Shown here: positions 1 through 64,000 of the stretch, piece after piece
How the letters are laid out: every line of letters begins with the position of its first letter
Position numbering within the stretch: position 1 is the stretch's first letter
NCBI GenBank assembly: GCA_963696385.1
Contig: CAVOKF010000005.1
Location: forward strand, 960,001 to 1,024,000
Direction: 5' to 3'
DNA from: an uncultured delta proteobacterium
GTDB taxonomy: Bacteria > Myxococcota_A > Polyangia > Polyangiales > Polyangiaceae
Length of the DNA: 64,000 nt
Program-made: the position numbers and the translations under genes
Notes under the pieces: model-generated
What the model saw: only the letters and a program-made list of their open reading frames with translations
The model's database searches: none
Told to the model about the DNA's origin: nothing

Positions 1-1177
1 CATCATGGGCTTCTGGCTCTTCGGTTACGGCTTCGCGATGGGAGGGGTGCCGGGATGGAGCAGTCTGGGGCTCGAAAGCGCGCCGCACCTGGAGATCGGC
101 TGTCACGTCGGGACCCGTTTTTTTGGCTTGATCGGCGGTACCAAGTTCGCTCTCGCGAGCGTGGCCCACGATCCGTCGAATCTCGCGATGTTTCTCTTCT
201 CGGCCGTCTTCATGGACACGGCCGCTACCGTTCCAACCGGCGCTTTGGCCGAACGTTGGAAGTTTTCCGCGTTCGTCGTCTACGGCCTTTTCATGTCGAT
301 GTTTCTGTATCCGCTCTTCGCCAATTGGACGTGGGGAGGGGGCTTTCTCTCGTCTCTCGGGCAAAACTTCGGTCTGGGGCACGGCCACGTCGACTTCGCA
401 GGCTCTTCCGTCGTCCACATGACCGGCGGTGTCACGGCCCTCGCCGGGGCCGTGGTCATTGGACCCCGCATCGGCAAGTTCCGGAAAGACGGGACGGTGG
501 CGATGATGGAGGGGCACAACCTGCCGATGGCGATCATGGGGACGATCGTGCTGGCGTTCGGATGGTTCGGTTTCAATGCCGGCTCGACGCTCGCCGCCAC
601 CGAGTCGCACATTGCCGAGATTGCCGCGAACACCGCGATTTCGTCGGCGTCGGGGGCGCTCACGGCGCTCTTTTATGTCTGGCAGCGGCACAAGCGCCCG
701 GATGTCGCCATGGCGTGCAACGGTATGCTCGGGGGTCTCGTCGCCGTGACGGCCCCGTGTGCGTTCGTCGCTCCGCCCGCCGCGGCTCTCATCGGCGTGG
801 TCGCCGGATTGGTGGTGGCGTGGTCGGTCGGGGCGCTCGAGAGCAAGCTTCGCGTCGACGACCCCGTCGGCGCCATTGCCGTGCACGGCGCGGGCGGGGC
901 TTGGGGCACCCTTTCGGTGGGGCTTTTCGCGGACGGAAGCTTTGGGGAGGGGTGGAACGGCGTCAAGGGACCCGTGCGCGGACTGCTCTTCGGCGACGCA
1001 GGCCAGCTCGCGGCTCAGAGCATCGGGGTGGTCACGAACGCGCTCGTGGTCTTTACAATCGCGTTCGGGTTCTTTTACGGACTCGACCGGCTCATGGGCA
1101 TCCGGGTGGCCGCCGAAGTCGAGTGGGCGGGACTCGACGAGATGGAAATGGGTTCCCAGGCGTACACACGCGACTGA
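1..1177 (+). CDS. amtB: Ammonium transporter (Amt family), 5'-truncated by window edge
   Basis: Multi-TM protein with [30 protein letters not shown] and [11 protein letters not shown] motifs; frame open back to the window start. Confidence 0.95.
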
Positions 1178-1248
1178 AATCCGAGCGACCCCCCGCGCGA
1201 TTGAAACCCGTGCGAAACGAACTGTTTGGTAGCTATCATCCGTCGCGA

Positions 1249-2715
1249 ATGGATCTGTCACGGTACGACGCGAGTCCGTTCTACGACGAAATGTTCGACC
1301 CCGAGCACCGACCGCGAGTCGGCTGCGAATTGCTCGCTCGCACGCTGTCGTCGCTGCCCGACGCCGACTTGGCAAGGCGCCAGCGCGCGGCCGAGCGGTC
1401 CCTGCTGCACGCCGGCATCACGTTCAACGTGTACGGCCACGAAAAGGGTACGGAGAAGATCCTGCCCTTCGACCTCGTGCCGCGCGTGGTGCCCGCGCGC
1501 GAATGGGCGATTATCGAGCGGGGACTTGCGCAGCGAACGCGCGCGCTCAATCTGTTCATCGACGATGTGTACCACTCGCGGCGGATCGTCGCGGACGGCA
1601 TCGTGCCCAGCGAGATCATCGAGAGCGCGACGTCCTACTTGCCCGGCTGTCGCGGGCTCGACCCGCCGCACGGCGTCTGGTGCCACATCACCGGCACCGA
1701 CCTCGTTCGCGACGGCGACGGCCAGTACTACGTCCTCGAAGACAACCTGCGCTGCCCCTCCGGGGTGTCGTACGTGCTGCACAACCGTACGATGATGAAG
1801 CGCACCTTCCCGCGGGTCTTCCAAGAGTCGCGCGTGCGCCCGGTCGACGCGTACCCGAGCGAGTTGCTGCGGGTGCTCCAGAACGTGCGTCCGCGGGGGA
1901 TCGCCACGCCGACCGTCGTGGTCCTCACGCCGGGCCCGTACAATTCCGCCTATTCCGAGCATTCCTTTCTTGCCCAGCAGATGGGAGTCGAGCTGGTCGA
2001 ATCCCGCGACTTGACGATTCGAGATGGGTTCGTCTGGATGCGGACGACGCGTGGAATGGCGCGAGTCGACGTCATCTACCGCCGCTTGGACGACACGTTT
2101 CTCGATCCCACCGTGTTTCGCCGCGACTCGATGCTCGGCATTCCAGGCATCATGGGTGTCGTGCGCGCGGGTCGGGTGACGCTCGCCAACGCTCCCGGAA
2201 CGGGTGTCGCCGACGACAAGGTCGTCTACGCCTACGTCCCCGCTATCATTCGGTACTATCTCGGCGAGAACCCGATCCTGCCGAATGTCCCGACGTACCT
2301 GTGCTTCGACGAGAAGCAACGCGACCACGTCCTGTCCAATTTGCACAAGCTCGTCGTCAAAGCGGCCAACGAATCGGGCGGATACGGAATGCTCATCGGA
2401 CCCCAAGCCTCGTCCGCGGAGCGCGCGGCGTTCGCCGACCACATTCGCGCCAATCCGCGCAATTACATCGCTCAGCCGCTGCTCGCGCTCTCGCGCGTGC
2501 CGACCTTGGTCGGTGATTTTCTCGAAGGTCGTCACGTCGACCTGCGCCCGTACATCCTGCACGGTGGCGACGACATCTTCGTACTGCCGGGCGGGCTCAC
2601 GCGAGTGGCCCTCAAAAAAGGGTCGTACGTCGTGAATTCGTCTCAGGGAGGGGGCAGCAAGGACACCTGGGTCCTAGCCGATGACGTTTCGCACAAGGAC
2701 GGGCAGGCATGCTGA
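1249..2715 (+). CDS. Circularly permuted type 2 ATP-grasp protein (DUF404/DUF407)
   Basis: Motifs [61 protein letters not shown] at 1249 (the upstream part of ORF 55..2715 is an amtB shadow). Confidence 0.92.
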
Positions 2716-3701
2716 GTCGCGCCGCCGACGCGCTGTACTGGATGTGCCGCTACGCCGAGCGGGCCGAGAACGTCGCTCGCTTCCTCGACGTGAGCCTGCA
2801 GGTCATGCTCGATCTGCCGGACACCCACGACGACCCGTGGGAAGGTGTCATCGCCGCCACCGGGGAGGCGGCGTTTTTTACCGAGCGGTACGGCGCGGCG
2901 ACGCGCGACGCGATCGTGCGGTTTCTCACGATCGACGCCGAATCGCCGTATTCGATCGTGTCCTGCGTGCGGCAGGCGCGCGACAACGCGAGGTCGATTC
3001 GCGAGGCCATTTCTTCGGAAACCTGGGAGCAGATCAACAAGTGGTATCTGCTCGTGCGGGACGCGGCGACGCTCGACGCCGTCGTCGACGACCCCCATGA
3101 CTTTCTCGCGGCGGTCAAAGAGGCGTCGCACCTGTTCGTCGGCGTGACGTACTTGACGATGACGCACGGCGAGGGATGGCACTTCGGCCGTCTTGGTCGG
3201 CTGCTCGAGCGCGCTGATCAGACAAGCCGAATCGTGGATGCGAAGCAGCAGCTGCTCCTCGCGCGTCCCGCCGACATCGGAGCGAGTCTCGACGAAATTC
3301 ATCTTTCGGCGCTTCTCCGTTCGGTGAGCGCGCTCGAGATGTACCGAAAACGATACGGCCGTTTCGAGCACGTCGACGTCGTCGAGTTCCTCGTGCTCGA
3401 CAAGCTTTTCCCGAGGTCGATTCGACACTGCCTGAGCAAGGCGCAGCACTCGCTCCAAGCGATCACCGGGACGCCGGTCGATGCCAGCGGAACGAAGCCC
3501 GAGCGGCTTCTGGGGCGGCTCAGCGCCGACTACGAGTTTGCGATTGTTTCCGAGATCCTCGAGCAGGGCTTGCACGAGCACCTGGACGGTTTGCAATCGA
3601 AGCTGAACGAGGTGGGGTACGCGATCTACGACACGTTCTTTGCTTCCCGATCGGATCCGCTCGTCGAACTGGCCCGAGCCGAAGCGGCGCAAATCCAGTG
3701 A
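2709..3701 (+). CDS. Alpha-E domain protein (DUF403)
   Basis: [21 protein letters not shown] start and second ER motif [12 protein letters not shown]; overlaps the ATP-grasp stop. Confidence 0.92.
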
Positions 3702-3746
3702 GCGGCGGGGGGGGCCGGCCCGCGCGATCGATGCCGCTTCGGAGGC

Positions 3747-5498
3747 TCATTGCATCCGATCGACTCGAACCTCGACGTCGAGCGTTTCGCCCCCTCCGCC
3801 CACGTAGATCGTGCCGGAAGTGGGCGTCGCGTCGAGATAATTGCGCCCCACGGCCAGCCGCACGTGATGGGTGCTCGTCACGGTGCCGTTCGTGGGATCG
3901 AGGCCGCGCCAGCCGACCTCCGGCAGGTAGACCTGCACCCACGCATGAGACGCCTCGGCTTGCCGCTGATTCGTGTCCGTTGGCTTCGTGAGAATGTACC
4001 CGCAGACGTAACGGGCCGGGACGCCCATGAGGCGCGCAAGGCAAATGTAGAGGTTCGTGAAGTCTTGGCAGACCCCACGGCGCCGGGTGTACACGTCGAA
4101 CGCCGTCGTCCCGAGGGTCGTTGCGCCCTGGACATAGGTGTACTCGCGGTGGATGGCGTCGTTCAGATCGAGCAAGGTATCGAGCAGGTCGCCCTGGTTA
4201 CGACTGACGAAGCGCATCGCGTAGTCCAGTAGCTCCATGAGTTCGCTCTCCGGAAGCTCGGGCGGCTGCAGGAAGGGCTGCAGCATGTGCCTTTGCCACG
4301 GCATCCAGACGAGCGGAATCGCCGATCGCACGTGCCGGAGGTCGAAGGCGAGCGGATCGCTGTCGAGGGTCTCCACCGAGGAGCGCGCGATGATCGTGAG
4401 TTCGCGGTACGGGGTTTCGATCACCACACGGCGCGCTCGATTTCCGAAGACGTCGTCGAAGTCATGGGCACGGCCTTCGACGGATACGGACACGTCGCAC
4501 TCCATCAATCGCTGAAGGCGATCCTGCATCGGAAAGAGCCGAAGCAGGTGGGTGCTCCGCTCGACCGGAAGCGCATACCGGTAGCGCGTCTGATGCGTGG
4601 TCGACAGCCGCGTTCGGGGCTTGCGGGCGCCCTCGCGACGCTCCGGCCGGGTTGGTGGGAGGCTGACGGCGGGCGCGGGAGCCGTGCCTGGGGTCTCGTC
4701 GGCAAGCAGGTCGCCGACCACCGCCCCCTGTCGCAACGAAACGAGCTCGCCGGGAGCGAGGCGCCGCCAGGACAAGGGCGCGCCGGAGCCTTCGTTGTTC
4801 AAGGGCGACGACGAGATCACACACCCTTTTCGAGGCTTGCTCCCCCGCCGGGTGAGGTCGATACGCACGTCGGCGTCGCCGAACGCGACGCCCACGTACG
4901 GCGGTCGGAGCTCCGCGAGAAGCAGCCGCCGCGGGCTGTAGCGATCCGCGTACGCAATGAGATCGCTGCCGTCGCACAGGACCAGGTCGAGGCCCCCGCG
5001 TGTGTTCAGATCGAGCAGCCATCGATGCAAGATGCGCGGATCGGCTTCGGCGAGCGAGCGCCAGCCGCGCGCCGCGATGCGGGTGAGCAGGCCGCAAAAC
5101 ACGATCTCCGTATCGGTCGCGCCGACCGGCTCGAAGGCCGGCTCGAACTTCTCGTCGAGGCTCGACGTCAAGCTGCCGGCGTGACCGATCATCCACTCGC
5201 GGCCCGCCCAACAGCGGACGAACGGCTGCGTGTTCGCGTCCGTGTTGGGGCCCCACATGGCCGTTCGCACGTGAAGCACGAAGAGCGACGACTCGAGGTG
5301 CTCCCAGGCCTTCACGAGCTCGCCTCGGATGCTGCCGCGAGGCGGCGCGGGCTCCTTGAGTACGGACGCCGAGGGTTCACCCGCGGGGTAGTAACCGAGG
5401 CCCCAACCGTCGGGTAACGACTGTCCCGGCTGAAGACAACGTAGGTCGAACGATGGGGCGAGTTCCCCCTCGAACGACATTGCAAGCAGGTTCGGCAT
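3747..5498 (-). CDS. Fusion of a class II glutamine amidotransferase-like (YafJ/EgtC-type Ntn) domain and a bacterial transglutaminase domain
   Basis: N-half has PDGWGLGYY, HVRTA, NTQPF, PVGATDTE; C-half has HQTRYRY N-domain, GVCQDF (Cys), SHAWVQVY (His), DPTN (Asp); residue 2 is Pro, not Cys. Confidence 0.85.
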   Translation of the reverse strand: MPNLLAMSFEGELAPSFDLRCLQPGQSLPDGWGLGYYPAGEPSASVLKEPAPPRGSIRGELVKAWEHLESSLFVLHVRTAMWGPNTDANTQPFVRCWAGREWMIGHAGSLTSSLDEKFEPAFEPVGATDTEIVFCGLLTRIAARGWRSLAEADPRILHRWLLDLNTRGGLDLVLCDGSDLIAYADRYSPRRLLLAELRPPYVGVAFGDADVRIDLTRRGSKPRKGCVISSSPLNNEGSGAPLSWRRLAPGELVSLRQGAVVGDLLADETPGTAPAPAVSLPPTRPERREGARKPRTRLSTTHQTRYRYALPVERSTHLLRLFPMQDRLQRLMECDVSVSVEGRAHDFDDVFGNRARRVVIETPYRELTIIARSSVETLDSDPLAFDLRHVRSAIPLVWMPWQRHMLQPFLQPPELPESELMELLDYAMRFVSRNQGDLLDTLLDLNDAIHREYTYVQGATTLGTTAFDVYTRRRGVCQDFTNLYICLARLMGVPARYVCGYILTKPTDTNQRQAEASHAWVQVYLPEVGWRGLDPTNGTVTSTHHVRLAVGRNYLDATPTSGTIYVGGGGETLDVEVRVDRMQ

Positions 5499-5615
5499 TG
5501 AGTCGTAACGTGGCCGGGTCGATCGCTCGCGTCAACGCCCATCCGCGCATCCGGCTTGGCCGTATTCGCGCGCTCGTGATACGTGCTATCTGTTTGATTT
5601 GCGCGGAGGCTTGCG

Positions 5616-6713
5616 ATGGACCCGCACGAACTGAGCAAAGAGCTCCAGACATACGCCCGAATCGATGGCGACACAGACCCAACGCGTCGAGCGTTCTTGG
5701 GCGGTGCCGCAGCCGTGAGCGCTGCGGCGGTTCTGCTCGGGGCTTCGACTGCGACGGCGCGGACGCCCGCGGGGCTTCCGGCCCAGCCGCCTGCGGGCTT
5801 CGTTCCCTTGTCCGCTCCTGGGCAAGTGGTGCGAGTCAAAAAATCCGGCTGCCTCGAAGCGAACCACATCTTTCCGAAAGTCGATGACGCGAAAGAGATG
5901 CTCCAGCGGGCACTCGCGGAGCTGACGGGCCGGGCTGAACTTGCAGACGCCGTGAAGGCGTTCGTGCACCCGCAAGACAAGGTGTGCGTGAAGGTCAACG
6001 GAATCGCGCTTCAGAATATGGCGACGAACAAGGAGCTCGTGCTGCCCTTCATCGAGGCCATGGTCGCGTCGGGTGTGCCCGCGACCAACATCACCGTACT
6101 CGAGCAATACCCGGGCTTCATGGCCGGGACGCGCATCACGGCCAGGAACGTTCCGGCCGGCGTCACCGTCGCCTGGCATGCGAACAACGACGCGACGATG
6201 GACTGGCGCGACATTCCCGGAACGCAGCGGCACACGAAATTCGTGCGCGCCCTGACGGAGTCGACCGCGCTCATCAACTTCGCGCTGGTCAAAGATCACT
6301 CGATATGCGGCTACACCGGGGCGCTCAAGAACATGACGCACGGCTGCAGCGTCAACCCACAGGATTTCCACGATCATCACGCCAGCCCCCAGATTGCGAT
6401 CTTGGCGGCCCAGGACGTGTTGCGAACGCGTCTGCGTCTCTGCGTGATCGACGGCTTCAAGCTGATGGCGCACGGCGGTCCGCTCTACAAGCACCCCGAA
6501 TACGTAACGGCTCACGAGTCGGTCTACGCCTCTACGGATCCCGTTAGTTTGGACTCGATCGGATGGGCAGAAGTGGAGGACGCTCGGGCCAAATTCGGCC
6601 TGAAGTCTCTCACGGACGAAGGCCGGCCGCCGGCATACATCCAGGCAGCCGCCGATCTCGGCGTCGGAATCGCCGATCGGGCGAAAATCACGCTCCGAGA
6701 AGTGACGCTCTGA
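5616..6713 (+). CDS. DUF362 domain protein with Tat signal
   Basis: TRRAFLGG twin-Arg; VCVKVN, KDHSICGYTGALKN and DPVSLD motifs typical of DUF362. Confidence 0.8.
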   Translation: MDPHELSKELQTYARIDGDTDPTRRAFLGGAAAVSAAAVLLGASTATARTPAGLPAQPPAGFVPLSAPGQVVRVKKSGCLEANHIFPKVDDAKEMLQRALAELTGRAELADAVKAFVHPQDKVCVKVNGIALQNMATNKELVLPFIEAMVASGVPATNITVLEQYPGFMAGTRITARNVPAGVTVAWHANNDATMDWRDIPGTQRHTKFVRALTESTALINFALVKDHSICGYTGALKNMTHGCSVNPQDFHDHHASPQIAILAAQDVLRTRLRLCVIDGFKLMAHGGPLYKHPEYVTAHESVYASTDPVSLDSIGWAEVEDARAKFGLKSLTDEGRPPAYIQAAADLGVGIADRAKITLREVTL

Positions 6714-6769
6714 CGGGCGGAATAGTCCATAGTTTCGCGCTCCGGAGCGAGCTCCTGTAGGATCGCTCG

Positions 6770-7657
6770 GTGGCGTCCGACTCCGAGCGAACTCGCGTCA
6801 CCCGACTGAAGGAGGTCGCTGGTTCGACGAGTGGGCCTTCCGGCGCCGCCTGCGTCGTGGTCATTTACGGTCCGGAGCTCGGCAAGCGCGTGCAGCTCGG
6901 GACCGCGCCGTTCGGCATCGGGCGATCGGCGCGAAACGATTTGGCGATCGATCAAGAGAGCGTCAGTCGCCACCACGCCCGCATCACGTTCGATGGGGCG
7001 GACTACTGGCTGCACGATCTGAATTCGACCAACGGCACGTACGTGAACGACGGCTTGGTGCGGGAACAACGTCTCACCGACGGAGACCAAATTCACATCG
7101 GACGGTCGATTCTCAAGTTCATGACCGGCGAGAACGTTGAAGCTCAGTACCACGAGGAGATTTACCGTCTCATGACCGTGGATGGCCTCACGCAGGCGTT
7201 CAACCGGCGCTATTTCAACGAAGTCTTCGAACGCGAGTTCAACCGATCGGGGCGCTATCAGCGCGCGCTCTCGCTGATTCTCTTCGATATCGATTTTTTC
7301 AAGCGGGTCAACGACACGTTCGGCCATCTGGCGGGCGACAGCGTGCTTCGTCAGATCGCGGCAGCCGTGAAGCCCCGCCTACGCCGCGAAGACGTATTCG
7401 CCCGCGCCGGCGGCGAGGAGTTCGCCATTTTGCTGCCGGAGATTGCGCTCGAGGGCGCGCGCATCACGGCCGACAAGGTGAGGCGCATCGTCGAGGCGTC
7501 GCGTTTCAAGCACGAGCAACAGGTGATCGCCTGCACGATCAGTTTGGGCGTGGCGTCCTTTCAGCCTGCCATGGCCGACGCCACGACTCTTTACAAGGCC
7601 GCGGACGATTGGCTGTACCAGGCCAAGCAACGCGGCCGTAACCGAGTCGAGGGCTAG
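6770..7657 (+). CDS. FHA-domain diguanylate cyclase (FHA-GGDEF)
   Basis: IGR..SRHHA..DLNSTNGT FHA motifs; DGLT, DIDFFKRVNDTFGH, GGEEF, AKQRGRNR. Confidence 0.93.
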   Translation: MASDSERTRVTRLKEVAGSTSGPSGAACVVVIYGPELGKRVQLGTAPFGIGRSARNDLAIDQESVSRHHARITFDGADYWLHDLNSTNGTYVNDGLVREQRLTDGDQIHIGRSILKFMTGENVEAQYHEEIYRLMTVDGLTQAFNRRYFNEVFEREFNRSGRYQRALSLILFDIDFFKRVNDTFGHLAGDSVLRQIAAAVKPRLRREDVFARAGGEEFAILLPEIALEGARITADKVRRIVEASRFKHEQQVIACTISLGVASFQPAMADATTLYKAADDWLYQAKQRGRNRVEG

Positions 7658-7725
7658 GCGAAAAGCTAGGTCGGCGGGAAGCTCGACCCCGCTGAGCGCT
7701 TCGCACTGGCCCATCGTCTCGTCTC

Positions 7726-7852
7726 CTGCTGGGGTGCTCGAGGGGAGCGGCATTCGCTCCCCTCGACGTGTCGTGGAGTCTGTACGGCGAGAGCGGAGCC
7801 GAGAGAGCGAAGCGAGGCGGAGCGAAGCGCTCAGGGGTGATCGGGGTTTCGC
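7726..7852 (-). repeat. Interspersed palindromic REP-like element, copy 1 (reverse orientation)
   Basis: Reverse complement of the unit at 31242 and 41502; core palindrome tcgaggggagcg..cgctcccctcga; lies between convergent genes. Confidence 0.85.
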
Positions 7853-7875
7853 CAAGCGATTTGCCGTCCTCCAGT

Positions 7876-9021
7876 CTAAGGGCACGCGATCGGCACGGGG
7901 GCGCCGGCCGCGATCCACGAGCTGACGATTTCGAGCTCGGGCACGGTGAGCGCCTGCGGGTTCGGCGCGGTGGACGTCGGGTCGGCGGGGTAGGGCATCT
8001 CCCGCCCTGGAATGAGCGCGGCGAGACGCGTACGTTCGGCAGTGGATAGCGCGATCGGGCAAAGATCCCCGTCGGCATCGCAGGCGACCGAGTACACGCG
8101 GGCCTGATTCGGGGCAGCCGCGTCGGCATCCACGGGGGCGCCGGCGTCACACGGCGAGGACGACGCACTCGACGAGCACGGTAGCGATGGCGCCGCCATC
8201 AGAAGCTTGTACATGAGCCAGCTGTGCGCTGGATTGCCGGAGGTCGGCTCAGCGACTCCGCCGCCGAGCTCGGGCGCCGCGCCGTCGACCCCGGAATCCA
8301 CGAACAGCAGTTCGGGTTGGGGCCCGGGATCGATGATCGGCACGTCTTGTGTGAAAGCGAGCGTCGGCGCCTCTGCGACGCCGGCCAAAGGGCCCGTGTT
8401 GGACTCTTCCGCCACACGCCCGATTGCCGTAGCCATAACGCCTTGCGGATCGGTCAATTCCAAACCCATGGCGGGCAGCGCGGGCGCTGCGCCGTGACAC
8501 CCGGCGCCGCCGCACTTGCTCGCGAAGATAGGCAGGACCAGGCCGCAGAAGTCGGGCGGCGATGTCAGCGGCCCCTCGGCGGTCCCCGCGTCGGGCTCGA
8601 TGAGAAATGTCAGCGAGGAGGGTGAGGACTGTGAAAGCGTCGCTCCGTCGATGGTACGCAAACCGAAGGTGTCCGTCGGTCCGCTGGGCGACACGATCGT
8701 CAGCTGGTAGGCCTGCCCAGGAACAAAGGCTTCGTCCGGCAGCGGCGTGATCGTCACGACCCGCGCCACCGGGTCGTACGTGATGGTCGGCACCAGCGCT
8801 GCCGCGCTGTTGCCCACGAGTTCTGCCAGAACAAACGTCTGACGGGCGATGCTGAGAGGCAGGAGCAAGCGATCGAACGACAGCTCGATCGAGTCGCTCG
8901 GAGCGAGAAATCCACCGCGCACGTTCGAGTCCACAAGGTGCACGGCAGGCCCCACCGGGACCGATTCGTTGCTCGCCTTGCCTTGATCGCAGGCGGCCGG
9001 AAATAGGGCTAGACCGATCAG
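7876..9021 (-). CDS. Ig-like (Big_5-type) putative lipoprotein with an atypical CX4CH heme-c-like C-terminal domain
   Basis: IELSFDRLLLP..YDPVARVVTITP Ig-like region; CGGAGCH; C-terminal SWIAAGA; FPAAC lipobox-like. Start uncertain (CTG overlapping the upstream TGA assumed). Confidence 0.6.
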   Translation of the reverse strand: MIGLALFPAACDQGKASNESVPVGPAVHLVDSNVRGGFLAPSDSIELSFDRLLLPLSIARQTFVLAELVGNSAAALVPTITYDPVARVVTITPLPDEAFVPGQAYQLTIVSPSGPTDTFGLRTIDGATLSQSSPSSLTFLIEPDAGTAEGPLTSPPDFCGLVLPIFASKCGGAGCHGAAPALPAMGLELTDPQGVMATAIGRVAEESNTGPLAGVAEAPTLAFTQDVPIIDPGPQPELLFVDSGVDGAAPELGGGVAEPTSGNPAHSWLMYKLLMAAPSLPCSSSASSSPCDAGAPVDADAAAPNQARVYSVACDADGDLCPIALSTAERTRLAALIPGREMPYPADPTSTAPNPQALTVPELEIVSSWIAAGAPVPIACP

Positions 9022-9275
9022 CTCTCCGAGTAGAGCTGCAGCTGCTCGCGCACGACTTCTTCGCTGACGCCGGTTCTTAGATGGTCCTTCAGGACGTCGG
9101 CGAGAGTGAGCAAGAGTTCGTCCACCCCCTTGTCTTCGATGAGCTTCTGCAGCAGCTGCCGCGCTTCGCGACTCTCGTCGTTGCGCAAGAACTGACGGAC
9201 GGTCTCGAGAGAGATCTCGCCCTGAAAATCCAGGTACATATTCTCTAAGAGGTAGCGAACGAGTTCTTTCACCAT
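9018..9275 (-). CDS. Small helical hypothetical protein (85 aa)
   Basis: GAGGAGG RBS before ATG; protein-like composition MVKELVRYLLENMYLDFQGEISLE. Confidence 0.75.
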   Translation of the reverse strand: MVKELVRYLLENMYLDFQGEISLETVRQFLRNDESREARQLLQKLIEDKGVDELLLTLADVLKDHLRTGVSEEVVREQLQLYSES

Positions 9276-9446
9276 CGTCCTCCTCGGCCGCAGGCATGGG
9301 GGGGGGTGTGCAAGGGATAGACTCATATCCCTCGCGGTACGGCGGGTGCAAGGCCGTTTTCGTCTTGTCGCAGTCTTTCCGCAATCCGTCGTCCCCCAAA
9401 ACGGGATGCGTCACCTTTTCTTCGCAGCCCGCAATCGACGAATGGC

Positions 9447-10781
9447 TCATCGGCATTGAGAAAGGACCGCGTCTGCCGGCTCGTGACAAACGAAGCACGG
9501 ACGCGGGTTTCGGTTGAACTGGGTAGCGCAGCGGCCTACGAACCCCGACGTGTGTGGATCGAATCCGCCGCCGATGCCGAGGGCTCCGTGGCACGCGACG
9601 CAGTCGCGCTCGGTGTGACAGCTCACGCAGACGTTCAGGTTGCGTTCGGCTTCGAAGCCGTGACTTCCGGGTTTGCGCGGCGGATCGCTCCAGATGCTCT
9701 TCGGCGGATGGAAGCGCCCGCTGTCCTTGGCGTTCGCTGGACTCGATTCTGCAACTCCAACGCGCAAATGGCAGTCGAGACAGAAGCTTTGCTGCTGGTG
9801 GCAGCTGGTGCACCGCTCGGTGTTCATGCGCGCCTCGATCGCGTGCATGTTCAGATAATCGTTCGGGTGAATGTCGCGCGGCCGGGTGCGCCCGTCGTGG
9901 CAGTCGGTGCAAAAGTCCTCTTTGTGGCAGTTCGCGCAGAACTCCGAGTCGTCCGCAGCGACCGACTTGTGCCGCTCGATGAAGTCCGGGGTGTGCTCGG
10001 CGTTGTGCAACCAGCGAGGCGGGCGCAGCGTTCCGCTTGGGAACATCGTCTGGATCCGGGCCGTTCCGTTCGGCCCCGCCAAGTGGCACGTTTCGCAAGC
10101 GCTTTTTGCGTCGCCCAAGGACGCCGGGTCTGGAGCCTGGTGGCAGCGCAAGCAGCCGCTCATTCGCGGAAGCTGGTCGCGCGTGGCCAGTTCGATCTCG
10201 CGGACGGCGCCGTGGCACTGCGGGCATGCGATGTTCCGATCGGCGTGGGATTTGTGATCGAAAACGAGATTCGCCCTCGGAAGTTCGAGAGGCGCGACGC
10301 GGTTCCCGTCCTCCGGGCGGTACCCTTGATGGCACGTGGCGCACCGGCCCATGGCAGCGTCGCCGGACCTTACGAGTGCCAGATTGGAGTGATCCGTGGC
10401 GTGGCAGCGGTCGCAGACTTCGCCGACCGGCGTGAGCCGATCGGAGGCGCGTCGGCTGGTGGTCGCGCCGGGATGGCACGTCATGCAGGTGGCGCCAATC
10501 TCGCGTCCGAGATGTTTCGCGTGATCGAAGCGGATCGTGATGTGTTGGGCCGGGTAAATGACCTGGCTCGGGCCCGTGTCCGGGTTGGGCGCCCCGGGAG
10601 GAAGCAAGCCGTGGGGCACGGGGCGGTCGTCGGGCAACGGGGCGACGCCGTGGACCGTGGGGCCTTCGCTCTGGGCGAGAGCGATCGGCACGATCACGAG
10701 CAGGGCGAACAGGGGCATGAGCGCCCCGACGAGGCCGAGCGCGACGAAAGACCGAAGCGGCCGGAAGACCTGGCTCCTCAT
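9447..10781 (-). CDS. Multiheme c-type cytochrome (13 CxxCH; cytochrome c3/c7-like N-half)
   Basis: Counted CMTCH, CDRCH, CATCH, CPQCH, CLRCH, CETCH, CANCH, CTDCH, CTSCH, CLDCH, CVSCH, CVACH, CFVCH; FDHxxH motifs; N-terminal signal/TM; ATGA overlap with the upstream gene. Confidence 0.93.
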   Translation of the reverse strand: MRSQVFRPLRSFVALGLVGALMPLFALLVIVPIALAQSEGPTVHGVAPLPDDRPVPHGLLPPGAPNPDTGPSQVIYPAQHITIRFDHAKHLGREIGATCMTCHPGATTSRRASDRLTPVGEVCDRCHATDHSNLALVRSGDAAMGRCATCHQGYRPEDGNRVAPLELPRANLVFDHKSHADRNIACPQCHGAVREIELATRDQLPRMSGCLRCHQAPDPASLGDAKSACETCHLAGPNGTARIQTMFPSGTLRPPRWLHNAEHTPDFIERHKSVAADDSEFCANCHKEDFCTDCHDGRTRPRDIHPNDYLNMHAIEARMNTERCTSCHQQQSFCLDCHLRVGVAESSPANAKDSGRFHPPKSIWSDPPRKPGSHGFEAERNLNVCVSCHTERDCVACHGALGIGGGFDPHTSGFVGRCATQFNRNPRPCFVCHEPADAVLSQCR

Positions 10782-12337
10782 TGTTGCGCGGTCTCCCGGG
10801 TGTGCTGCGGCAGCTTGCCCATGTCGAGCGAGAGCAGGAACATGAACCGAAAGCGCTGCCCGACCAGAGCGTTGAAATCGTGCTCCCACTCGAACGAGCC
10901 TCGGCACCGCGGGTCGAAGCGGTACCCCACGTTCGCGACGTATTGGAATCCCGTGGCCGACCGATCCGGACGCAAGTCGTCCTTCCACTGCCAAAGCCCC
11001 GCGCGGCCGCCGACCATGTAACGAGTCTCGATCACCTGTTCGGCCGACACGTCGCCGCCCACCCGATCTCCTTCCGACCCAAAGTCGCCGCTCGCGTGGG
11101 CGGCGATGCGCGTCTCGCCGGTGTGCCAGCGTGCCGACACGTTGCCTCCCTCGTCGAACGGATGACCGTTGGTGGGGTAGTAGCCTCCGGCGCTGTTGGG
11201 CGAGGGCGACGAGACGAAGCCTGCACCGGGGTCGAACGGCGCCGTTTGCACGGTGGAGACCCGTGCATGCGCATTGCCGGCGACCGAGAGGCGTCGATCG
11301 ATGTCGACGTTCGCACGGATACCCAGATCATTTCTCGGCTCCCCCGCGAAGAAGTTCCAGATGCTGTCCCCGTCGAACGCGGGGACGTAGTAATCGTAGT
11401 CGGCGCTGACGGTGAGACGTTGACCGAGGTACCCGTCGAGCGACGCGTAGGCCGACGTGATCCCGGCCCGGTAGAAGTCGTAGACGATCCCGGCCTTGAC
11501 GGCCCCGATCGCGGCAAGATTCGCATCGACCGCGTAGCCCAACCGATCGGACGAAATGCGCGTTCGGTCGTAGACCGCGGGGCTGCTGCCGTCGGGGAAC
11601 TCGGACACGGTCGACGGTCCGGTGTCGTACACCCGCCGGTACGTCAGTCGCCCATGAATCCAGGTTAGTCCGACCGACTCCAGCGCGACGCCGAGCGCCG
11701 GGGCCATTTCGGCAGGCTGGAACTCGGGGTAAAGAAGCGGCTCGAAGCCGGTACGGTCTCCGCGCCAGACCCCGTCGGCCTCGAATCGCGAGGTGCTGAG
11801 CGACATCCCGCCGCGTTGCTCGAGCCCGCCGTAGGCTTCGGCCTTGACGTGGTACGGCGTTGTCACACTGACTTCGCCGCCGTCGAAGGACCACCAGCCG
11901 AGCACGTCGGTCACGTACTGTCGACCCACTTTGAAGCCGAGCCAGCCTCGCGCGAACCGGCGCCCTTCGAGGTAGAAGTACATCAGGTCGACCGCTTGCG
12001 GCGTGAACCCCGGCACGACGCTGCCGAAGATCGTCGGGTCGGATGTCGCGCTCGGCGCACCGTAATCGGCGTCGTAGCGTACGCGCAGCCGGATGCTGAG
12101 ATCAGCCGCGTGCGGGTCGCCCTCGGCGGTGCCCAATAGGTCGTACGCACCCAGACCAAGGGTCGCGGTGAGACGCCGGCGCTCGAGCAGAACTTGGCCA
12201 GTCGGCGAGGTGACGTCGTAGAACTGCGCCGCGCTGTTGGCGGTGACGTCTCCGTCCAGCGCGCGAGCGTCCATGCCAACCAGCATCGCGCCGAACGCCG
12301 CCGTACCGGCTGCGCGCTGCACGAAGCGGATCGTCAT
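10778..12337 (-). CDS. Putative outer-membrane beta-barrel protein
   Basis: Signal peptide; aromatic/Gly-rich alternating amphipathic strands (LTVSADYDYY, FQYVANVGYRF, FRFMFLLSLD); coupled to the cytochrome gene. Confidence 0.7.
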   Translation of the reverse strand: MTIRFVQRAAGTAAFGAMLVGMDARALDGDVTANSAAQFYDVTSPTGQVLLERRRLTATLGLGAYDLLGTAEGDPHAADLSIRLRVRYDADYGAPSATSDPTIFGSVVPGFTPQAVDLMYFYLEGRRFARGWLGFKVGRQYVTDVLGWWSFDGGEVSVTTPYHVKAEAYGGLEQRGGMSLSTSRFEADGVWRGDRTGFEPLLYPEFQPAEMAPALGVALESVGLTWIHGRLTYRRVYDTGPSTVSEFPDGSSPAVYDRTRISSDRLGYAVDANLAAIGAVKAGIVYDFYRAGITSAYASLDGYLGQRLTVSADYDYYVPAFDGDSIWNFFAGEPRNDLGIRANVDIDRRLSVAGNAHARVSTVQTAPFDPGAGFVSSPSPNSAGGYYPTNGHPFDEGGNVSARWHTGETRIAAHASGDFGSEGDRVGGDVSAEQVIETRYMVGGRAGLWQWKDDLRPDRSATGFQYVANVGYRFDPRCRGSFEWEHDFNALVGQRFRFMFLLSLDMGKLPQHTRETAQQ

Positions 12338-12341
12338 GTCC

Positions 12342-12791
12342 CTAGGCCTTGGTGGCGCCGAACTCTTTCTCGAACCGATCGTCGAAACTGTCCGCCACGG
12401 CGGCGAGATGCCGGACCGTTTGCTCGACCTCCTCGGCCCCGAGGCCGGCGGCAGTCCGTTCGCTCACGGCCACGACGCGATCTCCGACGAGGCCGAACGC
12501 GGCGTTCGCCAGGCCGCCCGCGTTGAGCTCGAGCACTCTGCGGATGAGCGCCGCCTGGTTGCCCGCATGGGTGGGCAATGTGACGACGGGCGACACCACG
12601 CGCAGGTAGGTGACATCCTCGCTCTCCTGAAAAGTCACCGTCAGCAAAACGGAAGCACTGCCGCGCTTGAGCGTCCAAACCGCTTGGCTGTCGCTCGCAG
12701 ACCGCCCGCGCGTCGTCGTCGGATCCAGTCCCAGTTTGCGGATGGTTGCCTCGACGAGCTCCTTCGCCGCTTCGAACTCTGTGTCCACCAT
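12342..12791 (-). CDS. YbjN/CesT-like chaperone-fold protein
   Basis: WTLKRGSASV..YLRVVSPVV..RRVLELNA..AAFGL..ADSFDD pattern; GGGAGG RBS. Confidence 0.7.
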   Translation of the reverse strand: MVDTEFEAAKELVEATIRKLGLDPTTTRGRSASDSQAVWTLKRGSASVLLTVTFQESEDVTYLRVVSPVVTLPTHAGNQAALIRRVLELNAGGLANAAFGLVGDRVVAVSERTAAGLGAEEVEQTVRHLAAVADSFDDRFEKEFGATKA

Positions 12792-13022
12792 GCCTCCCGC
12801 GACGGCTTTCCCGTCCGTTTCGTCCGAGTGTTAGTGTTTTCGCGCTTCGGCGAGCTGCCGACAATCGTTCCGCCGACGACGGGTGTCAACGAACATCGCG
12901 GCACCAGGGTACCGGCAACGGCGCCGGCGGGCCACCCACGAGTCACCTTTCCAGGGGACTAGCTTGACCCCTCGCATGTGCGGGTGGCACTTTAACCGTC
13001 GAGGCGGAGGCCCTCCGAGAGT

Positions 13023-14507
13023 ATGTCCGACAGCCAGCAGCGCTATCGCGTCATCGAACGGCTCGAATCGGGCGGCATGGCGGAAGTCTTTCGGGCTGAA
13101 AGCGAGGGGCTTCAGGGCTTTCGCAAGCAAGTCGCGATCAAGCGCGTCCTGCCGCATTTGTCTTCGAAGAAGAAATTCATCTCGATGTTTCTCGACGAGG
13201 CTCGCCTTTCGGCGCAGCTGTCGCATTCGAACTGCGTCCAGGTGTTCGACATCGGCGTCGGAGACTCGGCGTTCTTCATCGTCATGGAGTTCGTCGACGG
13301 CGCGAACCTGAAGGCGATCATCGAGCACCTGAGGAAGACGGGCCGAGACTTCCCCGTCGAGGCCGCCGTCTTCATCAGCCTCGAGCTTTGCAAGGGCCTC
13401 GCCTACGCGCACGAGCTCACGGACTCGAACGGGGTTCCGCTGTTCATCGTCCACAGGGACATGTCGCCGCCCAATGTCCTCGTCACGAAGTACGGCGAGG
13501 TAAAGATCGTCGATTTCGGTCTCGCCAAGGCCAACAGCCAACTCGAGAAAAGCGAGCCGGGCATCATCAAAGGCAAGTTTTCGTATCTGTCCCCCGAGGC
13601 TGCGATGGGGCAGGACGTCGACGCGCGCACGGACATCTTCGCCGTCGGCATCATTCTCTGGGAGCTCCTGGCGGCTCAGCGCCTGTTTCTCGGCGATACC
13701 GACTTTCAGACCGTCAAGAAGGTCCAGGCCTCGAGCGTTCCGAGCATCTCGCAGATCAACAAAAAGGTGCCCCAGGACCTCGAACGGATCATCGTTCGCG
13801 CGCTCGCGCGCGATCCGGCGCAGCGTTACACGACGGCGCGTGCGCTCGGACAGGACCTGTCGAAGTTCATGTTCCGGTACGGCGTGCCTGTCAGTACGTT
13901 CGACATTCAACAGCTGGTCCAAGGCGCGATGAAGGAGCGCCAGCGGTATCGTCCGCAACAGACGAGCATCATCGACAAGCTGATCGAGGAGGCGCTGCTC
14001 GAGTTCACATCGCTGACCGACGATCCCGCAGGCGCCTCGGTCCCGGTGGCCGCTTCCCGGTCGAGGTCGAGCGACGTGCCACTCCTGCAAACCGGCTCGA
14101 AGGTCGCTACGGCGGGCGGCGGCTACCTCGACATGGGTTCGTGGATCGAAGAGATTTCGGTGAGCCAGAAGCGGCAGCCCATCGAAACCGCTCCCTCGAC
14201 AATCCCGCCCGCCGTCACCGCGGGCAATCTGGCCGCCCTCGAGGAGGACTTCGCGGGCATGCTGTTGCGTTCGCAGCCTCCGGCCGCTCGCCGGGTCGTC
14301 GGCACGCCGAGCCCATCGGGCGTGGCCTTGGCCGTCCCCGCGCCGCGGCCTGCCCTTACGCAACCCGATCCGACGCCGGCCCCGGTGAACTTGCCGGCGC
14401 TCGCCCGCCGATCGAATGCGGGAACGAAGGTCGGCGTCGCCGTGGCGCTCGTCGTGGTCATGGCGGCGGGCGCGGCCGCATGGCTCACCCACGTGATGCA
14501 TCCCTAG
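13023..14507 (+). CDS. Hanks-type Ser/Thr protein kinase with C-terminal TM
   Basis: GGMAEVF, VAIKR, HRDMSPPN, DFG, SPE, DIFAVG. Confidence 0.95.
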   Translation: MSDSQQRYRVIERLESGGMAEVFRAESEGLQGFRKQVAIKRVLPHLSSKKKFISMFLDEARLSAQLSHSNCVQVFDIGVGDSAFFIVMEFVDGANLKAIIEHLRKTGRDFPVEAAVFISLELCKGLAYAHELTDSNGVPLFIVHRDMSPPNVLVTKYGEVKIVDFGLAKANSQLEKSEPGIIKGKFSYLSPEAAMGQDVDARTDIFAVGIILWELLAAQRLFLGDTDFQTVKKVQASSVPSISQINKKVPQDLERIIVRALARDPAQRYTTARALGQDLSKFMFRYGVPVSTFDIQQLVQGAMKERQRYRPQQTSIIDKLIEEALLEFTSLTDDPAGASVPVAASRSRSSDVPLLQTGSKVATAGGGYLDMGSWIEEISVSQKRQPIETAPSTIPPAVTAGNLAALEEDFAGMLLRSQPPAARRVVGTPSPSGVALAVPAPRPALTQPDPTPAPVNLPALARRSNAGTKVGVAVALVVVMAAGAAAWLTHVMHP

Positions 14508-14563
14508 GGCGCGGGTCCTAGCGCACGGTATGGATGCGATCCGGAAGCCGCTAGTCCTACTCC

Positions 14564-16024
14564 CTAGCCTTTCGAAACGTGGTCCCCTTGGGGTCGCGCG
14601 ATGGCCATTTTTCCGCTGCTCGGCGGACGGTGATCGCGCTCGCGGACCGACTTTTCGAGCCCCCCGTAGGATTCGCGAACGCGGTCGAGCTTCCGATACA
14701 GCGTGCGGCGATCGAAACCGAGCACTTGCGCGGCGAGGGTCTTGTTGCCGCCGACGGCTTCGAGCACTTTGACGATGTAGCGCCGCTCGACCTCGTCCAT
14801 GGTCAGCAGTTCGGCGGGATCGTTCGACTCGACGGCGATGGTCGCCGTCTTGTAGTCGCGGATTTTCTCGGGCAGGTCGTCGACGCCGATTTGCTCGAAT
14901 TGCGCGAGTGCCACCGCGCGTTCGATGCAGTTTTGCAGTTCGCGGACGTTGCCTGGCCAGGGGTAGGAAATGAGCTTGTCGGCCGTCGCGCTCATCATTC
15001 CAAGAACGGGCCGGCGACTCTGCGCCGCGTACCGCTCGAGGAAGTGCTGGGCGAGCAAAAGGATGTCGCTGCCACGCGATCGCAGAGGCGGGACGTGAAC
15101 GCGTACGACGTTGATGCGATAGAAAAGGTCCTCGCGAAAGCGCTTCTCTTCGACCTCGGTCTCGAGGTCTCGATTGGTCGCAGCGATGATGCGTGCGTCG
15201 AACGGCTGCTCTTGCTCGCCGCCGACGGGCCGGACGGTGCGTTCTTGCAGGGCCCGCAGCAACTTGGCCTGCATTCCAGGAGGCATTTCGCCGATTTCGT
15301 CCAGAAACAGAGTGCCCTTACTGCCCTTGATGAAAAGGCCCGGACGCGCGTTGCGGGCATCCGTGAACGCGCCTTTGACGTGTCCAAAGAGTTCGCTCTC
15401 CAGAAGATTTTCGGGCATGGCCGCGCAGTTGATGGCGACAAAGGGCCCGTCCCTGCGCCCGCTTTTCGCGTGCAGAGCCTTCGCGACGAGCTCTTTGCCA
15501 GTCCCGCTCTCTCCGGTGATGAGCACGGTCGTCTCCGTGTCGGCCACCCGCGCGACGAGCTCGCACATTTTCGTGACCGCCGCGCTCGTGCCCAGAATGC
15601 CATTGAAGCGCCGTGTGCCATCGACCGCTTGCCGCAGCCGCTTCACTTCCTCACGAAGCGCGCGATGCCGAAGCGCCCGATCGATCGTCAAGGCGAGCTC
15701 GTCCATGTCGCACGGCTTGGTCACGAAGTCGTACGCACCCGCTCGGATTGCGGCGACGGCCGTCTCCATGTTCGCGCAGCCGGTGATGACGATGACGGGA
15801 ATGTCTTCGCGCCGCGCAACGAGCTGCTTGCAGAGCTCGACCCCACTCATCCCGACCAGATTCACATCCGTGATGATCAGGCCGAAGTCATCCCGCTCGA
15901 AGCTCGCAAGCGCTTCGACGGGCGTGGGGACCGACGTGACCTGGAACCCGCGCTGACGGAGCTCGCTTTCGAGCACCGTGCACATGCTTCGATCGTCGTC
16001 GATAAGGAGAATGGCTCGGGTCAT
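14564..16024 (-). CDS. Sigma-54-dependent response regulator (REC-AAA+-Fis HTH; NtrC/AtoC family)
   Basis: LLIDDD receiver, GESGTGKE, GAFTDA, LDEIGEM, WPGNVREL, LYRKL. Confidence 0.95.
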   Translation of the reverse strand: MTRAILLIDDDRSMCTVLESELRQRGFQVTSVPTPVEALASFERDDFGLIITDVNLVGMSGVELCKQLVARREDIPVIVITGCANMETAVAAIRAGAYDFVTKPCDMDELALTIDRALRHRALREEVKRLRQAVDGTRRFNGILGTSAAVTKMCELVARVADTETTVLITGESGTGKELVAKALHAKSGRRDGPFVAINCAAMPENLLESELFGHVKGAFTDARNARPGLFIKGSKGTLFLDEIGEMPPGMQAKLLRALQERTVRPVGGEQEQPFDARIIAATNRDLETEVEEKRFREDLFYRINVVRVHVPPLRSRGSDILLLAQHFLERYAAQSRRPVLGMMSATADKLISYPWPGNVRELQNCIERAVALAQFEQIGVDDLPEKIRDYKTATIAVESNDPAELLTMDEVERRYIVKVLEAVGGNKTLAAQVLGFDRRTLYRKLDRVRESYGGLEKSVRERDHRPPSSGKMAIARPQGDHVSKG

Positions 16025-16323
16025 TGCCTCGGCCCTTGGTCGCCACTCTATGGCGGGCGGGACGATTGCGCTACCGCTTCGCTCGCTCCGGGGCTCGGAC
16101 GATGGGCGTGGGCGCAGCGCCCTCGGGCCGCCCCGAGGCATCGTCGCGCTCCCGGTCGCGCGTCCAAGCGAACCGGACGCGGCCGTCGTCTCAGGCCAAG
16201 TCTTGACGCACCGGCCCTCGATGCGGATAAGTGGACACGTTGGCATCCGGCGACCGGCGCGTGCGTGGGCTCGCAGCGGGCGATGACCCGGAACACGATG
16301 GATATTTGGCCGGACCCTCGCGC

Positions 16324-17220
16324 ATGCCCAGCCCCTTCGTCCTCGCTCTCCGGGACGCGCGATCCCGGATCGCGTCGGCCGCGGATGCGTGCGCGACTGC
16401 CTCGGAACGCGTCGCGGCTCGTCGGCTTGCTCGCGAGATCGATCAGACCCTCGGGCGTCTCGAGGGAACCGACGCCGATCGGGACCTCATCTCCGTCGTC
16501 TGCCACGACCTAAAGGATCCGCTGGCTTCGATTGTCATGGGGGCGGGGTTTCTCAAGCGGACGGTCGCGCCCGATGAGGGACCCGTCCGTCGGGTCGTCG
16601 ATGCGATCGCCCGTTCGGCCGCCCGCATGAACCAAGTCGTCGGCGATTTCCACGACCTCGCGAAGATCGACTCTGGGATGATCGAGGCGGACCGGCGGCC
16701 CTGCGACGTGGGGTCCGCATTGCGGGCGGCTGCAGCGCCGTTCGAGGATCTGGCGAGTGCGCAAGAGGTGCGATTCGAACTCGACGTCCCCGTGGCGCCG
16801 CTCGTGGCGATCTGCGATCGCGGGCGGCTATTGCAGATCGTATCCAAGCTCGTGGGCAATGCCGTGCGCTTCACGCCCCCGGGGGGCCGGGTCGCCCTAT
16901 CGGCCTCATACGCGAGCGCAGAAGTCGGGCCATCGGCCGACGGCGAAGCGGCGAACGGCGGGACTCTCGAAGCGCGCGACCCGCAGCGAATCGTTCGGTT
17001 CTCCGTCGCCGACACCGGCCGTGGCATCGCGGCCGACCGACTGGCCACCATCTTCGATCATGCCGCGAACGCGCGGCGAACGCCCCGTGACGGCCCCGGG
17101 CTCGGGTTGGCCATCGTGCGGGGCCTCGTCGAGCTGCAGGGCGGCGCCGTCCGCGTCGAGAGTCGAATCGACCAGGGAAGTATCTTCTCGTTCACGCTCC
17201 CGGCGGCTGCCGTGTCTTGA
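16324..17220 (+). CDS. Histidine kinase (HisKA-HATPase) without an obvious sensor domain
   Basis: HDLKDPL H-box, GNAVRFT, DTGRG, GPGLGL; divergent from the NtrC-like gene; start uncertain. Confidence 0.88.
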   Translation: MPSPFVLALRDARSRIASAADACATASERVAARRLAREIDQTLGRLEGTDADRDLISVVCHDLKDPLASIVMGAGFLKRTVAPDEGPVRRVVDAIARSAARMNQVVGDFHDLAKIDSGMIEADRRPCDVGSALRAAAAPFEDLASAQEVRFELDVPVAPLVAICDRGRLLQIVSKLVGNAVRFTPPGGRVALSASYASAEVGPSADGEAANGGTLEARDPQRIVRFSVADTGRGIAADRLATIFDHAANARRTPRDGPGLGLAIVRGLVELQGGAVRVESRIDQGSIFSFTLPAAAVS

Positions 17221-17339
17221 GAGCCCGAGCCGGCCCCGGCGCGCGGTTCGAGTGCGTCCCGGTCGTGCCGCTCCCCGGGTGGGCGGAAGTCCGTCATCCG
17301 CCTGGAACTCCCGCGCAAAACGCTCTATGAGCGCGGGCC

Positions 17340-18731
<1,392 letters not shown>

Positions 18732-18910
18732 GGCGAAGCGCGCTCGCTCGAAGGAGCGCCGGGGTGGCGCATTTCGAGGAGGCCGAGAATTTGCAACAAC
18801 GTTGCATCCTCGATGCTCGACCGAGCAAGGCAGGGCCGGTGCTTTGAACTCTTGAAGTCGGGCGCCTACGCAGTTCCGGGGCATCCTTCGCGATGCGCCA
18901 CGGATTCCGC

Positions 18911-19010
18911 CTAGTACCCCGATTCCATGAAACGGAGGGGTGAGACCACCCGATCCCGTCGGGAATATCGCGGAAAACGACCCTTCCATTCCGCGGAATC
19001 GAGGTACTAG
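18911..19010. mobile_element. 100-bp MITE-like element with 31-bp imperfect terminal inverted repeats ending in CTAG
   Basis: ctagtaccccgattccatgaaacggaggggt (18911-18941) vs acccttccattccgcggaatcgaggtactag (18980-19010): 25/31 Watson-Crick pairs, all 6 differences are transitions. Confidence 0.55.
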
Positions 19011-19185
19011 CGCCGCAGGCCGAACCTTCGGAGTCCGAATCGGCGCGCGCGGCGTCGATGGTCATGCGGCTGAGGGGGGAGGGACCCCTTAAGCATTCGG
19101 CTGAATGGTCCGTAGCACCATGCGCAGGAGTTAACCGGCCAAAGCGCGGCATCAAGGCTTCTTTGGCCAGACCTTTCGCGACGGC

Positions 19186-20910
19186 ATGGAGCGTCGAAGT
19201 ATGAAGCCGGCCCCTCGCAACGATACGGTCCATCGTACTGTATTTGACACTGGCGCGAGTCGACTGCGAAGCCTCTGCGGGGCAATCGGGCTTGGCAATC
19301 GGTCGGAGTCGATCGTCGATGTCTTCGGGCGTTTGATTGATCCTTGGGGCCATAGAACCCTTGGAGACTGCCCCGTCTGGCCGTCGTACATCGGCGATGA
19401 TCACACTCCGATCGAGTTCTCGCTGACCTTTGGGGCCAAACCCGAAGTGCGCATCTTGTTGGAGCCACTCGGCGACTCTCCCTCGCTGGTCTCGAACCGG
19501 GACGCGGCCGTCGCTCTTCTCGAATCCATGGCGTCGGAGTTTGCCATTGACCTGATGCGTTTCGAACGGATCCAGAACTTGTTCTGCCCGGCCACGCCCT
19601 CCGGCCTTTTCAGCGTCTGGATTGCCGTGGCCTTTTCGGGCGACTCGCGTCCCGATTTCAAAATATACCTGAACCCGGCCGCCCAGGGACAAAAGCTCGC
19701 GCCGGCGCTTGTTGAGGAAGCCCTCGTGCGCCTCGGGTTCCCCGGCGCGTGGCCAACCGTCAGCCGCAGTCTCTTGCGACGCGGGCCCGAGTGGGACGAA
19801 CTTAACTATCTCGCGCTCGACCTGAGCGAGTCCCCCGACGCACGGGTCAAAGTCTACGCGCGCCATTTCGGCTGCTCGGTGACCGATCTCGAGGCGGTTG
19901 CAAGTGCGTCACGCTCGTACGATCCGGGCGACTTGAAAGCGTTCTTGGGGCTTGTCGCTCCCGACGCGGAGAACGATGTCTTCGAAGGTCGCTCACCATG
20001 CACCTGCTACTCGTTCGTGGGCGGCCAAGGAGATATTCCGGTGGCCGCGACCACGCACTTTCCCATCAATAGCTACGCTCCAAACGACGGTGCGGTGCGA
20101 CATCGCGTTTTGGCTTGCCTTGAGCGTTTCGGGATTGCGTCGGACTCGTACGCTCGCTCAATAGGGGCCTTCGCCAATCGGCCTCTCGACGAAGACATGG
20201 GTATGCACAGTTACGTATCGTTCCGCCGCTATCGTGGCGAGGCACGTCTGACGACGTATCTCGCGGTCGAGGCTTACAGGCCTGGTACGGTGGAAGCGGG
20301 CTCGAACGGGCGAGCCAGTGGCGTGGTCGAGGTCGCCAAGTGCTTCGGCCAGTTCGACGCCATCAGCGAGCATCCGTTTTGCCGCCGCATGGAGCGCGAG
20401 CCAATAGACGCGCGGACCCTTTGGATCCTTCTCGCCAACCTGGATGCGGTAGACCGTGGGTCTGGGGCTTGCGAGAAGCTCCGCATGCTCCCGCAACCGA
20501 GCGAGAGCGCCGCGACCTTCAAAGGACCGCCCGATTCGACCCTCGACGCGTGGCTCAGGCCGGGGCGCTCGCTCGACTCTCGACTCGCCGCGATTGCCGG
20601 TCCGTCGAACGCCGACGAATTCGCGACCGCCTCCATGGCGGTCGAGTTCATGCAAGGCCAGCTTGAGCGTTTCGCGAGCAGTGCACTCCGGCGCTGGCTG
20701 CGCTCGGCCGGACCAGCCGGATGCGCAAACGCGGGTCGTGTCGCAGTTGACCCGCAGGGGCTTGACACGAGAGAATTCTCGGCGGGACTCGGGGCGTTTG
20801 GGCCCGAGAGCGCAGTCGCGCGCGCCGCGTGGCAATTTCTCGATGATCTTTACTCGCTTTGCTACGGCTGCGAGTCGCCTTCGCGCGATCCCTTCGAAGC
20901 GCAGCCCTAG
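19186..20910 (+). CDS. Tryptophan dimethylallyltransferase-family (ABBA) aromatic prenyltransferase with C-terminal helical extension
   Basis: WPSYIGDDHTPIEFS, FSVWIAV, FKIYLNP, YLALDL..RVKVYARH, YVSF, TTYLAVEAY motifs of IptA/DMATS-like enzymes; ~190 aa C-terminal extension containing ISEHPFCRRM. Confidence 0.85.
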   Translation: MERRSMKPAPRNDTVHRTVFDTGASRLRSLCGAIGLGNRSESIVDVFGRLIDPWGHRTLGDCPVWPSYIGDDHTPIEFSLTFGAKPEVRILLEPLGDSPSLVSNRDAAVALLESMASEFAIDLMRFERIQNLFCPATPSGLFSVWIAVAFSGDSRPDFKIYLNPAAQGQKLAPALVEEALVRLGFPGAWPTVSRSLLRRGPEWDELNYLALDLSESPDARVKVYARHFGCSVTDLEAVASASRSYDPGDLKAFLGLVAPDAENDVFEGRSPCTCYSFVGGQGDIPVAATTHFPINSYAPNDGAVRHRVLACLERFGIASDSYARSIGAFANRPLDEDMGMHSYVSFRRYRGEARLTTYLAVEAYRPGTVEAGSNGRASGVVEVAKCFGQFDAISEHPFCRRMEREPIDARTLWILLANLDAVDRGSGACEKLRMLPQPSESAATFKGPPDSTLDAWLRPGRSLDSRLAAIAGPSNADEFATASMAVEFMQGQLERFASSALRRWLRSAGPAGCANAGRVAVDPQGLDTREFSAGLGAFGPESAVARAAWQFLDDLYSLCYGCESPSRDPFEAQP

Positions 20911-20955
20911 AATAGCCATTCGCTTGCGTCACTTCCTCGACACATTCACGAAACT

Positions 20956-21000
20956 AAGTACACCGCCCCAGAACAAAGGGATCAGCCGGGCGGTGTACTT
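20956..21000. repeat. Perfect 13-bp inverted repeat (aagtacaccgccc/gggcggtgtactt)
   Basis: Arms 20956-20968 and 20988-21000, 19-nt loop. Confidence 0.8.
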
Positions 21001-21070
21001 CGATCGCCGGGAGGCGATTGGGGGTTTGGGGCGAAGCTGCAAGGAAATCAACTTAACACTACTGCGAGGG

Positions 21071-21137
21071 GTACAGCGCCAGCTCGCAACGCGGACCTAC
21101 CCAGCGACGCTGGGTACCGTTTAACGGGGCGCTGTAC
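21071..21137. repeat. Nested inverted repeat: outer gtacagcgcc/ggcgctgtac, inner tacccagcg/cgctgggta
   Basis: Outer arms 21071-21080 and 21128-21137; inner arms 21098-21106 and 21108-21116. Confidence 0.75.
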
Positions 21138-21418
21138 TGAAGGACGTTACGCCGAAGGGCGGGCCAACGCGCGCTCACGATGGCCCAGGCTCACTGCCCG
21201 CGGGCGGCGCCCGGTCCGCCGCATCAACGCAATCGTCGATGCTGGTCTCTTTCATCACGGTCTACGCGCCCGTGTAGGCCGGTGGGCGCAATCCCCATTG
21301 CAGAAGAGCACGCGAGACGATGAGCGGGTAAGCGAGTCGTAGGCATCGCGCCGGGGGCAACAAAATAACGCCATTGCGAACTTGTGCGAGCTGTTGGATC
21401 ATGTGTCGAGGTTTCCAC

Positions 21419-22876
21419 ATGCTCGATAGGCGCCATTTTCTTGCAGGATTGGCATCGACTACGGTTCTTGGTTTTAGCCCTACCGCTCGCCTGTGGGTGA
21501 GCGTCGCGCACGCAGAGTCCACGTTCGAGTCGGTCCCCCCACTCGATGGCGTCCTCCTCACTGACCCCGCGTCTCGAGCCGCCGACGCGGTCGACGTCGG
21601 CAACATCGTTCACCTGACCCCGATCGCCGTGTTGAGACCCGGCTCTGTCGAAGACATCAAGAAGATGGTGCGATTCTGCCGTCGGTTTCACATTCGAATT
21701 GCGGCGCGCGGACAGGGACACACGACGTTCGGTCAGGCCCAGGTCGAAGGCGGTCTGGTCATCGAGATGAGTGCCCTCGATACCATTCACTCCATCGGCC
21801 CCGACACAGCGGACGTGGACGCCGGTGTGCTCTGGAGGGATCTTGTGGAGGCCAGTGTCCCACTTGGCCTGACTCCTCCGGCGCTGACAGGCTTCACAGG
21901 CCTCTCGATTGGCGGCACGCTTTCCGTCGGCGGGATTTCGCCGTCGTACGCGCAGGGCGCGCTAATCAATAACGTGCGGGAGATCGAAGTCGTAACCGGC
22001 GCGGGCGACGTGATGCGCTGCTCTCCCCAACTCAACACCGACCTGTTCGCGGTGGTACGCGCGGGGCTTGGTCAGTGCGCCGTGATCACACGCGCGGTAG
22101 TCGACCTCGTGCCGGCCAAGACGTTCGTGCGCGTCTTCCAGCCGAGTTACACCGACAACGCGACGTTTTTCGCCGATCTGCGAACTCTCGTCGCGAGAGA
22201 AGAGCTTCGCGACATCCTCACGATGTGGGTTCTCAACGGTAGCGGAGGCTGGATCTATGGCCTCAGCGCGGTCGCCTACTTCGACCCGGCGACACCGCCC
22301 GACGCGGCTTTTTTGCTTCGCGGTCTGAGCGTCGCCCCGGCCAACGTGCCTTTCGTGGACGTTCCGTATTTGCCGTACGTGCTTAGTGTCGATACACAGA
22401 TCGAGGAGTTTATGCGGGAGGGGTTGTGGGACGGCGTTGTGCACCCTTGGTTCGACGTCTTTCTTCCAGAGTCGGCCGTCGAGCGCTATGTCGGCGACGT
22501 CATTCCAACTCTTGCCCCCGACGATGTGGGAGCGACGGGCTTTCTCTTGCTTTTCCCGCACAAGAAGCGGAGGTCCACGAGTTCGTTCCTGCGTCTGCCG
22601 GAAGGCGACGTGGTTTATTTGTTCGATATTCTGACCGCGGCCGCTGCGCCCGGCCCGGACCCGGCCTTTGCGACTCGGATGCTCCGTCGGAACCGCGCCT
22701 TGTTCGAGAAGGCCCGCGTCGTCGGCGGGACTCGCTACCCCATCGGTTCGATCCCCTTCGACGAAACGGACTGGGTGGAACAGTACGGCGCGCAATGGAG
22801 TGAATTGATGTTGCTCAAACAGCGATTCGACCCGGATGACCTTTTGGCGCCGGGGCCCGGAATTTTTGGGAAATAG
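21419..22876 (+). CDS. Tat-exported FAD-linked oxidoreductase, cytokinin dehydrogenase (CKX)-like
   Basis: MLDRRHFLAG twin-Arg; ARGQGHT (covalent-FAD His), LSIGGTLSVGG, AGLGQCAVITRA, HPWFDVFLP (CKX HPWLNLF-like), KQRFDPDDLLAPG. Confidence 0.85.
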   Translation: MLDRRHFLAGLASTTVLGFSPTARLWVSVAHAESTFESVPPLDGVLLTDPASRAADAVDVGNIVHLTPIAVLRPGSVEDIKKMVRFCRRFHIRIAARGQGHTTFGQAQVEGGLVIEMSALDTIHSIGPDTADVDAGVLWRDLVEASVPLGLTPPALTGFTGLSIGGTLSVGGISPSYAQGALINNVREIEVVTGAGDVMRCSPQLNTDLFAVVRAGLGQCAVITRAVVDLVPAKTFVRVFQPSYTDNATFFADLRTLVAREELRDILTMWVLNGSGGWIYGLSAVAYFDPATPPDAAFLLRGLSVAPANVPFVDVPYLPYVLSVDTQIEEFMREGLWDGVVHPWFDVFLPESAVERYVGDVIPTLAPDDVGATGFLLLFPHKKRRSTSSFLRLPEGDVVYLFDILTAAAAPGPDPAFATRMLRRNRALFEKARVVGGTRYPIGSIPFDETDWVEQYGAQWSELMLLKQRFDPDDLLAPGPGIFGK

Positions 22877-22921
22877 TTTCGGAGTGCACACCGACCGGGT
22901 GACGCCTATCGGTTAAATCCA

Positions 22922-24316
22922 ATGGTAGACCTGGCAAAGGACATGTTCCTCCGTTCCCTCGCCGAACCGTTCAAGACGAAGGTGGTGGAGAGGGTTCGCC
23001 TGCCGGATCGCGCCGATCGCACGCGGGTGCTTGCGGAGGCCTTCTATTCGCCCGCTTACATGAATTCCGCCGACGTTTGTATCGACTTGGTCACGGATAG
23101 TGGAACGGGAGCTATGAGCGATGAGCAATGGTCGGCGCTCATGCGCGGTGATGAAGCCTACGTGCGCTCGAAGAGTTTCTTGGCGTTCGAGAGGACGGTC
23201 CAAGAAGTTTGTGGATTTGCGCATGTGATTCCGACGCACCAAGGACGTGCGGCCGAGAACATCGTCATGGAGCTGCTTCTGAAGCCGGGCGATATCGTGC
23301 TGAGCAACACCCACTTCGATACGACCAAAGCGCACGTCGAGCATCGGGGCGCGACACCCATCGATCTCGTATGCGAGCGCCTATGGCGGTTTCAAGAGCC
23401 GCATCCGTTCAAGGGCAATGTGGATCTTGAGCGGTTGGAAGTGGCACTGAAGCGTTACCACGACCGCGTCCGGCTCATCGTGGTCACCGTCCTCAATAAC
23501 ATGGCGTGTTCGTCTCCAGTCTCAATGGAAAATATTCGCGAGACGCGGTCACTGGCGAAGCAATATAATATACCACTATTTTTGGACGCCTGCCGATTCG
23601 CGGAAAATGCTCATTTCATAAAAGCTCGCGAGACCGGTTACGAGAGCAAGAGCATTCCCGATATCGTATCGGAGATGATGTCCTATGCCGACGGCTGTTG
23701 GATGAGCGCGAAGAAAGATGCACTCGTCAATATCGGTGGATTCATCGCCACCAACGATCAGGATTTTGCGCGACGTTGCCAGGAAAAATTGGTGCTCTAC
23801 GAAGGGTTTTATACGTATGGGGGTCTTGCCCGACGCGATCTAGAGGCAATAGCGGTCGGGCTTCGGGAGGGCACGGACGAGGACTACTTGGCGCATAGAA
23901 CCTCGTTGGTTGCGTACTTGGGTGAGCGAATGGAGGAGGCAGGTCTCGTTGTAAGTAAGCCGATCGGAGGCTCTGGCGTCTTTGTGGATGTCCAAGCTCT
24001 GTATCCCCATCTGGGTCCAGAAAAATTGCCTGGAATTGCGCTATTCTCTGACTTCTATATCGAAGGTGGCATTCGGGTCGGGGCGGCACCATTCTCGATG
24101 TTCACACTGTCGTCGCAGGGCGAAATTACCGAGCGAATCTTTCAGTTTGCGCGGTTTGCGATCCCGCGGAGGGTGTACGGCAAGGCGCACATGGATTATG
24201 TCGCGGAAGTGGCCCGCGTTGTAAAAGCGAAGGCATTGTTGAATGCTGGGTATCGACTTGTCGAAAAGCCGTCGGTACTTGGTCATTTTTTTGCCAAGTT
24301 TGCTCCACTTGGCTGA
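22922..24316 (+). CDS. tnaA: Tryptophanase-like PLP beta-eliminating lyase (divergent)
   Basis: EPFK, DLVTDSGTGAMS, GDEAY, HQGRAAE, HFDTT, DACRFAEN, MSAKKD (PLP Lys), RFAIPRRVY, GHFFA. Asp in HFDTT and His near the C-terminus indicate tryptophanase rather than tyrosine phenol-lyase. Confidence 0.85.
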   Translation: MVDLAKDMFLRSLAEPFKTKVVERVRLPDRADRTRVLAEAFYSPAYMNSADVCIDLVTDSGTGAMSDEQWSALMRGDEAYVRSKSFLAFERTVQEVCGFAHVIPTHQGRAAENIVMELLLKPGDIVLSNTHFDTTKAHVEHRGATPIDLVCERLWRFQEPHPFKGNVDLERLEVALKRYHDRVRLIVVTVLNNMACSSPVSMENIRETRSLAKQYNIPLFLDACRFAENAHFIKARETGYESKSIPDIVSEMMSYADGCWMSAKKDALVNIGGFIATNDQDFARRCQEKLVLYEGFYTYGGLARRDLEAIAVGLREGTDEDYLAHRTSLVAYLGERMEEAGLVVSKPIGGSGVFVDVQALYPHLGPEKLPGIALFSDFYIEGGIRVGAAPFSMFTLSSQGEITERIFQFARFAIPRRVYGKAHMDYVAEVARVVKAKALLNAGYRLVEKPSVLGHFFAKFAPLG

Positions 24317-24331
24317 TCGCGAAGCAAATCA

Positions 24332-24754
24332 ATGACTGTTCGTAATAAAACTCTGACTTTCGAATTTGTGTCGGATGTTTTGCTGGTCCTTCGCGAAAAT
24401 GCCGTGACGCCTCGCGACGAAGATTGGGACGCCTTTCTGAAGGTGCTTGTCGAGAATCGTGAAAACTTCGAAAAACTTAGGATTCTTGTTCGGACGGAAG
24501 GCGGTGGACCCAACGTGCTGCAACGCAAGCGACTTCAGAAGGCCCTTGGCGGTAGACCGATACGAGTCGCGGTGGTGACGAACAGCATTCCGGTCCGCTT
24601 CCTCGTTTCATCGATCGCCTTGCTGAACCGGGCCATTCGATCTTTTGCCATTGATGAGATCAAAGGCGCATATGAACATCTGAGCTTGACACCCGCCGAG
24701 ATCCGGCTTGCAGACGAAGCGATCGTGAAAATGAACGAAGTCGTCGAATTCTAA
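24332..24754 (+). CDS. STAS/SEC14-like small protein (myxobacterial type)
   Basis: PRDEDWDAFL..ILVRTEGGGPNVLQRK..VAVVTNS..RAIRSF..AYEHL pattern; 15 bp after the tnaA-like stop. Confidence 0.6.
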   Translation: MTVRNKTLTFEFVSDVLLVLRENAVTPRDEDWDAFLKVLVENRENFEKLRILVRTEGGGPNVLQRKRLQKALGGRPIRVAVVTNSIPVRFLVSSIALLNRAIRSFAIDEIKGAYEHLSLTPAEIRLADEAIVKMNEVVEF

Positions 24755-24900
24755 CTGGTTGGCGGGGCGGGCCCGGCAAGAGTGTCGCGCTTTCGAAGTT
24801 CGGACTCGCTCGAAGCGCGGTCAGCGGTCTCCCCCGGGCGCGGCAGAATCAGGCGTCGCGACGCCGCACGAAGCGGTCGCCCGGAGAGAACGCACGGCGC

Positions 24901-25281
24901 TCACTTCGAGTCGGAGGAGTCGGGGCCCGGCTCGGGCGGCGAAACCAGCGTGTCGGCCCGGGACGCTGCGGCGTCGACCGGTTCGGCCCGGAGCAGAAGA
25001 GCGCCGATGCGAAATTCGTGACCCACCGTGGCCAGATCGATCGGCTGGTGGCGCTCGAGCCGCCGTGTGCCCTCGCGGACCCAGGTGCCCTGACGGCTGC
25101 CCTCGTCGGTCAACAGGAGCTGGCCTTCGCGCAGGTCGATGCGTGCGTGGCGACGCGAAACAAATCGGAACTCCAGCCTGCAATCGTTCGACAGATCCCG
25201 ACCGATGCGGATCGGAGTCGTGTTGAACACGATGACGTTTTTGTGTCCGGAATACTCGACACACAAGCGGATGAGGGTCAC
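24901..25281 (-). CDS. Stand-alone FHA domain protein
   Basis: IRIGRDLSND, VSRRHA, DEGSRQGT. Confidence 0.8.
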   Translation of the reverse strand: MTLIRLCVEYSGHKNVIVFNTTPIRIGRDLSNDCRLEFRFVSRRHARIDLREGQLLLTDEGSRQGTWVREGTRRLERHQPIDLATVGHEFRIGALLLRAEPVDAAASRADTLVSPPEPGPDSSDSK

Positions 25282-25440
25282 CGGCGCCTCAGTACGGCAG
25301 CGTGCACGCTAGTGGGATAGCTCAGGAGGTCACGGGTTGGCGACCGAAAGCGACCGAAATTCGGTGTCTTCGCGGCCCGTGCGGCCGAGCCCGGCGGCCA
25401 GCAACGACGCAAACTGCCCGAGGTCATCGACCTCGAAAGG

Positions 25441-26121
25441 TCACGCCTGCCCAACCCGTCGCCCGAGCCACGCTCCCACGGCTCCCGCGACGATCATCAT
25501 CGCTCCGTGACCGACGAGCACGTGGTAGGCGCTGTCGTCGGGGCACACGAGGTTCATCATCACGGCAGCGAGCGCGCCGCATGCGACGCCGAGGGCCGAG
25601 ACTTTCAGAGCGGACCCCGTGGCGAAAGCGTGCCGGAATGCCCATGCCGCGAGGGCGAGCGGGCCGCCGGCAAAAATGGCGCTCCGCACCAGGCAGTTTG
25701 CGGTGCCGAGCCAGAAGCTCTCGCTCCACTCGACCGGAAAGGCGGCCGCTGTCGCCGACACGAACAGGCCGACAGCGCCGACGGTCAGGGCGACGATGCG
25801 GCCGGGCGTCTCGCCGAGGCCGCGCGATCCTTGTCGGGTGGCGGCGGCCAGGGCGATCGCCGCGGCAGCGAGCGGGATCAGGACGCCGAGCACAACGATA
25901 CCGCTAGGGCGTCCGCCGCCGTGGATTCGGAAGACGGCAAGCCAGCACGCGTCGTATGCGAGCGCGGCCGCGAGAGCACCCGCACGCATTGCCCGCACGC
26001 GCGATCGGGTCGGCGAGACAGGGCGTGCCGGCACGCCGAACGAGGGCAACGGCGGCCGCGCGCCGTCCGCAAAGGGATCGGGAATATCCCGGAGAAGCTG
26101 AAGGTCGAGGTCGGGTTTCAC
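25441..26121 (-). CDS. NrsF/DUF1109-like membrane anti-sigma factor
   Basis: Multi-TM; conserved Cys (ANCL) and C-terminal CPDDSAYHVLVGH; directly downstream of the ECF sigma. Confidence 0.75.
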   Translation of the reverse strand: MKPDLDLQLLRDIPDPFADGARPPLPSFGVPARPVSPTRSRVRAMRAGALAAALAYDACWLAVFRIHGGGRPSGIVVLGVLIPLAAAAIALAAATRQGSRGLGETPGRIVALTVGAVGLFVSATAAAFPVEWSESFWLGTANCLVRSAIFAGGPLALAAWAFRHAFATGSALKVSALGVACGALAAVMMNLVCPDDSAYHVLVGHGAMMIVAGAVGAWLGRRVGQA

Positions 26122-26125
26122 GACG

Positions 26126-26776
26126 TCAACGCCCCGCCCCGGCGGCACGATCGAGTGCAGCGCGCAGCGCCTCGTAGGCACGGAACGCTCGGATCTTGAC
26201 GGCGCCGACGCTAGCACCAACCACCTGTGCGGCCTCGCTCACGCTCAAGCCCTCGAAGCGCAGCAAGAGGAACGCTTCGCGCTGCAGGGTGGGCAGCTCG
26301 CTCAGCGTGCGCCGGACCACGTCGAGCATTTCCTGTGCGGCGAGCGCTTCGTCTCCGCGCGTGTCCACGGCGGCCTCGGGCTGCTGCGCGTGATCGTCCT
26401 CGGCCGTCGATCCCGCCGTCGTCGCGGGTCGCGCCCGCACTCGTCGGACATGATCACGAAAAACGTTGCGCCCGATCGCGAGAATCCACGGAACGGCCGG
26501 CGCGCCGGCGCCGAAGCTTCCGCGGGCGCGGTGCACCCGAAGAAACGCCTCCTGAATCAGGTCCTCGGCGAGCGCGCGATCTCCGCAGAGGCGGATGAGG
26601 AAGCCGCGCAAACGCGGCGCGCCTCGCCGGTAGAGCTCGTCGAACGCAGCGTCATCACCGCGGGCGTAGCGATCCATCGCCTCGTCGAGCGCTCGGTCCG
26701 ACGGATCCGCGCCCCGGCTTCGCTCGCCGGGGATGAGCGGCAAGGGCCGCGAGAGGTTGTCGGTCGGCTCGACCAT
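26126..26776 (-). CDS. ECF RNA polymerase sigma factor
   Basis: GDDAAFDELY, AEDLIQEAFL, WILAIGRN, LPTLQREAF, AVKIRAFRAY. Confidence 0.93.
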   Translation of the reverse strand: MVEPTDNLSRPLPLIPGERSRGADPSDRALDEAMDRYARGDDAAFDELYRRGAPRLRGFLIRLCGDRALAEDLIQEAFLRVHRARGSFGAGAPAVPWILAIGRNVFRDHVRRVRARPATTAGSTAEDDHAQQPEAAVDTRGDEALAAQEMLDVVRRTLSELPTLQREAFLLLRFEGLSVSEAAQVVGASVGAVKIRAFRAYEALRAALDRAAGAGR

Positions 26777-26920
26777 GGACCGTGCCCGGAAAGGATTGGC
26801 ACTCTCCCCGATAGGCACCCACATCGTCAACAGTCCCCGCACGCAACCTGGGACGGTGATCGCAGTCGCGACAGAAGGCACGCCCAGCACGCTCGGGTTT
26901 ACGCACGCGCAGGCGCAACG

Positions 26921-27862
26921 TTATCCGAACGACACGCCGGAGAAGAGCCCGCTCGAGACCCACTCGCGAAACCAGGCCATCACGCGCGCCACGGCGACCT
27001 CCTCGCTGAGGTCGCCGAAGCCCGCCGCTGCCCGCTCCAAGGAGGTGCCGAGGGTGGCACCGCCCCAAAGACCGTTCAAGAGGTCGAACATCGGGTCCGA
27101 CAGATCCATGCGCCAGACCGTGGGTCCGGAGCGGTACACGGCGGCAGCGGAAGCGCAACGATCCGGGATCGCTTGGCTTTTGCCCTCGCGAAACGCCTGA
27201 AAGTATGTGTTTACGGGGTATACGAATCGCAGGAGCCGAAATGCGGGCGTCGTCGTCATTCGGGCGTCTACCCACCGCTCGACGGGCACGTCGCGCAGCC
27301 CCGACAGCGTCAGGGGTTCGGTGCTTGCAGCGTGGATCACTTCGACGATCGCCCATTCGAGCGTGGCGAGGTCCGCGAGGAACGCGCGAGGCGCGATCGA
27401 TTCGAACGACTCCTGCACCCGACACCATTCCGACATCCGGCGGCCATAGGCGTTCAGATTCGGGGAGGTGGACGGGTACAGCGCGATGTACGCGCGGGCC
27501 ATTCGGTCGAACGCCGGCTCGCCCACCGCCGCCTGCAGCGCGGGATAGTCGTCCGCGAGACATTCGATCAGCCGCAGGTGGTAGGCGTGCCGGTAGACTT
27601 CGAGACGTTCGAGGCAAGACAGCCGCGGTCCAGGCGTCAGCACCCGGTCGGCGTCGGAGGCCGACGGAGCCGCCGCCGTCTCGGGCGACATCACCGCGCG
27701 CGCAAACCACTCCTGCCGAGCACGCAGCGAGCCGTCGTCGGGCGGCGCGTCCGGGGCAATCGCCGGTGCGCTCGTGGTGCCGGGCAGGCGCCATCGAACG
27801 ACAGGGGTCGCACTGGCGCGCTCGCGTTCGACGACGGTTTCGACGATCGCGCGGCGAGTCAC
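26921..27862 (-). CDS. DUF2063 (BufC/HvfC-like) MNIO partner protein
   Basis: ERLEVYRHAY..LADDYPAL..G..F..YP STSPNLNAYG..DLATLEWA; GTGA overlap with the DUF692 stop. Confidence 0.88.
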   Translation of the reverse strand: MTRRAIVETVVERERASATPVVRWRLPGTTSAPAIAPDAPPDDGSLRARQEWFARAVMSPETAAAPSASDADRVLTPGPRLSCLERLEVYRHAYHLRLIECLADDYPALQAAVGEPAFDRMARAYIALYPSTSPNLNAYGRRMSEWCRVQESFESIAPRAFLADLATLEWAIVEVIHAASTEPLTLSGLRDVPVERWVDARMTTTPAFRLLRFVYPVNTYFQAFREGKSQAIPDRCASAAAVYRSGPTVWRMDLSDPMFDLLNGLWGGATLGTSLERAAAGFGDLSEEVAVARVMAWFREWVSSGLFSGVSFG

Positions 27863-28689
27863 GATCCGCCTCCCATGAAATGCCGGGCACGGAGCGCTTC
27901 GGCGTGGGTCTCGTCGAACGACGGAATCTCCGCGTCCCACTCGAGCAGAACGGAAGTGCCGCCCCCGAGCCGATAGGCATCGCCGAAGAGACGCCACACG
28001 TCGTCCACGACGGGACCGATATGCGAATCGATGACGTGGGTTCCGTGATTCGTATGTCCGGCCACGTGCATTTGCACGACGCGATCGAAGGGGACCGCCG
28101 CCAAGTAGACGCGCGGGTCGAACCCGTGATTGAAGGCGGAGACGTAGATATTATTGACGTCGAGCAGAATGGCGCAATCGGATTCTTCCGCCAGTCGGCC
28201 CAAAAATTCCCACTCGCGCATGGATGCGCCCGCGAACTCGACGTACGTCGACGGGTTCTCGAGCGCCAAGGGAGCGCCGAGGAAGTCTTGCACGTAACGG
28301 ACTCGCGCCGAGACGTGCGCCAGCGCCTCTTCGGTGTACGGCATCGGCAGCAGGTCGTGCGTGTTTTTGCCCGAGACACCCGTCCAGCACAGATGATCGG
28401 AGACCCAGCGAGCGCCTGTGCGGTCGCGAAGGACGCGGAGATCGGCCAGGTAGCCGCGGTCGATGGGATCGGTCGATCCGATCGACAGCGACACGCCGTG
28501 CATCACAATCGGGTATCGCCCGGCGATCGCATCCAGGTAATCGAGCGGCCGTCCGGACGTCTGCAGGTAGTTGTCGCTGATGATTTCGAACCAGTCGACG
28601 TCGGGCTGATGCTCGAGAATGTGACGATAATGCGCGGTACGCAACCCGAGGCCAATTCCGAGATTCGCAAGGCCGAAACGGTTGGCCAT
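27859..28689 (-). CDS. DUF692 multinuclear non-heme iron oxidative enzyme (MNIO; BufB-like)
   Basis: GLGLRTAHY, HGVSLSIG, SDHLCW, HDLLP, LENPSTY, LDVNNIYV, HVAGH, IDSH, LEWD. Confidence 0.95.
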   Translation of the reverse strand: MANRFGLANLGIGLGLRTAHYRHILEHQPDVDWFEIISDNYLQTSGRPLDYLDAIAGRYPIVMHGVSLSIGSTDPIDRGYLADLRVLRDRTGARWVSDHLCWTGVSGKNTHDLLPMPYTEEALAHVSARVRYVQDFLGAPLALENPSTYVEFAGASMREWEFLGRLAEESDCAILLDVNNIYVSAFNHGFDPRVYLAAVPFDRVVQMHVAGHTNHGTHVIDSHIGPVVDDVWRLFGDAYRLGGGTSVLLEWDAEIPSFDETHAEALRARHFMGGGS

Positions 28690-28736
28690 GATCACCCCAT
28701 GCTCCTCGCGGCGGCCGACGTCCAATGAGGCGCGGT

Positions 28737-28761
28737 GCGCCGGCGCGTGCATCGCCGGCGC
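28737..28761 (-). terminator. GC-rich stem-loop between precursor and MNIO genes (attenuator or mRNA stabiliser candidate)
   Basis: gcgccggcg / cgccggcgc 9-bp stem, 7-nt loop, ~15 nt after the precursor stop; no U-tract. Confidence 0.45.
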
Positions 28762-28775
28762 CCTCGAGCGTCGAC

Positions 28776-29048
28776 TCAAGCCGTCTTGCAGCCTCCTTGA
28801 CCCTTGCAGTCGTTCTGGGCCTTGCAGCCGTGCTTGTCGGTCTTGCAGCCGCCCTGACCCTTGCAATCGTTCTGGCCCTTGCAGGCGTGTTTCGCCGGAG
28901 CCGCCGCCGTTTGGGGCGCGGCGCTGCCCGACGCGGCAGGCGCCGCCGCGGCCGGCTGCTGCGCCGGGGGCGTTTCACCGGCACAGCCGGCGGCGCCAAA
29001 GAGAATTCCACCCACAGCCGCTGCAATCAACGAATGCGATATTTTCAT
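28776..29048 (-). CDS. Cys-rich RiPP precursor (bufferin BufA2-like), lipoprotein
   Basis: MKISHSLIAAAVGGILFGAAGC lipobox, Ala/Pro linker, then two 19-aa repeats KHxCKxQNDCKGQGGCKT; GAGGA RBS; upstream of DUF692/DUF2063. Confidence 0.85.
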   Translation of the reverse strand: MKISHSLIAAAVGGILFGAAGCAGETPPAQQPAAAAPAASGSAAPQTAAAPAKHACKGQNDCKGQGGCKTDKHGCKAQNDCKGQGGCKTA

Positions 29049-29109
29049 GATATTCCTCGTGAGTTGACGGTGTTTGATCGTGCCCCGCCTCGCTGGGCCG
29101 CGATTCGAA

Positions 29110-29134
29110 TACGTGCCCGGTGCTTTTTCGTTTC
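29110..29134 (-). promoter_or_regulatory. Candidate ECF promoter GAAAC-N16-CGTA for the precursor operon
   Basis: Minus strand gaaac gaaaaagcaccgggca cgta; same geometry as the site upstream of doxX. Confidence 0.55.
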
Positions 29135-29194
29135 GCTCGTTCTTCTCCCAGGCGGGCGGCGGCGAGGGTTGCCCCATCCGGCCGCGCCCGTCAA

Positions 29195-30625
29195 TCACAT
29201 CGAGGTGGGGGGCGTCGTGATCGCTCTGCGAATCGAAGCTCGCGGAGCGTGGTCGTCGAAGGTGATCGCCGTGCTCGCGACCCGGACGCCAAGATCGGAC
29301 CATAGCGCGGCCAGATCGACCGAGCCGGGCGCAAGAGCCAGAGCCCGGTACAGTTCGGAGACCACGGTCGTGCCCGTCGCGCGGTCGGCGGCTTCGAGAA
29401 AGCGCGCGATGTCGACGGTCGCCGCGGCGTCATCCCGGGCGCCGATCAAGCCGCGGAGCACGTCATCGAAGGACCGGTCCCCGCGCGTCGCTTCGCGGAT
29501 CCGAACGTCGGCGACGAAGCAGAAGAGGGCTCCGCCCCAATACGTACGGCCCCAGGTTCGGGTTCGATCGAGACCCCGGTCGCCCGCCTCGGGCAGCCCC
29601 TGGGGGAGGCCTTGCGCGAGCTCCCGCCAGTATCGTTCGGCGGTCACCAGCCCGGCGCGCGCCCGCACGATCGGCTCGACGTATGTCGCAATCCCCTCGT
29701 CCAACCAGGCGTGCGCGTGCCCGAGCGACGGCAAGGTGGCGTGGATCAGTTCGTGCGTAACGACCCAGTCGTCTCGCGCGGCCTCGGCCGTCAGTCCGTC
29801 GGCCGGTCGAATTACGACCGCCGGGCCGCCCTCGGTGATCGTTTCGCCGCGGGTGCTTTGGCCCAACCCCGGCACGATGATCACGAGCACTCTCGGCACC
29901 GGCAAGGCGCCGTAATAGGCGGCCAGGCTCGAGGCTCCGCGGGCGACCCAAGCCGTCAATTCGGGGGGGGTGAGCGGCAGGCCACGGGGTGCAAGTGCCA
30001 CGTCGATCCGCGCGGCGCCAACGGGGATCGTGTCGAGTCGAAAGGAGCCGAACACGGCGAAGCTCGCATTGGCCATGTCGGCCGTGGCAGCCTCGAACGT
30101 ATCGGCGGAACCACCAACCGCACGGATGCCGGTCGCGAAGTGCGTCGTGCCCTTCGTGGTCACTCGAAATCGAAAACGATTGCGGCCAACCGGTTCGGTG
30201 GGGCGGAGCAGCCACGTGGAGGGTGGCGCGACGATCGAATCGCCGGCAGCCAGCGCCGACTCCGCGTCGTTCAGACGGTGCGCCGCCTCGTCGAGCGCAA
30301 ACCCGTAACGGATCCGGCATCCCCCGCGGCATGGCGCGACCCACGTAGTGCCGTCGCTCGGCAGCGGCTTCCAGCCGCCGTCCACGGCGTATTGGGGGTC
30401 GCGTACGAATGGGGCGCCGTCCGGGTCGACTTCGAGAGCCTGCGCTTCGGTGGGCGCAAAGTCGGCGGCAATGCGTAGAACGTTTGCCGCGGGGCCGACC
30501 GCTTCGACGGCGTACGTCCAGACGAGAGGCGGGCCGGAAGGGGGCGCATGAAGCGCGCGAGCGCCGCCGGGGGTCTCGGGCATCGAACCCGCACAACCGG
30601 CCAAGGCCAACGCCGAGGCGAGCAT
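29195..30625 (-). CDS. Gluzincin (M61/M1-like) metallopeptidase, putative lipoprotein
   Basis: THELIH..WLDEGIATY zinc motif; TYWGGALF; LALAGC lipobox; start uncertain. Confidence 0.75.
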   Translation of the reverse strand: MLASALALAGCAGSMPETPGGARALHAPPSGPPLVWTYAVEAVGPAANVLRIAADFAPTEAQALEVDPDGAPFVRDPQYAVDGGWKPLPSDGTTWVAPCRGGCRIRYGFALDEAAHRLNDAESALAAGDSIVAPPSTWLLRPTEPVGRNRFRFRVTTKGTTHFATGIRAVGGSADTFEAATADMANASFAVFGSFRLDTIPVGAARIDVALAPRGLPLTPPELTAWVARGASSLAAYYGALPVPRVLVIIVPGLGQSTRGETITEGGPAVVIRPADGLTAEAARDDWVVTHELIHATLPSLGHAHAWLDEGIATYVEPIVRARAGLVTAERYWRELAQGLPQGLPEAGDRGLDRTRTWGRTYWGGALFCFVADVRIREATRGDRSFDDVLRGLIGARDDAAATVDIARFLEAADRATGTTVVSELYRALALAPGSVDLAALWSDLGVRVASTAITFDDHAPRASIRRAITTPPTSM

Positions 30626-30654
30626 CCAGGCGGACCCCGCATGCGAGCCGCGCT

Positions 30655-30679
30655 GTAACCGGGCCGGTGTTTTGCCGTA
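30655..30679 (+). promoter_or_regulatory. Candidate ECF (SigF/ECF16-like) promoter GTAAC-N16-CGTA upstream of doxX
   Basis: gtaac cgggccggtgttttgc cgta, 43 nt before the doxX ATG. Confidence 0.6.
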
Positions 30680-30722
30680 CGCTGGAACGGAAAGCACCAC
30701 CTCGGTCTTGGAGGGCTGTTCG

Positions 30723-31253
30723 ATGACGAACGCTTCGACCTTCATTCTGTCTTTGCGCACGCGCTGGCTCGACGCGATCGAGCCTATTCGATGGTTGGCA
30801 CCTTTGCTCGGTCGGCTCGCCGTCGGCCTTTTGTTCATGAGCACCGGGTGGGGAAAAGTTCATGACCTGGCCAAAGTCGCGGCTTTCTTCGAGAAGCTCG
30901 GGATCCCCGCTCCTGGTTTCAATGCGGTTCTCGTCGGCACCAGTGAACTCGTCTGCGGCACGCTGCTCGTGATCGGTCTGCTGACCCGGTTGGCGACGAT
31001 TCCGCTCGTCGTCAGCATGGTCGTCGCCATCGCGACGGCGAAGAGCAGCGAGATCCATGGGCTGTTCGATCTGGTGGGCGCAGACGAGTTCACGTACCTT
31101 GTCGTTCTGATCATGATCGCGATCCTCGGGCCGGGCTCGGTGGCGCTCGATCGGCTGCTGGTAGAGGGATTAACACGTAGCGAAGCGAAACCCGGGGTTG
31201 GTGGCGAAGCGAGACCCGGGGTTGGTGGCGAAGCGAGACCCGGATCACCCTGA
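30723..31253 (+). CDS. DoxX family membrane protein (BufD-like)
   Basis: RLAVGLLFMSTGWGK, ELVCGTLLVIGLLTR, GPGSVALD; C-terminus built from a 24-bp tandem repeat. Confidence 0.9.
   Translation: MTNASTFILSLRTRWLDAIEPIRWLAPLLGRLAVGLLFMSTGWGKVHDLAKVAAFFEKLGIPAPGFNAVLVGTSELVCGTLLVIGLLTRLATIPLVVSMVVAIATAKSSEIHGLFDLVGADEFTYLVVLIMIAILGPGSVALDRLLVEGLTRSEAKPGVGGEARPGVGGEARPGSP
31180..31243 (+). repeat. 24-bp tandem repeat (2.7 copies) gcgaagcgaRacccggggttggtg
   Basis: Units start at 31180, 31204 and 31228; encode EAKPGVGG/EARPGVGG. Confidence 0.9.
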
Positions 31254-31357
31254 GCGCTTCGCTCCGCCTCGACTCGCTTCGCTCGCTCGGCTCCGCTCTC
31301 GCGGAACCGGGCGGCGCGACACGTCGAGGGGAGCGCCGCTCCCCTCGAGCTCCCCAG
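31242..31357 (+). repeat. Interspersed palindromic REP-like element, copy 2
   Basis: ggatcaccctgagcgcttcgctccgcctcgactcgcttcgctcgctcggctccgctc identical to the 41502 unit; supplies the doxX stop codon. Confidence 0.9.
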
Positions 31358-31605
31358 CGCTCCCCAGCGCTCCCCTCGAGCTCCCCAGCCGGAGGAGCCG
31401 TCGAGAGCCGTGACCGGCCCGGATTGGTTGGGAAGCCAACGATGCGCGAGGGGCCGCGAAAAATTCATTCGCATGACAAATAGCCGTTGTAAGTGAATCG
31501 TCTGGGGGGTATGGTCTGGGCGTTTCGATGCGAAGGTCGGCGCGTGCTCTGCACCCCGACGCCGCGATGGGCGTCGCGCGGCCGCGCCGCGCCCGCGAGG
31601 AGGCC

Positions 31606-31827
31606 ATGAACATGTCGAACGCCACGAAAGCGCGCCGAATGGCGGACTCCGACGAACGACGCACGTCTTCCGTGCGCGCACAGACAGCCATCGTTCGGAC
31701 GCTCGCCGACGCATTGAGGCATCACACCGCCTCAGGTGAGGCGGCGCAGAGTCTGCGGCAACAGCTGGTCGAAGAGGTTTCCCGGCTGCGGCTGAACTTG
31801 GTGACCCCCGCGTTCCGCGGGCGCTGA
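31606..31827 (+). CDS. Small hypothetical protein (73 aa, helical)
   Basis: GAGGAGG RBS before ATG; amphipathic helix IVRTLADAL..LRQQLVEEVSRL. Confidence 0.55.
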   Translation: MNMSNATKARRMADSDERRTSSVRAQTAIVRTLADALRHHTASGEAAQSLRQQLVEEVSRLRLNLVTPAFRGR

Positions 31828-32240
31828 TCCCCTGCGCGCAGGACGGCGCGTGGCTGGCGGCGGGGCGGAATTGAACTCACACCCAGTCTCACGTGCGTCA
31901 CACGAAACGCGGCGGACACGATTTGATGAGCCGATGCGGCCTGCTTGTGTCAGTGATGCAGACGTGCGTCATCCGACGTCATCCGACGACCGGGCCGATG
32001 CGATGGGATGCGTGAGAGGCGTATGACTGGGTCGCTGGAGTATGGCAGTCGAGCAATGCGGCGGCGTTAACTATCCTCGTGTTCCCCCCGTTTGCCGTTG
32101 AGTGAATCGTTCGTCGGACGGCAGCGTCCCGAAGCGGAACCGTTCGCCTAGGGACGGCCCGGTTAGCTCGACGATTGGGTCTGCCGCACGAAAGGGCTTC
32201 ATTCCGTGATCACCTCAGGCATTGGGTCAACCGGGCTCTC

Positions 32241-34190
32241 ATGAGCGCGTGGCTGTTTTTTTCGCGCGCCTCGGCCGTTGCCTTGGTCTTGGCCGTACCC
32301 ATCGCCGCGCTCACCGCCTCTGGAGCCGGGTGTGCGAAAAGCGGCGAGGAGCCGCCGCCGCCGGGAGGGGGCTCGCAGAGCAGCGTATCAAGCGGCGGCA
32401 GTAGCGTGGCGACCAATTCCGTCGTCGATGCGGGCGCAGGGCCTACGGCCGTCGCCGCGCTCGGCATTCCTATCTTCCAGGCCTCGTGTGTGCCGGGACA
32501 ACCGAAGGTCGATTGGTCGCCGGTGCGGCGAATCTCCCGCGTCGAGTACAACAACATGGTTCGCGACCTCTTGGGCGACACGACGCAACCAGCCAACTCG
32601 TTCGAACCCGAGAGCCCCATGGCCAACGGGGTGAATTTCGACACCAACACGTATTCGGGTGTGAGTAGCCTCATCGTTCAGTCGTATCTTCAAACGGCCG
32701 AGACGCTCGCGGCGACGGCCGTCTCGAGCACGAACAACCTCAATAATCTATTCAATTTGAACAACGTTTCAGGCTGCAGCACTCCGCTGAGCGACGCCTG
32801 TGCGCAGCAGTTCATCGCTCAGTTCGCCAATCGCGCCTTCCGCGGACAGCTCGACGTCGCGGAAGACGGTGCCGATGCGGGCATTACGTCATCGAGCCTG
32901 TTTACGCTCTATCAGGACGTTTCGACGACGATTGGCGATCCGACCGCGGGCATTCAGGCGATCATCACGGCGGTGCTCGAGTCGCCTCGGTTTCTCTACG
33001 TCCTGGAGTTCGGCAACGGCAGCGCAAGTGGCAATACCGTCCCTCTGTCGCAGTACGAGATTGCCGGCCGACTCTCGTTGTTCCTCTGGCGAACTGTGCC
33101 CGACAGTGCGCTCATGACCGCGGCCGCCAACGGCCAGCTGGCTACGGCGGCCCAGGTCCAGGCCCAAGCGCAGACGATGATCGCCGACCCCAAAGCGAAA
33201 GACGCGCTCAACGATTTTGCGGTGCAATGGATGGAACTGCAATCGGCACCCACGGCCGGAAAGGACAGCCAGTACACCGTCTGGAACAGTCATCCCCAGA
33301 TCGGCGAAGAGCTGCTGGACGAAACGGTCACCGACTTTTCGCAAGAGGTTTTGCGGAGCGGTGGGACGCTCTCCGACCTTTTGACGACGTCGTCCTCCTA
33401 CATCAATAGCGACCTCGTGAGCTTGTACTTTCCCAACGGGGGTGCGCCCGCGACCACGGGCGCGACGGTGGCCGTCTCGGACCCGGCCCTGACCCAGACT
33501 CCGAGCACGTTCACCCAGACGCCGATCCCCAACCGGTCCGGCATTCTGACCACCGGCGCGGTGTTGGCCACCACCTCGCATACGACGCTCCCTTCTTCGG
33601 TCCTCCGGGGCAAGCTCGTACGCGAAGAGATCCTCTGCGATGTGATTCCACCTCCGCCTCCCAACGTCCCCGCGGTGGCGACCTCGGTCCCCGACGGCGG
33701 AACGACGCGAAGCATTTTCGCGGCCCACGAAACAATACCCCATTGCGTGGCGTGCCACCAATATATGGATCCGGTCGGCTTTGGGTATGGCAACTTCGAT
33801 GCCACGGGTGCCTACCAGTCGCAGGATGCCAATGGCTTTTCGGGAACGTTCCCGCCCATCGACGCCACGGGCCAGGTCCTCGAGATGCCCGGCGATAGTT
33901 TTTCGATTGCCGCGTTCAACGGCGCCACCGCCCTCGATACGCAGTTGTCGACGGCCACTCAGGTGCAACAGTGCTTCACGCTGGAGGAATTTCGGTACGC
34001 GCTCAGCCGGGTCGAGAATACCGACGACGCCTGCTCGGTGCAGCAGGCGTTCGCGAGCTTCACGTCGGCCGCGTCGAATGGCAATATCCAAGATCTCATG
34101 GTGGCCCTCACGGGCACTGACGCATTTTTGAATCGTTCGGTCGTCCCAGCGGGCAACGAGTGCGTCGTCGGAGGGAGTGCGTCCCCATGA
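32241..34190 (+). CDS. DUF1587/1595/1592/1588/1585 multi-domain lipoprotein with one CxxCH
   Basis: RRISRVEYNNMVRDLLG, LESPRFLY, YEIAGRLSLFLW..PD, RSGILT, RGKLVREEILC, CVACH..DPVG. Confidence 0.88.
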   Translation: MSAWLFFSRASAVALVLAVPIAALTASGAGCAKSGEEPPPPGGGSQSSVSSGGSSVATNSVVDAGAGPTAVAALGIPIFQASCVPGQPKVDWSPVRRISRVEYNNMVRDLLGDTTQPANSFEPESPMANGVNFDTNTYSGVSSLIVQSYLQTAETLAATAVSSTNNLNNLFNLNNVSGCSTPLSDACAQQFIAQFANRAFRGQLDVAEDGADAGITSSSLFTLYQDVSTTIGDPTAGIQAIITAVLESPRFLYVLEFGNGSASGNTVPLSQYEIAGRLSLFLWRTVPDSALMTAAANGQLATAAQVQAQAQTMIADPKAKDALNDFAVQWMELQSAPTAGKDSQYTVWNSHPQIGEELLDETVTDFSQEVLRSGGTLSDLLTTSSSYINSDLVSLYFPNGGAPATTGATVAVSDPALTQTPSTFTQTPIPNRSGILTTGAVLATTSHTTLPSSVLRGKLVREEILCDVIPPPPPNVPAVATSVPDGGTTRSIFAAHETIPHCVACHQYMDPVGFGYGNFDATGAYQSQDANGFSGTFPPIDATGQVLEMPGDSFSIAAFNGATALDTQLSTATQVQQCFTLEEFRYALSRVENTDDACSVQQAFASFTSAASNGNIQDLMVALTGTDAFLNRSVVPAGNECVVGGSASP

Positions 34191-35731
34191 ATCGAGTCGC
34201 ATTGAATCGGCGCCGCTTTCTCAAACTCGTCGGCGCGAGCGCTCTGTCGTACCCGTTCTTGCGCTCGGTACCGAGCTACGCGTCGGGAGATGGCGCAACG
34301 AGCGGGCCGGGTCCGTATCTTGTCTTGCTGTTCACGGCGTGCGGCTGCGTTCGCTACCAGTGGGGAGCCACCGTGCCTGGCCAGACCGCGACGCCGACCG
34401 GAACGATGGACGTCGTGACCAGTCCGCTGTCGTTTCGGCCCACTCTTTCGGCGTTCGCGAGTGCGGGTCCTGCGGGCGCCGACCTGAGCAAGTACGTAAA
34501 CGTCCTCGACGGGCTGCAGGTCAAAGGGGCCGGAGGTGGCTCGCACGAGGCCGGGATGGCCGCGCTCTGGACGGGGGCAACGGTATCGAGCAACAACACG
34601 ATTGCATCCGCGAGCATCGATCAGGTCATCGCGCCGCTTTTGGCCACCCAGCTGCAAATCAACAAGCCGCAATCCAATGTCGCGCTGATGGCGCAGAGCA
34701 GTGCGGACTACCCGCAGCGTTCGGTCCAGACGCGAATGCTGTACGACTCGACCGGCAGCTGGGTGGACCCGTATCTCACTCCATCCGCCGCCCTGAGCGC
34801 CCTCTTTCCAAACGCCTCAGGTTCGTCCAGCGCGTCGTCGGGGCCGGATCGGACGGCGTACATTCGCCAGAAAGTGGCGATCCAGGTCAACGCCGACCTG
34901 ACGGCTGTGCAAAAGCGGTTGTGCACCGAGGATCGCACTCAGTTGCAGAACGTCCAAGCGCTCTACAACCAGGTCTTGGCGCAGCTGGCGGCGTCGGCAG
35001 CCGCGGCGGCTTCGTGCTCGCCTCCTTCCATCGGTGACGCGGGGGCAAGCAACAGCTCGAGCAGCTCGAGCGGGGCAGCGACGGACCCGTTCCCGATCTA
35101 CGCCCAGGCGATGGAGAATATCCTCGCGATGACGCTCGCGTGCGATTTGACACGGGTGGCGAGCCTGCAGTTTTCGCATGCCCTGAGTCCCGTTACGCAC
35201 ACCTGGCTGAGCACCACCGCCGCGCCGCAGCAGGAAACCCATCACATGTATTCGCACAATGGGGCGTCGTGGATTGGGTCTTTTGGCAACGACTTCTACA
35301 ACACCGCTGGTTACAACGGCGTCACGCCGAGCCAGTATCCGCAGCAACTTATCAACATCGAGCAGTGGTATGCCCAGCACGTCGCGAGTCTGGCGTATAC
35401 GTTGAGTCAGATTACGAGCGGATCCGGGCATCTGTTGGACCAGACCGTGATGTGTTGGGGCAGCGAACTCGATCAGGGCAACATCCACAATCACGACGAC
35501 ACGCCCTTCGTCCTCATCGGCGGTGGCGCCGGCAAGCTGAAGACCGGCGGACAAGTCGTGCAGTTTCCGATGTCGGTTCTGGGCAATAGCGCCCAAAACA
35601 ACATGATCGGAACTCGCTTTCAAAATGATTTGCTCGTTACGCTGGCGGAGAAGGTCATGGGTGTCGACATCGGCGGAACATTCGGCAACCCCAACTACTG
35701 CACGGGGCCTATCACGGAAATTCTCGCCTAA
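34187..35731 (+). CDS. DUF1552 domain protein with Tat signal
   Basis: LNRRRFLK; SIDQVIA, LACDLTRVA, HMYSH, LLDQT..WGSE, HNH..PFVLIGG; ATGA coupling to the DUF1592 gene. Confidence 0.88.
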   Translation: MNRVALNRRRFLKLVGASALSYPFLRSVPSYASGDGATSGPGPYLVLLFTACGCVRYQWGATVPGQTATPTGTMDVVTSPLSFRPTLSAFASAGPAGADLSKYVNVLDGLQVKGAGGGSHEAGMAALWTGATVSSNNTIASASIDQVIAPLLATQLQINKPQSNVALMAQSSADYPQRSVQTRMLYDSTGSWVDPYLTPSAALSALFPNASGSSSASSGPDRTAYIRQKVAIQVNADLTAVQKRLCTEDRTQLQNVQALYNQVLAQLAASAAAAASCSPPSIGDAGASNSSSSSSGAATDPFPIYAQAMENILAMTLACDLTRVASLQFSHALSPVTHTWLSTTAAPQQETHHMYSHNGASWIGSFGNDFYNTAGYNGVTPSQYPQQLINIEQWYAQHVASLAYTLSQITSGSGHLLDQTVMCWGSELDQGNIHNHDDTPFVLIGGGAGKLKTGGQVVQFPMSVLGNSAQNNMIGTRFQNDLLVTLAEKVMGVDIGGTFGNPNYCTGPITEILA

Positions 35732-35898
35732 AACGGCGGGGCGATGTCGATCGCGATCGTCTACGTGGGCTCCCGCCAACGCCGTGCGCCGGGTACGACG
35801 TGCTCACGAACGTACGGGCAGCCGCCTGTGACCGTCGGGACGGTCATGACTTCACCGGCCCGGATCGGGAGCCGGATCGACCGCGACGGCGCAACGAG

Positions 35899-36576
35899 AT
35901 GAACGGCTTCGCCCGCCGCATGTGCGCCTTGGCGCTGCTGCTCTTGGCGGCCGTTTCGAGCGTCAGGACGGCTCGCGGCGACGGCCATGGGTCCGAAGTT
36001 CACCTCGACGTGATCCGGTGGCAGGTGATCGCGCGCCAGTCCGGGCCGGTCAACTATTACCGAGCCGTGAATGATCCTGCAATGCCGTTCGTGCGCGCAC
36101 AATACCGTCCGCCCGAGTCGACGACGGTCTTGGGCTTCCAGGTTGCGGACACGGATCGCAAGACGGCGGCGCGGTTGCGCTGGCAGTGGCGCGCGCTCGC
36201 GCTGCCGCGGAGCGGCGACGAATGCGTCGACGGCAAACGGGACTCGGCGGCGGTCGTCTATGCGACGTGGAAGGCTCTGATTCGCTGGTACACGCTGAAA
36301 TACGTCTGGAGCTCGGTCGGCGCGCGCGGCGCGGTATGCGATCGGAAGCGCAATCCGTTTCTGGCCCAAGAAACCGTTGCACTCGAGTCGGGCGGGCCCA
36401 CGGGGGTGTGGCACCAGGAGGACATCGACCTCAAAGCGGAATTTCGTCGTCACTTTGACGACGGGGATCCGCGTGGCGACGTGCCCGACTTCGTCGGGGT
36501 CGGGATCATGACCGACGGCGACGATACCCAGACGGACAGCGCGGCGGACTACGCCGATTTCGTACTCGTGCGATGA
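35899..36576 (+). CDS. DUF3047 domain secreted protein
   Basis: LRWQWR..GDE..DSAAVVY, LKYVWSS, VALESG..W..E, GIMTDGDDT. Confidence 0.8.
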   Translation: MNGFARRMCALALLLLAAVSSVRTARGDGHGSEVHLDVIRWQVIARQSGPVNYYRAVNDPAMPFVRAQYRPPESTTVLGFQVADTDRKTAARLRWQWRALALPRSGDECVDGKRDSAAVVYATWKALIRWYTLKYVWSSVGARGAVCDRKRNPFLAQETVALESGGPTGVWHQEDIDLKAEFRRHFDDGDPRGDVPDFVGVGIMTDGDDTQTDSAADYADFVLVR

Positions 36577-36583
36577 TCGCGGT

Positions 36584-37162
36584 GTGAGCGCGCGGGGATC
36601 GGATCCATACCGAGGGGTCGCGGGCTACCGAGCGCGAGATGTGGTGCGGGTTCCGGGTCTTCTGAGTTTGTGCCGAGCGCCTCTTGCCGCAGCATTCCCC
36701 TTCGTTTTTCGGAGCCCTGCTCACGCGATCGGGCTGCTCATCGCGGCGGGGCTGAGCGACGTCCTGGACGGCTGGTACGCGCGTCGCTTCCACCAGCAGA
36801 CGATCACCGGCGCGGCTCTCGATGGTGCGATGGACAAGCTATTTGCCCTGTCGGTGCTTGCCACATTGGTGCACAGCCGATCGCTGTCGCTGTTGCAAGC
36901 CCTCGTGTTGAGCACGCGCGAATTTGGCGAAGCGCTGATCCTGGGCTTGTCGTTGGTCTTTCGGACCCGGGCCGCCGATTCCGCCCGGTCGGCCAACGTC
37001 CTCGGCAAGCTCGCCACGGGACTTCAGTTTGCGACCGCCGTTTTCGTGATCCTGGGACAGGGTCCGCGAACCATCTGCCTCTACGCGACCGGGGTGTGCG
37101 GTGCCCTGGCCGCGATCGGATACGGCGTTCGCGAGTTCGGTCGCGCGCCCGAAAGCCCGTAG
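36584..37162 (+). CDS. CDP-alcohol phosphatidyltransferase family protein
   Basis: SDVLDGWYARR..GAALDGAMDK signature. Confidence 0.88.
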   Translation: MSARGSDPYRGVAGYRARDVVRVPGLLSLCRAPLAAAFPFVFRSPAHAIGLLIAAGLSDVLDGWYARRFHQQTITGAALDGAMDKLFALSVLATLVHSRSLSLLQALVLSTREFGEALILGLSLVFRTRAADSARSANVLGKLATGLQFATAVFVILGQGPRTICLYATGVCGALAAIGYGVREFGRAPESP

Positions 37163-37183
37163 CGTTCGACCCGATCCGCCCGT

Positions 37184-38002
37184 TTAGGCCCACTTGGAAG
37201 CCCAGCGGAGCTCCGAGGAGGTCCCCGGCGATGCAAGCTCCGCTTCGCCGAGGTCGACGCGAACGAGCTCCGTCGGAGACCGCAGCGTTGCGACATCCTC
37301 GATGGCTTGCATGAGGCGAACGTCGGTGGCTCGGACCACGTCCGCCTCCGCCGGATCGTGCTGGAGCACGACCGCGCCGACCACGGCGGGTGTGACGCCG
37401 AGCGCCAGGCTCTCGTAGATGGCGTGACCGAAGACCACGGCGTGGGCGTTGCCCGACGCGATGTGCGACCGGAGCGCTCCCTTGCCCTGCATCCGCAGGT
37501 GCCATCGGATCTGCTCGGGATGGCGCGCGAGCACGGCGACCCCCCCCTCGTCGAGCAGGGCGAGCGCGTCGAGCTCCCGGGATCGATGGGTAGGCAGAGT
37601 CCGATCGCCGGGTGCCATGCGGCCGGCGATCGCCCGATGCTGGCGGGCATGCAGCGCACGCTTCGCCCGCGGGAAGGTCCCCCAGACGAGCGCGTTCATG
37701 AGGTCGTGCCAACAATTCCGTCTCGTCGGGACCTCGCCGTCGAGCGTCACTCGCGCGTCGTAGAGCTTGCGCAAGTCGACGGCGTGCCCGCGTCGCCGCC
37801 GCGGTGCGGCAGGCACGAAGCGTACGGGGGCGTCCTGCTGGAACACGCGATTGAGCGCCTGGACGGTGGGAAAATCTTGGCTTCTTCCGAGAGCCGCGCC
37901 GGCGCGGCGCAGGGGCCAAAACAGCCCGTTGCCTTCGAGGAAGTCCGGATCGAACGGAGCGGCGCGGCGAACGGCGACGAGCGGCCTCACGGCGACGATC
38001 AT
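37184..38002 (-). CDS. DUF3025 domain protein
   Basis: GEVPTRRNCWHDLMNALVWGTFPRAK, LALLDEGG, VFGHAIYE. Confidence 0.85.
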   Translation of the reverse strand: MIVAVRPLVAVRRAAPFDPDFLEGNGLFWPLRRAGAALGRSQDFPTVQALNRVFQQDAPVRFVPAAPRRRRGHAVDLRKLYDARVTLDGEVPTRRNCWHDLMNALVWGTFPRAKRALHARQHRAIAGRMAPGDRTLPTHRSRELDALALLDEGGVAVLARHPEQIRWHLRMQGKGALRSHIASGNAHAVVFGHAIYESLALGVTPAVVGAVVLQHDPAEADVVRATDVRLMQAIEDVATLRSPTELVRVDLGEAELASPGTSSELRWASKWA

Positions 38003-38117
38003 GACCGAATGCTAGAGTGCCGTCGGCACAAAATCGCTCGGCCAGCCCGACCGACGTGCGCCCGCAGCAACGGTTTGTGCCGAGCCGCATCGAACCGACC
38101 CACGTTCGGAGCCTGAA

Positions 38118-39308
38118 ATGACCGTGCAAACGAGGCCGCTCTCCGCCGGATTGGACGCCGAAACGACCCGTCGTACAGCCTTCGCAAGAGCGCTGCCGCC
38201 GTTCATCGTCGTCGTGGTGCTGGGCAGTGCCCTTTTGGGTTGGCAGGCCTGGGAGCGGTCAAGGCCTTACGAGTGGAGCGGTACGGTCGAGGCTCGGACG
38301 ATTGCCGTCGGCTCCCGGGTCGGCGGGCGCATTTTGGCCGTACGCGCCAGGGAAGGCGACCGAGTGTCGGCGGGACAGCCTCTCGTCGAGTTCGAGCCGG
38401 GCGATGTCCCCGCTCAGCGGTTGATCGCGCAGGGCCAGCTCGACGAGGCCAAGGCGACGCTCGACAAGTTGAAGCGTGGGGCAAGGCCGGAAGAGATCGA
38501 GCAGGCCAAGGCGCGCGCGCAGACGGCAGGCGCGGCGTTCGAGGAGGCTCGTGTCGGGGCGCGGGCCGAGCAGATCGCCGCCGCGAAGGCGCGACTCGTC
38601 GCGGCCCAGGTGGCGGTCGACAAGGCCAAACTCGACGCGGATCGCGCGGAGAGGCTGTTGGCGACACAGGCGATTTCGCAGTCCCAGCTCGACGACGCAC
38701 ACACGACCCTCAAAGGGGCGCGCGCGCAACGCGACGCCGCGGCGCAGGAGCTCGAGGAGCTCCAGAACGGATCGCGCAGGGAAGACATTGCTCAAGCCGC
38801 CGCTCGTGCCGCCGAAGCTCGTGCCAATGCTCGTTTGGTCGAGGCCGGCTCGCGCGTCGAGGACATCGCCGCGGCGCAGGCTTCGGTTGAAGCCGCACAG
38901 GGCAGACTCGATCAAATGGAAGTGATGTTGAGCGAATTGGTCATCCGGTCACCTCGCTCGGCACGCGTCGAGTCGCTCGATCTGCGCCCTGGCGACATCG
39001 TGGCGCCCAACGCGACGGCCGCCTCGCTGATCGAGGACGATCAGCTTTACGTGCGGATTTACGTCCCCGAGACTCAGATCGGCCACATCCGCCCGGGACA
39101 GGAGGTGCCGATCAACGTGGATTCATTTCCCGATCGGAAATTTGCTGGTGTGGTCGAGCACATCAATTCGGTCGGAGAGTACTCGCCTCGCAACTTGCAG
39201 ACTGCGGACGAACGCGCGGATCAGGTGTTTGCCGTGCGGGTCGGAGTTCCCGGGGGCCCGGGTGATCTGCGTGCGGGCATGGCCGCTTTCATTCACGTTC
39301 CGAAGTGA
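38118..39308 (+). CDS. HlyD-family membrane fusion protein (YbhG-like)
   Basis: N-terminal TM, SGTVEA..GGRI..EGDRV, long coiled coil with GARPEEI repeats, [14 protein letters not shown]. Confidence 0.92.
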
Positions 39309-40354
39309 CCTCGACGACGATGATCGCAAACGACGTTCACGCCGGTGCCGCGATCCTCACCCGCGCGTTGACGCGTCGATTTGGCGATTTCACCGCCCTC
39401 GACCAGGTGGATCTATCGGTTCGGACCGGGACGATTTACGGACTGCTCGGTCCCAACGGATCGGGTAAATCGACGCTCATTCGCATTCTCTGCGGACTTC
39501 TTGCTCCGAGCTCGGGTTCCGCGAGTGTGCTGGGTCTCGACGTGGCGACGCAGGGCGAAGCCATTCGTCGGTCGATTGGCTACATGAGCCAGAAGTTCGC
39601 TCTGTACGACGACCTGACCGTGCGCGAGAACTTGGACTTCTACGCGCGCGTGTATGGACTCACCGGGCCGAGGTTGCGCGCGCGCCGCGAGGCTGCGATC
39701 GAGCTTACCCACATCGGGCCCTACGTGTCGCGTCGCGCCGGCCTGCTCTCGGGTGGGTGGAAGCAGCGCCTGGCGTTGGGAGCGGCGCTTTTGCACGAGC
39801 CCCGGGTAGTATTTCTCGACGAGCCCACGGCAGGGATCGATCCGGTGGCGCGTCGCGAGCTCTGGGACCTGCTCTTCAAGTTGGCTGCCCAAGGGATCTC
39901 GCTTCTGGTCACGACCCATTACATGGACGAAGCCGAGCGCTGCGGCGAAGTCGGATACTTGTACCTGTCCCGAATGATCGCCACCGGCACGCCCGCGCAG
40001 CTCAAGGGATTGGCGTCCGTGAACGAGCCGGGAACGCGTCGGATCGAAATCGAGACGCACGCGGACCCGGCGCGTGCGCTGCTCTGGATGCACACGCAGA
40101 GCTATGTCGCGAGCGCAACTCTCTTCGGGCAATCTGTCCACGCCGTCATCGAGGCGCACGTGACCGACGAGCAGATCATCGATCGCGTCCGTCACGCCGG
40201 CTTCGATCTCGCGACCGTGCGCGAGGTGGAACCGTCGCTCGAGGACGTCTTCGTGGCTTTGACCGAACGAGCGGCGTCGGAGACCGATGCGAAGGCGAGG
40301 ATCCCGGCCGCAGCGCCGCCGGCCGCCAACCCCGGATCGGCATCGGTGGGCTGA
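39305..40354 (+). CDS. ABC transporter ATP-binding protein (YbhF-like)
   Basis: [41 protein letters not shown]. Confidence 0.95.
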
Positions 40355-40357
40355 GTC

Positions 40358-41491
40358 ATGAGGGCCGGTTTCATGAACTCGTTCGTCGCAATCTTCATGA
40401 AGGAGTTCGTGCATATGCGTCGTGACCGGGCGACGCTCGTCATCGCGCTGGCGATTCCGGTCTTTCAGTTGATTCTCTTCGGGTTCATCGACCAGACCGT
40501 CTCGAATCTGCCGACCGTCGTCGTCGATCAAGATGAGACTCATTATTCGCGCGAGCTCATGGACAAGCTCCGGGCGACGCACACGTTCGAAATCCGGCGC
40601 ATCACCCCCGATCCGCACGCCGCGCGCGAAGACATCGTGTCGGGCCGCGCGCGGGTCGGCATCATCATTCCGCCCGACTTCCACGACAAGCGTGCACGGG
40701 GCGAAGAGGCCAAGCTGCTCGTGCTCATCGACGGCGGCGACGCGAACGTCAGCGCCCAGGCACTCGCGTCGGTCAACGGAGTGGCTTCGGACGAGAACCT
40801 GCGTGCGGTGACCGACAAGATCCAAGTGGGTGTGACACCGACCGAGAATGCGCTCAGTGTCCAGCCCATCGTCTTATTCAACCCCGACGGGCGAACGGCC
40901 AACTTCATCATCCCGGGGCTCATCGCGATCCTGCTTCAGATTGTCGCGATCGTGCTGACAGCCATCTCGATCGTGCGGGAGCGCGAAAAGGGGACGCTCG
41001 AGCAGCTGCTGGTGACCCCCATCGACCCGCTCGGTCTGATGCTCGGAAAACTCGCCCCCTACCTGTTCGTGGGCCTCGTCGAAATGGCGCTGATTCTCGT
41101 CGCGATGCGCTTCGGTTTCGCCGTGCCGATTCGCGGCGATCTGACCTTTCTCTTCGTCATGGCGCTCATTTATTTGTTTGCGCTGCTGTCGATCGGGCTC
41201 GCCATCAGCACGCGAGCGCAGACGCAGGCCCAGGCCCAGCAGATGGCTCAAATGTTTCTTCTCCCGTCGATCTTCTTGTCCGGGTACATCTTCCCGACGC
41301 CTGGACTCCCGTTCGTCTTGAGGTGGATCGGCCGACTCCTGCCGGCCACCCACATGATTGAGATCGTGCGCGGCGTCGTGCTGCGTGGTGCGGGTCCCGC
41401 GCAGCTCTGGCCGAACGTCGCCGCGCTCGTCGTGATCAGTATCGCGATGGTCTCGCTCAGCGTTCGGAACTTCCGGAAGCGGGCTCTTTAA
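40358..41491 (+). CDS. ABC-2 type permease (YbhS/YbhR-like)
   Basis: KEF..RRD, VVVDQD, FNP, IVREREKGTLEQLLVTP, LSGYIFP. Confidence 0.93.
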   Translation: MRAGFMNSFVAIFMKEFVHMRRDRATLVIALAIPVFQLILFGFIDQTVSNLPTVVVDQDETHYSRELMDKLRATHTFEIRRITPDPHAAREDIVSGRARVGIIIPPDFHDKRARGEEAKLLVLIDGGDANVSAQALASVNGVASDENLRAVTDKIQVGVTPTENALSVQPIVLFNPDGRTANFIIPGLIAILLQIVAIVLTAISIVREREKGTLEQLLVTPIDPLGLMLGKLAPYLFVGLVEMALILVAMRFGFAVPIRGDLTFLFVMALIYLFALLSIGLAISTRAQTQAQAQQMAQMFLLPSIFLSGYIFPTPGLPFVLRWIGRLLPATHMIEIVRGVVLRGAGPAQLWPNVAALVVISIAMVSLSVRNFRKRAL

Positions 41492-41501
41492 TAATTCACC
41501 T

Positions 41502-41898
41502 GGATCACCCTGAGCGCTTCGCTCCGCCTCGACTCGCTTCGCTCGCTCGGCTCCGCTCCCGCCGACCTGGTGTTCGCGACACGTCGAGGGGAGCGAGTGC
41601 CGCTCCCCTCGAGCACCCCAGCAGGTCCAGCAGGAGCGCTGTGATGCGGGTCGGGATCACCCTGAGCGCTTCGCTCCGCCTCGACTCGCTTCGCTCGCTC
41701 GGCTCCGCTCCCGCCGACCTGGTGTTCGCGACACGTCGAGGGGAGCGAGTGCCGCTCCCCTCGAGCACCCCAGCAGGTCCAGCAGGAGCGCTGTGATGCG
41801 GGTCGGGATCACCCTGAGCGCTTCGCTCCGCCTCGACTCGCTTCGCTCGCTCGGCTCCACTCCCGCCGACCTGGTGTTCGCGACACGTCGAGGGGAGC
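41502..41898 (+). repeat. Tandem array (152-bp unit, ~2.6 copies) of the REP-like palindromic element
   Basis: Units start at 41502, 41654 and 41806; near-identical; between convergent genes. Confidence 0.95.
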
Positions 41899-41910
41899 TC
41901 GCTTCGCTCG

Positions 41911-42924
41911 TCACCGGCCGTGCTTCGACGGCGCCGAGGCGTGAGCTGGGGCGCGTGCTGGAGCCGGGGCGGGCGCGTGTCGGGCTTCGCCCGGGCGATT
42001 CTCTTGCCCGCGATTAGGGGGCGACTCGCCATGGGGTCGTTCCGTCTCACCATGGGCGGCGCGTTCCGTCTCGCCATGGGCGGCGCGTTCCGTCTCGCTA
42101 TGGACGCGATCCGGCGGCGCGCCCCGCTCACCGGCTCTCATTTCGGCGTGCGCCGGAGGACGCGCTCCATACCGCACAGCGACCGAAGGCCGTCCGAAGT
42201 CGCGCGCGTGAGCGAGCCCTGGCTCGTTGCCTGTGACGCGAACGACGCGTCCGGGTTCGATGCCGATGCGCGCCGGAGGCGGTCCGAAGAACCGGCCACC
42301 CACGCCGCGTCGCTCTTCGAACGGGTGCATGTGGACTGCGATCGCGTCGCGCTCCGGCCCCCGGACGAAGCGCTCGAACACATGGGGATGAAACAGATCG
42401 CCCGATCCGCAGTAGACGAAGCGCGGAGATACCCCAAAGCCGATTTCCACGGCCAGTCCGCCGCGCCAAACGAAAGCTGGCGGCGCGGGCGCCCACCCGA
42501 CGAACCCCACACCCGGCTCTCCCGCCCGCCAGGACACCCAGGCCGGGGCGTATTCGCGTCCTGGAATCCATGACCAGCCCAGGCCTACGGCATTGACCCA
42601 ACGCCCGTAATGGAACGGCGCCCATCCCCAATCGTAGTCGCTGACCCACGTGTAGTCGTCGCCATAGGCCCAATGGCCTGCGGAGCCGTAGGGAACGAAG
42701 TCGGTTCCGACCGTCTCGGGATTGGGCACCCACACGGTGCCGTAGGTCGTATCGTCGACCCAGCTCCCGTTTGGATCGAGGGCGGCATGGAAGTCGACGA
42801 GCGCGCTCGGATCCTTCTCTTCGTAGCGGTCGTCACCACTTGGATCTTGAGCGTTGGCGAGTCGTGGAAAAAAGACGACCGGAGCCGTCAGGGCCATCAG
42901 CAACCATCGAGGGCGAATGTTCAT
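41911..42924 (-). CDS. DUF6600-like Trp-rich secreted protein
   Basis: Signal peptide; L.P.G.W...YG.VW.P, PY..GHW, WVSDYDWGWAPFHYGRW, PAWVSW; low-complexity tail with ETERAAHG repeats. Confidence 0.75.
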   Translation of the reverse strand: MNIRPRWLLMALTAPVVFFPRLANAQDPSGDDRYEEKDPSALVDFHAALDPNGSWVDDTTYGTVWVPNPETVGTDFVPYGSAGHWAYGDDYTWVSDYDWGWAPFHYGRWVNAVGLGWSWIPGREYAPAWVSWRAGEPGVGFVGWAPAPPAFVWRGGLAVEIGFGVSPRFVYCGSGDLFHPHVFERFVRGPERDAIAVHMHPFEERRGVGGRFFGPPPARIGIEPGRVVRVTGNEPGLAHARDFGRPSVAVRYGARPPAHAEMRAGERGAPPDRVHSETERAAHGETERAAHGETERPHGESPPNRGQENRPGEARHAPAPAPARAPAHASAPSKHGR

Positions 42925-43040
42925 CGTCACCGGGTTGAAACGATAGCATCGTGTCTCCGTGGCCGTCGCGGCCAGCCTGTCGCCAGCTTCCGAGGGCGCC
43001 CCGAGCTCGGCCGCTTCGCGCGCGCGCTGCCGACGATCCT

Positions 43041-44342
43041 TTACATGCAGCACACTGAGTAGGCGTTCGTCGCCGTCACATTCCCGGTCGGCTGCGGCTG
43101 TTTCGTCACGGAACACGTGCCGGCCGTCAAGGTGAAGTTCGCCTCGGCAGAGCCTGGGGAGTTGCTGTAGCCTCCGCACGTCACCGTGCTGGCCAAAGCG
43201 GCGCCTGCGCACAGCGACCCGTTGTAGAGGCTGGCCCCCCCCGAACAGCTGCCGGCGGTGGGCGTGGGGCTGCATGTGCATGCCCCGCACCCGCGTCCGT
43301 CGGCGAAGCTCTTGTAGACGACGACGGGCTGGGCGCTCGCATTGTACGGAGCGGGGCATGCCGTCTGCACGCCCGGCTGATAGACGCACAGCTCGCTGCC
43401 AAACGGTGCGGTCGGCTTCGGAAGGCACTGGTTGGTGGGGTTCGTGCAGCCGCCGGGGACGTCGACTCGCCCGGCGTACGCGCAGATCCGAGCCGTGGTT
43501 TGCCAGCTCGGAGGCGCGCCGCTCGGCGTTACCGTCGGGGTGCACGTTCCGGCGGAAGCGACCGGTGCTGTCACCTTCCAAGCGCCGTCGACGCCGCCGC
43601 CGGTACACGTAAAGGCCGTGCAGGCGTTCGATGACAGGGTGACCGTCGCGCACAAATCGTAGCAAGCTTCATCCGTATAGATCGTGGCGGTGCCCGAACA
43701 TTTCTGCCCGGTCGCCGCGCACTGGCAGGGACACGTGTCCGGCGCGGCGATCAGCCCCCCGAAGGCGTCGACGGCGGTCGCGTATCCCGCCGGGCAGCTC
43801 GGCACCGAAGGGGCCGGATAGCCTCCGGTCCACAGCAGGACTGGACCGATCCACGTGTTGGGCACGGGCGGGGCACACTCGTAGGCGGCGCAGGCCGGCT
43901 GATCGGCGCAGTCGATGTGCCCATCGCATGCGTTGTCGATGCCGTCGGTGCAGTTCTCGGGGGTCGGCACGCAGACGCCCGAGTCCGGCGGTGGCCCGTT
44001 CGAGCCGTCCGAGCCGTCCGGAAGGGTCGGTCCGCCGCCGTCATCGATCAATCCGTCCGCCGCATCCGCGGACGTAGTCGCATCGCTGCCGTCACCGGTG
44101 TCGTCCAGCTCGGCAGCGTCGGCGTCGGCGGTGGCCCCATCGAGCGGTGGACTCGCCTCGAACGCGTCGATCGCTTGGGTCGCGTCCCCATCTGCGTCGG
44201 CCATCGCACTCGCATCTTCTGGTTCTGGACACGTCGAGGTCTCCACGCAATCCGGAGTACCGCACCCGTCGACGACGAGGGCCATGCCGCACACGACCCC
44301 CCCACCCGCGATACGCGCCAACATCCGCCGTGAAAATCCCAT
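43041..44342 (-). CDS. Cys-rich secreted/lipoprotein with a MopE-like ENCxDGIDNxCDG motif
   Basis: Lipobox-like VVDGC; DA-rich linker; ENCTDGIDNACDGHIDCAD; two Cys-rich modules. Confidence 0.7.
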   Translation of the reverse strand: MGFSRRMLARIAGGGVVCGMALVVDGCGTPDCVETSTCPEPEDASAMADADGDATQAIDAFEASPPLDGATADADAAELDDTGDGSDATTSADAADGLIDDGGGPTLPDGSDGSNGPPPDSGVCVPTPENCTDGIDNACDGHIDCADQPACAAYECAPPVPNTWIGPVLLWTGGYPAPSVPSCPAGYATAVDAFGGLIAAPDTCPCQCAATGQKCSGTATIYTDEACYDLCATVTLSSNACTAFTCTGGGVDGAWKVTAPVASAGTCTPTVTPSGAPPSWQTTARICAYAGRVDVPGGCTNPTNQCLPKPTAPFGSELCVYQPGVQTACPAPYNASAQPVVVYKSFADGRGCGACTCSPTPTAGSCSGGASLYNGSLCAGAALASTVTCGGYSNSPGSAEANFTLTAGTCSVTKQPQPTGNVTATNAYSVCCM

Positions 44343-44459
44343 AAGGCTCCGATACAGTCTGACCGCGCTAGATGGCTTCGGAGCAAATTTCGCGGCCGCT
44401 TGGTGTGGATACGCGCATGCGGTCGTCCTTGGGATAGTGTGGGAGTCTGGGGGCACTCG

Positions 44460-46415
44460 ATGACCCGACCGTTGCGTTTGCTTCTTATCGAAGATAGCCC
44501 AGATGATGCGGAGCTTCTTCTCCGTGAGCTCCGCAGCGCAGGATTCGACCCGCAGTCTCGAAGGGTCGCCACCCGCCACGATCTCGAGCGCGCTCTCGAC
44601 GTGGCGTGGGATGTCATTCTTTGCGATGATCGCTTGCCCGCGTTCGATGCGTCGGCCGTTCTCGCCATCGTTCGCGAGCGGCAAATCAGCACGCCCTGCA
44701 TCGTCGTCTCGGGGACGGCGAGCGAGGAGCATGCCGTGACGGCCATGCGCCACGGCGCGCAGGACTTCATTTCGAAGGACCGACTTGGCCGCCTGGTCCC
44801 CGCCATCGAGCGCGAGCTGCGCGATTCGGAGGTCCGAATCAAGCAAGCGATCACCGAAAGTACATTGCGCGCCACCGAGGCGAGCTTCCGGGGGGCGTTC
44901 GAGCTGATTCCGGACGGGGTGCTCGTGCACCGCGACGGCCATGTCGTTCATGCCAACGGTGCAGCGGTAACGCTTTTGGGAGCGGCCAGTGTCGACGATC
45001 TCGTAGGACGCTCGGTGCTCGACCTATTCGCCCCTTCCAATCGAGAGCTCGTTCGCATGCGGTTGGACGACGGCGACGCGCTCAAGGAGCGAACACCGCT
45101 CGTCGAGTTGTCGATGGTTCGGCTGGACGGGCGATCGGTCGACGTCGAGACGACGGCGATGCCCGTGCTCTTCGAGGGCGAGCCGGCGATCCTCGCGGTC
45201 GTCCGAGATGTGTCCGCCCGCCGGGAGCTCGTGGCGCGGACGATGCACATCGACCGCATGCTGGCGATCGGAACTCTGGCCGCCGGCGTGGGCCACGAGA
45301 TCAACAATCCGCTCGCATACATCATGGCCAACCTCGGGTACGCGGGCGAGGAGGTGGCCCGCGTGCGGCAGACGCTCGAGCCGCGGCGGGCAAGCAATCC
45401 CGCGATCGCGTCGCTCTTGAACGCCTTGTCGGAGGTCGTGCTCGTTCTCGGAGAGGCCGACGACGGCGCTCGACGCATCCGCGACATCACGCGCGACTTG
45501 AAGACTTACGCGCGCGCCGACGACGACGCGCCACAGCTCGTGGACGTGTGCGAAGCGGCGGATTCCGCACTGCGCATGGCCGCTCCCGAACTGCGCCAAC
45601 GAGCTCGTGTGACGCGCGAGTACGGCGAGGTTCCCCCGATCGTGTCGAGCCGTTCGCGGGTCGGCCAAGTGCTTCTCAACCTGATCGTCAACGCGGCCCA
45701 CGCGATCGGCGAGGGTCGACCGGAGGCGAATGAGATCTCGGTGCGAATCCGATCGGAGGGCCCCAGCGTCGTCATCGACGTGCGTGATACGGGCTGCGGC
45801 ATTGCCCCCCAGCATCTCGAGCGCCTATTCACACCATTTTTCACGACGAAGCCGATGGGGAAGGGGACTGGGCTCGGGTTGTCGATTTCGCGGCGCATCG
45901 TTCGGTCGCTCGGCGGCGACATCCACGTGCAAAGCGACTTGGGAAGAGGAACGACCATGAGCGTCGTCCTGCCGGCGGCGCCCGCGGCTTCGACCGTCGA
46001 GACGCCGACGCCGGCGCCGGTCGCGCGCCGGTGCCGGATCCTGTTCGTGGACGACGACCGCACGGTCGCGACGGCATTTCAGCGCGCTCTTTCACGAGAG
46101 CACGACGTGGTCGTGGTCGATAGCGCCGGCGAGGCGCTGAAGAGGTTGGGACTCGGCGAGGCGTACGATGTCATCTTCTGCGATTTGAACATGCCCACCA
46201 TGACGGGGGCCGACCTGTTCGAGGTCATCGAGCGCACCCTTCCGAAGCTCACGTCGCGCGTCGTCGTCATCACCGGAGGGGAGACGGACGCGCGGACGAG
46301 AACGTTCGTCGAAATGCGACGGGCCCCCATCCTGGAGAAGCCGCTCGACATGCGGCAAGTGCGCGCGCATCTAGCGAAAGTGGCGGCGGGGTTGGCCGCG
46401 ACTCAAGAGATATAG
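44460..46415 (+). CDS. Hybrid sensor histidine kinase (REC-PAS-HisKA-HATPase-REC)
   Basis: LLIEDSPDD, PAS (HANGAA..G..), HEINNPL, NLIVNA, DTGCG, GTGLGL, ILFVDDD..CDLNMP. Confidence 0.95.
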   Translation: MTRPLRLLLIEDSPDDAELLLRELRSAGFDPQSRRVATRHDLERALDVAWDVILCDDRLPAFDASAVLAIVRERQISTPCIVVSGTASEEHAVTAMRHGAQDFISKDRLGRLVPAIERELRDSEVRIKQAITESTLRATEASFRGAFELIPDGVLVHRDGHVVHANGAAVTLLGAASVDDLVGRSVLDLFAPSNRELVRMRLDDGDALKERTPLVELSMVRLDGRSVDVETTAMPVLFEGEPAILAVVRDVSARRELVARTMHIDRMLAIGTLAAGVGHEINNPLAYIMANLGYAGEEVARVRQTLEPRRASNPAIASLLNALSEVVLVLGEADDGARRIRDITRDLKTYARADDDAPQLVDVCEAADSALRMAAPELRQRARVTREYGEVPPIVSSRSRVGQVLLNLIVNAAHAIGEGRPEANEISVRIRSEGPSVVIDVRDTGCGIAPQHLERLFTPFFTTKPMGKGTGLGLSISRRIVRSLGGDIHVQSDLGRGTTMSVVLPAAPAASTVETPTPAPVARRCRILFVDDDRTVATAFQRALSREHDVVVVDSAGEALKRLGLGEAYDVIFCDLNMPTMTGADLFEVIERTLPKLTSRVVVITGGETDARTRTFVEMRRAPILEKPLDMRQVRAHLAKVAAGLAATQEI

Positions 46416-47425
46416 CGGGTGCGGCTGCGCATCAGAGCCACGAGCTCCTGCTTGGACGGGGCGGCATCTCCGAGCGGAACGACCCGGCGGGCAAGCTGGT
46501 CGTAGCGGCCGAGCATGAGCAGCAGCCACACGCCGAAAAAGTCGATTCCGGTGAACACCAGTGCCTCTTGGGCGGCGTAGGTCGCCACGTTTTGGCTGAA
46601 CTCTTGCGGCATCTCGGTCCAATGGCGTGTCTGCTTGAGGTGATGGCCGATATGGTATCCGTCGTTGAAGCAACGCCTGTTGTACGCGGAATTGACGCAC
46701 GTAATGCTGTTCCGATAGCAGTTTTCGGGAGCATCCGCGTCGATGAACGCGTGCTGCGCCCAGTTGCCCGCCATCATGGCGAAGCGCACGATGATGAGAG
46801 GCAGGACGAACACCACAAGGGTCGCACGCCAGTTGAAGTACAACAGTACCGAGACGGCCACCGCGAACCCCAGCTCGCCGCAGAGAGTGCGCACCATCAG
46901 CGCGCGCCGCTTCTTTCGCGCGAAGTAGCGCGTCAGCTCGAGTGTTCCGCCGAAGAAAAAGCGCAGGAAGTACCGCGCAAAGTCGATGGGGCTGTCGCGC
47001 TGATAGGACATCGTGGAGCTGATGTCGCCCTCGAGGTTGTTCTCGGGGTGGTGCATGCCCACGTGGTGCGCGAAATACGTCTCCGGCGACTCTCCGAAAA
47101 ACGGGCCGAGAACCGACGGCACATAGAGGTTCAGCCAAGCCCAGGGGCGCTTGAAAAGGCGGCGGTGGCTCGTGTTGTGAAGCATCAACACGAACGGACC
47201 CAGGAAATACACGACCAACGCGAGATGCACCGCAGCGAGCCAAAGGCGAAAGGCCCCCGGGACGAAGAGGACCACTCCGGTCGGAACCACGGTGACCGTG
47301 AGCAACGCCATGAGCTTCAGGAACGGCGTGTCGCGTCGATCGTGGATGAAGCGCTCCGCCATGCGATCGAAGCTGCGGGGCTTGTCGGGCTGCCGGTAGG
47401 TCGGGTCGTTCAGAACGAGATCCAT
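46403..47425 (-). CDS. Membrane fatty acid desaturase family protein
   Basis: His boxes HNTSH, HHVGMHH, QH, HIGHH; TM segments. Confidence 0.88.
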   Translation of the reverse strand: MDLVLNDPTYRQPDKPRSFDRMAERFIHDRRDTPFLKLMALLTVTVVPTGVVLFVPGAFRLWLAAVHLALVVYFLGPFVLMLHNTSHRRLFKRPWAWLNLYVPSVLGPFFGESPETYFAHHVGMHHPENNLEGDISSTMSYQRDSPIDFARYFLRFFFGGTLELTRYFARKKRRALMVRTLCGELGFAVAVSVLLYFNWRATLVVFVLPLIIVRFAMMAGNWAQHAFIDADAPENCYRNSITCVNSAYNRRCFNDGYHIGHHLKQTRHWTEMPQEFSQNVATYAAQEALVFTGIDFFGVWLLLMLGRYDQLARRVVPLGDAAPSKQELVALMRSRTRYIS

Positions 47426-47544
47426 GGCGCTCGGGGCTTTTACGCCCGAATGGGACCCTTCGTCGAGGGCGAGCTGAACCGCGCGCCGCGAGAGGCGCGC
47501 CGGGGCGCGCCTCCCCCCGGCTTTCCGTTCAAATGGGACCGGGA

Positions 47545-47817
47545 TCACGGGGCCCAGTTGAGGGCCGCTTCGGTCTCATGAATGGCTCGGTCGGTGGACT
47601 CGATGGCTCGCTCTCTCCATCCGCCGTGGTTGTGTTCGGCGTTTTCGAGATGGCCCCGCGCGCTGCGGAGATTTTCGAGCGCGGCCCGCATCCGTCGGAA
47701 GTCGCCTTCCACGGACTTTGGGTCTGAGTGGGAGTAGTTCGCAGATGCGGCCTGGTGGCCGACGACGAGTACCAACGCGGTGGTCGAGATAAGAGCCAGC
47801 GGTTTCCAGAATGTCAT
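47545..47817 (-). CDS. Small secreted helical protein
   Basis: Signal peptide ending AASA; MRAALENLRSARGHLENA..GG.RERAI..AI pattern; AGGAG RBS. Confidence 0.7.
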   Translation of the reverse strand: MTFWKPLALISTTALVLVVGHQAASANYSHSDPKSVEGDFRRMRAALENLRSARGHLENAEHNHGGWRERAIESTDRAIHETEAALNWAP

Positions 47818-48090
47818 AAAGAATCTCCTTATCGGTCGCGATTTGCCGTCGCCCGTCTCGCGGGCAGGGTGGGCCAAGTATCGCCAGAGCAAGTGACGGC
47901 GGGGAGACAAATCGAACCCGCAACGCCACGGAAGGGCGCGAAGGTGCCCGCCTTTCGTGACGGCGTCGCACATGCGCCGCCGTCGGACTCGGGCCGCCGT
48001 TGGAATCGCGATCGGACCCGGCGAGTCGCGATTCGGACCCACGCACTCGCGGTCGGCGCTCGCGCCGTGGCCGCTCACATCCCTGGAAAG

Positions 48091-49159
48091 CTAGGCAGGT
48101 CGCGCCGGCGGCTCTGAATCGGCTGGCCTCGGACGCAAGTCGGCGCCCACATGGATGCCGCACTCGCGTCGGGTCGAGTCTTCCCACCACCAGCGGCCCG
48201 CGCGCTCGTGCTCGCCGGGCAGGGTCGGGCGAGTGCAAGGTTCGCAGCCAATCGACACGAATCCGCGTTCGTGAAGCGCGTTGTGCGGGACGCCGTGTTC
48301 GCGAATGTAGTGCCAGGTCTCGGCCGAGGACCAGCGTGCGAGCGGATTGAGCTTAACGAGTGTGCCCGAACGACCCGTCGCGCTGCGATCGCGCTCTACG
48401 ACCGGCATGGAGGCCCGCGTCGCCGGACTCTGGTCCCGACGTTGGCCCGTGGCCCAGGCGTTGAGGGTACCGAGCATCCGCCTGAGAGGTTCGACCTTGC
48501 GGATGCCGCAGCATTCTTGGTGGCCCTCCTCGTAGAAGCTGAAAAGCCCCTTGCGCTTCACGAATGTCTGAAGCTCCGGGGCCTGGGCGGTCATGATGGC
48601 GATTCTCGATTTTGTAGTGCTTTCGGACGGCCTCGATGAATCGATACGTTTCCGGGTGCAACCGCCCCGTGTCGAGGCAAAAGACGGAAAAGGGCAACCC
48701 GATCCCAGTTGCCATGTGCACGAGCACGACGTCTTCGGATCCGCTGAACGCAATGCCGAGCGAACTGCCCCACCGCTCGAGGCCCCACCGCAGGACGTCG
48801 GCCGGAGGGCGGTCGGCCAGTTCGACCGACATGCGCTCGAGTTCTTCGTCCGAAAGGGTCGCCCCTGCGGAACCCACGGGCTCGGAGATTGAGCTCAGGT
48901 GCTCCCGGACGAGTTTGAGAACGCTGTCGACGACCGTCGTCCCCGAGGATCCGTCGCGGACGACGAAGAACGGGGCGGCGTCGACGCCGAGCTGCGTGGC
49001 GAGCCGTGCTCCCGGTGACGCCGGGTCGCCCTCCTCGGCCCACTGGACGTCGTCGATGCGGTCCCAGAGGCCCCGGCTTCGCAGGAGGTCTTCGGCCTGG
49101 ACGCATTTTCGGCATGTCTGGCCATTCGCAAGGCGCTTTTTCACCATCGTCACGTGCAT
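48091..49159 (-). pseudogene. cysH: APS/PAPS reductase with N-terminal thioredoxin-like CxxC domain, split by a +1 frameshift near 48603-48604 (real lesion or sequencing error)
   Basis: Frame 1: CRKC domain then [25 protein letters not shown]; frame 2 continues [44 protein letters not shown]; junction reads gag-a-atc. Confidence 0.85.
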
Positions 49160-49267
49160 GGCGGCAAAGAGCATAGTCACCCCCTCGCGTCGAAGCCCGC
49201 TCCTGGCCCGCTACGGACTCGGCGTGCCGAGTTGACCCTGCGGCGAGGTCCGCCTAGGGTCGGCCCC

Positions 49268-49867
49268 GTGAATCCGCAAGAACTCGACGATATCGTGGCC
49301 GACCATGACCTCAACCGTCACCCCTTCTACAGGTCATGGCGAGCCGGCGAGCTGAGTCGGTCGACGATAGCCGTATACGCAGCCGAGTACGCCCCGTTCA
49401 TCGATTCGATCGAGATCGGATGGAGCGCCCTGGGCGACCTCGATCACGCAGCCGAAGAGCGGCAACACGCCGCCCTTTGGGGACGCTTCCGCGAGGCTCT
49501 CGGGTCCGGCGGCGAACCGCGGTGCGAGGAGGCGGCCGCGCTGGCTCGTTGCGCGATCGACGCGTTCGGCGACCGGAGCGAAGCGCTGGGTGCGCTTTAC
49601 GCGTTCGAGGCGCAGCAGCCCGCTACGGCGGCGCGTAAGCTCGAAGGGCTGATGGATCACTACGGGTTTTCCGACCATCAGGCCGCCTACTTTCGAATCC
49701 ACGCGAGCGACTACGGCGAACGCGATCGGCTCGCAGCCCACGCCGCCCAGCTTTCGCCGGATGACTCGGCTCGCGCCCGAGACGCCTGCGAGAGGACGTG
49801 CCGCGCCATGTGGAGCGCTCTGGACGGTATCCTGCGCGACGGTGTGGCGGCCCCTACGGGGTCTTGA
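49268..49867 (+). CDS. CADD/PqqC/TenA-like heme-oxygenase-fold metalloprotein
   Basis: HPFYRSWRAGEL, YAAEY, EERQHAALW, GALYAFEAQQP..KLEGL..HYG, YFRIH..D, MWSALDG. Confidence 0.8.
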   Translation: MNPQELDDIVADHDLNRHPFYRSWRAGELSRSTIAVYAAEYAPFIDSIEIGWSALGDLDHAAEERQHAALWGRFREALGSGGEPRCEEAAALARCAIDAFGDRSEALGALYAFEAQQPATAARKLEGLMDHYGFSDHQAAYFRIHASDYGERDRLAAHAAQLSPDDSARARDACERTCRAMWSALDGILRDGVAAPTGS

Positions 49868-51437
49868 CGGGCACGCGGCTCATGGCGCGCTCCGCCATGG
49901 CGGCAATCGTGAGCGAAGGATTCACGCCGGGATTGGCCGATACGGCCGATCCGTCCACCACGTAGAGGCCGTCGTATCCGAAGACGCGGTGCTGCACGTC
50001 GATGACGCCGTCGTCGGCGCTCGCTCCCATGCATGCGCCTCCGAGGACATGCGCCGTCGAAGGCGTGCCGAGCAGCGTTTCGGTCACGAGACTCATGGGA
50101 AGTCCACCGATCTTCTCGGCAAAGCGCCGACCCAAAGCCGTCGCCTCCGGCATCGACGCGCGAGGCGCACGCGACGGATTCCCGAGGCGGGTCACGAGTC
50201 CGCGCCGGAAGCCGGTGAACACGCTCCGTCCCAAACGAAGCGACAAGTCGCCTTCGAGCGCTCTCATGTAGAGTAGAATTTGCGTGCTCTTGGCGAAGTC
50301 CTTGACCATGAGGGCGCGCAGCCAGGCCCGAGGATCACGGGCCACGGTCCGCACGGCGCCGGCGATGCGCGAAAGGATCGTGGGTCCGGGGGCGTGCGGT
50401 ACGGCCAGGAGCCGAAAGAAGCCCGACCCTGAGCCGTAGCGGACGGGCTCGAGGTGGCTGGCATCGTCGGTCTGCAGGATCGAGGTGATCGCCACGCCCT
50501 CCGACAGATCGTCTCGACCGGGCGCCAACACGGCGATCAAGGCTTCGCTGTTCGTTCGCACGAAGTCGCCCAGGCGCGGGGACAAGTTCGGAAGCGCGTC
50601 GGGCATTTCGCGCATGCGCAAGAGCAGCGGAATCGTGCCCATGACGCCGCCGGCGCAGATGACCTTGTCGGCGGAGATTTCATGGACCGTCCGTGCCGCA
50701 CCGAACGTGTCCTTCGCGTGCACGACGAAGCCTCCTCCTCCCGGTCGAGGCCGAATGGCGACGACCTGGGTCGCGGCGCGCACGTCGGCGCCACGGATTT
50801 CGGCAAGGTGGAGGTAGTTCCGGTCGAGGGTGTTTTTGGCCCCGACCCGGCAGCCTGTCATGCAGGCTCCGCAGAAGGTGCATCCCGTGCGATCGGGCCC
50901 TTCGCCACCGAAAAACGGGTCTTGACTCGTTCGACCGGGGGTGCCGAAGTACACGCCGACGTCGGTCGGCCTGCAGTCGTCTCGCCGCCCCATCTCCCGG
51001 GCGATTTGCTGGAGGACGCGGTCCGCCGGCGTCTCGCGCGGGTTGGGGGACGCCCCGAGCATTCGGCGCGCGGTGGCATAGTGGCGGCCGAGCTCCTGCC
51101 GCCAGTCGCCGAGGTGCGACCACGACGGCGACTTGAAAAAGCCCTCGTCCGGGTGTGCGAGCGTGCCTGCGTACACGAGAGAGCCGCCGCCGACCCCGAC
51201 TCCATGGAAGATCGTGAGGTGCTCGAAGAACGACATCTGGAATATTCCTCGCAAGCCGATCTTTGGCATCCACAGCCAGCGCCGGAGGTCCCAGTTGGAC
51301 TTCGGAAAGTCGACGGGCGCATACCGTTTGCCCTTTTCGATCACCAGGACGCGGTAGCCCTTCTCCACAAGCCTCAAAGCAGACACGCTTCCGCCGAAGC
51401 CCGAGCCGACGACGACCCAATCGTAGTGGTCGATCAT
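49854..51437 (-). CDS. GMC oxidoreductase, cholesterol oxidase (ChoD)-like
   Basis: [52 protein letters not shown]. Confidence 0.9.
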
Positions 51438-51556
51438 GCGTGGATCCTCTCGAAAGCAGCTTTACGAAACATCCCGGTGTTTTGCGCGAAATACGAGGAC
51501 GGCAGTCTGGGCCCGCGCCCGCGACCCTTCGGCCCGGCGACGAAAGGACAGCGTCC

Positions 51557-53731
51557 ATGACAGCCAGCGTTTTTCGAACGGAGGCGTCAGCTTCCGCGAA
51601 CGGTTACACGTCAAGCCACGGGAGCATTCACCCGAGAGAGCCCGCTGCGGGCTTCGGTTCAAACGTGTTCGGCCTCTCGGCGATGAAAGCCCACCTCCCC
51701 AAAGAGGTCTTTCGATCCGTCAAGCGAACCATCGAGACGGGGCATGCGCTCGATCCGAAAATCGCCGACGTCGTGGCTGCCGCCATGAAGGACTGGGCGC
51801 TCTCGAAGGGTGCCACGCACTACGCGCACATCTTTTACCCGCTGACCGGACTCACGGCGGGAAAGCACGACAGTTTCTACAGCCCCGACGGCGAGGGCGG
51901 CGCGATCGCCGAATTTTCGGGCAAGACGCTCGTTCAAGGCGAGTCCGACGCTTCGAGTTTCCCGAATGGAGGCATTCGCGCCACAGCCGAGGCACGGGGC
52001 TACACCGCCTGGGATGTCACTAGCCCGGCATACCTGTACGAGACCAGCAGCGGCGCGACGCTTTGTATCCCGACCGTGTTCGTGTCGTGGACAGGAGAGG
52101 CTCTCGACCTGAAGACGCCGCTTTTGCGCTCCAATCAAGCCTTGAACACGCAGGCGACACGGGTTCTCAAGTTGTTCGGGCACGCGAACCCGGCCATGGT
52201 CGTTACGTACGCCGGCGCCGAACAAGAGTACTTCTTGGTCGATCGCAAGGACTACCTTCGGCGACCGGATCTGATCAATGCCGGGCGCACGCTCTTCGGC
52301 GCCAAGCCGCCGAAAGGGCAGGAGTTCGAAGACCATTACTTCGGGCCCATCCCCGAGCGCATCATCTCGTTCATGATCGCGACCGAGCAGGAGCTCTTCA
52401 AGTTGGGCATCCCCGCGAAAACCCGGCACAACGAGGTCGCGCCGGGCCAATTCGAATTGGCTCCGATCTTCGAGACGGCCAACATTGCCGCTGACCACCA
52501 GCAGCTGATCATGGTCGTGCTCAAGCGCGTCGCGGAACGGTTCGGACTCGAGTGCCTTTTGCACGAAAAGCCATTTGCCGGCGTGAACGGTTCGGGCAAA
52601 CACGTCAATTTTTCCATCGGGAACGCAACCCAAGGAAACCTGCTTGACCCGGGGGATACACCCCACGAAAACGCACAGTTTCTGGTGTTCTGCGCCGCCG
52701 TGGTTCGGGCGGTTCACAAGTTCGGTGACCTGTTGCGCGCGTCGGTCGCCTCGGCGAGCAACGATCACCGCCTCGGGGCGAATGAAGCCCCACCCGCCAT
52801 CATTTCGGTATTTCTCGGAGAGCAGTTGGACGACGTCTTCGCGCAAATCGCCGCCGGCGGCGCCAAGTCGTCCAAGTCGAAGGGCACACTCGAAATCGGC
52901 GCCGACACGTTGCCCAAACTTCCCAAGGACCCCGGAGATCGCAACCGGACGAGTCCCTTTGCATTCACGGGCAACCGATTCGAGTTTCGAGCTGTCGGCT
53001 CGAGCCAGTCCATCGCCGGCCCCATGATTGTCCTGAACACCGTCGTGGCGGAGTCGCTCGACTACGTGGCGACGACGCTCGAAGCCGCCGTGGCGGCTGG
53101 TAAGCCGCTCAACACCGCTATCGGCGAACTTCTCGCGACGATCGTCAAAGAGCACTTTGCGGTCGTATTCAACGGCAATGGATACTCATCCGAGTGGCAC
53201 GCGGAGGCGGCGCGCCGAGGTTTGCCCAACCTCAAGACGACCGTCGATTCCCTGGCCGCCCTTCAGCGGCGCGAGGTGATCGAGCTTTTCGACAAATACA
53301 AGGTCCTCTCTCCGAGAGAGCTTCACAGTCGTTACGAGATCTCTTTCGAGCACTATTGCAAGAGCGTCAACGTGGAAGCGAAGCTCGCGCTCAGCATCGC
53401 GAGGACGATCATCCTACCGAGCGTTCTTCGCTACCAACGCGAACTGGCGGAAACGGCTATTGCCGTCAAGCATGCCGGGCAGGCGGCCGACACCAAACTG
53501 CTGGGCCGCGTCACGTCGCAAGCTTCTACGCTCGAAGCCCGCATCGACATTCTCGACAAGGCCATGTCGGAGCACGCCGGCCACTCTGCCGTCGAGGAGG
53601 CCAAGCATTTCTCCGATGTGGTCCTGCCGGCCATGAAAGGCGTACGCGAAGTCGCCGATACGCTCGAAGGCCTCGTTGCCCGAGATCGGTGGACGCTGCC
53701 CCTTTACGAGGACATCCTTTACATCCAGTAG
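51557..53731 (+). CDS. glnN: Glutamine synthetase type III
   Basis: 724 aa; [77 protein letters not shown]. Confidence 0.95.
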
Positions 53732-53971
53732 CCACGATGAGGGCGCGGTCCCACCGTCCTTGGGTCCGCGCCGTCGCGGCCGTTTGTCCAAAGCCATACC
53801 TAGCCGCGGCACGGACCTTCGCGCCGCGAGCGGGGTCCGTTCGGGTTCGCGCCGTGGTCGCGGGGTGTGAGCCAAGCCGGGCGTCATGCGTGCGCCCGGC
53901 GGCCCTTTCGGGTCGGCGGGGCGGTGCACGGTAATTCGGCCGCACGATCTTCGTTTCGCACGCGGAAGCTT

Positions 53972-54442
53972 TCAGATTTCTCCGGACGTCGGACCGAGCA
54001 AGCGATAGACGTCGGTCCGCCGGCTTGCGGGCGTGTCGTCCCAATGGCCGAAGACCTCCCACTGGACACCGTGGCGAATGATGTTTTCCGCCTGGCACCA
54101 GAGAGCGACGGCGTCGTGCGCGCCGGGAAGATCCTCGTAGCGACCCATGTGAACCGTCCATACGGCGCGGCCCGCGGGCGTTCGCGAGCAGCACACCCCC
54201 TGACGGTCCTCGAAAGGCTGTGCGACTTGGACGCCGGCTTCGAGTTCGACGTCTCGGCTCGACGGGTCGTGGTAGACACACACATTCTGTCCGAGCTTGC
54301 CGATGGCCGAACCGCGAAGATGAGCGTAGACGCGGTCGATGAGGCTCGGGATTGCCGTGGCAACGGCCCCCCAGCCGACGCGTTGTCGGACCGAAGCGAA
54401 GGCGGTCGGATCGACTTCGACGACGCGAATCACGTAGCCCAT
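53972..54442 (-). CDS. GyrI-like small-molecule-binding domain protein
   Basis: PAGRAVWTVHMGRYEDL..AHDAV..W, WEVF, RTDVY. Confidence 0.8.
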   Translation of the reverse strand: MGYVIRVVEVDPTAFASVRQRVGWGAVATAIPSLIDRVYAHLRGSAIGKLGQNVCVYHDPSSRDVELEAGVQVAQPFEDRQGVCCSRTPAGRAVWTVHMGRYEDLPGAHDAVALWCQAENIIRHGVQWEVFGHWDDTPASRRTDVYRLLGPTSGEI

Positions 54443-54490
54443 TGTAGGCAGCCTAGCGCGCCGGAGACCCGGACGCGACGGTACGGTGGG

Positions 54491-55111
54491 GTCCGCCGCT
54501 TCGTCATCGTGGGTCGGAACGCGGCTGCATCCGACGATTTCAGCCTCGACGATCTCGCCGGATCGAGCGGGCGCATCGACGTGCTTCTGCGTTGCGTGCG
54601 CGCATCCCTACTTCATTCTCACGGCCTACGACGCGACGTCGCCGTCTATCTCGTGCTCGGGGGCGGGCCGCGTGCCCCGAGGGTGTTGCGCTTCGACGGG
54701 GCCACCGCGAAGTACATTCGCCCTGACGAGCGCAGCCTCGCGACGCTCGCGAAGAAGGTTCTCGGGTCGGGGTCGGATCGCGCGACGGCCGGATTCGTGG
54801 AGGTCAAGCCCGGGATCGCCGTTGCAAACGGCGGTCTCGACGTCGTCCTGCCGGATCTGGTCGGGGCGATGCCGTTCGTGCTCGAGGAGGACGCGCCGGA
54901 CATTCGCGATTGCCCCGATCTCGACCAACCGGACGTGGCGTTTTTCGTCGGCGACCACCTCGGCCTGGACGAAGCGACCCGGACGCGGCTGCTGTCGATG
55001 GGTGCGCGCCGGATCGCGGTCGGCCCGACGAGCATCCACGCCGACGACGCGATTGCCGTCGTCGGCAACGAGGTCGATCGGCGCCAAGCGGCCCGGTGTC
55101 GGCGGGAGTGA
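54491..55111 (+). CDS. trmY: tRNA (pseudouridine54-N1)-methyltransferase-like SPOUT protein; no canonical start codon visible
   Basis: RRFVIVG..FSLDDLAGSSGRIDVLLRC..SHGLRRD, IRPDERS, LEED, FFVGDHLG, SIHADDAI..NEVD. Confidence 0.8.
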   Translation, partial: VRRFVIVGRNAAASDDFSLDDLAGSSGRIDVLLRCVRASLLHSHGLRRDVAVYLVLGGGPRAPRVLRFDGATAKYIRPDERSLATLAKKVLGSGSDRATAGFVEVKPGIAVANGGLDVVLPDLVGAMPFVLEEDAPDIRDCPDLDQPDVAFFVGDHLGLDEATRTRLLSMGARRIAVGPTSIHADDAIAVVGNEVDRRQAARCRRE

Positions 55112-55118
55112 GAACGCA

Positions 55119-55760
55119 TCAGAACGCGCACACGCGACTGCCGCGCGTTCGGAGCTTGAGCCTGACCAGGGTATCGGCGATGGCCTCTTCCACCTGCGCT
55201 TGGCCGATCGAGCGCAGGAATGCGCCGTAATCCAACAGCCGCCGTCGAAGGACGTCGTCGACTTCGACCCGGTTGTCGTCAAGGATGCGAACGCGCTCGG
55301 CATCGTCGTCGCTGAGGTCGAAATTGATGTAGCCACGGCATTGGGGCGATCCACAGCGACAAGGGTCTCGGTCGGGCTCGTTGTGGCTGACCCACCCGTA
55401 AAAGATCGTCACCTCCTCGCCAGGCGCGATCGTCCGGCTGCACTGGATGCGCCCCGCGCCGTCCGAAAAGATCGCCGCGTTGGGGTTGCAGCTGTGGTTG
55501 CAGAGCCAGCCGCCCGGTACCGACACGTCGGGAATGATGACCGATCGCTTCTCCGACAAAAGCGTGAGCCGCGTCTCCGCCGCAACCGCCGCCTCCGGGT
55601 CCCTCACGTCTACCTTTCTCTGCTTGGGCGCGTAGGCAACGATGACGTCCCCTGAGTCGAAGCGCCGGCGGGCGAAGACTCCCCGGCCGGCAATCGAGCT
55701 CGTGCGAAACTCGACCGGAGCGAGCCGGAACATCGGCTTGAGGGGACGGCCTTTGCTCAT
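55119..55760 (-). CDS. SET domain protein-lysine methyltransferase with post-SET
   Basis: SSIAGRGVFA, NHSCNPN, EEVTIFY, CRCGSPQCRG. Confidence 0.9.
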   Translation of the reverse strand: MSKGRPLKPMFRLAPVEFRTSSIAGRGVFARRRFDSGDVIVAYAPKQRKVDVRDPEAAVAAETRLTLLSEKRSVIIPDVSVPGGWLCNHSCNPNAAIFSDGAGRIQCSRTIAPGEEVTIFYGWVSHNEPDRDPCRCGSPQCRGYINFDLSDDDAERVRILDDNRVEVDDVLRRRLLDYGAFLRSIGQAQVEEAIADTLVRLKLRTRGSRVCAF

Positions 55761-55996
55761 CGGTCAAAGCACTTGTCGGATCGGGCCCGCCCGCAACACC
55801 GAGAGTACTCGACGTGGCGCGCGACGGGCAGGGTCCTAGCGGCCTTGACCGTAAGCGCGCGATTTTCCCGTGGTCCGCACGGGGCCGCATCGCGCGCCAC
55901 GCCGGGCGCGGCGCGCAGGTTGATTCGATCGAGCTGAAAGAGCACTATGACTTCGGGGTGTGGTCGGTGGCGGCAAAGGTCGGGGACGGCAGGTTG

Positions 55997-56434
55997 ATGG
56001 CCTCGGCGCCTGCACGCGCGCAGGGCCGCGTCGTGGAGATTCGCGTTGCCCGGCTTTTGAATCCGGCCGACGTCGAGTCCTTGCATTCCAGCGTTCGCGC
56101 AGCGATTGAACGCGCCGGTATAGGTGCGACCATTTGCGCCGACTGTCGCCGAACACTGCCTCTGTCGGGTCCTGTTGCGACCGCCTGGTCTCGTCATATG
56201 CGGAGCGCCAATCGCTCGATCGCCCGGAGCGCCCTCTTGCTCGACCCATCGAACACGATGTTCAACTTGCAGCTTGAGCGCATCGTTCGTTGTGCCGGCA
56301 ACCCGACGCGCCGCCTGTTCGCTGACGTCGACGAGCTCAGTGACTGGTTGGCCTCTGAACTCACGGAATGGGAGCGTCAGGCCCTGCGTGCCTTTCTCTC
56401 CGAGGGCGACCGCCCGTGCTCGCTCGTCCCGTGA
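55997..56434 (+). CDS. Hypothetical STAS/SEC14-like protein (start uncertain)
   Basis: GRVVEIRV..ICADCR..RSALLL..LQLERIVR..RRLF....L..WL pattern. Confidence 0.6.
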   Translation: MASAPARAQGRVVEIRVARLLNPADVESLHSSVRAAIERAGIGATICADCRRTLPLSGPVATAWSRHMRSANRSIARSALLLDPSNTMFNLQLERIVRCAGNPTRRLFADVDELSDWLASELTEWERQALRAFLSEGDRPCSLVP

Positions 56435-56718
56435 AAGGGGCAGCGCTCTATTCCGCGCGCGAGGCCCAGGTGCCCGCAATGGATGCCTGCGAGCGCCATC
56501 AGCTGGCCCTCCGCGCAGCACTATCGCGTGTCGCCGCGCGCAGGGCCGAAGCGAGGGGTCTCGATCGCACAGGCGGGTTGCACAAGGAACGGCCAGCGCC
56601 CAGCTCTTTGCGATGGCCGCCAACGACTCGACCGCCCCTAAACGGCGGCGCTGGTATTTCGTTCGTGAAGAGCAACGGTCACGGCAGGTGGCTCATCGGA
56701 CCCGCCCGAGGAACCGCC

Positions 56719-57108
56719 ATGGCCCACCGTTCATTTCTCGAGGAGCGAAACGTGTCGCCGACGGCGTTGTCCGCCATGGAGGGCTTCCACGCCGACATTG
56801 TACGCCAGGTGCAAGAGTGCGTTCGCCGCGATCCGGTCGTCGTCGTTGGAATGGCGCAGAACCCGCACGTGCGCAGGGTGCGCCAGGCGCTCGACGGGGC
56901 CGGAATTGCGTACACTTACCTGGAGTACGGCAGCTACGTTTCCCAATGGCGGCAGCGGCTCGCGATCAAGCTGTGGAGTGGGTGGCCCACCTTTCCCCAA
57001 GTGTTCGCGCGCGGAATCCTACTCGGCGGTGAGGACTTGACGAAGGCTGCCATCGCCGATGGTTCGCTCAAGTCCTCGATCGAGCACGCCGCGTTCGTCT
57101 CGCCCTGA
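56719..57108 (+). CDS. Glutaredoxin-like protein lacking active-site Cys
   Basis: VVVVGMAQNPHV in place of CxxC/CGFS; WSGWPTFPQVF..LGG Grx signature; GAGGA RBS. Confidence 0.8.
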   Translation: MAHRSFLEERNVSPTALSAMEGFHADIVRQVQECVRRDPVVVVGMAQNPHVRRVRQALDGAGIAYTYLEYGSYVSQWRQRLAIKLWSGWPTFPQVFARGILLGGEDLTKAAIADGSLKSSIEHAAFVSP

Positions 57109-57229
57109 GAACGACCAATCTGTCGGTGGGGTCCGGTTGCTGTCGAGGTCGGGTCGCGGCGCCGTCCGCCGTGGATTTCGAAAGGGCGCGGTGCCCAGTG
57201 GCCGAGTACGCTAGAAGGCCACAGCGCAG

Positions 57230-57697
57230 ATGCAGACTGGGCGCGCAGGCAGAATGATCCTGATCGCCGTCGTGCTGCTCGCGGGAACGGCCGCGGTCGG
57301 CACGGCGCCGAGCGCACGACCCTTTTTGGCGCGAGGCTGGGCGACCGTAGTTTCCTCCCTATCGGCTTGGTCGGCATCCTCGACGACGGCGCCGAGCGGG
57401 ACCGCGAACGCGAACAGCAGCCGCGAAACCTCCCCGGCGCCCCACCGCCAGACGGCGCCTCTGTCGAGCGCCCAGCTCGGCGCGCCTCTCGTGCACGGTA
57501 CGATGCTCACAGCCTGCGGGGCGCCCGACGACCTCAAGGTGGTCGTGACCGTCGGCGTGAAGATGGGGCGTGCCGCCGACGTTGTCGTGAAGACCGTCCC
57601 CCCGAATTCGGTGGTCGCGGCCTGCATCGAGCGAGCCACCCGCGAGCTTCAGTGGGACATCAGCCCCAAGCTCGAGCATGTGACCGTGACGTACTGA
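57230..57697 (+). CDS. Hypothetical exported protein with AgmX/TonB-C-like C-terminus
   Basis: Hydrophobic N-terminus, Ser/Thr/Pro linker, C..VKMGRA..V.V.T.PPN..VAACIERA..L.W. Confidence 0.5.
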   Translation: MQTGRAGRMILIAVVLLAGTAAVGTAPSARPFLARGWATVVSSLSAWSASSTTAPSGTANANSSRETSPAPHRQTAPLSSAQLGAPLVHGTMLTACGAPDDLKVVVTVGVKMGRAADVVVKTVPPNSVVAACIERATRELQWDISPKLEHVTVTY

Positions 57698-58245
57698 ACC
57701 GAGAACTCTCCGTCGAATGCCGGCGTGGGAGCGCGGTCGGATGGGCGCATTCGGAGACATGGAAGTGTCATCCTACGAGCGCGGTCCAGGGGGCGCATTC
57801 GAAGACACCAAGTGCGTCGTGGCGGACGGAGTGTCATTTGTAGGCGGGCGGTCGCTAACGCGAACGCGCGGAGACGCCAAGCGGACGGGGCCGTCGCGGG
57901 GTCGAGGCTTCTGCGCGCGTTCTCTCGTTCAGCCTTGTCGCTTACACCAGCGGCCAAGCACTCCCGAAACCCCGACCCGGACCCAATGAAGTCTCGTATC
58001 GCGAAATGGGTTTGACTCGACTCCGATGAGTAGGATTTGCCTGGAACATTGTGGCAAGACCGCTAATCGAGAGATACCATAAGCAATGTAGATTGATGCG
58101 AGGGTCGGCGCACTGTCACGATTCGGCCGCCACACGAATTTCGCTTATCGGGAGCTAAAGCCGCGGAGGGTCGGGGCCGTTGAAGATGACTCCCGTTGGA
58201 GACTCGCAAAGGCCGAAAAGCTCGCACCATTCGAGGGTAGGCAAG

Positions 58246-59808
58246 ATGGGCAGCGTAAGCGTCACCGCAAACACCGGCAACGGCGACCAAGGCCCTGAGC
58301 GCATGGGTCCGTACGCGATCTACGATGCGATCGGGAGCGGGGGAATGGCCACCGTCCATCTCGGCAAGTTGCGGAGCGCTTCGGGATTCACGCGAACGGT
58401 AGCCGTCAAACGAATGCACGCCGAGCTCGCGAGATCGCCCGAGTTCGTCGCCATGTTCTTCCAAGAGGCTCGCCTCGCGGGACGCATTCAGCACCCCAAC
58501 GTGGTCGCCGCACTGGACTGCCTCGCGGTCGACCATCAAGCCGCTCTGATCATGGAATACGTGCATGGTCTGTCGCTCAACCAGTTGATGCGCAAGCCCA
58601 TCGTCCTCCCACGCTCGATTGCGTCCGCAATCGTCGTCGGAGCCGCCCTCGGCCTGCACGCCGCGCACGAGGCGGTCGACGAGAACGGGATAAACCTCGG
58701 CATCGTTCATCGGGACGTTTCGCCCCACAACATACTCGTTGGTGTCGATGGGCTTGCCCGAGTGCTCGACTTTGGGGTCGCAAAGGCCGCCGAGCAGGCC
58801 CAACTCACCCGAACCGGAGAGGTCAAAGGCAAGATTGGCTACATGGCCCCCGAACAGCTCCTGGGCGAGAGGGTTGGCCGACAGGCAGACGTGTATTCGC
58901 TCGGTGTCGTCATGTGGGAGCTCTTGACCGGGCGCCGGATCTTCGCGAGCGATGCTCAAGCTCAGATGATGATGAAAATCGCCACGTCCCAGATCGATCG
59001 ACCTCGCAACGTCAATACGAGTCTTTCGTTGCAGATCGATGAGGTCGTGATGAAGGCCCTCGCTCGATCTCCCGAGTCCCGATTCCAAACGGCTCTGCAG
59101 TTCGCCGCGGCCATCGAGTCGTGCATCCCGCCGTCGGGTCAGCGCGCCCTGGGCGAATGGATTGCGGCCGCCGGAAAGGAGGAGCTCGCTCGGCGTTCGG
59201 AAACCCGGGCGCGAATCGACCGCAGTCCGGCGGCCCAGACCGAACGGGAATCCGAGGACAACGAGTTCACGTCGCGTTACCGGGACAAGGATTTCGCCAA
59301 GCACGGGGTCAGTCGGATCGCCATGATCCGGCGTCGGTCCCCTGCGAAACTTGTAGCCGTCGCGACCGCGCTACTCGGGGCCGCAGCCGTGGCGACGGTG
59401 GGGGGAGCCTACTGGTTGCGTTCCCATGCGGGGGCAGAACCGAACCAATTGCAGGCGAATGCCTTGCGGGCAACGCTTGCGTCCGAGGTGCGCCCCTTCC
59501 CGGTGGATCCTTCCGAAGGGCACCCGTCCGAGGCGCAGCGATCGGAAATGCCCCCTTCCGCACCGAATGCCGACTCGGTTGCGACGGCCGTATCGAGTGC
59601 CGTTCCAGGTTTGTCGACTCATCACGAGGAGGTCAGTGCGCTGCCGGCTCATAGCGATGCGCCCAGCGCCAAGGTCGTCGATCCAACGACGGCGGACGTT
59701 GTGGCATCGCGGGGTGTGGCGCGCGTGCCGACCCGCCCGCGCGCGCCGAAACCAAAGGGCTCGAGTTCGCTCCAATCGGAGTTGGGCGCCATCGGCGGGA
59801 GGGAGTGA
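58246..59808 (+). CDS. Ser/Thr protein kinase, membrane-anchored
   Basis: IGSGGMATV, VAVKR, HRDVSPHN, DFG, YMAPE, DVYSLG; TM and Pro-rich tail; start uncertain. Confidence 0.95.
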   Translation: MGSVSVTANTGNGDQGPERMGPYAIYDAIGSGGMATVHLGKLRSASGFTRTVAVKRMHAELARSPEFVAMFFQEARLAGRIQHPNVVAALDCLAVDHQAALIMEYVHGLSLNQLMRKPIVLPRSIASAIVVGAALGLHAAHEAVDENGINLGIVHRDVSPHNILVGVDGLARVLDFGVAKAAEQAQLTRTGEVKGKIGYMAPEQLLGERVGRQADVYSLGVVMWELLTGRRIFASDAQAQMMMKIATSQIDRPRNVNTSLSLQIDEVVMKALARSPESRFQTALQFAAAIESCIPPSGQRALGEWIAAAGKEELARRSETRARIDRSPAAQTERESEDNEFTSRYRDKDFAKHGVSRIAMIRRRSPAKLVAVATALLGAAAVATVGGAYWLRSHAGAEPNQLQANALRATLASEVRPFPVDPSEGHPSEAQRSEMPPSAPNADSVATAVSSAVPGLSTHHEEVSALPAHSDAPSAKVVDPTTADVVASRGVARVPTRPRAPKPKGSSSLQSELGAIGGRE

Positions 59809-59833
59809 CCTGTGAGCGGCGGGAGGCTCTGCG

Positions 59834-60895
59834 ATGGATCCAGTGAACGCGCGACAGCCGACGGAGACGGGAATGCATAAGGATCGGTTTCCCGTTGTCT
59901 TGGGTTGTTTCGTGGCCTTTTCGAGCGCCATGGTGACCTCCGAGCAGGCGCGCGCCGGTGACGCGGCGGCCGCCGAAACGCTGTTTCGGGAAGGGTCGCA
60001 ACTGCTCGAGGCCGGCCGCATCGACGAGGCGTGTCCCAAATTTGCGGCGAGCCAGAGGACCGATCCGGCCCTCGGCACGCTGTTTTACTTGGCGGTCTGC
60101 CACGAGAAGCAGGGCCTCACGGCGTCGGCGTGGGCCGAATTCTCCTCGGCGACCGATTGGGCGCAGCGGTCGAACCAGCCCGAGCGAGAGCTGTTCGGCC
60201 GCAAGCACCTCGCGGCACTCGAAGCGAAGTTGTCGACCGTCGTCATTCGTGCGTCGACGGTCTCCGGGATCCAATTGCAGGTGGACGACGGGCTAGTGAC
60301 CGGCGCCGCCCTCGGGACACCGCTCCCGCTCAATCCAGGCGAGCACACCATCGAGGCCCGCGCGCCCGGGTACGAACCTTGGCACACGCGCATCACCGTG
60401 GCCGCTGTGAGAAAGACGGTCACGATCACAGTTCCCGCATTGACCCCGACTTCGGCCCCGGCGGACCCGGCTCCCCCGAAGGTCTCCGCCTCTCTGGCCA
60501 CCGCCCCCGCAGAAGACGAGTCGCGGATTGCGGCCGGTCGGTCGGCTTCGCGTGCCCTGGCATGGACGTCGGCGGGTCTCGCGGGGGCAGCCATCGTTGC
60601 GGGATCGGTGTTCGGTGCGTTGGCGTTCGGCGCGCGCGACACGGCGCAGTCCGACTGCCCGAACAATCGGTGTGTGCCCGGTGGACTCGCCGAGATCGAT
60701 CGCGCACGCACGTACGCAACCGTGTCGACCGTCGGTTTCGGAGCCGGCATCGCGGCCGCCGCGGCAACGGCCTATTTTTGGATAAGGGGTCAGGCAGGAA
60801 CGATCCCCCGAACCTCCGGGAGCGGGCCGGTAACGGTCGTTCCCGGCGTGGGCGCGCACGAGGCCAGCTTGTCGCTTCTCGGGCGATTCGAATGA
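59834..60895 (+). CDS. TPR + PEGA domain protein
   Basis: AETLFREG..ACPKFAAS..DPALGTL..LA.CHEK.G..ASAW; PGEHTIEARAPGY; C-terminal GRF. Confidence 0.85.
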   Translation: MDPVNARQPTETGMHKDRFPVVLGCFVAFSSAMVTSEQARAGDAAAAETLFREGSQLLEAGRIDEACPKFAASQRTDPALGTLFYLAVCHEKQGLTASAWAEFSSATDWAQRSNQPERELFGRKHLAALEAKLSTVVIRASTVSGIQLQVDDGLVTGAALGTPLPLNPGEHTIEARAPGYEPWHTRITVAAVRKTVTITVPALTPTSAPADPAPPKVSASLATAPAEDESRIAAGRSASRALAWTSAGLAGAAIVAGSVFGALAFGARDTAQSDCPNNRCVPGGLAEIDRARTYATVSTVGFGAGIAAAAATAYFWIRGQAGTIPRTSGSGPVTVVPGVGAHEASLSLLGRFE

Positions 60896-62004
60896 CAGGG
60901 TGCGCGCCGGGAGCGCAGTCGGTCCGTACCGCGATGCGGGCGCTGATTACCGCCCCGGTTTGGGCACTGGGGGGATGCAACCTCGTGGCCAACCTCGGCG
61001 AATTCGACAACGCCGTCGCCGATACCGTCGAGGCGGCGCCGGATGGCGAATCGCTGATCGGACCGGTCGCGGAGGCGAGTGAGGCGGGCGCCCCGGGCGA
61101 TTCGATCGTGGGCAGCGAGGAGGGTGGCGAATCGACGGACGCCGGGGTGGACCCGCCGGATACGGCGCCCGAGCCCGCGGCTGACGTCACCGGCGGGGAC
61201 ACGGACGATGCCATGCATGATCTTGTGGACGCTGCACCCGTGGCCATGGACGTGGCGGACGCGACCGATGCCGCGTCGGGTGCTGCCGACGCCGCGTTGG
61301 GTGCCGCCGACGCGGGTAAGCCCGCAGACCCGTCCGACGGCGGCACGTGGTGCGCCACCCACGTCTCGTCCATCACGGTCGACTGTCACGACTTCGACGA
61401 AGGGCGATCGGCCTCTGCCGGATTCGCCAGCAACTACTTTTCGTCCGTCTTCGCGAACGTCACCATGGCTGCCTATGCCCCCGGATCGGCTCCGAGCGCG
61501 CTTCTGATCACGACCCCGCTGCTCGCTGCCGGCGCCAGCGCCGCGTTCGAGCAATTCAACGACACCGTGTCCTTCCACGACAAGATCGAACTGAGCTTTG
61601 CCCTGAAGATCGCGAACTACGACTCCGCGGCGCCGGACGTGAGCCTGTTTCGCGTGTCCTATGAGGACAACTCGTGGGCGGAGTCGCTCGACTTCCAGCA
61701 GGTCGCGGCCAACTTCATCGAGACGGCATCGCCGCCCGACGGCGGAACCGACCGCGGGATTCACACTGCGGCGCAGCCGTCCACGCTGACGGATTGGACC
61801 AACGTGGATGTCTTGTACGACTTCGCCGGCCACACGGTGACGCTTTCCTACAACGGTGTCGCCGTTGTCATCGACCAAGCCATCCAGAACCTGGCGCCAG
61901 GGACTCCGTCGATTTTCGTCCAGGTCGGCCTCAATTTTTTGCAGGCGCCGACGCAATCGATGATGATTTACTACGACAACATTCTACTCGAGACACCCCC
62001 GTAG
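60892..62004 (+). CDS. Putative lipoprotein with DA-rich linker and beta-sandwich C-terminal domain
   Basis: ATGA overlap; LGGC lipobox; WC..CHDFDEG..YYDNI. Confidence 0.7.
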   Translation: MTGCAPGAQSVRTAMRALITAPVWALGGCNLVANLGEFDNAVADTVEAAPDGESLIGPVAEASEAGAPGDSIVGSEEGGESTDAGVDPPDTAPEPAADVTGGDTDDAMHDLVDAAPVAMDVADATDAASGAADAALGAADAGKPADPSDGGTWCATHVSSITVDCHDFDEGRSASAGFASNYFSSVFANVTMAAYAPGSAPSALLITTPLLAAGASAAFEQFNDTVSFHDKIELSFALKIANYDSAAPDVSLFRVSYEDNSWAESLDFQQVAANFIETASPPDGGTDRGIHTAAQPSTLTDWTNVDVLYDFAGHTVTLSYNGVAVVIDQAIQNLAPGTPSIFVQVGLNFLQAPTQSMMIYYDNILLETPP

Positions 62005-62082
62005 CGGCATCCGCCTGGTGGCGTTTCGGACGGCTCGCCAAGGCACCGACGGCGTTGTTGCGAGCCACCCGGCGGGCCCTCC

Positions 62083-63039
62083 TCAGGGCAGCAGGTCGAC
62101 AAGGACGTTGTCGATGTGCACGCGGCAGCCCGCCGAGACGGCACTGAGGTCCTTGATCTGCGCGCCCACGTCGAGCATCGCCGTGGAATCCAGCATGCTC
62201 GCCGGGGGCGCGTCCATCAGTTTCACTTCGTTGAGGGCGACGGAGTTTCCGACCGAGACTGTGGCCGTCTGAGCGCTCAGGTCCAACGTGAGCGTCAGCA
62301 AGAACCAGTTGGGGTCGACGGGGAGCGAGCCGAACGGATGGCTTGTCCCAGCGTTGAGGCCGCCATCCGTCCCAGATGTGAATTCCACGAGGTTCGATGC
62401 CGTTGCGGTGGCGGTTACACCGACCGAGTAGGATCCCGGCGCAGCCGCATTGCTCAGCGCAAACGACAGCGCGACGAAAGCCACCCCGTCCGCGTTGAGG
62501 CATCCAAGGCCGAGAGAAAATTCCGTCTGCAATGTTACCTGCGACGGACTTGAAGACGACTTCGTCGACTTCATGGTGGCGACCAGAAGGGCGTCAGCGA
62601 AGTCGCCCGCTTTGGCGAGCGCCGGGGTCTCGGCGAGGGCCGACTCCGGTGCAGAAAAGAACAGGGTCGTATCCGCGACGACCTTGGGGCCGTTGCCCAC
62701 TGCCGCGCCGCTCATGGTCATCACCGTGAATTTGCCGGGCACGCCATCCTCATCGAAATCTTCGCAGAAGGTGTGGCCGCTGTTGGCCGCGCAAAAGGGC
62801 AGTGCTGCTTCGCCGTGGGCGTCGGCATCGGCCCCCCTATCGGCCGGCGAGTCCACGATCGACCCCGCGTCCACGACGGATGCGTCGCCGCCGGCTTCCG
62901 CAGCGGCGGTAAATGAACTGCCGACACAGCCGGCGGAGGCCGCTCCACCGCTCGCGAGACAAGCCACCAGTGCGGGCAAGACCACGATTTTTCGCGTCCG
63001 ATCTTCCCGCACTCCCCGCGCGTCGTCCGGTTGGGCCAT
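62083..63039 (-). CDS. Putative lipoprotein, paralog-like to 60892..62004
   Basis: SAGC lipobox; FC..FCEDFDE..S.P....P.L..IDNV. Confidence 0.7.
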   Translation of the reverse strand: MAQPDDARGVREDRTRKIVVLPALVACLASGGAASAGCVGSSFTAAAEAGGDASVVDAGSIVDSPADRGADADAHGEAALPFCAANSGHTFCEDFDEDGVPGKFTVMTMSGAAVGNGPKVVADTTLFFSAPESALAETPALAKAGDFADALLVATMKSTKSSSSPSQVTLQTEFSLGLGCLNADGVAFVALSFALSNAAAPGSYSVGVTATATASNLVEFTSGTDGGLNAGTSHPFGSLPVDPNWFLLTLTLDLSAQTATVSVGNSVALNEVKLMDAPPASMLDSTAMLDVGAQIKDLSAVSAGCRVHIDNVLVDLLP

Positions 63040-63048
63040 CGGCGACGG

Positions 63049-63480
63049 CTACTTTTGCTTATCGAAGATCTTCTTGCGAAGGGCTTCGGCGCGGTGCTGG
63101 CTATCCATGGCCTGCTGTTGAAGGGCTTCGGCCTGTTTCAATCGCTTTTCATTGGTCACTCTCGCCCGAATGTTGGTGGCTTCGACGAGGGCCTGGACCG
63201 CGATGACGACCGCGTTTGCGCTTTCTTCCATCGCCACGAAGCAGATGCGCTCGGTGGTCGCCGCGCCCGTCGAGTCATGCGCCGGCCGGATGTTCATTTC
63301 GGCCGGTGCCAGGGGGTTGGTCGAGCGCAGCTGTTCAAAGAGCTGCTTCCAATCGTCGGAAGGCTGCTCCTTGAAGGCCAGCGAAAAGTTGACCCGACCG
63401 TCGGGATCGACCCGGATGCTCTGCGGATCGTTGGGCCGCGGCTCCTCTAGAGCGATGTCCATTTCAATCGTAGGGATCAT
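63049..63480 (-). CDS. Hypothetical protein with C-terminal coiled coil
   Basis: Protein-like composition, PSDDWKQLF; 9 bp upstream of the next minus-strand gene; GAGGA RBS. Confidence 0.7.
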   Translation of the reverse strand: MIPTIEMDIALEEPRPNDPQSIRVDPDGRVNFSLAFKEQPSDDWKQLFEQLRSTNPLAPAEMNIRPAHDSTGAATTERICFVAMEESANAVVIAVQALVEATNIRARVTNEKRLKQAEALQQQAMDSQHRAEALRKKIFDKQK

Positions 63481-63621
63481 GAAACGTTTCCTCGTCGAGG
63501 GCCTGGCGCGATGTCTCGCGGCGACGGGTGCCGCCAGACGGATGAGTCAAGCATCGCCGGGAATCTCGGGCAAACTCAAGCCGCAGCGATCCGCGTGACC
63601 GGGGCTTAACCTGGGCAGCCT

Positions 63622-63708
63622 CCGACCGCGACCCCGACCGCGACAACCGCGACCGCAACCCCGACGACCCCGACCGCCGACAACCGCGACCGCGACGAAC
63701 CCGACCGC
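63622..63708. repeat. Low-complexity hexamer-like repeat (cgaccg/cgaccc/cgacaa)
   Basis: ccgaccgcgaccccgaccgcgacaaccgcgaccgcaaccccgacgaccccgacc... Confidence 0.7.
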
Positions 63709-63918
63709 TCACGTTTCCGCAAAGCCGTCGATCGGAGAACGACGTTCCGATCGAGGGTAGCGCCAAGAACTGAGTGCCGAGATCAGCCTTCGTCAGAACC
63801 TCGACGAATCCGTCTCCATCCCGCGATCCGGCGAGCGTTCAACGATCCAGCCGGGTCATCGTTTGGCCGTCATCAGGAGCCTCGCGCGTGAGGACGGCTT
63901 GCAGTAGGTACCTTCGTC

Positions 63919-64000
63919 GTGAACGCTCGCCCCGCTTGGATGTCGCTCTTGGCGTTGGCCGGCGCGTGCAGCTCGGCGCCTGCCACCGGGTCGCCGACGA
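63919..64000 (+). CDS. Putative lipoprotein N-terminus, 3'-truncated by window edge
   Basis: GTG-initiated MNARPAWMSLLALAGACSS with LAGAC lipobox. Confidence 0.45.
   Translation, partial: MNARPAWMSLLALAGACSSAPATGSPT

Follow-up and report, generated by a model that had tools for sequence, protein, structure and literature searches.

Organization of the four-gene locus

Downstream of fumC (17340-18731), the window (the whole 64,000-nucleotide stretch of DNA analysed here) carries four open reading frames (ORFs) on the plus strand, which encode proteins of 574, 485, 464 and 140 amino acids (Table 1). As stated in the original prediction, the four genes are co-oriented and the last three are tightly spaced, with gaps of 45 and 15 bp; the first gap is 508 bp. 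Only the last ~170 bp of this gap are conserved in a 95%-identical relative, and the equivalent gap is ~115 bp in genome G006, so that no hidden gene is indicated there. The cassette is flanked by fumC and by genes for an FHA protein, NrsF and an ECF sigma factor. We ruled out fumC as a member of the cassette, as its family occurs in only 4 of the clustered loci. A site scan gave uninformative counts of three promoter-like sites (shuffle mean 1.3) and three terminator-like sites (shuffle mean 6.9), and an Rfam scan of 16000-28000 gave zero matches. By tblastn against its own genome each of the four genes is single-copy, save for one weak flavoprotein match (29%).

Table 1 Features of the cassette
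Feature	Coordinates	Strand	Basis
DMATS/IptA-type indole prenyltransferase domain (aa ~1-370 of 574)	19186..20295	+	Pfam Trp_DMAT, 6-DMATS match, model
Putative C-terminal relic of a heme-oxygenase-like diiron (HDO) domain in the prenyltransferase ORF	20296..20910	+	PF14518 in homologs, motifs lost
CKX-derived VAO-family flavoprotein with twin-arginine signal	21419..22876	+	Pfam, residue alignment, clade comparison
Tryptophanase of a cluster-dedicated clade, remodelled ring pocket	22922..24316	+	Beta_elim_lyase, residues, tree
Small cytoplasmic SpoIIAA/STAS-SEC14-like protein, cluster-associated subclade	24332..24754	+	Predicted fold

Residue signatures of the encoded proteins

The first ORF (19186-20910; one database gene call begins 5 codons later) matches Pfam Trp_DMAT (2e-17), its top PDB match is 6-DMATS (E = 1e-57), and its best solved relatives prenylate C6 or C5 (1e-57 to 1e-39). 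A predicted model contains the ABBA barrel fold and aligns with 6-DMATS in Foldseek at E 1e-26 and TM 0.92-0.93. DMATS-type enzymes use an indole-binding Glu together with a diphosphate-binding set of Arg, Lys and Tyr residues, all of which are kept here; E77, R89, Y161, R220, K222 and Y224 are present in 131/131 aligned homologs, and K159 and Y358 in 129/131. The gene had been described as encoding a Trp prenyltransferase, which is correct for the DMATS domain and incomplete for the protein, because residues ~371-574 occupy the region where homologs bear PF14518, a heme-oxygenase-like diiron oxidase domain. This region matches a custom profile of intact diiron domains (E = 2.7e-10) and is without the DELG, AH, IEIFG and HEELExxH iron-ligand motifs. 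Both scored motifs are found in 40 of 43 intact fusions and neither in 13 of 15 relics, and in three comparisons the C-terminal domain is less conserved than the N-terminal one (67 versus 82%, 40 versus 67% and 31 versus 64% identity). On a weak match (E = 0.014), the domain would belong to a CADD-like HDO group, distinct from that of AetD. Judged by these motifs, it is a dead relic that has lost its ligands.

The flavoprotein scores over the cut-off with Pfam Cytokin-bind (4e-25), alongside FAD_binding_4 (3e-25), and matches BBE only at E = 0.079. Its closest solved relatives are plant CKXs (E 2e-57), and databases label many of its homologs cytokinin dehydrogenase. The N-terminus (aa ~1-32) has a twin-arginine signal (DRRHFL), which a TAT model scores at 13.5 bits, under its cut-off of 16.7. 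The FAD-linking His101 is retained, as in 56/56 rows of the clade, and GHT stands where CKX has GHS. When aligned with ZmCKX1, the catalytic Asp169 (chain position 151 plus an offset of 18) falls on Gly158, a position that is Gly in 55/56 clade flavoproteins but Asp in 38/43 others. This Asp is called essential in CKX (PMC9340367 and passages of PMC8234997). The adjoining position, a Tyr in CKX that parts of section 5 of PMC8234997 describe as necessary for covalent flavinylation, is Phe159 here; 31 of the 55 Gly-type rows have Tyr at this position and 23 have Phe. Because the catalytic Asp has become Gly in all but one of its clade, the flavoprotein is, on this alignment, not a CKX. A cyanobacterial CKX homolog without the Asp was reportedly inactive; this and the Phe both count against the reading that we favour below.

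The lyase matches Beta_elim_lyase (7e-70) and the NCBIfam tryptophanase subfamily model (565.6 bits, cut-off 285), and misses the tryptophanase equivalog models (463.6 of 750 and 407.3 of 825.8). It retains the PLP Lys K265, the catalytic Tyr Y80 and, when the positions reported for tryptophanase are carried over through TPL numbering (D137, F304 and H463 for specificity, V394 and I396 in the ring pocket; PMC5805759), the specificity residues D133, F296 and H455, whereas the two ring-pocket residues are replaced by G387 and A389. In a FastTree phylogeny the enzyme falls in a clade set apart by a branch whose support is 100 (SH-like support only). Its A45, V57, V81, S351, G387 and A389 stand where ordinary lyases have F, L, A, H, V/M and I/R. 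His343 (TPL numbering) is Ser in 46/46 clade rows and His in 51/51 others, which could be a sign of changed chemistry and as such counts against our preferred reading. Of 40 other tryptophanase-type rows, a single one combines A45 with G387; it is a DMATS-linked lyase from a cyanobacterium and does not belong to the clade. A DMATS-linked tryptophanase of Streptomyces (41% identical, separate from the clade) has F and V as ordinary lyases do, so a lyase can be paired with DMATS without the pocket changes, a further point against our preferred reading.

The small protein reaches Pfam SpoIIAA-like only at E = 0.062 (14.5 bits, cut-off 25). Its model (pLDDT 91.9) is closest to 2q3l (Z 9.9, rmsd 3.8, 113 residues aligned) and then to STAS proteins (Z 8.0-8.2); as modelled, the protein has a SpoIIAA/STAS-SEC14-like fold. 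The top-scoring subclade of its family is found mostly at prenyl-indole clusters.

Recurrence of the grouping and its interchangeable modules

The four-gene grouping recurs in many myxobacteria, and its linkage is far above chance. Within the order, 65 of 401 genomes bear this prenyltransferase, and in 36 of these a CKX-like gene lies no more than 6 kb away; a further 19 have no CKX-like match and 10 an unlinked copy, which counts against the pathway that we favour below, though many genomes are fragmented. Also to be set against it are four Gly-clade flavoproteins whose fetched surroundings contain no cluster gene, and a clade-lyase cluster (G409) with a P450, where 15 kb of DNA shows no CKX-like gene. 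The tryptophanase clade occurs in 12 of the 401 genomes, all 12 of which have DMATS, within 6 kb in 10, and one locus (L155) carries a DMATS-lyase fusion; by eye, 0/137 ordinary lyases among the matches listed adjoin DMATS. Likewise, DMATS or CKX-like genes lie at 22 of 23 metagenome clade-lyase loci with at least 5 kb of flank, versus DMATS at 0/31 ordinary-lyase loci.

Comparison of 118 non-redundant loci revealed a point that the original prediction had missed: there are three side-chain modules that exclude one another, and the tryptophanase is one of them. The other two are an AetD-like diiron enzyme (a close AetD homolog, E = 3.6e-44), which coincides with tryptophanase at 0/118 loci, and an intact diiron domain accompanied by a kynureninase-like enzyme (42/43 loci of this sister type). 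The flavoprotein is present irrespective of the module. FIST genes adjoin 20/43 sister-type loci versus 0/75 loci without an intact diiron domain, and no kinase or regulator recurs with the tryptophanase-type cluster. The proposed role of the small protein as a sensor thus finds no support; its SpoIIAA/STAS-SEC14-like assignment stands. No Sandaracinus-named record appears in 78 cluster loci or in the best 120 of 534 proteins, and a named Sandaracinaceae genome (L203) carries a cluster of the sister type, its available DNA showing no CKX-like gene. These records tie the cassette to no named indiacen producer, which counts against an indiacen-type product. A clade-lyase cluster occurs in the named strain Hyalangium versicolor (L225).

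A predicted pathway, its rivals and its relatives

We consider it an even proposition that the cassette makes a C-prenylated indole from Trp and that extracytoplasmic oxidation of the prenyl chain follows, most probably yielding an indiacen-like conjugated diene. Very probably, the DMATS domain would use DMAPP to prenylate L-Trp on a ring carbon; the dedicated tryptophanase would then, with good probability, split prenyl-Trp into prenylindole, pyruvate and ammonia, its smaller ring-pocket residues leaving room for the prenyl group. That the lyase acts on prenyl-Trp is supported by its swapping with an AetD-like enzyme, since AetD acts on ring-substituted Trp (passages of PMC10673588). The originally proposed conversion of Trp to prenyl-Trp and prenylindole is thus, as far as sequence can tell, the likely route. 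In the following step, for which we see slightly better than even prospects, the neutral prenylindole would diffuse into the periplasm, where the TAT-exported flavoprotein would abstract a hydride at prenyl C1', the same carbon that CKX attacks. With Gly in place of Asp and no N6-H to polarise, the driver would be the indole nitrogen. Subsequent proton loss would yield a 3-methylbuta-1,3-dienyl indole, in line with the action of EasE and CnsA on prenyl-Trp. Oxidases of the VAO/BBE family that give aryl-prenyl dienes or other prenyl oxidation include EasE, CnsA, MaMO and PenH (parts of PMC11375781). More tentatively, the small protein may bind or carry the hydrophobic indole. The end product would most likely be a diffusible antimicrobial or cue.

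VAO-family hydride abstraction can also finish in hydration. An unlikely though serious alternative therefore shares the first two steps and ends in water addition, giving an allylic alcohol, ketone or aldehyde, as tailoring or as periplasmic inactivation of a secreted indole. The same hydride abstraction is compatible with this outcome, export suits a protective or turnover role, and aldehyde-dehydrogenase-family genes adjoin 3/19 loci (L022, L025, L035). Retention of the flavoprotein with every module fits a reaction at the prenyl chain, which all the pathways have in common, and does not pick the product, but dienes are what most known aryl-prenyl oxidases in the superfamily yield (parts of PMC11375781).

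The original prediction had instead proposed that the prenyl indole is made, broken and sensed: the flavoprotein would remove the prenyl group as CKX does, which needs an N1-prenyl indole, and the small protein would sense the ligand. The making survives and a periplasmic oxidase is consistent with the twin-arginine signal, but removal is unsupported, because the Asp that CKX requires is Gly and the best relatives of the prenyltransferase prenylate ring carbons, forming a bond beyond CKX-type imine hydrolysis. Tryptophanase residues of the D133/H455 type require a free indole N-H, and the lyase retains both beside the indole ring. In favour of this scheme, which we regard as improbable as a whole, are the plant CKXs as nearest solved relatives, the loss of Asp, which could suit a nitrogen without hydrogen, the FIST genes, found only at loci of the sister type, and a conservon proposed for signalling in actinomycete clusters (passages of PMC3617294).

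Doubtful too is the possibility that the lyase uses plain Trp, with free indole prenylated afterwards or the lyase only supplying indole. The D133, F296 and H455 signature is kept, and the lyase is the only tryptophanase in its genome by tblastn; nevertheless, the pocket is changed across the whole clade, the clade lyase is strictly linked to DMATS, an ordinary tryptophanase coexists with the clade enzyme in G233 and G270, and IptA-type enzymes prenylate Trp first (passages of PMC3617294). Finally, that the flavoprotein genuinely acts as a dehydrogenase of adenine cytokinins, placed by indole genes incidentally, is hardly credible despite its Cytokin-bind match and the names of its homologs: it lacks the essential Asp, the genome has a single IPT-family match, which is tRNA-type, and linkage to DMATS is far beyond chance.

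Returning to the diene reading, we suggest, speculatively, that in a bacterial CKX branch Asp gave way to Gly and the enzyme became an exported aryl-prenyl desaturase, the last enzyme common to modular prenyl-indole pathways of myxobacteria and cyanobacteria, in which the side chain is removed by any of three routes. It may be the missing diene-former of indiacen-type compounds; the product, bound by a STAS/SEC14 protein of its own, is perhaps a diffusible signal of uncultured Polyangiales. If so, genes would be in hand for prenyl indoles that form an orphan class in myxobacteria, and a large bacterial protein group labelled cytokinin dehydrogenase yet incapable of CKX chemistry would gain a function. 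The flavoprotein would be a soluble bacterial candidate for the prenyl-to-diene reaction, fungal EasE being reported as hard to purify (parts of PMC9811125). The loci would also capture pathway evolution under way, the fused diiron domain decaying as a tryptophanase or AetD-like enzyme takes over side-chain removal, and the sister cluster would represent a second uncharacterised pathway.

The predicted product type is that of indiacens A and B of Sandaracinus, myxobacterial 4-(dienyl) prenyl indoles; indiacen B, a 3-formylindole with a dienyl chain, has been made from 4-iodoindole (section 6 of PMC4660955, PMC9042329 and PMC9306752, each in part). Indiacens bear a 3-formyl group, and B also chlorine, whereas the cassette has no evident gene for either, which counts against the match. 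A literature search found no paper on genes for indiacens or on this myxobacterial cassette family.

The prenyltransferase-tryptophanase pair is already known from actinomycetes, whose Type A clusters set the same DMATS-type Trp prenyltransferase (IptA) beside a tryptophanase and yield 6-dimethylallylindole-3-carbaldehyde and 6-prenylindole, and whose clusters have either a tryptophanase (Type A) or an FMO (Type B), an alternative comparable to the myxobacterial module swap (passages of PMC3617294). The same passages place a four-gene conservon beside the Type A cluster that is absent at our cassette, which adds the exported flavoprotein, the STAS/SEC14-like protein and the relic diiron domain. 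AetD of the aetokthonotoxin pathway (PDB 8JI2, 8TWN; parts of PMC10673588) has no counterpart in the window, while a close homolog of it replaces tryptophanase in sister clusters. EasE (ergot), CnsA (communesin) and plant MaMO likewise place a VAO/PCMH-superfamily flavoprotein after DMATS on an aryl-prenyl chain, and the reaction that we propose is the same (parts of PMC11375781 and PMC9811125); unlike these BBE-like enzymes, ours belongs to the CKX branch (Cytokin-bind), is bacterial and TAT-exported, and has free indole as its predicted substrate. With ZmCKX1 and Rhodococcus FasE it shares the two-domain layout, the FAD-linking His and the DVG and HPW motifs (section 5 of PMC8234997, in part), and it differs from CKX in having Gly for Asp169, Phe for the adjacent Tyr and GHT for GHS, and in lying in an indole cluster without an adenylate IPT.

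A conserved gene set at a variable site

Domain scans assign the four cassette genes to the families named in the original prediction, and the genes are separated by 508, 45 and 15 bp in a 6.9-Mb genome that is 96% complete. GC3 drops across the cassette (0.72 and 0.74, then 0.63 and 0.57), below the median of 0.79 for the 472 genes called on the same contig, a composition that suggests an acquired or fast-evolving block. Genome G006 has the same flanks (fumC and NrsF-sigma genes) with the four-gene block inverted as a unit between them, and in G016 the site lacks a lyase gene and holds genes for an AetD-like protein and an aldehyde dehydrogenase. On the minus strand at 25444-29303 of the window, Pfam matches include NrsF and an ECF sigma factor alongside DUF2063 and a DUF692-type (MbnB/TglH/ChrH) enzyme; the stretch, which also encodes a short precursor with Cys-rich repeats, resembles a bufferin-type RiPP locus. 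Outside the window, ARAGORN called a 96-base tRNA with anticodon TTA, which reads a stop (C5:931663-931758); the call is probably spurious or degenerate.

Genes of the cassette in the window
Gene	Product	Position	Strand	Remark
1	DMATS prenyltransferase	19186-20910	+	downstream of fumC
2	flavoprotein	21419-22876	+	
3	lyase	22922-24316	+	
4	small protein	24332-24754	+	

The co-occurrence on which the original prediction depended was borne out. In 401 genomes evenly drawn from the order, Trp_DMAT was found in 65, Cytokin-bind in 73 and both in 46, with the two no more than 6 kb apart in 36 (Fisher's p = 3e-26, which overstates the linkage because kin genomes are not independent). The CKX-like match was absent from 19 of the 65 DMATS genomes and unlinked in 10 more, many of these assemblies being fragmented. 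Lyases of the cluster-dedicated clade that includes the window's enzyme are set off by a clean identity gap (61-100% inside, then 51% or less) and occur in 12 genomes, all with DMATS, which lies within 6 kb in 10; the remaining two lyases are near contig ends and adjoin a flavoprotein or small-protein gene. Compared by eye, none of the 137 ordinary-lyase matches listed for the 401 genomes, which fall outside the clade, lies near DMATS; one match falls beyond the list. Eight of the 401 genomes keep the complete four-gene set together, and one further genome carries a related small protein. From metagenomes, 80 of 99 confirmed lyase loci were kept, 49 of them clade lyases; the 23 clade loci with at least 5 kb of flank had DMATS or flavoprotein in 22 and DMATS in 19, and the 31 ordinary-lyase loci had no DMATS and weak flavoprotein matches (28-32%) at 7.

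Homologs bearing names come chiefly from Polyangiaceae and other Myxococcota. Cyanobacteria (L208, L219, L223) and genomes of Myxococcaceae type (L211, L225) also hold related clusters. HMG-CoA reductase and other genes of the mevalonate pathway adjoin clusters at L025:12286-16428, L143, L146, L148, L186 and L079, possibly as a DMAPP supply.

Prenyltransferase and lyase

Residues 1-370 of the predicted prenyltransferase model superpose on 6-DMATS (TM 0.93) and keep the conserved Glu plus basic and Tyr residues. Residues 371-574 occupy the region where many homologs carry PF14518 with clear diiron motifs; here the motifs are lost and the region diverges faster than the N-domain, a diiron relic overlooked in the original prediction. 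A FastTree phylogeny built on 118 non-redundant DMATS domains, reduced from 131 by merging at 95%, places the window's DMATS in a 14-row group (support 98), mostly relic fusions. The sister of this group (support 100) comprises two intact fusions, accompanied by a class V PLP enzyme and a flavoprotein from the same clade as the window's. This position, under a midpoint root only, makes it likely that the relic descends from an intact fusion.

The lyase retains K265, Y80 and tryptophanase-type D133, F296 and H455. TPL F36, a pocket residue, corresponds to A45 in the window lyase; of the 46 clade rows, 45 have V, A, T or I here, and 49 of 51 other rows have F. The equivalents of E. coli tryptophanase V394 and I396, reported as ring-pocket residues (PMC5805759), are G387 and A389, position 387 being G, A or S across the 46 clade rows. 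Beyond the clade, A45 and G387 are found together in one cyanobacterial lyase linked to DMATS, the sole case among 40 other tryptophanase-type rows. As a counterexample, a Streptomyces DMATS-linked lyase retains F and V, and the change of His343 to Ser in clade lyases also has to be weighed against the pocket pattern. On an Amycolatopsis sp. AA4 plasmid (L277:4300-8374) a tryptophanase with Ser at the V394 position lies two genes from a tryptophan 2-C-methyltransferase, which may be a further pairing of a lyase with modified Trp.

Flavoprotein and small protein

The nearest solved relatives of the flavoprotein are plant CKXs, and its Gly158 aligns with ZmCKX1 Asp169. It falls within a 56-row clade (support 100) in which 55 rows have Gly at this position and every row has the FAD-linking His; Asp is kept in 38 of 43 rows outside. 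In the flanking DNA covered, with duplicates unmerged, 49 clade rows lie with DMATS, 3 with lyase and small protein and 4 with none of these. A twin-arginine pattern is present in 46 of 54 Gly-type homologs (RRxAL by eye in 6 more; 2 truncated) and in 28 of 44 other rows, so predicted export is not special to the Gly clade.

In CKX, a cavity above the flavin is where hydride is taken from C1' of the prenyl group. With a C-prenyl indole as substrate this step cannot end in cleavage, which leaves the CKX-type prenyl removal originally proposed unsupported. PMC8234997 and PMC9340367 describe Asp169 as indispensable to CKX, so by that residue the flavoprotein, with Gly158, is not a CKX. Replacing the Asp is reported to raise relative reactivity toward oxygen, and a neighbouring Tyr to be needed for covalent flavinylation (PMC8234997); the flavoprotein has Phe at the Tyr position, a caution for its reading. 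EasE, CnsA, MaMO and PenH, all of the superfamily, are described as oxidising aryl-prenyl chains by the same prenyl hydride-abstraction step as CKX, in most cases with a diene as product (PMC11375781), and indiacens are reported as myxobacterial 3-formylindoles with a prenyl-derived diene (PMC4660955, PMC9042329, PMC9306752), with no gene assignment among the literature matches listed. We infer that the flavoprotein would take a hydride off the prenyl C1' of a C-prenyl indole to form a diene. Stand-alone CKX-like genes keeping Asp occur at 22 loci (L237-L258) in many Polyangiales genomes, most with the twin-arginine pattern and one (L250) with a frameshift-like split; they could encode true bacterial cytokinin dehydrogenases.

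The closest structure to the small-protein model (pLDDT 91.9) is that of a SpoIIAA-like protein (Z 9.9); Foldseek gave no match at E <0.001, and the Atlas neighbours are Myxococcota clusters without names. The profile of the small protein has 21 matches at E <1e-38, 11 of them from its training alignment, followed by many weaker homologs, with 101 genomes matched at E 1e-8 or better; 19 of the 21 are beside cluster genes and 2, in G419, are away from them. (The tallies 65, 73, 46 and 101 count the unpublished genomes G413 and G010, which are outside the 36 linked and 12 clade-lyase genomes.) Loci that lack an intact diiron domain repeatedly carry this protein or one of a second small family, against 1 of 43 loci that have the domain; FIST genes show the reverse, at 20 of 43 versus 0 of 75 loci, which leaves the proposed sensor role unsupported. 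A carrier is plausible.

Interchangeable side-chain modules

Among 118 loci, collected by searches seeded with cassette genes and not a random sample, a clade lyase is present at 30, a diiron enzyme resembling AetD (E=3.6e-44 against the solved structure) at 22 and a kynureninase-like PLP enzyme of class V at 44. The lyase co-occurs with neither of the others at any of the 118, and the latter two meet only at L213, which has two clusters. In the FastTree phylogeny, lyase and AetD-like enzyme alternate repeatedly between sister DMATS rows. AetD is reported to use ring-substituted Trp (PMC10673588), and its exchange with the lyase points to prenyl-Trp as the intermediate common to both versions.

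One open reading frame (L155:3318-5933, genome G247) fuses DMATS to a clade tryptophanase; the flavoprotein at this locus, alone in its clade, keeps Asp. A divergent AetD-like domain is fused N-terminal to DMATS in Myxococcaceae/Hyalangium genomes (L135:9388-11205, L211, L225:7311-9134, L229, L233, L236), some adjoining a clade lyase. A sister cluster type (L030, L032, L157-L203 and others, with Nostoc at L180 and L181) combines the intact DMATS-diiron fusion with the class V enzyme at 42 of 43 loci, often with methyltransferase and FIST/kinase genes alongside.

The literature searched, with most subscription papers outside its scope, yielded no report on DMATS with CKX-like genes, none on DMATS-HDO fusions and none pairing AetD homologs with prenyltransferases, so an earlier description may exist. 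The cassette is a real and conserved gene set for a predicted prenyl-indole pathway, and probably an undescribed one. The pairing of DMATS with tryptophanase is already known, and the Type A/Type B split described in actinomycetes (PMC3617294) parallels the swap of lyase and AetD-like enzyme here.
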